DNA of 9,487 nucleotides, from IMG/VR virus record IMGVR_UViG_2534681766_000004; one strand, written 5' to 3'. Under the pieces are notes generated by a model. The model saw nothing but the letters and a program-made list of their open reading frames with translations, had not been told where the DNA came from and made no database searches. Below are positions 1-9,487 of this stretch, piece by piece. The position numbers and the translations under genes were made by a program. Numbering within the stretch: the stretch's first letter is position 1; the number at the start of each line of letters is the position of its first letter. The stretch comes from a virus (taxonomy: Duplodnaviria; Heunggongvirae; Uroviricota; Caudoviricetes).

Positions 1-21
1 TGAGGCAGGGAAACGCATGCA

Positions 22-54
22 AAGCCATGCACCTTATCGATGCATGGCTTTTTT
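22..54. terminator. Hairpin terminator just 3' of psu, possibly bidirectional
   Basis: Perfect 10-bp inverted repeat aagccatgca / tgcatggctt (22-31 and 41-50) with a 9-nt loop, followed by TTTTTT at 49-54 on the + strand. On the minus strand it lies just downstream of the psu stop at 85-87. Confidence 0.4.
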
Positions 55-84
55 CAGTAAAAACGGGCGGATTTTCGGGGAATT

Positions 85-642
85 TTACACAGACTGACGT
101 GATGCCAGTTGCGCACTTTTACGCGAAAAAATCATGTTCTGCGCAGGAGTGAATTTTTCACGGCTGTCATCCACCGAAGCCGCGTCAGGCCTGAATCCGA
201 TGGCCGTTAAAATGTCGCTATCCTGTACGGAATAATTAATTTTTTCACCCTTCGCAAGCCAGGACAGAAGGGCTTCACGCAGGGCATCTGTGGCACGCTG
301 TATGGCACAGTTTCGGGCAATGGCCGTCAGCTCACTGTAGCCCATCAGCTCCGGTGCCAGTGCCGCCGCCAGTGCTGTGCCGTGCTGCTGCATAAAATCA
401 TTCAGCCGGTCGCGGATGCTGATGTGCTGAACGGCTTCATGCGAACGAATATAACGACCAGCGGCCTGATTCACCTGCCATTTTCTGACTTCGATAATAT
501 TGCGTAATTCGTCCAGGCGACTGACGTTTCTGCCTTCTCCTGACAGAAGCCGCAGATATTCCTGTTCGGCCGCTGCCAGCTCATTTTTGCGTTGCAGCCA
601 TGCTGCTTTGTTATTCTGACAGGTGTCAAAGGCCTGCTGTAG
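85..642 (-). pseudogene. psu: Polarity suppression protein Psu homolog, 5'-truncated with no in-frame canonical start codon
   Basis: The minus-strand frame is open from 666 down to the stop at 85-87. From codon 640-642 it reads LQQAFDTCQNNKAAWLQRKNELAAAEQEYLRLLSGEGRNVSRLDELRNIIEVRKWQVNQAAGRYIRS..., which I recognise as Psu-like. Upstream of 642 the frame runs into antisense alpha-derived sequence and hits a stop at 667-669 with no ATG/GTG/TTG; the first possible start is the internal GTG at 472-474 (the 129-aa ORF in the track). Confidence 0.55.
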
Positions 643-736
643 CCCCGCAGGAGCGCGACCCGCAGCTTAAGGACAAAATCACCCGCGAGCTGGCGGTCAT
701 CGTGCGTCACCTGATGCAGAAGTTCAGCGACCCGAT
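640..736 (+). repeat. Ectopic 97-bp exact copy of an internal alpha gene segment, overlying the delta/psu junction
   Basis: 640-736 is base-for-base identical to 6399-6495 in the same orientation (compared by hand). The flanking bases differ on both sides: 639 g vs 6398 a, and 737 t vs 6496 g. Confidence 0.9.
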
Positions 737-1212
737 TGTGTTTTTAACCGTACTGGCGGCAGTTCCTGTTTTTCATGCAGGCGTTCTGCCAGTTCGTCCG
801 GTGTGACCGGGCGGACAATGAAGCGGTTGATGGTCTGAAGCGTTTTAAACACCAGACCACAGCCCGGATCCGTGCACACATAAAAACGCTCGGTGACTTC
901 CTGAGACAGACGCCGCGATGTTCTTGACAGCGCAAGGCCTTTACATCTCCGACAACAATATCCGGTAACAAGCATTCTTTTCGGGCGTTTCATGCTACCG
1001 GAGGCTGACGTCAGTGAATCGCGGTATCTCTGTTTGCCTGAAATGTATTCCATTCCTGAATCTTTACAGTCAGAGAAAAAGCTTTCACTCGCTTCAAATG
1101 TCGCAGAGCAATAAATATTCCGGCACTGTGCAATCATTATCTTGGTGCCATCGTCCATGAAATGTGCGCGACGGGTGTGAGCAACATGTCCACACGACGG
1201 GCAGTAAATCAT
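724..1212 (-). CDS. delta: Delta late-gene transcriptional activator (tandem Ogr-like zinc-finger protein), C-terminus altered
   Basis: 162-aa ORF with two Ogr-type C-x2-C-x22-C-x4-C zinc-finger units (MIYCPSCGH...CRNIYC and YCCRRCKG...CTDPGC). Its ATG at 1210-1212 overlaps the sid stop (ATGA). The last codons and the stop (724-736) lie inside the alpha-derived 97-bp segment. Confidence 0.8.
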   Translation of the reverse strand: MIYCPSCGHVAHTRRAHFMDDGTKIMIAQCRNIYCSATFEASESFFSDCKDSGMEYISGKQRYRDSLTSASGSMKRPKRMLVTGYCCRRCKGLALSRTSRRLSQEVTERFYVCTDPGCGLVFKTLQTINRFIVRPVTPDELAERLHEKQELPPVRLKTQSGR

Positions 1213-1943
1213 GACAGCAGTCCTCTGGCCTTAAGCTCTGCTCCCTGCTGGTCTATTTTGTCCTGCCACACCTTGCGCTGTGCCGGTGTGCCTGCCACCT
1301 CATAATCCATGTGCGGGAGTGTTGCCGCTGACAGTCCGGTCAGCCGGAGAACCGGCTCGCCGGTGAGGCTGATTTGCATCTGTTTTATTTTCTGTTCCAG
1401 CGATGATTTCACCTGCTGCATGACAGCTTTATCGGGTGCGACGTAGCCCTGATGCCCGGTGGTGTTGGCGAGCGGATTTTCCTGTACCAGAATGCTCAGA
1501 TGCATTGCCCGGACAAGCGCCTCACAGGTTTCATTCAGGGCGTGTTCCAGCTCATGCTCTGCATACAGACTCAGCAGGTGATGATGTGCCTTCCGGTAGG
1601 CGGTGGCCGTGCTGTCACACGCCCCTTTCAGGCGTTCACGTTCGAAATTCAGCACCACGGCCAGATTGTCATATTCCTGTACCAGCTCCCGGCGTGCCAC
1701 GCGCTCAATGTGGCGCTGTTTCAGCTCGTCGCTCAGGACACCACCGGCTGCACGAAAGGCCGTGCGCCAGTCGTCAGCGTCGTTTCCGTCGGCCTGCGCC
1801 AGCGCATTTTTTTCCTGCTCTGCCCGTTCAATGGCCGTGACGGTCTCATCCATCAGGCGGGCGTTCTCAAGATGGGCGGCTCTGGCCTTTTCCAGTTGTG
1901 CCAGCGCGGGTTGCAGATATTCAGGGATGGTGTTGTCAGACAT
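1209..1943 (-). CDS. sid: Sid external scaffold (capsid size determination) protein
   Basis: Minus-strand ORF. The ATG at 1941-1943 gives 244 aa starting MSDNTIPEYLQPALAQLEKARAAHL..., preceded by a GAGGAG-like Shine-Dalgarno. The protein is coiled-coil-like and alanine/glutamate-rich. The 266-aa version in the ORF track is an upstream in-frame extension. Confidence 0.85.
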   Translation of the reverse strand: MSDNTIPEYLQPALAQLEKARAAHLENARLMDETVTAIERAEQEKNALAQADGNDADDWRTAFRAAGGVLSDELKQRHIERVARRELVQEYDNLAVVLNFERERLKGACDSTATAYRKAHHHLLSLYAEHELEHALNETCEALVRAMHLSILVQENPLANTTGHQGYVAPDKAVMQQVKSSLEQKIKQMQISLTGEPVLRLTGLSAATLPHMDYEVAGTPAQRKVWQDKIDQQGAELKARGLLS

Positions 1944-1968
1944 TTTCCGGCTCCTCGTCACTTCAGGT

Positions 1969-2033
1969 TGAGAAAATTGTGACGTACACCGGACAACAAC
2001 ACGACGCATTGCAGATGTGCCAGCCCTGACACA
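1969..2033 (-). promoter_or_regulatory. Psid-like late promoter with two Delta/Ogr-type TGT-N12-ACA boxes
   Basis: TGT-gacgtacaccgg-ACA at 1978-1995 and TGT-gccagccctgac-ACA at 2016-2033, centres about 38 bp apart, directly upstream of sid on the minus strand. P2/P4 late promoters use TGT-N12-ACA activator sites. Confidence 0.5.
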
Positions 2034-2112
2034 GGAGACTCATCCTCAGACCGGCAAGCCAGGAAAAGGTCGCAGGAAAAACCGGCTTACTGTTTGTTTT
2101 TTTATATTTTAC

Positions 2113-2216
2113 TGTTCACCTCTGTTAACCATAAGAAAAAAGATAAGTAATACAGTAAGTTAAAGGGTGAACAATCGCAGTAATGACTGTTCACCGTCTG
2201 TTCACCACTGTTCACC
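2113..2216. repeat. Replication origin (ori1-like) iteron cluster, alpha-binding TGTTCACC octamers
   Basis: TGTTCACC at 2113-2120, 2188-2195, 2199-2206 and 2209-2216; the variant TGTTAACC at 2123-2130; the reverse-complement GGTGAACA at 2166-2173. The region is AT-rich and non-coding, about 4.8 kb from the crr repeats downstream of alpha. Confidence 0.7.
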
Positions 2217-2351
2217 CGTTGATGGGCTTTTTATGCTGTTTATTACTGTTTATTTTTATTAATTCACTGAAATAAATAAGAAAAAACAATTTGCATTTCA
2301 CTATAAAAAATTCCAGTTCCTTCAGAACCCTTTGAGACCCTTCCAGTCCGG

Positions 2352-2543
2352 ATGGATAAAAAACACACAGCCATTGTAAGGTTGCCGGAACAAATTCCCC
2401 CTGTTGCGTCTGCTGAAAATATTCACAAAATAAAGCGCTACCCGAAGCCGGACGGACTTATCCGGTGCTGTATGGACATTAACGAGGTAGCCCGATGCAA
2501 GCTGTTTTTTCTTCCCCGTCTCCCGCCCCTGTTACGCCACTGA
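2352..2543 (+). CDS. Hypothetical small protein (63 aa); may instead be untranslated leader or immunity region
   Basis: ORF in the track with no convincing Shine-Dalgarno; it overlaps the better-supported downstream gene by 49 bp in another frame. Confidence 0.2.
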   Translation: MDKKHTAIVRLPEQIPPVASAENIHKIKRYPKPDGLIRCCMDINEVARCKLFFLPRLPPLLRH

Positions 2544-2761
2544 TGCCGCTGCCGGACATCACGCAGGAGCGTTTTTTACGTCTGCCGGAAGTGATGCACC
2601 TGTGCGGCCTGTCACGCTCGACCATCTATGAACTCATCCGTAAGGGGGAATTTCCGCCGCAGGGGAGTCTTGGCGGTAAAAATGTGGCCTGGCTGCACTC
2701 TGAAGTCACCGCATGGATGGCCGGGCGCATTGCCGGACGCAAACGGGGGTACGACGCATGA
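2495..2761 (+). CDS. AlpA/Vis-family small helix-turn-helix regulator (88 aa)
   Basis: Contains [28 protein letters not shown], typical of the AlpA / phage excisionase-like HTH family. GAGGT Shine-Dalgarno 6 nt before the ATG at 2495. Its stop overlaps the next ATG (ATGA at 2758-2761). Confidence 0.75.
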
Positions 2762-3348
2762 TGATGCCCGCTCTGCAAAAACTCCCTTTTTCTGGCTTGC
2801 CTTTTTCCGGCATTTGCGGATATAGTTTTTCCGCTGCCGCAAAATCGGCAGCCGGGCGTGAGAACCCGAGTATGTTATCGGCGACATATGACGCGCCATG
2901 CGTCTTTTTTTGTGTCGCAATCAACGCCACAGAGCGCCAGATTATGGTGTGGCGTGTGGTTTGCCGTGCAGGTATGATCCTGTTCGCAATCGCATGTTAT
3001 GCCACTGAGTCAATGGTAGCTCAGGCGGGGCAGCCTCCGGGCTGGCCGGTATCCGATAACGCCGGTATTCTCACCCCCGTCTGGGCTATCGCCATCGAGC
3101 GTGAGAACTCCGGCGATAGCGTCATTTACGCTGTTATCGGAGGTTGCCTTATGGCTACGACCCTTACCCCCTCACACCCTGAATTTGTCTTTGTGTTTGC
3201 GGCTGTCCGTCGCGCAGACCGTCATCCCCGTATCTGTATGCTTCGCACCGTCGCCGGTGATGAACGCAGCGCCCGCCGTTCCCTTGTCCGTGACTATGTG
3301 CTCTCCCTTGCTGCCCGTCTGCCGGTGGTGGAGGTGTCCCGTGCGTAA
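2758..3348 (+). CDS. Hypothetical protein (about 196 aa)
   Basis: ATG at 2758 overlaps the stop of the upstream gene, and its own stop overlaps the next start (GTGCGTAA). The composition of this frame is more protein-like than the overlapping +2 frame (3101-3340), which is P/L/S/C/R/W-rich. Confidence 0.5.
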
Positions 3349-3628
3349 TAAAAAAGCCCCTCAGACCGTCTCAGCGCGTCATGACGCCCGTGAACACCTC
3401 AGCATTGAGGCTTACCATAAGCTCAACCGCGCCAGCGCCGTATCCCGGTTTGTTGGGGGTGATTTGATTCACCGTGAACTCTCCGGCCTGCATCAGCTCT
3501 ACATTCCGCATATTTTCAGCTACCTGAATGAAGATATTGATTTTGTGCTGAATGAACTGAAAGCCAAAGGCCTGTGCCGCGATTTTCTCGCCCAGCAGAA
3601 AGACCGGGGAGACAGGACGCATGTTTGA
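3341..3628 (+). CDS. Hypothetical small protein (95 aa, GTG start); position and size would fit a P4 epsilon-type gene, not verified
   Basis: GGAGG Shine-Dalgarno 7 nt upstream of the GTG at 3341. There is no internal Met, so the start must be non-ATG. Its stop overlaps the next ATG (ATGTTTGA). Confidence 0.5.
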
Positions 3629-4076
3629 TTTTCCCCAGCCCGGTGAGATTTACCGTTCTGCCGGTTTTCCCGATGTGGCCGTGGTCGGCATTCTGGAAGA
3701 CGGTATTCCGTGGGAAATGCCGTACCGCTGCCCGGAAATTGTCTGGAACCCGTACCGCCGTAAATTCAGTATCCTTGTGCGTATCCTCGCCGACGGGCGC
3801 ACCACAGACATCCCGCTGGGGCGTTTTCTGCGGGAATTTACCTGTGACCGTCCTGACCTGTTTAAACGCAGCCCCGTAAACCGGCATGCGGTACTGAAAG
3901 AAATGGCCGGAGACCCGGAATTACAGAAATGGCGGGAGAAATATCTGGATATTTACCCGCAGGACCCTGTTCCGGTCAGCCGGGCGGCACCGGTGGCGCG
4001 GGAATGGCGGGAAATTCCCCGCACGGAGCCTGACCCGGAAACCACCCCGGATAACAGTTACCGCAATTATCTGTAA
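3621..4076 (+). CDS. Hypothetical protein (151 aa), orf151-like
   Basis: ATG at 3621 is coupled to the upstream stop. The length equals the P4 orf151 that sits upstream of alpha in my recollection; function unknown. Confidence 0.6.
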   Translation: MFDFPQPGEIYRSAGFPDVAVVGILEDGIPWEMPYRCPEIVWNPYRRKFSILVRILADGRTTDIPLGRFLREFTCDRPDLFKRSPVNRHAVLKEMAGDPELQKWREKYLDIYPQDPVPVSRAAPVAREWREIPRTEPDPETTPDNSYRNYL

Positions 4077-4211
4077 TTAAAAAACGACCCCCGAAAAATT
4101 AAATGTGCGTATTCGCGCAGGGATACGCACGTCTTCAGGAGACGCAGATATGCCTTATCAGTTAATGCAACCGGCACGGAATGCAGTCATCTGTCACAGG
4201 GAGGAAAACAA

Positions 4212-4532
4212 ATGAAAACACCCTTACCGCCCGTCTTACGCGCTGCCCTTTACCGTCGCGCTGTCGCCTGTGCCTGGCTGACCGTGTGCGAACGTCAGCA
4301 CCGCTACCCGCATCTCACCCTTGAGTCACTGGAGGCGGCCATCGCCGCTGAGCTGGAAGGCTTTTATCTGCGCCAGCACGGTGAGGAAAAAGGGCGTCAG
4401 ATAGCCTGTGCCCTGCTGGAAGATTTAATGGAATCCGGCCCCCTGAAGGCCGCGCCGTCGCTGTCCTTTCTCGGGCTGGTTGTGATGGATGAACTCTGTG
4501 CCCGTCACATAAAAGCGCCGGTACTGCACTGA
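4212..4532 (+). CDS. Hypothetical protein (106 aa)
   Basis: GGGAGG Shine-Dalgarno about 7 nt upstream of the ATG at 4212; it ends 14 bp before the alpha start. Confidence 0.6.
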
Positions 4533-4546
4533 AGGAGAACTACACC

Positions 4547-6880
4547 ATGAAAATGAACGTAACCGCCACCGTCAGTCATGCGCTCGGCCACTGGCCGCGT
4601 ATTCTCCCGGCGCTGGGGATTCAGGTGCTGAAAAACCGTCATCAGCCCTGTCCGGTCTGTGGCGGGAGTGACCGCTTCCGTTTTGATGACAGGGAGGGGC
4701 GCGGCACCTGGTACTGCAATCAGTGTGGTGCCGGTGACGGCCTGAAACTGGTTGAAAAGGTGTTTGGTGTCTCCCCGTCCGACGCGGCCACAAAGGTGGC
4801 TGCCGTGACCGGCAGCCTGCCCCCGGCTGACCCGGCAGTGACGGCTGCCGCCGGTGCTGAAACAGACGCTGCCCGGAAGAACGCCGCCGCACTGGCACAA
4901 ACCCTGATGGCGAAAACCCGTCCCGGAACCGGTAACGCCTACCTGACCCGCAAGGGCTTTCCCGGCCGGGAATGCCGGATGCTGACCGGCACACACAGAG
5001 CCGGTGGCGTGAGCTGGCGTGCCGGTGACCTTGTGGTGCCACTGTATGACGACAGCGGCGAACTGGTTAACCTTCAGTTAATCAGTGCTGACGGCCGTAA
5101 GCGCACCCTGAAAGGCGGGCAGGTCAGGGGCACCTGTCACATCCTTGAAGGACAGAATCAGGCCGGAAAACGTCTGTGGATAGCGGAGGGATACGCGACC
5201 GCACTTACCGTGCATCACCTGACCGGTGAAACGGTGATGGTGGCGCTTTCTTCCGTGAATCTCCTTTCTCTGGCCAGCCTTGCCCGGCAGAAGCATCCGG
5301 CCTGTCAGATTGTCCTTGCTGCTGACCGTGACCTCAGCGGTGACGGCCAGAAAAAAGCCGCCGCAGCCGCAGATGCGTGTGAAGGTGTTGTTGCCCTGCC
5401 GCCGGTCTTCGGTGACTGGAATGATGCCTTCACGCAGTACGGCGGGGAAGCCACCCGTAAGGCCATTTATGATGCCATCCGGCCACCGGCTGAAAGCCCG
5501 TTCGACACCATGAGCGAAGCGGAGTTTTCCGCCATGAGTACCAGCGAAAAGGCCATGCGTATCTATGAGCATTACGGCGAGGCGCTCGCGGTCGATGCCA
5601 ACGGCCAGCTTCTGTCCCGCTATGAAAATGGTGTCTGGAAGGTGCTGCCGCCACAGGACTTTGCCCGGGATGTGGCCGGGCTGTTTCAGCGTCTGCGCGC
5701 GCCGTTCTCCTCCGGGAAGGTGGCCTCCGTGGTGGACACCCTGAAGCTGATTATTCCGCAGCAGGAAGCCCCCTCCCGCCGCCTGATTGGCTTTCGTAAC
5801 GGCGTGCTCGACACGCAGAACGGCACGTTCCACCCGCACAGTCCGTCACACTGGATGCGCACCCTGTGCGATGTGGATTTCACCCCGCCGGTGGACGGTG
5901 AAACGCTGGAGACCCACGCCCCCGCGTTCTGGCGCTGGCTTGACCGTGCCGCCGGTGGCCGTGCGGAAAAACGCGACGTGATTCTGGCCGCACTGTTTAT
6001 GGTGCTGGCAAACCGCTACGACTGGCAGCTCTTTCTGGAGGTGACCGGTCCCGGCGGCAGCGGCAAAAGTATCATGGCCGAAATAGCCACCCTGCTGGCC
6101 GGGGAGGATAACGCCACGTCGGCCACCATTGAGACGCTGGAATCCCCGCGTGAACGTGCCGCGTTAACTGGCTTCTCACTGATACGCCTGCCGGACCAGG
6201 AAAAATGGAGCGGCGACGGAGCCGGACTCAAGGCCATCACCGGCGGCGATGCAGTGTCCGTTGACCCGAAATACCGGGATGCGTACTCCACGCACATCCC
6301 GGCGGTGATTCTGGCCGTGAACAATAACCCGATGCGCTTCACCGACCGCAGCGGCGGCGTGTCACGCCGGCGGGTGATTATTCACTTCCCGGAACAGATA
6401 GCCCCGCAGGAGCGCGACCCGCAGCTTAAGGACAAAATCACCCGCGAGCTGGCGGTCATCGTGCGTCACCTGATGCAGAAGTTCAGCGACCCGATGCTCG
6501 CCCGGTCACTGCTTCAGTCCCAGCAGAACTCAGACGAGGCACTGAACATCAAACGGGATGCCGACCCGACGTTTGATTTTATCGGCTATCTGGAAACCCT
6601 GCCGCAGACCAGCGGCATGTATATGGGGAACGCCAGTATCATCCCGCGTAATTACCGTAAATACCTCTATCACGCCTATCTGGCCTACATGGAGGCAAAC
6701 GGCTACCGGAATGTACTCAGTCTGAAAATGTTCGGGCTGGGGCTACCGGTGATGCTGAAGGAATACGGACTGAATTACGAGAAGCGCCATACCAAACAGG
6801 GGATACAGACCAACCTGACGCTGAAAGAGGAAAGCTACGGCGACTGGCTGCCAAAATGTGACGACCCTGCAACAACCTGA
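4547..6880 (+). CDS. alpha: Alpha protein: bifunctional DNA primase / helicase with C-terminal origin-binding domain
   Basis: 777-aa ORF with an AAGGAG Shine-Dalgarno. N-terminal zinc-binding primase motif CPVCGGSDRFRFDD...WYCNQCG; a Toprim-like segment; Walker A GPGGSGKS; the conserved RRRVIIHFP...DPQLKDKITRELAVIV motif typical of D5/P4-type primase-helicases. Antisense ORFs inside it are GC-rich noise. Confidence 0.95.
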   Translation: MKMNVTATVSHALGHWPRILPALGIQVLKNRHQPCPVCGGSDRFRFDDREGRGTWYCNQCGAGDGLKLVEKVFGVSPSDAATKVAAVTGSLPPADPAVTAAAGAETDAARKNAAALAQTLMAKTRPGTGNAYLTRKGFPGRECRMLTGTHRAGGVSWRAGDLVVPLYDDSGELVNLQLISADGRKRTLKGGQVRGTCHILEGQNQAGKRLWIAEGYATALTVHHLTGETVMVALSSVNLLSLASLARQKHPACQIVLAADRDLSGDGQKKAAAAADACEGVVALPPVFGDWNDAFTQYGGEATRKAIYDAIRPPAESPFDTMSEAEFSAMSTSEKAMRIYEHYGEALAVDANGQLLSRYENGVWKVLPPQDFARDVAGLFQRLRAPFSSGKVASVVDTLKLIIPQQEAPSRRLIGFRNGVLDTQNGTFHPHSPSHWMRTLCDVDFTPPVDGETLETHAPAFWRWLDRAAGGRAEKRDVILAALFMVLANRYDWQLFLEVTGPGGSGKSIMAEIATLLAGEDNATSATIETLESPRERAALTGFSLIRLPDQEKWSGDGAGLKAITGGDAVSVDPKYRDAYSTHIPAVILAVNNNPMRFTDRSGGVSRRRVIIHFPEQIAPQERDPQLKDKITRELAVIVRHLMQKFSDPMLARSLLQSQQNSDEALNIKRDADPTFDFIGYLETLPQTSGMYMGNASIIPRNYRKYLYHAYLAYMEANGYRNVLSLKMFGLGLPVMLKEYGLNYEKRHTKQGIQTNLTLKEESYGDWLPKCDDPATT
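6399..6495 (+). repeat. Native copy, inside alpha, of the 97-bp segment duplicated at 640-736
   Basis: Identical to 640-736. Here it is in frame within alpha and encodes a conserved primase-helicase motif (APQERDPQLKDKITRELAVIVRHLMQKFSDP), so this is the original and the copy at 640-736 is the ectopic one. Confidence 0.9.
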
Positions 6881-6896
6881 CCCTCATGACTCATCT

Positions 6897-6921
6897 GACC
6901 GGCATCTGCCGGTCTTTTTTT
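6897..6921 (+). terminator. Rho-independent terminator of the alpha operon
   Basis: Stem gaccggc (6897-6903) pairs with gccggtc (6908-6914) around a 4-nt loop, followed by TTTTTTT at 6915-6921, 17 bp after the alpha stop. Confidence 0.6.
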
Positions 6922-6939
6922 ATCCCGATATCCCCCGCA

Positions 6940-7240
6940 GGTGAACAATCCACTGTTCACCCTTCACCGTATATTCACCCGTTATCATACTGAAATTAAA
7001 AGAGAAAAACGAAAGGTGAACAGTGTGAACAATCAAATCAAAAAAAACTTTTTTTCTCCCTGTGTGATTTCAGTACGGGGGATTAATCACCGGTATGAGT
7101 CACACCGGCAGAATGCCGGAGGTGAAGAATCGAATGTTCACCCTTCACCCATTATTCACCACCTATCATACTGAAATAAAAGGAGAAAACAGAAAGGTGA
7201 ACAGTGTGAACAGTTCTTTCGAAAAAAAAATTTTTTCCTG
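6940..7240. repeat. crr (cis replication region): two direct repeats of about 108 bp carrying TGTTCACC / GGTGAACA iterons
   Basis: Repeat 1 (about 6953-7062) and repeat 2 (about 7134-7240) align closely (..tgttcacccttcacc..tcatactgaaat..aaaggtgaacagtgtgaaca..poly-A/T). Each carries several octamers matching the ori iterons. The 77-aa ORF at 6941-7174 is a translation of these repeats. Confidence 0.75.
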
Positions 7241-7289
7241 TACGATATAGCATCAATCCAAGTAAAAATGCGCTTTCATTTCACATTAA

Positions 7290-7400
7290 CTTACAGCCAT
7301 TGGTATACGATTAGGTATACGCACAAAAAATGAATTAAACAAAATCATTAAAAATCAAAGCAATACAATATTTATTCAAACTCCGCCAGCCAATATTGAT
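7290..7400. other. Possible attP-like region (AT-rich, short direct repeats, tRNA 3'-end-like stretch)
   Basis: Tandem GGTATACG at 7302-7309 and 7314-7321; repeated AAATCA; ttcaaactccgccagcc at 7377-7393 loosely resembles a tRNA T-loop/acceptor 3' half. Position between crr and int is where attP lies in P4. Weak and unverified. Confidence 0.2.
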
Positions 7401-7426
7401 GTACTGAAGTTCAGTAAAGTCTACTA

Positions 7427-7460
7427 AGCCCGCACAGCACAAGCTCTGCGGGCTTTTTTA
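7427..7460 (+). terminator. Rho-independent terminator upstream of int
   Basis: Stem agcccgca (7427-7434) pairs with tgcgggct (7447-7454), followed by TTTTTT at 7455-7460. Confidence 0.5.
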
Positions 7461-7515
7461 CGTCTATTGTAGTCTAGTGAGAATTGCTGAGAACTACGAG
7501 TTATGGCACCCTGAA

Positions 7516-7553
7516 TGGGACCCACGAAGATGGGTCCTAAAATCGAGGGTCCC
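7516..7553 (+). promoter_or_regulatory. Inverted GGGACCC / GGGTCCC repeats in the int leader, overlapping its Shine-Dalgarno
   Basis: gggaccc at 7517-7523, gggtcct at 7532-7537 (6 of 7) and gggtccc at 7547-7553. The last overlaps the GAGGG Shine-Dalgarno of int, so pairing could sequester the ribosome-binding site or form a protein-binding site. Confidence 0.3.
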
Positions 7554-7557
7554 AAAC

Positions 7558-8787
7558 ATGGCCAAAATCGCTAAGAAGCTCACTGACACTGAAATCAAAA
7601 GCACCAACCCTGCCGAAAAAGAGGTTAACCTTTTTGACGGCGATGGTTTGCTGTTGCGAATCGCTCCCCTGGCGAAGGGAGGGAAGAAAAATTGGTATTT
7701 CAGATATGCAGTGCCTGTGACCAAAAAGCGAACTAAGGTGAGCTTAGGAACCTATCCTCACCTTACACTTGCGAAGGCACGAGCTTTACGTGATGAATAC
7801 TTGTCGTTGCTTACAAATGGTATAGACCCCCAAGTTCATAACAACCAAAAAGCCAATGCACTGAAAGATGCCACGGAACATACATTTCAAGCAGTAGCCA
7901 AGAAGTGGCTTGATGAGAAAGTCAAAACGTCAGGCATCTCCCAAGATCATGCTAACGACATCTGGCGAAGCCTAGAGAGAAATATCTTTTCCACATTGGG
8001 TGATACCCCAATTAAGGAGATTCGCCCTAAAATGCTTAAACAGCATTTAGAACCCATAGAAAAACGAGGGGTCCTTGAAACACTTCGCCGCATCATATCC
8101 CGCCTGAATGAAATTTTCCGCTATGCAGCAACAGAAGAACTCATAGAATTCAACCCGGCAGACAACCTGGGGCAACGGTTCAGCAAGCCAAAAAAACAGA
8201 ATATGCCAGCATTACCCCCTTCCGAACTCCCTCGCTTCTTGGTTGCTCTAAACAATGCTTCTATCCGTTTGGAAACAAGGCTACTGATTGAGTGGCAACT
8301 TCTCACATGGGTTCGCCCAGGTGAAGCTGTTCGCACAAGATGGTCAGATATTGATATTGAAACTGGCATGTGGAACATCCCGGCGGAGTTTATGAAAATG
8401 AAGAAGCCTCACAAAGTTCCACTGAGCAAAGAAGCTTTGCGAGTTTTGGATTTAATGAAAGTCATCAGCGGGCATAGAGAGTGGGTGTTCCCCAGTATCA
8501 AAGCTCCACTCAATCACATGCATGAACAAACAGCTAATGCGGCCATAATCCGTATGGGTTTCGGAGGTGAGCTTGTAGCTCACGGTATGCGATCCATTGC
8601 TAGAACGGCTGCTGAGGAGTCTGGCAAGTTTAGGACTGATGTCTTAGAAGCCGCCCTTGCCCACTCGAAGAAAGATGAAATAATTGCAGCCTACAATCGT
8701 GCAGAGTATCTCACTGAACGGGTGGTTCTCATGCAATGGTGGAGTGACTATGTTTCGTCTCAAAAATGCAAAGTTATTGCCGCATAA
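7558..8787 (+). CDS. int: Tyrosine site-specific integrase, P4 family (N-terminal arm-binding domain plus C-terminal catalytic domain)
   Basis: 409 aa from the ATG at 7558 (MAKIAKKLTDTEIK...) with a GAGGG Shine-Dalgarno. N-terminal arm-binding-like region (GLLLRI...KNWYFRY...LGTYP); catalytic signatures VRPGEAVRTRWSDID, HGMRSIART (HxxR) and AAYNRAEY (nucleophile Tyr). The upstream in-frame extension from 7477 begins right after a stop and is not credible. Confidence 0.9.
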   Translation: MAKIAKKLTDTEIKSTNPAEKEVNLFDGDGLLLRIAPLAKGGKKNWYFRYAVPVTKKRTKVSLGTYPHLTLAKARALRDEYLSLLTNGIDPQVHNNQKANALKDATEHTFQAVAKKWLDEKVKTSGISQDHANDIWRSLERNIFSTLGDTPIKEIRPKMLKQHLEPIEKRGVLETLRRIISRLNEIFRYAATEELIEFNPADNLGQRFSKPKKQNMPALPPSELPRFLVALNNASIRLETRLLIEWQLLTWVRPGEAVRTRWSDIDIETGMWNIPAEFMKMKKPHKVPLSKEALRVLDLMKVISGHREWVFPSIKAPLNHMHEQTANAAIIRMGFGGELVAHGMRSIARTAAEESGKFRTDVLEAALAHSKKDEIIAAYNRAEYLTERVVLMQWWSDYVSSQKCKVIAA

Positions 8788-8849
8788 CTCTCCCATGATG
8801 GATTAACTATCTTGATTTAGTTAAAGAATTAATAATCACACCATTAACC

Positions 8850-8899
8850 TATGTGGACTAAGCATAGCCATTTACAAATGGGGACATTGAGTCCACATA
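8850..8899. repeat. Perfect 10-bp inverted repeat with 30-bp spacer between int and the recombinase gene
   Basis: tatgtggact (8850-8859) and agtccacata (8890-8899) are exact reverse complements, in an AT-rich non-coding spacer. Confidence 0.6.
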
Positions 8900-9069
8900 A
8901 CGAAAGCTGTCGGTCATATCAGCTAAATAATTCACATCTCTTCTCGATTATCATACACCTCGAAGATCTACCAAATTCGCTCTAATCAATGATAAAACAG
9001 TTGAATTCGGTTGAAATTTGATCAATTTTATCCACTACATTGTATTGAATCATCCATGAGGTTTCGTGC

Positions 9070-9487
9070 ATGGCTAGCGAAAATGACAAAAATCATAGAG
9101 TTAGGGTCGCGCAGTACTTGAGGATGTCTACCGACCATCAGCAATATTCTTTACATAATCAGTCCGAATATATCAAAGATTATGCTGAAAAGAACAATAT
9201 GGAAATCGCTTATACCTACGATGATGCAGGTAAGAGCGGAGTCAGTATCGTAGGCAGGCATTCTTTGCAGCAGTTACTTAGCGATGTAGAACAAAAGAAA
9301 ATAGATATACAGGCTGTATTATTTTATGATGTGAGCCGTTTTGGTCGTTTTCAAAATAGTGATGAAGCGGCATATTATCCCTTTCTATTTGAGAGAAATG
9401 GTGTAGATCTTATATATTGTTCCGAACCTATACCCACTAAAGATTTCCCTTTAGAGTCCTCTGTTATACTGAATATAAAAAGATCTA
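9070..9487 (+). CDS. Serine recombinase-like protein (resolvase/invertase-type catalytic domain), 3'-partial
   Basis: ATG at 9070 with a GAGG Shine-Dalgarno 8 nt upstream; the frame is open to the window end (139 codons). Translation RVAQYLRMSTDHQQYSLHNQ...DDAGKSG...RHSLQQLLSDVEQKKIDIQAVLFYDVSRFGR matches the serine recombinase N-terminal motifs (Y-x-R-x-S-T-x-x-Q nucleophile region, D-x-x-SG, R-x-x-L-x-x-LL). It is absent from the ORF track because it has no stop within the window. Confidence 0.6.
   Translation, partial: MASENDKNHRVRVAQYLRMSTDHQQYSLHNQSEYIKDYAEKNNMEIAYTYDDAGKSGVSIVGRHSLQQLLSDVEQKKIDIQAVLFYDVSRFGRFQNSDEAAYYPFLFERNGVDLIYCSEPIPTKDFPLESSVILNIKRS

Follow-up and report, generated by a model that had tools for sequence, protein, structure and literature searches.

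The delta/psu junction of a P4-like satellite contig from Escherichia coli 2730350 carries an exact copy of an alpha segment in place of native sequence

The window analysed here, a stretch of 9,487 nucleotides, is the complete public contig APXD01000093.1 of the draft assembly GCA_000356325.2 of E. coli 2730350. Its positions 1 to 7236 are 97.4% identical to P4 (NC_001609) and carry the core set psu, delta, sid, alpA and alpha in conserved order together with the P4 immunity RNA, the combination by which a P4-like satellite is recognised. The genes psu, delta and sid lie on the minus strand and are followed by the ori and immunity region; alpA/vis, cI-icd, epsilon, orf151, orf106 and alpha come next on the plus strand, and then the crr repeats. 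Pfam matches were obtained for Psu, Ogr_Delta, Phage_AlpA and the primase-helicase domains. The P4 immunity RNA region (2820-3096) is intact, with three Rfam matches above gathering scores (c4-a1b1, 2820-2872; isrK, 2833-2910; C4 antisense RNA, 3009-3096). The crr repeats are direct repeats of about 120 bp (6935-7056 and 7116-7237, 82% identical) that match the cis-required replication region of P4. Directly after the alpha stop, the window has a 9-bp insertion, CTCATGACT (6883-6891), relative to P4, Tig228 and STEC308; because E3 has a near-identical insertion, it is regarded as a natural variant that lies just before the alpha terminator hairpin.

The right third of the contig (7237-9487) is not P4-derived. 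It contains a second tyrosine integrase (7477-8787), about 80% identical to an integrase of phage phi467 whose annotation reads 'Prophage CP4-57 integrase' intA, and at 9070-9487 a resolvase gene begins, of which 418 nt are present. Both genes are part of an adjacent island in the relative L005 (GCA_049988625.1), an island with the resolvase, two ParB genes and a type I RM system that is arranged in tandem with the satellite, beside smpB/ssrA. At the boundary between satellite and island, the window has CAAT at 7391-7394, which L005 lacks; five extra bases (CACCA) are found there in Tig228 and E3. This indel may lie in the att region. The satellite's own integrase is beyond the left contig end. 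Position 1 itself falls in a stretch that is conserved across P4-like relatives (compared with L015 9890-10000 and L005 5330-5435), about 130 bp short of cos GTGCTTTCCCCGCCTCGCC, a position that hints that the assembler met competing satellite copies.

The features that bear on the delta/psu junction are as follows.

1 to 639: A-type arm (psu plus 84 bp downstream), 100% identical to satellites at tRNA-Sec (selC), for example STEC308
85 to 641, minus strand: psu remnant with codons 6-190 intact; Pfam Psu match over frame residues 6-185
600 to 806, plus strand: 68-aa open reading frame (ORF) antisense to psu and delta, in which the filler is read in the frame of alpha
640 to 736, plus strand: ectopic copy of the alpha segment, recognised as an exact repeat and by alignment to P4, Tig228, E3 and L005
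724 to 1212, minus strand: delta, 162 aa against 166 in the native form; exact protein WP_032245275.1, found on one contig only
737 to 7236: B-type backbone (delta, sid, ori, alpA/vis, cI-icd region, epsilon, orf151, orf106, alpha, crr), of the ssrA type represented by L005
6399 to 6495, plus strand: native source of the copy, in frame within alpha (residues 618-650)

A repeat search of the whole window identified 97 nt at 640-736 that are 100% identical to 6399-6495, in direct orientation and 5,759 bp apart. The runner-up is the pair of known crr repeats (122 nt, 82%), and all other repeats are imperfect chance matches of at most 31 nt; thus, an exact match of 97 nt is not explicable by chance. 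The 30-nt flanks of one copy were aligned locally with those of the other and compared with 20,000 random pairs; the P values were 0.67, 0.95 and 0.67, none of them significant. Self-comparison of the window thus confirms an exact copy with sharp edges, as the earlier note on this DNA had claimed. For the stretch just inside the right junction the same procedure gave P = 0.05-0.07, which is not significant, and the suggestion that imperfect homology extends there (CAGCGA..GAT) was dropped on this permutation result. TA (640-641) and GAT (734-736) occur alike in the native delta/psu sequence, in alpha and in the window. Because the two motifs are also part of the native delta/psu sequence, the filler was trimmed from 97 to 92 nt: its unambiguous alpha-derived part is, on this alignment, 642-733, and the TA and GAT at the edges are best read as junctional microhomology.

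The copy within alpha is identical in P4 and E3 and differs by one SNP in Tig228, and elsewhere the segment is confined to alpha in other genomes. Since the segment in alpha is in its native place, and P4 and the E. coli relatives have a different, native sequence at the delta/psu position, it is the copy at 640-736 that is ectopic, as had been supposed from the window alone. It had also been supposed that the segment encodes, in frame, a conserved primase-helicase motif. The segment is indeed in frame, but the named motif does not hold: residues 618-650 fall between the Pfam matches to DUF5906 (500-608) and Pox_D5 (670-768).

Alignment to P4, Tig228, E3 and L005 shows that 111 native bp have been exchanged for 92 alpha-derived bases (identical to alpha 6401-6492), with a net change of -19 bp. 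These native bases do not vary among P4, Tig228 and E3, and L005 has one SNP in them. Lost with them are the last six codons and the stop of delta, a spacer of 73 nt, and the Shine-Dalgarno sequence, ATG and first five codons of psu. The flanks of the native P4 junction (NC_001609, record 10814-10888 plus flanks) are 97-100% identical to the window, which also resembles P4 in the order sid-delta-psu, the zinc fingers of Delta and the conservation of Psu residues 6-190; unlike P4, it has 92 nt of alpha for the 111 bp, a Psu without initiation and a Delta of 162 instead of 166 aa. The joints show 2 nt (TA) of microhomology on the left and 3 nt (GAT) on the right. According to our own calculation with a geometric model, a summed microhomology of at least 5 nt has P ~0.005 under arbitrary cut-and-paste. 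The proposal that the copy sits where delta should end and psu should begin, between normal flanks, is upheld by the alignment to P4 and its relatives, and so is the view that sequence was substituted there and not simply inserted. A length-preserving swap, which had been proposed as well, is contradicted by the 19 bp lost on balance, and flanking homology of only 2-3 nt does not suit gene conversion; illegitimate recombination and assembly chimera, both named earlier, are still live explanations.

The native and the patched sequences in the mRNA sense fold no better than their shuffles (z = -0.41 and +0.48, respectively). Thus, the idea that an RNA structure or a terminator within the native 111 bp stalled replication, or was functionally replaced, was rejected. 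A consensus scan detected no promoter-like or terminator-like sites within 640-736. No target-site duplication is present at the patch, and no inverted termini were reported by the repeat search. Insertion of an IS or MITE mobile element is ruled out, because the patch is a replacement with net loss and no target-site duplication, and because the segment occurs only in alpha in other genomes.

Psu is an inhibitor of Rho and a capsid decoration protein. Upstream of its intact codons 6-190, the psu frame of the window contains a stop and then AAGRAPAG-LQQAF..., with no ATG, GTG or TTG, and the first canonical in-frame start is a GTG at 474, which is codon 62. The filler offers no in-frame rescue start; its GTG at 710 opens a 79-aa ORF that is out of frame. 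As read from the sequence, full-length Psu is predicted to be no longer makeable, with no usable start before codon 62. A product initiated at codon 62 would miss helix alpha1 and the coiled-coil tip including D49, which are Rho contacts (PMC11718236). In the public record, psu is called as a 170-aa product (85-597, minus strand) that starts with CTG (codon 21).

Delta is affected only at its C-terminus, where ...KTQSYSLRLE* has become ...KTQSGR*; six residues are lost and two gained, and the filler supplies the new end. The 162-aa protein keeps both of its Ogr/Delta zinc-finger units. The 68-aa ORF on the opposite strand is on record as hypothetical protein EC2730350_2706 [Escherichia coli 2730350] (GenBank ENA81713.1); it most likely arose as a by-product of annotating the patch. 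The lesion in psu is predicted to be tolerable because psu ends the sid-delta-psu operon, and because psu pseudogenes and psu-less P4-like elements are documented (PMC8628076). As psu is the last gene of the operon, no polar effect is expected.

When the native 111 bp are restored, the window aligns end to end to L005 with 99.8% identity. Positions 737-9487 are 99.97% identical to L005, with three SNPs and one 4-bp indel in 8.75 kb; on the psu side there are 11 SNPs, all at 10-526. The A-type arm differs from the B lineage at these 11 sites, and the B backbone differs from the A type at 36 sites over 737-2281 (753-2300 in the reconstructed ancestor, where the sites lie between 767 and 2300). 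The same 11 psu differences are found in three B-lineage genomes (L005, L011 and L014), which indicates that in this contig it is the A-type psu arm that is derived. The interval in which the switch between the two parental satellites took place (526-748) encloses the patch, a coincidence with a chance of about 0.03 (222 of ~7,236 bp). In the reconstructed ancestor, the A and B types share a SNP-free zone at 527-766, that is, 240 bp of perfect homology. The combination of an A-type psu, the native junction and a B-type delta has no exact match among complete genomes (best 99.4%), a comparison of limited power since the B backbone is itself rare there (best 98%). The filler and the lineage switch most probably came from one event, or from one error. 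The coincidence of the patch with the switch of parental lineage is a point that the earlier note missed.

A second form of Delta occurs among the relatives. In L007, L008, L010, L012, L013 and L021, an 81-aa Ogr-like Delta with a single unit (for example L007 6382-6657) replaces the 166-aa Delta with two units, and only 14-23 bp separate it from psu. Homology between this sub-lineage and the P4 type breaks at CTGCTGTAA, which is the left joint of the patch; CTGCTGTA lies at the psu 5' edge. The break at CTGCTGTAA may reflect the start of psu conservation or may mark a recurrent exchange boundary.

The patched junction is a singleton. The flanks are present in 1,073 of the 5,426 complete E. 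coli genomes searched, and in none of these (0 of 1,073) are they contiguous with the patch; the best 40 of the 1,073 records all span 320 bp, the native length. When junction flanks and alpha segment are counted together, the number of matching places per matching E. coli genome has a median of two and a maximum of eight. The left joint has no matches in IMG/VR, the GTDB species representatives or the JGI metagenome contigs, and the right joint has none in IMG/VR. Among about 15 billion proteins, the cluster of the 68-aa ORF has no other member, and the junction proteins were not reported from the Logan re-assemblies. A search of the literature for the accession and for strain 2730350 found nothing useful. 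In the genomes and collections searched, the patch is no conserved feature of P4-like satellites; it is either a one-off scar or a misassembly.

These data bear on several explanations of wider scope. Deliberate editing, either after deposition or as laboratory engineering of the satellite, could account for an exact copy with sharp edges; however, editing after deposition is excluded by the intact public contig, which equals the window in length to the base, with its junction ORFs in GenBank and RefSeq, so that the copy must have been in the deposition and was not added later. Furthermore, the backbone is that of a wild ssrA-type satellite with its adjacent island and not that of laboratory P4, and the joints show no cloning sites or scars; the probability left to editing is close to negligible. 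A native conserved feature of a P4-like sub-lineage, such as an alternative delta/psu intergenic module, would accord with the psu 5' boundary CTGCTGTAA as a natural module boundary, where the lineages with an 81-aa Delta lose homology. The same 97 bp in P4-type relatives had been named earlier as the finding that would speak for a native feature, and the survey of the 1,073 genomes came out negative, as did the searches of IMG/VR, GTDB representatives and JGI contigs. The single-member ORF cluster, the restriction of the 162-aa Delta to one contig, the native 111 bp kept by the closest relatives and a psu left without a start all point the same way, and a sub-lineage feature is highly improbable. 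Hardly more can be said for a regulated or recurrent overwriting of the junction, by homologous gene conversion or by a targeted copy made through a reverse transcriptase in the manner of a DGR. Direct-orientation copies of about 100 nt would be of a suitable size for the template and variable repeats of a DGR, but the two copies are 100% identical, with neither adenine-specific nor other mismatches, and the called genes of the contig include no reverse transcriptase or RVT domain. The outcome destroys a start codon and diversifies no coding region, donor and recipient share no flanking homology that gene conversion could use, and the arrangement was never seen in the 1,073 related genomes; this mechanism is very unlikely.

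The two explanations that carry most of the weight are an error of assembly and an event of repair. An artefact of draft assembly or finishing, judged to be a serious possibility with somewhat less than an even chance, would mean that the psu of an A-type satellite at selC was joined to the delta of a B-type satellite at ssrA across their shared repeat, and that no such molecule existed in the cell. On this reading, strain 2730350 would carry two P4-like satellites, and the short-read assembler or a gap closer would have filled the join with a misplaced piece of alpha of roughly read length; a filler of 92-97 nt would indeed be close to a 100-nt Illumina read. The singleton status of the junction in all collections searched and the enclosure of the patch by the parental switch interval (526-748, chance ~0.03) are consistent with such an error, as are a short contig that ends in conserved P4-like sequence on one side and inside a resolvase gene on the other, and the presence of a median of two and up to eight matching places in matching E. 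coli genomes. Misassemblies at repeats are, moreover, far commoner than complex indels in vivo. However, a simple chimera at a repeat would retain the native 111 bp, and the filler is left unexplained. Joints with overlaps of 2-3 nt should be unattainable for assemblers based on overlaps or k-mer graphs unless they were present in the reads, which also favours repair, and it is very improbable that a library molecule was chimeric twice over and came back, with its orientation unchanged, to within 19 bp. The edges of the copy miss the A/B SNPs in alpha, of which the nearest are at 6370 and 6736, and a collapsed-repeat unitig bounded by such SNPs was rejected for this reason. The distances from the joints to the diagnostic SNPs are 115 nt and 14 nt, and no single k-mer size fits both.

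The preferred alternative, which is given about an even chance, is that the patch is a one-off scar of illegitimate recombination in the P4-like satellite of E. coli 2730350, neither functional nor conserved. The data show the anatomy of the patch, its uniqueness, its effects on the genes and the parental switch; we infer both its occurrence in vivo and the pathway of repair, which might have run as follows. A break or a stalled fork would have arisen in the 240-bp zone at the delta/psu junction, and repair would have proceeded without using the homology. The delta-side end of an ssrA-type (B) satellite would have been linked with the psu arm of an A satellite, the selC type, and the joint would have passed through 92 nt copied from alpha, 5.8 kb away, with the two switches guided by microhomology of 3 nt (GAT) and 2 nt (TA). 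The pathway could be a double template switch similar to MMBIR or FoSTeS, or microhomology end-joining with templated or captured filler.

Repair in vivo is favoured by the abrupt edges of the exact 97-nt copy, by the 99.8% end-to-end fit to L005 once the 111 bp are restored, and by the 2 + 3 nt of microhomology at the joints (P ~0.005). The source of the filler is the same replicon, its orientation is direct, and the strand is back within 19 bp of its point of departure, which further favours repair; such a filler with a return near the departure point is a hallmark of polymerase template switching or filler-DNA repair. The meeting at the patch of A-type bases 1-639 with a B-type remainder, and the tolerable nature of the psu lesion, also argue for it. 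The case for repair is weakened because the joint is carried by only one short-read draft contig of the 2013 era, and because it lies in the SNP-free zone at 527-766, where misassemblies concentrate. A further weakness is that 240 bp of perfect homology at the site make a non-homologous joint in vivo unexpected, and the contig end in conserved P4-like sequence hints at several satellites confusing the assembler. The complete lack of divergence (0%) between the two copies implies that the event was very recent or was not biological.

A more far-reaching version of an event in vivo, considered rather unlikely, is a real but imprecise exchange of modules between co-resident or co-infecting satellites, in which the psu 5' edge CTGCTGTAA would be a recurrent site of breakage and rejoining. 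If this is true, the psu-cos arm would be swapped at CTGCTGTAA through non-homologous template-switching repair, sometimes at the cost of psu.

By sequence, the anatomy of the patch is what would be called a microhomology-mediated templated insertion-deletion. Like the events ascribed to MMBIR or FoSTeS and to alternative end-joining with filler in E. coli, it combines a deletion with an insertion copied in cis, with 2-3 nt of microhomology and no long homology; unlike them, it joins two satellite lineages, and does so inside a 240-bp zone of perfect homology, for which homologous recombination is the expected route. It also shares with short-read repeat chimeras a joint in the SNP-free A/B zone, a position at the haplotype switch, a short contig and a sole record; unlike ordinary chimeras, the shared sequence is not kept, and 92 nt are imported from 5.8 kb away with joints of 2-3 nt. 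Variants that lack psu are frequent among P4-like elements, and 8% carry a psu pseudogene (Moura de Sousa and Rocha, PMC8628076). The contig resembles the psu-less 'Type B#06' elements and the psu pseudogenes in that the other core genes are present and psu is inactive; it differs from most psu-less variants, in which unrelated genes occupy the place of psu (PMC8628076), in that the body of psu is intact and its initiation region is overwritten by self-derived DNA.

The contig does not represent a new genetic system; it is one more psu-defective P4-like element or an artefact. If it is an artefact, a truncated Delta (WP_032245275.1), a Psu that is mis-called at its N-terminus and a spurious protein (ENA81713.1) have spread into the protein databases. 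If the patch is real, it would be a clear-cut case, arisen naturally in E. coli, of two phage satellites joined at microhomology through a templated filler, one that silences the Rho inhibitor Psu, and it would be of modest value for studies of satellite mosaicism and of illegitimate recombination in bacteria.

Follow-up and report, generated by a model that had tools for sequence, protein, structure and literature searches.

The closest described counterpart of the gene considered here is Psu of the satellite P4 (NP_042044.1; PDB 3RX6, 4DVD and 8PEU), a protein of 190 residues encoded at the end of the sid–delta–psu operon, just before cos. Cryo-EM places its contacts with Rho at the coiled-coil tip of helices α1 and α2 (R43), at the start of α2 (D49 and E56) and in helix α7 (PMC11718236). 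The N-terminus of Psu is reported to be needed for structural integrity, with the L21P and E56K variants being defective (PMC3737525), and helix 7 of the wild-type protein is inactive on its own (PMC8141534). The psu copy described below occupies the same place in a P4-like element and keeps codons 6–190 but, unlike P4 psu, has no ATG, no ribosome site and no codons 1–5, and the stop that closes its frame upstream lies inside alpha-derived sequence.

The window analysed, 9,487 bp in length, is one whole draft contig (APXD01000093.1, assembly GCA_000356325.2) of Escherichia coli 2730350. Its positions 1–7236 share 97–98% DNA identity with P4, and the core set is called in P4 order (sid, delta, AlpA, ASH, Derepression, DUF5375 and the 777-aa primase), with psu present but truncated. 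By this core gene set the element is a P4-like satellite prophage and, psu aside, the remainder looks intact. On the minus strand lie sid (1209–1943; 244 aa, intact), the first gene of the sid–delta–psu late operon, delta (724–1212) and the psu remnant (85–641), whose limits come from alignment to P4 and to the solved Psu chain; the contig ends 84 nt beyond psu. The sid frame is open further upstream, to an ATG at 2009 (1209–2009, 266 aa), while annotations and P4 start the gene at 1943. Immunity and early genes lie between sid and the resident alpha gene (4547–6880, plus strand), which encodes an intact primase-helicase of 777 aa and includes 6399–6495, the segment discussed below. Two crr repeats follow at 6935–7237; they are direct repeats of about 122 nt each (6935–7056 and 7116–7237), 82% identical and carrying TGTTCACC-type motifs, and their counterpart in P4 is the cis replication region of record X05623. 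The integrase gene at 7477–8787 is part of a neighbouring CP4-57-like island, the same tandem layout being found in E. coli ATCC 43896. A tRNA scan of the window detected no tRNA genes. The literature retrieved for the strain number consisted of unrelated papers.

Translated on the minus strand from 780 to 85, the window gives the end of Delta (…LKTQSGR, then a stop), three further short stretches that each end in a stop (TSASGDAR, PPARG and FCP) and then AAGRAPAG-LQQAFDTC… through to the Psu stop, the last stretch reading AAGRAPAGLQQAFDTC…SRQSV. The Psu frame is open from the TAA at 669–667 to the stop at 87–85, and homology to P4 starts at Leu6 (codon 642–640). A sequence-only reading of this stretch had described a Psu-like frame that is clean from 640–642 to the stop at 85–87 and that continues upstream into antisense alpha-derived sequence, meeting a stop at 667–669 with no ATG, GTG or TTG on the way. 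The translation bears this out: the TAA at 667–669 (minus strand), fourth and last of the in-frame stops on the way from delta to psu, closes the frame, no ATG, GTG or TTG occurs in the psu frame between 666 and 475, and 640–736 is an exact 97-nt copy of 6399–6495. The alignment to P4 Psu (190 aa) that the same reading had called for finds codons 6–190 present and codons 1–5 missing, with three amino-acid differences between the remnant and P4 Psu (A144V, T152A and V159A).

Alignment to P4 and to the prophage of E. coli E3 is collinear as far as …CTGCTGTA and resumes at GATTGTGTTTTT…; the 111 bp that normal elements have between these points are replaced in the window by 92 bp of alpha sequence. 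The lost segment comprises the last six delta codons and the delta stop, a 73-bp intergenic region carrying the palindrome GCCGGT-TAAC-ACCGGC, the psu ribosome site and psu codons 1–5. In its place stands the alpha-derived stump at 640–736 (plus strand), consisting of the 92 nt together with TA and GAT microhomologies; it is a 100% direct repeat of alpha codons 618–650 and lies antisense to delta and psu. At the left joint (640–641) psu codon 5/6 meets alpha 6399 at TA, and at the right joint (734–736) alpha 6495 meets the end of delta codon 160 at GAT. With the whole 111-bp segment swapped, a point mutation or single-base sequencing error at the ATG is ruled out as the cause of the missing start; the sequence-only reading had allowed for a sequencing correction that would restore an ATG, and the replacement of 111 bp by 92 bp contradicts this.

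The same replacement shortens Delta, a consequence that the earlier reading overlooked. Delta has 162 aa here and 166 aa normally; its residues 1–160 are as in relatives, after which the loss of the last six codons turns YSLRLE into GR and a stop within the stump. Its zinc fingers match the Ogr/Delta activator family (PF04606) in two stretches (77.7 bits). Shorter Delta homologues share residues 1–40 and 120–160 with P4 Delta, their conserved block ending at residue 160 (PMC11718236), and because this block is kept here, the truncated Delta is probably still functional.

Although delta and psu now stand in the same frame, a delta–psu fusion or read-through product was rejected on account of the four stops between them; since these stops and more than 120 nt lie after delta, translational coupling to starts further downstream is also not expected. 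The first canonical in-frame start is the GTG at 472–474 (minus strand; Val62 of Psu), which would give 129 aa and is the call made in GenBank (ENA81711.1). The sequence-only reading had named this GTG as the only way to make a product and had seen no obvious Shine–Dalgarno sequence before it; the second part stands, the best anti-Shine–Dalgarno pairing being −1.5 kcal/mol, whereas the first overlooked the in-frame CTG codons, of which that at 595–597 (minus strand; Leu21 of Psu) is annotated as the start of a RefSeq-type product of 170 aa (WP_050561483.1). For this CTG the best pairing is −1.0 kcal/mol, and we rejected both annotated sites as usable starts for want of meaningful pairing. A near-cognate scan of the whole psu frame placed the best pairings (−4 to −5 kcal/mol) at CTG codons throughout, and CTG is a very poor initiator in E. 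coli. The public records thus conflict, with 170 aa from the CTG in one and 129 aa from the GTG in the other, and neither flags a pseudogene; both calls are annotation guesses. Low-level initiation at the CTG or the GTG is possible.

By sequence, the locus is a member of the Psu family. The open frame from 666 to 88 scores 295.8 bits against the Pfam Psu profile PF07455 (cut-off 27.4; E = 1e-88) and covers profile positions 1–181 of 182, and the solved Psu chain (190 aa) aligns to it from residue 5. The 129-aa product begins only at profile position 58 of 182. Because both profile and structure include the N-terminus ahead of the GTG, full-length homologues do not start at 474, as the sequence-only reading had conceded they might. 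The conceivable products would lack 20 (CTG) or 61 (GTG) N-terminal residues. R43, D49 and E56 and the helix α7 residues P171, A172, Q173 and K180 are all encoded in the psu frame; R43, D49 and E56 lie upstream of the sole canonical start, and the part absent from the 129-aa product takes in helix α1, the coiled-coil tip and the start of α2, these three residues included.

Might a shortened Psu, of 170 aa from the CTG at 597 or 129 aa from the GTG at 474, nevertheless be made and still act on Rho or the capsid, so that function is reduced and not lost? The frame is open and otherwise undamaged, P171, A172, Q173 and K180 of helix α7 are intact, and both products are annotated in public records. 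We consider this very improbable, given two start sites that lack Shine–Dalgarno pairing, the poor initiation at CTG and the four stops and more than 120 nt that separate both sites from delta. What is known of the protein argues in the same direction: the protein depends on its N-terminus for stability and is defective when changed to L21P or E56K (PMC3737525), R43, D49 and E56 contact Rho (PMC11718236), and isolated wild-type helix 7 is inactive (PMC8141534). Loss of Psu function, which the sequence-only reading had put forward as a possibility, is on these grounds the best inference for the locus and a well supported one, with no start in place and with the N-terminal helix and Rho-contact residues lying ahead of the GTG. 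Polarity suppression and capsid decoration by this psu copy have most likely been lost. As there is no translatable full-length gene (about 190 aa with its own start), the locus is filed, on its sequence, as a psu pseudogene in a P4-like satellite.

A look-up of public assemblies with the exact 129-aa product returned other loci. Among them is L004 (GCA_049985905.1; JAAPSF010000016.1, a 109-kb contig), which stands for a group with five similar places. It has the window's left joint between psu codon 6 and alpha 6399, at the same TA and without a base of difference, and it matches window positions 1–736 at 100% identity. In L004 the alpha tail runs on past 6495 to its stop and is followed by crr and a different att flank beside an MFS transporter gene, whereas the window switches after 6495 to delta and then has a complete delta-to-alpha block. 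L004 is a plain deletion remnant that has lost about 5.8 kb, with delta, sid, the immunity region and the 5' part of alpha gone. It lies at the site, and with the hotspot, of intact elements of the L007/L014 type; its psu and hotspot side shows no mismatch to L007, the alpha tail with its flank is 98.9% identical to L014, and by these matches it is derived from an L007/L014-type element at that site. The psu–int hotspot of L004 and L007 holds a pair of genes, one DprA-like and the other of HAD/phosphoribosyltransferase type.

A plus-strand open reading frame at 600–806 of the window joins an antisense-psu ATG, alpha codons 618–650 and antisense delta into a chimeric product of 68 aa, annotated as hypothetical protein EC2730350_2706 but probably no real gene. 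From the same ATG, the frame in L004 runs on to the alpha stop and gives a 173-aa product with a Pox_D5 match. A protein search with the 68-aa product for this 173-aa fusion returned only the window's own entry and two weak matches.

To the right of the stump the closest complete-genome relative of the window is the prophage at ssrA of ATCC 43896 (NZ_CP024278.1), which differs from window positions 737–7390 by 6 mismatches, the first at 1193 (99.9% identity); the likeness spans about 6.6 kb from delta to crr, with 6 mismatches, and takes in the tandem CP4-57-like integrase. To the left, over window positions 1–641, the same prophage has 11 mismatches in 641. L007-type elements show 0–1 differences to the window left of the stump and differ from it on the right from position 748. 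Because the parental match switches at the stump (within 641–748), the contig, as judged from these alignments, is a two-parent mosaic, of L004 type up to alpha 6495 and of ATCC 43896 type from delta codon 160. Unlike the window, the ATCC 43896 prophage retains a normal psu of 190 aa, with the usual 111-bp junction next to it and a Delta of 166 aa. The mismatch at window position 1193 falls in Delta codon 7, where ATCC 43896 has Ser for the second Cys of the first CxxC zinc-finger motif and the window has Cys. In the psu–int hotspot of ATCC 43896 (2659–4976 of locus L020) lies a pair of genes for a DUF4435 protein and an AAA-ATPase, ahead of the tandem CP4-57-like integrase. Since the stump is also 100% identical to the window's own alpha, the donor cannot be read from that sequence itself; given the mosaic, the stump was most likely inherited from a separate, already-deleted satellite and not copied from the resident alpha.

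The two joints differ in how widely they are recorded. The left joint is corroborated in at least one other draft assembly. For the right joint and the 162-aa Delta the sole source is one 9.5-kb draft contig, with no Logan-derived record. BLAST of 5,426 complete E. coli genomes detected neither joint, and exact-pattern scans of GTDB representative genomes, IMG/VR and JGI metagenomes were likewise negative for both. The absence of the right joint from these collections fits a recent, rare event.

With somewhat better than even confidence, we propose that psu became a 5'-truncated pseudogene in two steps, the formation of a deletion remnant and the joining of that remnant to a second satellite. 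In the first, which the comparison with L004 shows, a deletion of about 5.8 kb at the 2-bp TA microhomology fused psu codon 6 to alpha codon 618 in some P4-like prophage; the start of psu and most of alpha were lost, along with delta, sid and the immunity region. In the second, which we infer, the psu::alpha end of such a remnant would have been cut off after 92–97 nt of the alpha tail and joined there to delta, at its 3' end, in another element, with the 3-bp GAT microhomology at the joint; the recipient would have been a P4-like element at ssrA, of the ATCC 43896 type and otherwise intact. Break repair in which the remnant was the ectopic template could have served as the route, as could homology-facilitated illegitimate recombination. 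The resulting late transcript would run through sid, the 162-aa delta, four stops, an untranslated antisense alpha stump and a psu without a start, and would yield no full-length Psu; any product of 170 or 129 aa would be without helix α1 and the coiled-coil tip, on which the knotted dimer and the contacts with Rho depend.

Transformation studies in bacteria have brought to light both homology-facilitated illegitimate recombination and microhomology-mediated end joining. The window resembles the former in having a left match of at least 641 nt that could have served as an anchor and a 3-bp microhomology at the other joint, and in the short gain of foreign sequence with loss of recipient DNA. 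It differs in that the donor would be a sister satellite remnant and not unrelated DNA, and in that the homologous crossover would lie outside the contig. It counts against our account that the left homologous crossover which gene conversion predicts is not visible, the contig ending 84 nt past psu. A more far-reaching version of the two-step account, which we think improbable, is that the remnant's psu::alpha scar was transplanted into an otherwise intact satellite by in vivo recombination of two resident P4-like elements, disabling its anti-Rho and capsid-decoration gene and leaving 97 nt of perfect alpha antisense in the late operon that could, once the late promoter is active, pair with alpha mRNA and damp replication late in infection. 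Separately, loss of the host-toxic Psu may be tolerated or even favoured in resident satellites that are kept for their defence hotspot.

Two other origins have to be weighed against the two-step account. Strain 2730350 could have two elements at different loci, a remnant of the L004 type and a normal satellite of the ATCC 43896 type, which the draft assembler butt-joined: the remnant's junction contig would have ended a read length or k−1 into the shared alpha repeat and been attached to a contig whose start lies in delta. In that case psu would still be a truncated remnant but would not lie beside delta, and Delta would have its normal 166 aa. In favour of such a misjoin, the mosaic is clean and changes parent exactly at the stump. 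The length of the stump, 92–97 nt, is about that of a contig overhang into a repeat, being near k−1 or the read length of 100-nt Illumina assemblies, and counts against our second step, as does the derivation of the right joint from a single draft contig, with no match to the joint or to the 162-aa Delta in any collection searched. Multiple P4-like copies per genome are common, moreover (a median of 2 matching places, up to 8). We nevertheless regard a chimeric assembly as rather unlikely. With only GAT common to both sides, no de Bruijn or overlap path leads from alpha 6495 to delta 737; nothing explains why a contig of the intact element should begin at 734–737, where the sequence is unique apart from P4-like copies; and a 3-bp microhomology is expected, by our own calculation, in only about 5% of random butt joints. 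The assembler also resolved both 97-nt copies within one contig, and GenBank has one 129-aa Psu accession only for strain 2730350. The microhomology, the missing assembly-graph path and the unexplained contig start favour real illegitimate recombination at the right joint, to which we give a slightly better than even chance. Whether that joint is real or misjoined, the psu copy is truncated, because the left joint is seen in other assemblies.

The other origin involves a single element, in which a nascent strand jumped 5.7 kb to the element's own alpha, copied 92 nt and returned, the L004 type arising afterwards by recombination between the 97-nt repeats. The complete identity of the stump to the resident alpha at 6399–6495, in direct orientation, and the microhomology at both joints are compatible with such a template switch, and the L004 joint is just what a crossover of one 97-nt repeat with the other would leave behind. 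The two-parent mosaic disfavours it: the stump's flanks belong to different lineages (L004/L007 on the left, ATCC 43896 on the right) with the switch confined to 641–748, so that a prior recombination breakpoint would, by chance, have to lie no more than about 100 bp from the stump, a coincidence of about 1%. L004, moreover, lies at another att site, with a psu and hotspot side and an alpha tail and flank of the types found there, and similarity between the lost and gained segments that might have guided a switch is not significant, with 783 of 2,000 shuffles scoring as high. A template switch within one element is for these reasons highly unlikely, and the joining of a remnant to a second satellite remains the reading that we prefer.

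The look-up by truncated protein also brought to light 1-bp psu frameshifts in other draft or Logan assemblies. Deletion of an A in codon 12 (GACACC to GACCC, at about 2990 in locus coordinates) occurs at four loci (L007, L009, L011 and L012), and loss of a T in codon 10 at two (L006 and L014). We do not read these as a general trend towards recurrent psu inactivation: the sample was selected by the truncated product itself, and the codon 12 deletion, the commonest frameshift, was found in 0 of the 967 complete E. coli genomes holding that stretch, so the survey gives no evidence of widespread psu loss. A different truncation is seen at 2930–3000 of locus L005, where homology to Psu runs from about codon 41 and follows directly on an integrase gene and unrelated sequence. 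In metagenome contigs L016–L019, a Psu of 170 aa has a true ATG in place of Leu21, and the DNA upstream is unrelated to delta or to the P4 intergenic region; this variant may be another remnant or a differently organised element.

The main value of these observations lies in annotation. A pseudogene label is due for the public 129-aa and 170-aa ‘polarity suppression protein’ records at this locus, and satellites that are counted as complete by a Psu domain match may lack a working psu. Should the right joint prove not to be real, the contig would serve as a cautionary case of chimeric assembly among repeated satellites. If it is real, it would show, in a case from nature, how sister satellites that share a genome exchange damage through illegitimate recombination, and would provide a natural psu-null but otherwise intact P4-like element for gauging the part that Psu plays in satellite transfer. 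The biology itself is that of ordinary prophage gene decay, with a modestly interesting history of recombination between satellites.

Follow-up and report, generated by a model that had tools for sequence, protein, structure and literature searches.

P4-like satellites have a core gene set that comprises int, psu, delta and sid as well as alpA, epsilon and alpha (de Sousa and Rocha 2021). The P4 Delta protein (166 aa; X51522 CAA35905.1, NC_001609 P4p13) is an Ogr/Delta late-gene transactivator built from two units with eight cysteines, and its gene lies between sid and psu in the late operon sid-delta-psu and overlaps sid by 4 nt. The promoters that a P4-type Delta switches on are Psid and PLL of P4 and the late promoters of the helper P2. 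P4 Psu (190 aa) is a polarity-suppression and capsid-decoration protein whose structural integrity depends on its N-terminal part; L21P and E56K, two mutations in that part, render Psu defective (PMC3737525). In P4, delta ends at 10814 and psu starts at 10888, with no overlap and a 73-nt spacer between them. This spacer holds a GC-rich hairpin (dyad symmetry annotated at X02534 217-244) and the purine-rich psu ribosome site. Natural P4-like satellites without psu are common; they mostly carry other genes at the psu position, and only 8% have a psu pseudogene (PMC8628076).

The window analysed here is the entire contig APXD01000093.1, 9,487 nt long, from the draft whole-genome shotgun (WGS) assembly GCA_000356325.2 of E. 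coli. Positions 1-7235 are collinear with phage P4 (NC_001609 11544-4291) at 96.5% identity, except for one replaced segment at delta and psu. The genes run in the order psu, delta and sid (minus strand), then the immunity region, then alpA, epsilon, orf151, orf106 and alpha (plus strand), and two crr repeats come last. Of the core set, homologues of sid, delta, alpA, epsilon (Derepression) and alpha are present, along with a remnant of psu that keeps the Psu domain but has no start. Outside the lesion at delta and psu, no P4 gene or RNA in the window is damaged. The features and their positions are collected in the table.

The window is a P4-like satellite prophage together with what is probably the start of a neighbouring island. 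Past the end of the P4 homology, at 7477-8787, lies an integrase gene whose product shares just 35% identity with P4 Int. The closest complete genome is NZ_CM196107 (98.1% identity); there the satellite has its own int by ssrA, beyond psu, and a second island comes after alpha. Judged by that layout, the integrase in the window probably belongs to a neighbouring tandem island, and the satellite's own int would probably lie off the contig. A 34-nt segment of the window, 7426-7459, recurs in the closest E. coli prophage (L004, 557-590), where it sits between ssrA and the first integrase.

Table. Features of the window and, in the last two rows, of distant satellites used for comparison. Positions are those of the window unless another sequence is named.
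Feature	Position	Strand	Description
psu remnant	85..642	-	codons 6-190 and stop; start codon, ribosome site and codons 1-5 deleted
Exact copy of alpha 6399-6495	640..736	+	97 nt in alpha's orientation, antisense to delta and psu; repeat search (100% identity) and alignment
Left junction microhomology	640..641		TA, common to psu codon 6 (TTA in P4) and alpha
Bases attributable to alpha alone	642..733	+	92 nt; compared by script against P4 and L004, the closest E. coli prophage
Right junction microhomology	734..736		GAT, common to the delta Q159/S160 codons and alpha
delta	724..1212	-	162 aa, two Ogr/Delta zinc-finger units, tail KTQSGR then stop; protein WP_032245275.1
G161, R162 and TGA stop of delta	724..732	-	bases solely from alpha antisense
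Last codons of delta	738-736, 735-733, 732-730, 729-727, 726-724	-	Q159, S160, G161, R162, stop
sid	1209..1943	-	244 aa, intact; first gene of the late operon sid-delta-psu
a1b1 target of C4/CI RNA	2820-2872		intact, score above Rfam gathering threshold
isrK	2833-2910		intact, score above Rfam gathering threshold
C4/CI RNA	3009-3096		P4 immunity RNA, intact, score above Rfam gathering threshold
alpha primase-helicase	4547..6880	+	777 aa, intact; holds the donor segment
Donor copy in intact alpha	6399..6495	+	about codons 618-650, ...IAPQERDPQLKDKITRELAVIVRHLMQKFSDPM...
crr repeats	6935-7056 and 7116-7237		P4 homology ends here
Tandem Ogr/Delta loci	L007 3832-5255, L009 4038-5267, L011 3856-5255		after a sid-like gene
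Last units with R-L-E end	L007 5001-5255, L009 5001-5267, L011 5001-5255		last gene of each tandem locus

A repeat search of the window finds one exact direct repeat (97/97 nt), with one copy inside intact alpha and the other across the boundary of delta and psu. An exact repeat of this length within 9.5 kb is not explicable by chance. The first-pass annotation, made from the letters of the window, had placed the end of the delta ORF inside a 97-bp alpha copy, and this is borne out, with the stop codon lying within the exact repeat. The event was mapped with a script and by aligning the window at the DNA level with P4, another P4-like sequence and the donor in alpha. A canonical segment of 111 nt (NC_001609 10793-10903, X02534 168-278), which has the same sequence in P4 and in the closest prophage, is swapped for 92 nt of alpha. 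The lost segment contained delta codons 161-166 and their TGA, the intergenic spacer, psu codons 1-5 and one base, the first, of codon 6. Delta exchanges its six terminal residues, YSLRLE, for GR and a stop, and psu is left without its ribosome site, its ATG and its first five codons. When the native spacer and the new junction were folded as RNA, neither was better than shuffled sequence (z about 0), and only the local GC hairpin of the native spacer stands out.

On the plus strand, a 68-aa ORF at 600-806 runs antisense to psu and delta and retains 31 alpha residues in frame (PQERDPQLKDKITRELAVIVRHLMQKFSDP). It has been gene-called in a public collection and has no Pfam match, and it is probably spurious.

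The alignment of Delta with P4 Delta over its end, which the first-pass annotation had proposed as a check, shows a native protein with an exchanged tail. The two are identical up to S160 except for S49C, C72G and G73S, all three of which are polymorphisms common among E. coli homologues; from there the window protein ends KTQSGR where the canonical one ends KTQSYSLRLE. The lengths given by the first-pass annotation, 162 aa for this Delta and 166 aa for that of P4, agree with the ORF and with the P4 annotation. Its attribution of the tail QSGR and the stop to alpha antisense was right with one refinement: Q159 and S160 are native residues, and the bases due to alpha alone are those of G161, R162 and the stop, plus the wobble base of S160. 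The S160 codon has changed from TCA to TCG, which is synonymous, and its third base (position 733) is solely alpha-derived.

The body of the protein is preserved. Delta matches the Pfam family Ogr_Delta (PF04606) with 77.7 bits against a cut-off of 26.3, in two stretches, and the eight zinc-binding cysteines, arranged as CxxC ... CxxxxC (C4, C7, C30 and C35 in one unit; C87, C90, C113 and C118 in the other), are invariant with respect to P4 Delta. Both zinc-finger units are therefore intact, as had been claimed. The window Delta also shares with its P4 counterpart the two-unit architecture, the place between sid and psu in a collinear sid-delta-psu order, and the 4-nt overlap of sid and delta. 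It differs in the exchange of YSLRLE for GR, which removes the terminal R-L-E, and in a stop codon and 3' flank that are alpha antisense.

Downstream, the psu remnant still matches the Pfam family Psu (E=1e-88). Unlike the P4 operon, the window has no spacer with its dyad symmetry, no psu ribosome site, no psu ATG and no codons 1-5. The first-pass annotation had described this as the loss of a normal delta-psu overlap or coupling; this does not hold, as the P4 genes are separated by a spacer, and what was lost is that spacer, the psu Shine-Dalgarno sequence, the ATG and the first five codons. Read upstream of the remnant, the psu frame runs through a stop followed by AAGRAPAGLQQAFDTCQ, and no in-frame ATG, GTG or TTG precedes the GTG at 474 (V62). 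One gene caller proposes a CTG start at 597, which would give a 170-aa product. A read-through fusion of Delta and Psu was considered and rejected: the two are in the same frame, but three more in-frame stops (699, 681 and 669) intervene. The gene is best regarded as effectively a pseudogene, and Psu would not be translated as a functional protein.

To judge what the lost tail of Delta may mean, relatives of its second domain were collected with an exhaustive search of representative sequences and a profile search. Single-unit relatives that are 35-45% identical to Delta domain 2 come from at least three lineages. Their ends read KTASHTMRLE in proteins of 88 aa, KRHSYATRLE in proteins of 84 aa and KRERYVTRLE in a Yersinia ruckeri protein, and a fourth group of relatives ends otherwise, in CYSSPFRN/H. 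The proteins with an R-L-E end are encoded by the final gene in tandem arrays of two or three Ogr/Delta genes, which come immediately after a sid-like gene in P4-like satellites, and the upstream Ogr/Delta units of these loci are without the terminal RLE. Examples of distant satellites with split Delta genes are Yersinia ruckeri CP098722 (L007) and the Logan contigs L009 and L011; here the last unit, which can be aligned with P4 Delta domain 2, has the end S/R-[YH]-x-x-R-L-E. These satellites have two or three separate unit genes, whereas the window Delta is the fused two-unit form without the terminal motif. They also have no psu, and defence-like cargo (TIR/SEFIR, reverse transcriptase, HATPase) is found there instead.

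The motif S/R-[YH]-x-x-R-L-E stands at the very C-terminus and is preceded by about 20 variable residues. Its R-L-E is encoded as CGT CTG GAA, CGC CTT GAA, CGG TTA GAA or CGG TTG GAG, depending on the lineage, and these synonymous differences indicate purifying selection that acts on the peptide and not on the DNA. By these comparisons R-L-E is the sole conserved element of an otherwise variable C-terminal extension in distant satellite Delta proteins, and the native end S-[YH]-x-x-R-L-E is what is missing from the window Delta, at 724-741. The lost tail does not look dispensable when compared in this way, and such a conserved motif at the end of a flexible tail would suit a peptide that binds a partner. 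For canonical Delta, AlphaFold2 gives a model with a mean pLDDT of 47.7, with the tail below 50, and because of this low confidence it neither supports nor excludes a structured role of the tail. A literature search of limited reach found no mutational work on Delta or Ogr C-termini and no description of a terminal R-L-E motif.

The substitution is a private event on one draft contig. A 261-nt query that spans the junctions was searched against 5,426 complete E. coli genomes; none has the junction, and no place covers at least 80% of the query. In 1,073 of the 5,426 the query matches as two pieces with P4 spacing, which is the canonical arrangement. The same query has no match among plasmids, and among phage records it finds only canonical P4-type sequences and no junction. 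None of the genome, viral and metagenome contig collections contains the exact 22- and 24-mers that cover the two junctions. The exact 162-aa Delta is recorded on APXD01000093.1 only, and belongs to a 90%-identity cluster of 1,271 members, of which the full-length ones that were read are all 166 aa long. The claim of a replaced tail also stands up to the comparison with homologues that the first-pass annotation had named as a possible refutation, since none ends in QSGR and the full-length close homologues that were read all end SYSLRLE. The lack of this Delta from the Logan assemblies says nothing either way, since those are built with a short k and would be interrupted by a repeat of 97 nt.

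Two other one-off joins at this boundary were seen in Logan. One protein of 283 aa (P0033) has Delta 1-70 joined into the spacer hairpin and reads through into Psu, and another of 218 aa (P0027) has Delta 1-82 joined to Psu residue 55. These fusions suggest that the delta/psu boundary is a recurrent site of prophage rearrangement, or of assembly error.

We consider the locus to be a real, recent and private mutation in a P4-like prophage, with a probability of about 0.72: a template switch from the prophage's own alpha, as a step of prophage decay, with Delta activity probably reduced or altered. The event would have begun with a break or a replication stall at the hairpin-containing spacer between delta and psu. 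The nascent strand would then have primed on 2-3 nt of microhomology in the prophage's own alpha, 5.76 kb away, and 92 nt of alpha would have been copied before a switch back, so that 111 nt were replaced. The scar combines a hairpin-centred deletion, a direct-orientation fill-in from an intact donor, microhomologies of 2 and 3 nt and a length that is not conserved, a pattern typical of microhomology-mediated template switching or break repair. The microhomologies lend this mechanism modest support; we calculate, from the standard expression P(k)=(k+1)(1/4)^k(3/4)^2, that 2 nt or more would occur at random junctions with p about 0.16, and 3 nt or more with p about 0.05. FoSTeS/MMBIR-type templated insertion and microhomology-dependent alternative end joining in E. 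coli are known processes that the scar resembles (a deletion filled by a short direct-orientation copy, 2-3 nt of microhomology, a hairpin at the site), and the mechanism is inferred from the scar. The 100% identity of the two copies and the intactness of every other gene and RNA point to a recent event.

The strain might instead be canonical, and the join an artefact of assembly or finishing in which a read-length piece of alpha was misplaced into a gap or low-coverage spot at the hairpin spacer. The source is a short contig of one draft WGS assembly, the variant is found nowhere else, the 97-nt insert is near a typical short-read length (about one 100-nt read), and the GC-rich hairpin of the replaced segment can give poor coverage. 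On the other hand, overlap and de Bruijn assemblers need k-mers in common to make a join, and here insert and flanks have just 2-3 nt in common at either end; the swap of 92 for 111 nt is not length-neutral, the junctions resemble biological microhomology joins, and the rest of the contig is a clean, fully collinear P4-like element. We regard such an artefact as unlikely. A tail gained by recombination with another P4-like lineage that has it natively would fit only the general mosaicism of P4-like elements. The insert is 100% identical to the prophage's own alpha over 97 nt and keeps the alpha reading frame on the plus strand, and no homologue with a QSGR tail is present in any collection searched. 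The identity to its own alpha and the lack of any lineage with this tail effectively refute this import. Nor do we give much credit to a selected innovation, in which the alpha fragment was kept as a late-transcript antisense that lowers alpha, or in which the new tail or the loss of psu was advantageous. The late transcript does necessarily hold about 97 nt perfectly complementary to alpha mRNA, and psu-less P4-like satellites are frequent in nature, but most of those carry other genes at that place and a psu pseudogene is found in only 8% (PMC8628076). The variant also occurs once, with no sign of spread or conservation, and the 100% identity to the donor points to a very recent event, with no time for visible selection. 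An adaptive origin is accordingly very improbable.

A different question is whether the new tail matters to Delta. The first-pass annotation held that activity may be preserved, and it is possible, though we lean against it, that the change is neutral, the zinc-finger units suffice and the 162-aa protein is fully active. Both Ogr_Delta units and all eight cysteines are intact, the C-terminal 20 residues are predicted at low confidence and may be disordered, and homologues vary in the stretch that leads up to the tail. The related P2 Ogr reportedly stays active when truncated at its C-terminus, so the Delta tail might be dispensable. Against this, three lineages whose identity to P4 Delta domain 2 is no more than 35-45% keep S-[YH]-x-x-R-L-E with synonymous codon differences, and SYSLRLE stands in all full-length close homologues read from the 1,271-member cluster. 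Of the earlier suggestion, then, the intact zinc fingers stand, while preserved activity is doubtful, with the conserved R-L-E among the six lost residues. The mutated Delta keeps its DNA-binding zinc-finger core without the conserved C-terminal motif, and its activator function is probably reduced or altered; we favour this over full activity by roughly 60:40 to 70:30.

A template switch of this kind would have consequences beyond the two genes at the scar. The late sid-delta-psu transcript would carry about 97 nt antisense to alpha mRNA, and the 97-nt direct repeats would make the intervening 5.76 kb prone to deletion by homologous recombination. The stretch between the repeats takes in delta and sid, the immunity region and alpha from codon 1 to about codon 617, so that such recombination would delete the satellite core. 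It is a long shot that the late antisense also triggers duplex-dependent cleavage of alpha mRNA, for example by RNase III, and that the allele amounts to a natural knockout of the conserved Delta C-terminal motif. If that were true, an accidental new regulatory link would run from late gene expression to replication, and the motif S-[YH]-x-x-R-L-E, which is apparently undescribed, would bind a partner that is perhaps RNA polymerase.

The lesion is an ordinary one-off decay step in a very common and well-studied satellite prophage, and not a designed feature. Annotators should note that a rearrangement lies behind both WP_032245275.1, named 'ogr/Delta-like zinc finger protein', and the 'Psu' call next to it. 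For the biology of E. coli and its satellites, it offers a clean natural example of a templated, microhomology-flanked substitution at a hairpin, and, as a by-product, it draws attention to the conserved extreme C-terminal R-L-E of satellite Delta proteins as a candidate determinant of helper transactivation.

Follow-up and report, generated by a model that had tools for sequence, protein, structure and literature searches.

The window, by which we mean the whole 9,487-nucleotide stretch of DNA analysed here, reads from a P4-like satellite at its left end into a tyrosine integrase gene and a truncated serine recombinase gene at its right end. The features on which the analysis draws are as follows:

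88-645: psu
4547..6880, plus strand: alpha primase-helicase, the last GC-rich core gene (GC 0.61, GC3 0.71)
6897..6921, plus strand: alpha transcription terminator (hairpin and T-run) from a terminator scan; an equivalent is annotated in P4
6935..7237, strand not given: crr, the cis replication region, from a repeat search and the P4 crr annotation
7300..7323, plus strand: satellite-type integrase arm repeats, two GGTATAC units 12 nt apart
7375..7391, plus strand: degenerate copy of the ssrA 3' end, TTCAAACTCCGCCAGCC, from junction alignments
7392..7557, plus strand: leading edge of a second island, the DNA found directly 3' of intact ssrA in satellite-free genomes
7426-7459: orphan copy of the ssrA terminator, from a terminator scan and repeat search
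7505-7523: tandem arm repeats GGCACCC/GGGACCC
7532-7553: inverted arm repeats GGGTCCT/GGGTCCC
7558..8787, plus strand: tyrosine integrase of the second island, 409 aa, P4-family and CP4-57 IntA-like
8788..9069, strand not given: AT-rich spacer between integrase and recombinase genes (GC 0.35), read directly from the sequence
9070..9487, plus strand: large serine recombinase, first 139 codons, cut by the window end (518 aa in relatives)

Positions 1-7236 of the window match P4 (NC_001609) at 97.4%, and the P4 homology stops at 7236, where crr ends. The first nucleotide of the window corresponds to P4 nt 11544, at a distance of 80 nt from the cos end in P4, and the alpha product shares 99% amino acid identity with P4 alpha across 776/777 residues. 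The crr, which belongs to the satellite core, is built of two 122-nt direct repeats (6935-7056 and 7116-7237; GC 0.405). The GGTATAC pair beyond it, with a layout that mirrors the attP arm repeats of P4, is the distal arm of the satellite attR; its sequence GGTATACNNNNNGGTATAC has a single occurrence in the window and was matched in 0/200 shuffles, and in related loci (L001, L003, L005, L006 and L007) four GGTATAC copies immediately precede the satellite's own int, beside ssrA. The degenerate ssrA copy at 7375..7391 is the core of the satellite attR and contains the last satellite bases. The crr-side matches of other ssrA-integrated satellites stop at window 7391-7394, and a right arm ending in TTCAAACTCCGCCAGCC(CACCA) is common to the window, L001, L003, L005 and L006, followed by island DNA in the window, L001, L005 and L006 and by unrelated DNA in L003. 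The terminal CACCA itself is present in these four loci and absent from the window, and the attR core of L007 is an exact ssrA tail, whereas that of the window is degenerate. A tRNA/tmRNA scan of the window returned no match, since the ssrA remnant is too short and too degenerate; it was located only via alignment with the ssrA flank of relatives. The satellite in the window carries signs of decay, with the psu start replaced and the CACCA lost from attR, a 5-nt loss that would be expected to make excision less frequent or imprecise. At 640-734 there is a 95-nt replacement derived from alpha, which may be either a true rearrangement or an artefact of assembly.

From 7392 onward the window is 99.9% identical to the satellite-free genome L002 (16932 onward), where the same DNA stands right after an intact ssrA, and window 7386-7460 aligns to ssrA and its downstream DNA in satellite-free genomes. 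The island arm pair within this leading edge was matched in only 3/200 shuffles and lies ~128 nt past an ssrA tail in all loci examined. The integrase encoded at 7558-8787 contains the Arm-DNA-bind_3, Phage_int_M and Phage_integrase domains, all above the Pfam cut-off, and passes the NCBIfam model PRK09692 (442.2 bits vs a cut-off of 434). It shares 50% amino acid identity with the satellite's integrase and 35% with P4 Int, and its gene has 80% nucleotide identity to a record annotated 'Prophage CP4-57 integrase'. The catalytic residues are in place and align with those of P4 Int: VRPGE (R252), HGMRS (H342-x-x-R345), LAHS (H369) and AAY (Y379). Its conserved ssrA-adjacent position in nine species, the one basis for this prediction, suggests that the enzyme may catalyse integration/excision at ssrA. 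In the spacer behind it, TATGTGGACT and AGTCCACATA (8850-8859 and 8890-8899) form a perfect 10-nt inverted repeat, and the spacer is 95-99% conserved along with the downstream genes in other species. The recombinase translation opens with MASENDKNHRVRVAQYLRMSTDHQ, and the fragment within the window carries the serine motif YLRMSTDHQ.

The base composition of the window changes sharply along its length. GC amounts to 0.563 over 1-6900, in agreement with the mid to high 50s percent estimated by eye in the preliminary description, versus 0.417 over 7211-9487, which bears out its AT-rich right-hand part from ~7210 and rules out uniform GC. Feature by feature, GC is 0.609 in alpha, 0.405 in the crr region (6900-7250), 0.386 over 7251-7548, 0.460 in int, 0.350 in the spacer and 0.369 in the recombinase fragment. 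The core is not uniformly GC-rich and dips to 0.395-0.45 at 2001-2600, the ori/immunity control region of P4. The suspected difference in codon usage was also confirmed: on reading frames verified by tblastn, the core genes differ from int plus recombinase with chi2 = 285.6 (df 57, p = 3.7e-32), against only chi2 = 82.5 (p = 0.0045) for the control comparison of alpha with the remaining core genes, and pooled GC3 is 0.641 vs 0.423. The single maximum-likelihood change-point in GC falls at 6969 (2-lnL support 6883-6992), with a log-likelihood ratio of 81.9 vs a maximum of 19.9 across 300 block shuffles. The support interval begins at the alpha terminator. Thus the break announced earlier is real and was misplaced: it had been put after crr, and the change-point coincides with the alpha stop codon and the start of crr, ~250-330 nt upstream of the start given before. 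Since the drop begins at the alpha stop codon, crr is itself AT-rich and the break precedes it.

The change-point lies inside the satellite, ~400-500 nt ahead of the element boundary, which would favour an explanation without any second element, in which the break reflects nothing but internal variation in the composition of one P4-like element. P4 itself is AT-rich in the corresponding parts (crr 0.39, att region 0.393, int 0.462 and gop-beta-cII 0.362, vs 0.561 in the core). Intrinsic heterogeneity accounts for 6900-7391 only, since the DNA from 7392 onward is a different element that occurs independently of the satellite; as a full explanation it is refuted, its probability being next to nil, and it is kept as an explanation for part of the drop. 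Over 6900-7391 the lower GC is that of the AT-rich crr and att arm belonging to the satellite itself, as in P4, and from 7392 onward it is that of low-GC island DNA. The host flanks of the closest genome have a GC of ~0.50, which places the satellite core above and the right-hand part below the host value. Because P4 shows the same dichotomy, composition alone cannot decide whether an int and a hotspot belong to the satellite or to an island beside it.

The distinction is provided by the attachment site and by related genomes. In P4, one consensus describes all six arm repeats, whichever side of the core they are on, whereas in the window, with its identical 12-nt spacing, the repeats towards crr read GGTATAC and those towards int GG[G/C]ACCC. 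In relatives, the GGTATAC sites pair with a different integrase adjoining ssrA. Of 5,426 complete E. coli genomes, 601 contain block 7461-9487 at a coverage of >=80%, and 67 contain the whole window. More than 500 genomes (500+) carry the int-recombinase block without any satellite. The ssrA-int-recombinase-ParB-ParB block is 93-100% identical in eight species of other genera, again with no satellite, and smpB of those eight species is only ~80% identical. Islands occur independently at the same target, the second island alone in L002 and the eight other species and the satellite alone in L003, which has the same layout with its own integrase beside ssrA. All four tandem genomes examined (L001, L005, L006 and L007) have a second integrase, with 50% amino acid identity, between ssrA and psu, so that each element is headed by its own integrase, only the second of which is inside the window. 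Taken together, these data indicate with a probability of about 90% that the window covers the point where two independent integrative elements meet, placed in tandem at the 3' end of ssrA, the tmRNA gene. Since the window ends at psu, the satellite's integrase and ssrA were seen only in related genomes (96-98% identical) and not in the source.

Two further explanations were weighed against this tandem arrangement. The 7558-8787 integrase could be the satellite's own, with alpha-crr-att-int representing the circular or virion order of P4 and the recombinase the first cargo gene of the hotspot. The succession of alpha, crr, arm repeats, core, arm repeats and int is indeed the exact P4 virion order, and int and cargo are likewise AT-rich in P4 (0.46 and 0.36), but the arm repeats differ in type across the core, the core is a degenerate ssrA tail unable to regenerate ssrA, and the sequence from 7392 onward is the native ssrA-downstream DNA of satellite-free genomes. 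Moreover, every full-length match is contiguous in a chromosome and has another integrase upstream of psu, and the int-recombinase block is satellite-free in the 500+ genomes and eight other species mentioned above, which makes this explanation extremely improbable. Less improbable, though still very unlikely, is a composite or an integrase swap, in which the source satellite has lost its integrase, or never possessed one, and uses that of its neighbour, or both elements move as a unit. The two integrases, 50% identical, have the ssrA 3' end as their common target, P4-like integrases are said to be often exchanged with other elements (PMC8628076), the window's satellite shows the decay described above, and its left flank is unseen. 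On the other hand, all related genomes examined have retained a satellite-type integrase with matching GGTATAC sites at either end of the satellite. The distal arm in the window is still of the GGTATAC type and not GG[G/C]ACCC, and the fetched loci contained no far-end att site for the island integrase.

According to the tandem model, the first element is a P4-like satellite occupying window 1-7391 (psu...alpha-crr-attR), with its own integrase, cos and defence hotspot off the left end of the window, beside ssrA. The second, from 7392, is an ssrA-specific genomic island headed by the CP4-57 IntA-like integrase, behind which come the large serine recombinase, a pair of ParB/RepB genes and cargo that varies. 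The island would have been present at ssrA first and the satellite would have arrived later, its integrase recombining the satellite attP (GGTATAC arm sites and a core resembling CCGCCAGC(C/TC)CACCA) with the ssrA 3' end. Such an insertion would have placed ~10.9 kb between ssrA and the island, given ssrA a new 3' end and terminator, and displaced the island's old ssrA-proximal terminator and integrase control region to a position downstream of crr. Because the attR core is degenerate relative to ssrA and has no CACCA in the window, we infer the exact crossover point. The displaced target fragment of the satellite is the degenerate one at 7375-7391, and none was found for the second island in any locus. 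A far end of the second island, sought as ssrA tail-like sequence with GG[G/C]ACCC arm pairs, was not found in 15 loci, so that this element is delimited on its left side only and may be a decayed, immobile remnant. In E. coli the right-hand part of this island is riddled with IS elements.

These boundaries bear on the location of the defence hotspot, which in P4-like elements is defined between psu and int, adjoining cos (PMC9122126; Rousset et al. 2022). With psu at 88-645 and nt 1 equal to P4 nt 11544, only 80 nt from cos, the hotspot of this satellite lies just left of window nt 1. Region 7211-9487 comes after alpha and crr and adjoins an att core flanked by arm sites of differing types, so that neither its position nor its integrase is that of the satellite hotspot. 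The suggestion that the window ends just as the int-to-cos/psu hotspot begins was therefore mistaken, the hotspot being off the opposite end and the integrase not the satellite's. The expectation of defence cargo directly past 9487 did not hold either: relatives carry there the rest of the serine recombinase and two ParB/RepB genes with no known defence profile. Against PADLOC-DB v2 profiles the recombinase and ParB1 gave no match, and the sole match of ParB2 is to the ParB-like N-terminus of a methyltransferase model. The proposed comparison with the gop-beta-cII region of P4 found no gop, beta or cII homologue in the window. Cargo to the right of the window is variable further downstream, with an intact type I R-M system in L002 only; to this extent the prediction of variable cargo stands, without this cargo being the satellite hotspot. 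Likewise, the view of the AT-rich part as horizontally acquired, variable, integrase-led DNA is borne out by related genomes. The cargo between the satellite's own int and psu varies among relatives and is a property of the region left of the window only: it comprises a 567-aa protein in L001, two hypothetical proteins in L003 and L005, AriA/AriB (PARIS) in L006 and a 908-aa NTPase in L007.

The recombinase at the right end of the window is, in relatives, the first gene of a recombinase-ParB-ParB trio, consisting of a recombinase of ~517-534 aa and two paralogous ParB_N+RepB proteins of ~288-310 aa, with gene ends overlapping or separated by a few bases. The full-length homologue in L001 has the Resolvase and Recombinase domains (PF00239 and PF07508), the C-terminal part being beyond the window, and both ParB paralogues have ParB_N and RepB domains with GxxRxxA-like motifs (GQGRIEA and GHLRVEA). 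Complete trios with ~39-43% identity occur in Morganella, Geobacter sulfurreducens, Trichlorobacter lovleyi and a metagenome contig, and in a Xenorhabdus trio (55% identity) the second ParB gene is shortened by an IS. The Geobacter, Trichlorobacter and metagenome loci share an 86-aa gene upstream of the trio on the opposite strand. The Trichlorobacter trio is a compact unit amid housekeeping-type genes, and those of Geobacter and E. coli stand beside type I R-M or Abi genes. No ParA partner accompanies the trio proteins. The recombinase and the ParBs have only generic family matches in PADLOC, NCBIfam and PHROGs, and NCBIfam equivalog scores are far under the cut-offs (CcrB 63 bits vs 900; Noc 50 vs 315). 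No description of the fixed three-gene arrangement was found in the literature searched. One tentative and rather doubtful reading is that this conserved, undescribed trio represents a self-contained mobility/maintenance cassette or, alternatively, an unrecognised defence-associated module. As a cassette, it could employ the recombinase for movement and the ParA-less ParB pair as accessory, directionality or silencing factors.

Displaced int 3' fragments lie beyond ParB2 in L007, L011 and L012, and on account of these three loci the trio might insert into the 3' ends of P4-family integrase genes. This idea of a nested cassette is unproven, as the int mosaic breakpoints (nt ~50-400 and 600-750 in L007; ~600-900 in L011) are off the fragment start at ~nt 985. 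Of the 64 E. coli genomes with the fragment flank, the 60 that were listed included none with an empty site. The VE-T2 locus, which looked independent, proved to be a relocated, 5'-truncated copy of the same block.

Compared with known systems, the window shares with P4 the spacing of crr, tandem arm repeats, core, tandem and inverted arm repeats and int start, as well as the GC dichotomy. Unlike P4, it contains no P4 attP, no P4 int (35% amino acid identity) and no leuX-type core GAGTCCGGCCTTCGGCACCA; its hybrid att site combines arm repeats of two types with an ssrA-like core, and the equivalent hotspot is off its left end. The second island resembles the CP4-57 / IntA-type ssrA islands of E. 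coli in having the integrase directly downstream of ssrA in the same orientation, but it carries unrelated cargo, namely the serine recombinase and the ParB/RepB pair and, after these, variable modules (type I R-M, Hxs/TIGR04141 and others). Its recombinase has the Resolvase and Recombinase domains and serine motif of large serine recombinases (CcrB, TnpX and phage integrases). The two ParB proteins resemble ParB/KorB/Noc-type CTPase-fold DNA-binding proteins in combining ParB_N and RepB, and differ in having no ParA partner and in their fixed three-gene arrangement. Tandem arrays of genomic islands at the tmRNA gene were reportedly the subject of Williams' 'Traffic at the tmRNA gene' of 2003, a paper that PMC4383910 cites. 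The tandem tDNA arrays of the Islander/TIGER type show the same order of intact target, first island with integrase, displaced fragment and second island with integrase, whereas here the junction fragment is degenerate and truncated and none was found for the second island. Tandem arrays at tDNAs are defined by a separate target fragment and a separate integrase for every island, and among the targets the tmRNA gene shows the strongest enrichment (PMC4383910). As for the psu-int hotspot (PMC9122126), related satellites at the ssrA locus carry variable int-psu cargo including PARIS, while the region flagged here follows alpha and crr and is part of another element. Of the P4-like elements surveyed, <1% were reported to have an 'integrase next to alpha', which was put down to an adjoining element (PMC8628076). 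Both the tandem tmRNA islands and the neighbouring element as the source of such an integrase are therefore already known from the literature.

The window is thus a case for caution, as it resembles the circular P4 map (alpha-crr-att-int) and yet the integrase is the neighbour's, and low GC does not tell whose cargo is being read. Pipelines that assign the nearest integrase to the satellite, or that extend from that integrase in search of hotspot cargo, would proceed in the wrong direction here; published surveys guard against such misassignment by anchoring on psu (PMC9122126, PMC8628076). A mismatch of arm-repeat type across the att core offers a simple sequence-only test by which a true attP can be told from attR/attL hybrids in tandem arrays. 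The AT-rich satellite end followed by a second ssrA island is an ordinary arrangement that has already been described, and the trio is the one item that is possibly new here. It is also the sole lead with discovery potential, being uncharacterised and also widespread, as judged from the int-recombinase block in 601 of the complete E. coli genomes.

Our analysis revealed that the compositional break in the window is real, with a GC content of 0.563 over positions 1-6900 and of 0.417 over 7211-9487. The maximum-likelihood single change-point fell at 6969 (2-lnL support interval 6883-6992), with a log-likelihood ratio of 81.9 against at most 19.9 among 300 block shuffles. Codon usage, compared on reading frames verified by tblastn, set the nine core genes apart from the integrase and recombinase fragment taken together (chi2 285.6, df 57, p-value 3.7e-32; pooled GC3 0.641 vs 0.423), whereas the control comparison of alpha with the remaining core genes gave only chi2 82.5 (p-value 0.0045). 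The break had been described as lying after crr; it begins at the alpha stop codon, before crr, so that this region (6935-7237, GC ~0.40) falls on the AT-rich side. The AT-rich dip inside the GC-rich core (2001-2600, GC 0.395-0.45), located in the sid-orf88 intergenic/ori region, together with Rfam matches to isrK, C4 antisense RNA and a1/b1 targets just downstream of it (2820-3096), is the normal P4 ori/immunity control region.

Positions 1-7236 are 97.4% identical to satellite phage P4, and this homology covers psu, delta, sid, the immunity region, epsilon, orf151, orf106, alpha and crr, ending at the end of crr (7236). The whole window is contiguous in E. coli chromosomes (67 genomes at a coverage of at least 80%; best identity 98.1%). 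The closest related locus, L001, carries in order smpB, ssrA, the satellite's own integrase (integrase 1), a 567-aa cargo gene, psu through alpha, crr, the window's CP4-57 IntA-like integrase (integrase 2), a large serine recombinase, two ParB genes, an hsdM fragment and IS3. This layout recurs in L005, L006 and L007, three further genomes that share the arrangement of the window, and the arrangement is of a known kind, found in annotated RefSeq genomes.

INDEPENDENCE of the two elements was seen in their distribution. Of 5,426 complete E. coli genomes, 601 carried the block 7461-9487 (int, spacer and recombinase start) at a coverage of at least 80%, including 531 with an identity of at least 99%; only 67 carried the whole window. 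Eight species of other genera, among them Enterobacter, Phytobacter, Kluyvera and Leclercia, have an smpB with just ~80% identity to that of E. coli, yet in them the ssrA-int-recombinase-ParB-ParB block with ~0.8 kb of following DNA is 93-100% identical and occurs without the satellite. Locus L003 carries the satellite and lacks the island. The two integrases share 50% identity; integrase 2 matches P4 Int at 35% identity and a CP4-57 intA record at 80% nucleotide identity, contains the three P4-family domains with the catalytic residues in place, and scores above the NCBIfam PRK09692 cut-off.

The boundary between the elements was located at 7391/7392 by an alignment of six sequences. The right arm of the satellite, which terminates in ...TTCAAACTCCGCCAGCC(CACCA), is common to the window, L001, L005, L006 and L003, and past the satellite L003 continues with unrelated DNA. 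The sequence from 7392 onward (AATATTGATG...) is 99.9% identical to the DNA directly 3' of intact ssrA in the satellite-free locus L002. The features around the boundary are as follows.

Features flanking the satellite-island junction in the window
7302-7320: two GGTATAC units, 12 nt apart, in the satellite right arm
7426-7459: terminator hairpin within the ssrA-following DNA
7505-7523: tandem GGCACCC/GGGACCC repeats, followed by inverted GGGTCCT/GGGTCCC repeats
7558: ATG of integrase 2, after the inverted repeats

BLAST end-points, an independent line of sequence evidence, agree with the alignment: crr matches from other satellites stop at ~7237-7240, those from ssrA-integrated satellites stop at 7391-7394, and satellite-free genomes match 7386/7392-7460 only, on or adjoining ssrA.

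The annotated attP of P4 served as a control. In the order of the window it consists of crr, a tandem pair of 12-nt arm repeats, the core, a second tandem pair with one inverted repeat, and the int start, and one consensus, TGGGGGCAY, describes all six arm repeats of P4. Unlike P4, the window has different repeat types on the two sides of the core, each far beyond chance (GGTATAC pairs in 0/200 and GG[G/C]ACCC pairs in 3/200 shuffles). In every satellite-bearing locus examined, four units of the GGTATAC type lie directly upstream of integrase 1, adjoining ssrA; units of the GG[G/C]ACCC type are invariably found ahead of integrase 2, ~128 nt past an ssrA tail, with or without a satellite. Since the arm types are mismatched and each is tied to a different integrase, the att region of the window is a hybrid of satellite attR and island attL, not an attP.

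According to the insertion history that we propose, the island would already have been resident beside ssrA when the satellite integrase recombined the satellite attP with the ssrA 3' end, within a shared core in CCGCCAGC(C/TC)CACCA. The terminal CCACCA is the most likely crossover core, given that attR retains the C vs TC difference that precedes it. The insertion would have comprised ~10.9 kb (offset 10,885 nt in L001). With it the satellite would have brought along another ssrA 3' end and a terminator hairpin homologous to that of the island, and the older terminator copy of the island would have been stranded as an orphan. Homologous copies of one hairpin (AAGCCCGCA[C/T]AGCACAAGCTCTGCGGGCTTTTTT) are present at the left ends of satellite (L001 16557-16590) and island (window 7426-7459); ssrA takes its terminator from whichever element adjoins it, and the copy that has been displaced is left as an orphan between crr and the island int.

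The two-element structure also explains the composition: a GC-rich satellite core, an AT-rich crr/att arm as in P4, and a low-GC island (int 0.46; recombinase and ParB genes 0.32-0.34). The host flanks in the closest genome have a GC of ~0.50.

The 5-nt CACCA is absent from the attR of the window and present in L001, L003, L005 and L006, while L007 has the exact ssrA tail at its satellite attR junction. With part of the presumed crossover core missing, this satellite copy may be less able to excise precisely. In addition, positions 640-734 are an exact 95-nt copy of 6399-6493, internal to alpha, which takes the place of the native ~112-nt segment (delta end, intergenic region and psu start) found in P4 and L001. 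As a result psu has lost its start codon and RBS (longest remaining ORF 129 aa), and delta, with its last codons altered, ends at 162 aa vs 166. At a coverage threshold of 80%, window 560-820 had no match among the 5,426 complete E. coli genomes, and the replacement, shared by none of them, is either a private rearrangement or an assembly/editing artefact. Taken together, the missing CACCA and the replacement suggest a decaying satellite copy.

In the preliminary description, the window was thought to end just as the P4 cargo hotspot begins; the situation is the mirror image. The published hotspot lies between psu and int, adjoining cos (PMC9122126), and window nt 1 aligns with P4 nt 11544, a position 80 nt short of the right cos end, so the hotspot starts just left of the window, on its psu/cos side. 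No homologues of gop, beta or cII were found within the window. The cargo of the psu-int interval differs among related genomes.

Cargo of the psu-int hotspot in related loci
L001, 17900-19603: 567-aa protein with a weak ApeA-like match only
L003 and L005: two hypothetical, unannotated proteins of 219 and 299 aa
L006, 9414-11731: AriA/AriB PARIS
L007, 5920-8646: 908-aa P-loop NTPase

Beyond 9487, the relatives encode a 518-aa large serine recombinase (Resolvase and Recombinase domains) and two 298-aa ParB_N+RepB paralogues (ParB1 and ParB2) with overlapping gene ends; none of the three matched a PADLOC defence profile. Past the ParB genes ~0.8 kb is conserved, followed by variable content: an intact type I R-M system and IS elements in L002, a RelA/SpoT-related fragment in L005, and TIGR04141 and Hxs genes in L007. 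Locus L006 (20849-24803) bears a diverged integrase 2 allele (79% nucleotide identity) without the trio, followed by genes for a 138-aa protein, a 582-aa receiver-domain protein and a 572-aa ATP-binding protein, all three without PADLOC matches; cargo thus varies directly after the integrase 2 type too. Cargo that is variable and partly defence-related is indeed present past 9487, but it belongs to a different element and not to the satellite. The preliminary reading is thus partly supported: the DNA is foreign and variable, but the element had been misidentified and the hotspot sought on the wrong side.

A perfect 10-nt inverted repeat, TATGTGGACT ... AGTCCACATA (8850-8859 / 8890-8899, 30 nt apart), is found in the AT-rich spacer that runs from the stop codon of int to the start codon of the recombinase gene. 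It might serve as an operator, as a terminator or as a recombinase site.

The recombinase-ParB-ParB trio was traced in the window (9070-9487, recombinase start), L001 (29086-32421), L017, L019 and L021-L025. Complete trios at 39-43% identity occur in Morganella, Geobacter sulfurreducens, Trichlorobacter lovleyi and one metagenome contig; the trios of Geobacter, Trichlorobacter and the metagenome contig are preceded by a divergently oriented gene of 86 aa. An IS truncates the second ParB gene of the Xenorhabdus trio (55% identity), and of the three genes only those for the recombinase and the first ParB were called in Salmonella. In three loci, L007 (21518-21779), L011 (8995-9203) and L012 (4403-4627), ParB2 is followed at a distance of 50-100 nt by a ~244-nt copy of the 3' end of the integrase 2 gene (~80% identity, int nt ~985-1230), which places int 3'-end repeats on both sides of the trio. 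A reading of the trio as a nested insertion cassette was tested and not confirmed: int alleles are mosaic with breakpoints that do not coincide with the fragment start, and no empty site was found among the 60 listed of 64 E. coli genomes with the fragment flank. The copy may mark such a cassette or may be the remnant of a third tandem island.

The tandem arrangement itself is ordinary and already described. The trio, of which the searched literature gave no description, is the only lead worth following.

Follow-up and report, generated by a model that had tools for sequence, protein, structure and literature searches.

A serine-recombinase gene beside a tyrosine integrase at the E. coli tmRNA gene opens a widespread three-gene cassette with two ParB-like proteins

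The window, that is, the whole 9,487-nt stretch of DNA analysed here (IMG/VR virus record IMGVR_UViG_2534681766_000004), ends inside an open reading frame that begins like a serine recombinase and that follows a tyrosine integrase gene. Why would a small satellite carry two unrelated recombinases side by side, and is the second of them, with YDVSRFGR at the site where resolvases usually have a D-R-x-x-R motif, a true recombinase? The original prediction regarded both the pairing and the motif as unusual, and offered a nested mobile element, a phase-variation invertase or a recruited cargo or defence protein as explanations. The adjacency itself was borne out, the start codon of the serine-recombinase gene (SR hereafter) being 282 nt 3′ of the integrase gene (Table 1).

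The part of the window that covers this junction (positions 8780-9487) was matched in 659 of 5426 complete E. coli genomes, in 506 of them at 99% identity or more and in all cases on the chromosome. Many of these genomes contain 99.9%-identical copies, in which no stop codon follows shortly past the window end and SR is a protein of 518 aa, labelled 'recombinase family protein' in RefSeq; over its 418 nt, the SR copy of the window differs from those of the loci L001 and L002 by 1 and 2 nt, respectively. Pfam profiles match the protein twice, namely Resolvase (PF00239) at residues 14-152 (E 7.7e-22, 78.4 bits against a cut-off of 23.3), most of which is covered by the 139 SR residues of the window itself, and Recombinase (PF07508) at residues 210-312 (E 6e-22, 78.3 bits against a cut-off of 21.1). 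Since the reading frame extends to 518 aa with significant recombinase-domain matches, the protein is neither cut short soon after the window end nor devoid of such a domain. By its sequence, SR is a genuine member of the large-serine-recombinase superfamily.

Table 1. Coordinates of the features in the window
Feature	Position	Strand	Basis
P4-like satellite, neighbour of the SR island, with psu (partial), δ and sid	1..7374	.	ORFs, Rfam, RefSeq annotation of identical region, repeats
Satellite: C4/isrK RNAs	2820-3096		
Satellite: α primase	4547-6880		
Satellite: crr-like 2×122-nt repeat	6935-7237		
Degenerate ssrA 3′-end copy, TTCAAACTCCGCCAGCCA vs TTCAACTCCCGCCAGCTCCACCA	7375..7392	+	Satellite/second-island junction
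int#2, P4-type tyrosine integrase, 409 aa	7558..8787	+	Pfam Arm-DNA-bind_3 + Phage_int_M + Phage_integrase
AT-rich leader, integrase stop to SR start, 282 nt	8788..9069	+	Repeat search
Leader: 50-bp imperfect palindrome	8850-8899		
Leader: 16-bp palindrome AAATTTGATCAATTTT	9014-9029		
Leader: GAGG, 8 nt 5′ of the SR start codon	9058-9061		
SR, large-serine-recombinase-family gene, 5′ 139 codons of a 518-aa protein; ATG at 9070, open through the window end	9070..9487	+	Translation, full-length copies in 99.9%-identical genomes, Pfam
SR codon R18	9121-9123		
SR codon S20 (nucleophile)	9127-9129		
SR codon D52	9223-9225		
SR codon R63	9256-9258		
SR codons of YDVSRFGR	9325-9348		
SR codon R90	9337-9339		
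SR codon R93	9346-9348		

Catalytic site and domain architecture of SR

The nucleophile motif YLRMSTDHQ that had been read near the N terminus (MASENDKNHRVRVAQYLRMSTDHQ…) is confirmed, and occupies residues 16-24 within the Resolvase match. The second motif, YDVSRFGR (residues 86-93), had been taken as a sign of an atypical catalytic core with shifted or substituted acidic and arginine positions, and this is refuted by family alignments, by PDB alignments and by a profile alignment to γδ resolvase. Among 27 and 108 SR-family members, the consensus at the queried site is YDVSRWGRFQD, with D87, R90, G92 and R93 invariant in both alignments and S89 conserved at 90% or more; Y16, R18, S20, Q24, D52 and R63 are invariant among the 27 proteins, and invariant or at least 90% conserved among the 108. 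Solved large-serine-recombinase domains, found by phmmer against the PDB sequences, read LVFKLSRFAR (3guv), SISRFAR (3g13) and VYKLDRLSR (TP901-1) at the same site. Plain BLASTP was too insensitive to be of use in comparing SR with γδ resolvase. An hhalign profile alignment to γδ resolvase pairs Y16 with Y6, R18 with R8, S20 with S10, D52 with D36, R63 with R45, S89 with D67, R90 with R68 and R93 with R71. The γδ residues R8, S10, D36, R45, R68 and R71 are all kept, neither arginine of the motif is shifted, and the D67 equivalent alone differs, being a Ser as in 3guv and 3g13. The reading of an abnormal core was dropped in view of the family consensus and of the …SRFAR found in solved large serine recombinases. 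As judged from these alignments, YDVSRFGR is the family norm and not an oddity, and SR looks catalytically competent and is probably active.

A scan of 1.84 billion representative proteins gave 1345 clusters (at 50% identity) that match SR at E<1e-30, most of them ~500-540 aa long and matching end to end. The small resolvases and invertases such as γδ, Tn3, Hin and Gin, in contrast, have ~185 aa and a C-terminal HTH, whereas SR has 518 aa and a Recombinase domain, and no flanking inverted repeats were found for it.

SR also differs from the phage serine integrases, and it does so in its C-terminal part. The nearest structures to the AlphaFold model of SR (pLDDT 91.3) are phage and SCC-type integrases, and yet the match to SPβ SprA, Bxb1 and φC31, and likewise to TP901-1 and A118, covers only ~300-330 residues. 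In place of the zinc ribbon and coiled coil of these integrases, SR is predicted to end in a helical segment and a PD-(D/E)XK-like domain (last ~150 residues). The zinc-ribbon/coiled-coil model (PF13408) gave no match even at E≤1 in three SR-family members, the C-terminal sequence of SR has no CxxC pairs, and residues 319-364 gave a sub-threshold match to the 'homing endonuclease associated repeat'. When residues 372-518 were modelled alone (pLDDT 90.5), the best Foldseek match was the homing endonuclease I-Ssp6803I (E 5.5e-5, 136 of 138 columns, TM-score 0.46-0.48), followed by PvuII, Eco15I and the SPARDA nuclease; Hjc is also among the best structural matches, and only one of the PD-(D/E)XK matches has E<1e-3. 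The SR family conserves a literal P-D (D452) together with R458, D468 and W441 in this domain, but no obvious (D/E)xK, the other half of the nuclease motif, R458 being conserved instead. In contrast to its structural resemblance to I-Ssp6803I, PvuII, Hjc and the N-domain of Eco15I (TM-score <0.5), SR has no detectable sequence similarity to these nucleases, and a profile of its C-terminal domain gave no match to PDB sequences. The models make a PD-(D/E)XK fold likely for this domain, which may act as a scaffold for DNA recognition only.

Two tandem islands at the tmRNA gene

Does SR belong to the P4-like satellite that precedes it? Between the satellite and int#2 lies a degenerate repeat of the 3′ end of ssrA, and from position 7386 on the window is 99% colinear with locus L001, the colinearity starting with the final 6 nt of ssrA. 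Two tandem tmRNA-gene islands therefore meet within the window. In NZ_CM196107, the order is ssrA, int#1, a 567-aa protein, psu/δ/sid … α, the ssrA-end repeat, int#2, SR, ParB, ParB and a type I restriction–modification (R-M) remnant. In NZ_CP033401 and BL21, int#2 and the SR–ParB–ParB genes come directly after ssrA with no satellite; int#2 directly follows ssrA in L001 and BL21. The SR cassette sits on a second ssrA island in tandem with the P4-like satellite, beside it and not inside it. SR is not within the att boundaries of the satellite and stands outside its gene set, and the idea of two recombinases in one small satellite falls, since int#2 is not the satellite's own.

The integrase and the cassette belong together. 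At ≥90% identity, int#2 is found in ~677 E. coli genomes, and the cassette in 655 of the 5426 complete ones (~12%), BL21 included, so that int#2 almost always accompanies the cassette. NCTC9104 shares with L001 the downstream type I R-M island (96% identity), and int#2, the cassette and the L001 segment 13975-18075 are missing there; its integrase has a terminator hairpin immediately 3′ of the stop codon and is only 80% identical to int#2 along the whole gene. Because of this 80% identity and the missing cassette, int#2 and the cassette are seen to act as one exchanged block. The GC content is 32-34% (about 33%) for the E. coli cassette, 46% for int#2, 51% for the host flank and 55% for the satellite.

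The leader between the two recombinase genes is 92-95% conserved among E. coli variants, with the 50-bp palindrome as its most variable part and the 16-bp palindrome kept. These palindromes may serve as an operator or binding site. No second copy of the 50-bp palindrome was found within 39 kb and no convincing extra copies of the 16-bp one nearby, and the palindromes 5′ of SR in 28 loci follow no common pattern.

The tmRNA locus is a recognised defence hotspot of E. coli (#9), which collects satellites, prophages and islands (PMC10121019). In CB209, the slot after a related ssrA integrase is occupied by a UvrD-helicase and ATP-dependent-nuclease pair (Gabija-like), and in E. coli W and MS 21-1 by different cargo. 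The SR cassette is like such integrase-adjacent hotspot cargo in that it comes right after the integrase, has a foreign GC content, forms a self-contained operon and has R-M/Abi neighbours; unlike known defence cargo, it has no PADLOC v2 model match. As first written, the finding is largely ordinary, SR being a normal serine recombinase and its context having been misread.

The SR–ParB1–ParB2 cassette

Two 298-aa proteins of the ParB_N and RepB families, ParB1 and then ParB2, are encoded 3′ of SR, with overlaps of 11 nt (SR/ParB1) and 4 nt (ParB1/ParB2), and the three genes form a translationally coupled operon headed by SR. All three reading frames are intact in 620 of the 655 E. coli copies, of which there is one per genome. 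When one genome per species was scanned, 80 loci with SR homologues of 43-47% identity were obtained from Alpha-, Beta- and Gammaproteobacteria, Acidobacteriota, Planctomycetota, Bdellovibrionota and Myxococcota. ParB1-like and ParB2-like genes overlap or abut immediately 3′ of SR in 73 of these 80 loci, the exceptions being contig ends or a decayed copy (L055), and the same three genes are found in 46 of 49 divergent IMG/VR loci. The cassette is also present on 67 plasmids, mostly megaplasmids (for example, pAtC58), while DNA near-identical to the E. coli cassette was found on no plasmid.

Copies from different genomes cease to be homologous at the operon ends, at about −450 to −480 nt (left) and +110 to +215 nt (right); in E. 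coli the homology ends exactly 48 nt past ParB2, and the unit of pAtC58 is 8503-12377. A divergently transcribed gene of ~128 aa, which has no Pfam match, lies ~97 nt upstream of SR in 33 of the 80 loci. SR–ParB1–ParB2 is a discrete, horizontally spread unit across bacterial phyla, chromosomes and megaplasmids. Its copies border on variable regions, where tRNA genes or integrases are frequently close by, and they also mark the ends of predicted proviruses, next to tail genes. Its neighbours elsewhere include AbiEi/AbiEii and Fic (pAtC58), RloB with an AAA ATPase, type I R-M systems, ParB-methylases and SNF2 helicases; they are heterogeneous, with an apparent excess of defence genes. A role of SR as a prophage integrase was considered and dropped, since the provirus boundaries are predictions and since among 50,697 phage genome records the SR family has a single match, an unverified one.

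ParB1 conserves the motifs NPRxR, GxGR and ENxARR, of which the latter two are those of CTP-binding ParB proteins, and ParB2 conserves LLDGHxR (DGHxR) and QEH. Both proteins resemble components of ParABS and RepABC systems in matching ParB_N and the RepB family. In contrast to these systems, however, the cassette has no ParA/RepA ATPase: for E. coli and pAtC58, no ParA-type ATPase was found within the operon or adjacent to it, nor was one among the most frequent neighbour families. Furthermore, two divergent ParB paralogues always occur together here, they score far short of the equivalog cut-offs, and E. coli has a single copy, on the chromosome. The constant company of two ParB-like genes and the absence from sequenced phage genomes also set SR apart from the phage serine integrases.

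Among cassette recombinases of the CcrB/DsiB type, a comparable arrangement has been described in the ssrA islands of Dehalococcoides, in which a ~540-aa CcrB-like serine recombinase and a ParB-domain protein are encoded at the tmRNA gene (PMC3146451). That module is unlike the SR cassette in that it has a second small recombinase, RecF-like, Mom-like and RNAP-domain genes, and a single ParB protein of 210 aa (PMC3146451). The presumed ssrA integrase is a serine recombinase in the Dehalococcoides module, whereas it is a tyrosine integrase in the E. coli SR island.

NCBIfam has no specific model for the cassette proteins, and SR gives only far-sub-threshold matches to CcrB (the best one, with 63 bits against a cut-off of 900), CcrC and IS607. 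In PADLOC-DB v2.0, no model matches SR or ParB1, and ParB2 matches only the ParB-like N terminus of a methyltransferase model. A literature search found no paper on the cassette, only an incidental mention of a protein accession. The cassette is widespread and uncharacterised, and has neither a name nor a family-specific model.

In 40 of the 80 genome loci, a GC-rich element of ~110 nt is located 2-90 nt past ParB2 on the same strand; the hosts are mostly Rhodobacterales, Sphingomonadales, Hyphomicrobiales and Acetobacteraceae, plus one member of the Bdellovibrionota. This element is more conserved than the coding genes of the cassette. The five helices predicted for it covary and are 97.9% paired, both sides having changed in 9 pairs and 55 cells; none of 500 shuffles reached these values, slid controls were 27-43% paired, and the G-U pairs point to the operon strand. 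Rfam 15 has no match to the element, and a covariance model built for it found none in the window, in the E. coli loci, in pAtC58 or in the beta/gamma loci. Since E. coli does without it, the element is unnecessary for the cassette of the window, and we consider this alphaproteobacterial structured RNA a separate candidate RNA family.

Possible roles of the cassette

What might the cassette do? We infer, tentatively and with somewhat less than even confidence, that it is self-contained cargo in conflicts between mobile elements, for instance with phages, plasmids or rival islands that it would exclude or defend against. The island would be integrated by the tyrosine integrase and not by SR, ParB1 and ParB2 would bind DNA and spread on it or clamp it, and SR would be recruited to the ParB-bound DNA, where its active site at Ser20 and/or the nuclease-like domain at its C terminus would bring about cleavage or rearrangement. 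This reading is suggested by the identity and architecture of SR and its predicted C-terminal fold, the cargo slot after ssrA integrases, the defence-type neighbours and the near-absence from sequenced phages, which speaks against a backbone gene of phages or plasmids, as well as by the conservation of the operon, its discreteness as a unit, its foreign GC content and the tmRNA defence hotspot. Several points count against it. No defence system is known to have a serine-recombinase catalytic domain as its effector. SR and ParB1 match no PADLOC v2 model, the neighbours are heterogeneous, and the cassette is positioned at the edge of variable regions, where integration modules sit. The C-terminal domain has no evident (D/E)xK, and its TM-score to I-Ssp6803I is only 0.46-0.48. 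Finally, the intact active site and the Recombinase domain argue for true strand exchange, and the strict conservation of the active site would fit a role in mobility or resolution at least as well as one in conflict.

A bolder proposal, and a rather improbable one, is a three-protein DNA-targeting system, in which the zinc-ribbon/coiled-coil of a serine-recombinase module has been replaced by a homing-endonuclease-like domain, and the module is directed or licensed by a heterologous pair of ParB-type (perhaps CTP-dependent) clamps, with the ~110-nt RNA joining in among the Alphaproteobacteria. Such a system would be either a new mechanism of defence or exclusion or a new mode of site-specific recombination.

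The main rival to the conflict-cargo reading, possible though on the unlikely side, is that the cassette maintains or mobilizes its carrier element, with SR as the true site-specific recombinase of that element. SR would be an integrase/excisionase where no tyrosine integrase is present and a resolvase of multimers or tandem arrays where there is one, with ParB1 and ParB2 as architectural or centromere-like partners. The conservation of all recombinase catalytic residues and of the Recombinase DNA-binding domain, the phage and SCC-type integrases as nearest structures, and the location at one edge of variable DNA, often by tRNA genes or an integrase and at predicted-provirus ends, are all consistent with this rival, as are the membership of its partners in a family of partition proteins and the CcrB-like serine recombinase and ParB-domain protein in the integration module of the Dehalococcoides ssrA islands (PMC3146451). 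However, there is no ParA ATPase in or beside the operon, the zinc-ribbon/coiled-coil that controls directionality in integrases is missing from SR, and the family is absent from sequenced phage genomes except for the unverified match. In E. coli, moreover, there is one copy per genome, and integration is already supplied by the tyrosine integrase. No att sites for SR could be defined from the leader palindromes or flanking repeats: in more than 60 loci, the search for flanking direct repeats or duplicated gene ends found none but a repeat in L039 and the integrase-fragment case in E. coli described below, and no clean empty site was found.

Decidedly improbable is the nested mobile element of the original prediction, in the form of an autonomous ~4-kb unit (small divergent gene or leader, SR–ParB–ParB and tail) that enters or adjoins the integrase genes of other islands and hitch-hikes on them. 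The sharp boundaries of the unit stand in its favour, and remnants have been seen in L081 (a tail and part of ParB2) and in L007 (one more tail); terminal repeats or target duplications in general (60+ loci) and a clean empty site were not found, and there is one copy per genome. On Agrobacterium pAt plasmids, the empty-site comparison yielded one-sided relatives only, and a ~40-bp similar motif at both cassette junctions of pAtC58, which would fit such an element, may be an ordinary intergenic repeat. The E. coli loci L086 and L087 at first seemed an attractive case: a second copy of the last 268 nt of an integrase gene (82% identity) is found there 24 nt past the conserved 48-nt tail of the cassette, resembling the icd-type 'replaced 3′ end' signature. 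Such a 3′ piece of a different integrase gene after the cassette is seen in two E. coli lineages of 95% identity. Insertion of the cassette into an integrase gene was nevertheless dropped as an explanation, since comparison with the sister island in NCTC9104 indicates that int#2 and the cassette were exchanged as one block. In addition, the right-hand breakpoints vary by lineage (+48 vs +450 nt), which is what deletions in arrays of tandem islands would produce. Given the NCTC9104 comparison and these differing breakpoints, tandem islands followed by deletions fit the L086/L087 pattern better than insertion does.

That SR is a DNA invertase of a phase-variable segment is barely plausible: the catalytic domain is common to the Hin, Gin and Pin invertases, but these have ~190 aa and a C-terminal HTH against the 518 aa and Recombinase domain of SR, the cassette keeps one orientation relative to its partner genes in all loci, and within 8.4 kb there are no credible long inverted repeats, the matches being only 70-86% complementary, mostly AT-rich and bracketing no segment. 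A decaying remnant with no current function has next to nothing to recommend it, since IS-disrupted or truncated copies do occur (H67, H69, H91, H95; L018, L055) but the three reading frames are intact in nearly all E. coli copies, as given above, the catalytic and structural residues are invariant across homologues of about 35-45% identity from many phyla, and as many as 1345 clusters match SR.

With a normal motif, and with a window that runs across two tandem tmRNA-gene islands, the original oddity of this locus dissolves. Still of interest is an unnamed cassette, present in about one in eight complete E. coli genomes and in several phyla, which pairs an intact serine recombinase having a predicted nuclease-like C terminus with two ParB-like proteins. 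Because the minimal island of BL21 carries hardly any cargo besides the cassette, the function of the cassette is directly testable in that strain. If true, either outcome would be new for serine recombinases, be it a defence or exclusion system or a ParB-assisted recombination module.

A structured RNA-like motif next to ParB2

About half of the cassettes (three-gene operons SR–ParB1–ParB2, where SR is the large-serine-recombinase-family gene) outside E. coli carry a GC-rich, structured RNA-like motif of ~110 nt directly 3′ of ParB2. In alignments A3 and A4 of the motif loci, its predicted structure comprises five helices with 97.9% pairing, and nine of the pairs show compensatory changes. 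The motif has no match in Rfam, and a search for it in E. coli did not find it.

Orphan copies of the motif were also observed 3.9–5 kb downstream of an intact cassette at two loci, and at one of these (L081) a ParB2-like fragment lies upstream of the copy. Taken together, these orphan copies suggest remnants of a second cassette.

Edges of the cassette

In 33 of the 80 loci, a divergently transcribed small gene (~128–135 aa, no Pfam match) ends ~97 nt upstream of SR; the E. coli cassette is without it. On pAtC58, both cassette junctions carry a similar motif, CCTTGA-N7-TYGAACC-NTNGGCCC…TGTCA, and the homology to related plasmids breaks inside this motif, which may be either att-like or simply an intergenic repeat of an ordinary kind.

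Coordinates of features in the window and at the compared loci
Feature	Locus	Position	Strand
RNA motif	L051	9380-9490	
RNA motif	L024	4731-4841	
RNA motif	L003	11345-11455	
RNA motif	~38 other loci		
Orphan RNA motif	L081	15036-15411	
Orphan RNA motif	L007	16375-16485	
Small divergent gene	L007	7466-7849	-
Small divergent gene	L083 (pAtC58)	8523-8927	-
Small divergent gene	31 other loci		
Junction motif, ~40 bp	L083 (pAtC58)	8485-8523; 12366-12404	
Second-integrase 3′ fragment after cassette	L086	12392-12676	
Second-integrase 3′ fragment after cassette	L087	12409-12676	
UvrD-helicase + ATP-dependent-nuclease genes, in place of cassette	L092 (E. coli CB209)	8483-12396	
Degenerate ssrA 3′-end copy, satellite/next-island boundary	window	7375-7392	
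Perfect direct repeat, 97 nt	window	640-736; 6399-6495	
Direct repeat pair, 122 nt, just 3′ of α	window	6935-7056; 7116-7237	

Islands, satellite and proviruses around the cassette

Since a degenerate copy of the ssrA 3′ end lies where the satellite gives way to the next island, the islands are stacked in tandem at the tmRNA gene. Within the satellite part, the 97-nt repeat comes from the coding sequence of the α primase-helicase and recurs between psu and δ. The copies of the 122-nt repeat (82% identity, start-to-start distance 181 nt) resemble the crr replication region of phage P4.

The slot directly after related ssrA integrases holds other cargo. The CB209 gene pair, which is Gabija-like, follows a related ssrA integrase (85% identical), and in E. 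coli W and in MS 21-1 the slot is occupied by different cargo again. In two E. coli lineages, a decayed integrase 3′ fragment, interrupted by in-frame stops and sharing 82% identity with the final 268 nt of the window's ssrA-island integrase gene, lies 3′ of the cassette; in one of them (L086), the cassette and fragment form a block in an island adjoining a tRNA-Arg gene, not ssrA.

Among IMG/VR loci L136–L177 are ~30 predicted proviruses in which no more than 3 kb separates the cassette from the predicted provirus end; the genes it faces encode tail, tail-fibre and endolysin proteins. Because the cassette is absent from sequenced phage genomes, at these provirus ends it is probably a tandem neighbour rather than a phage gene.
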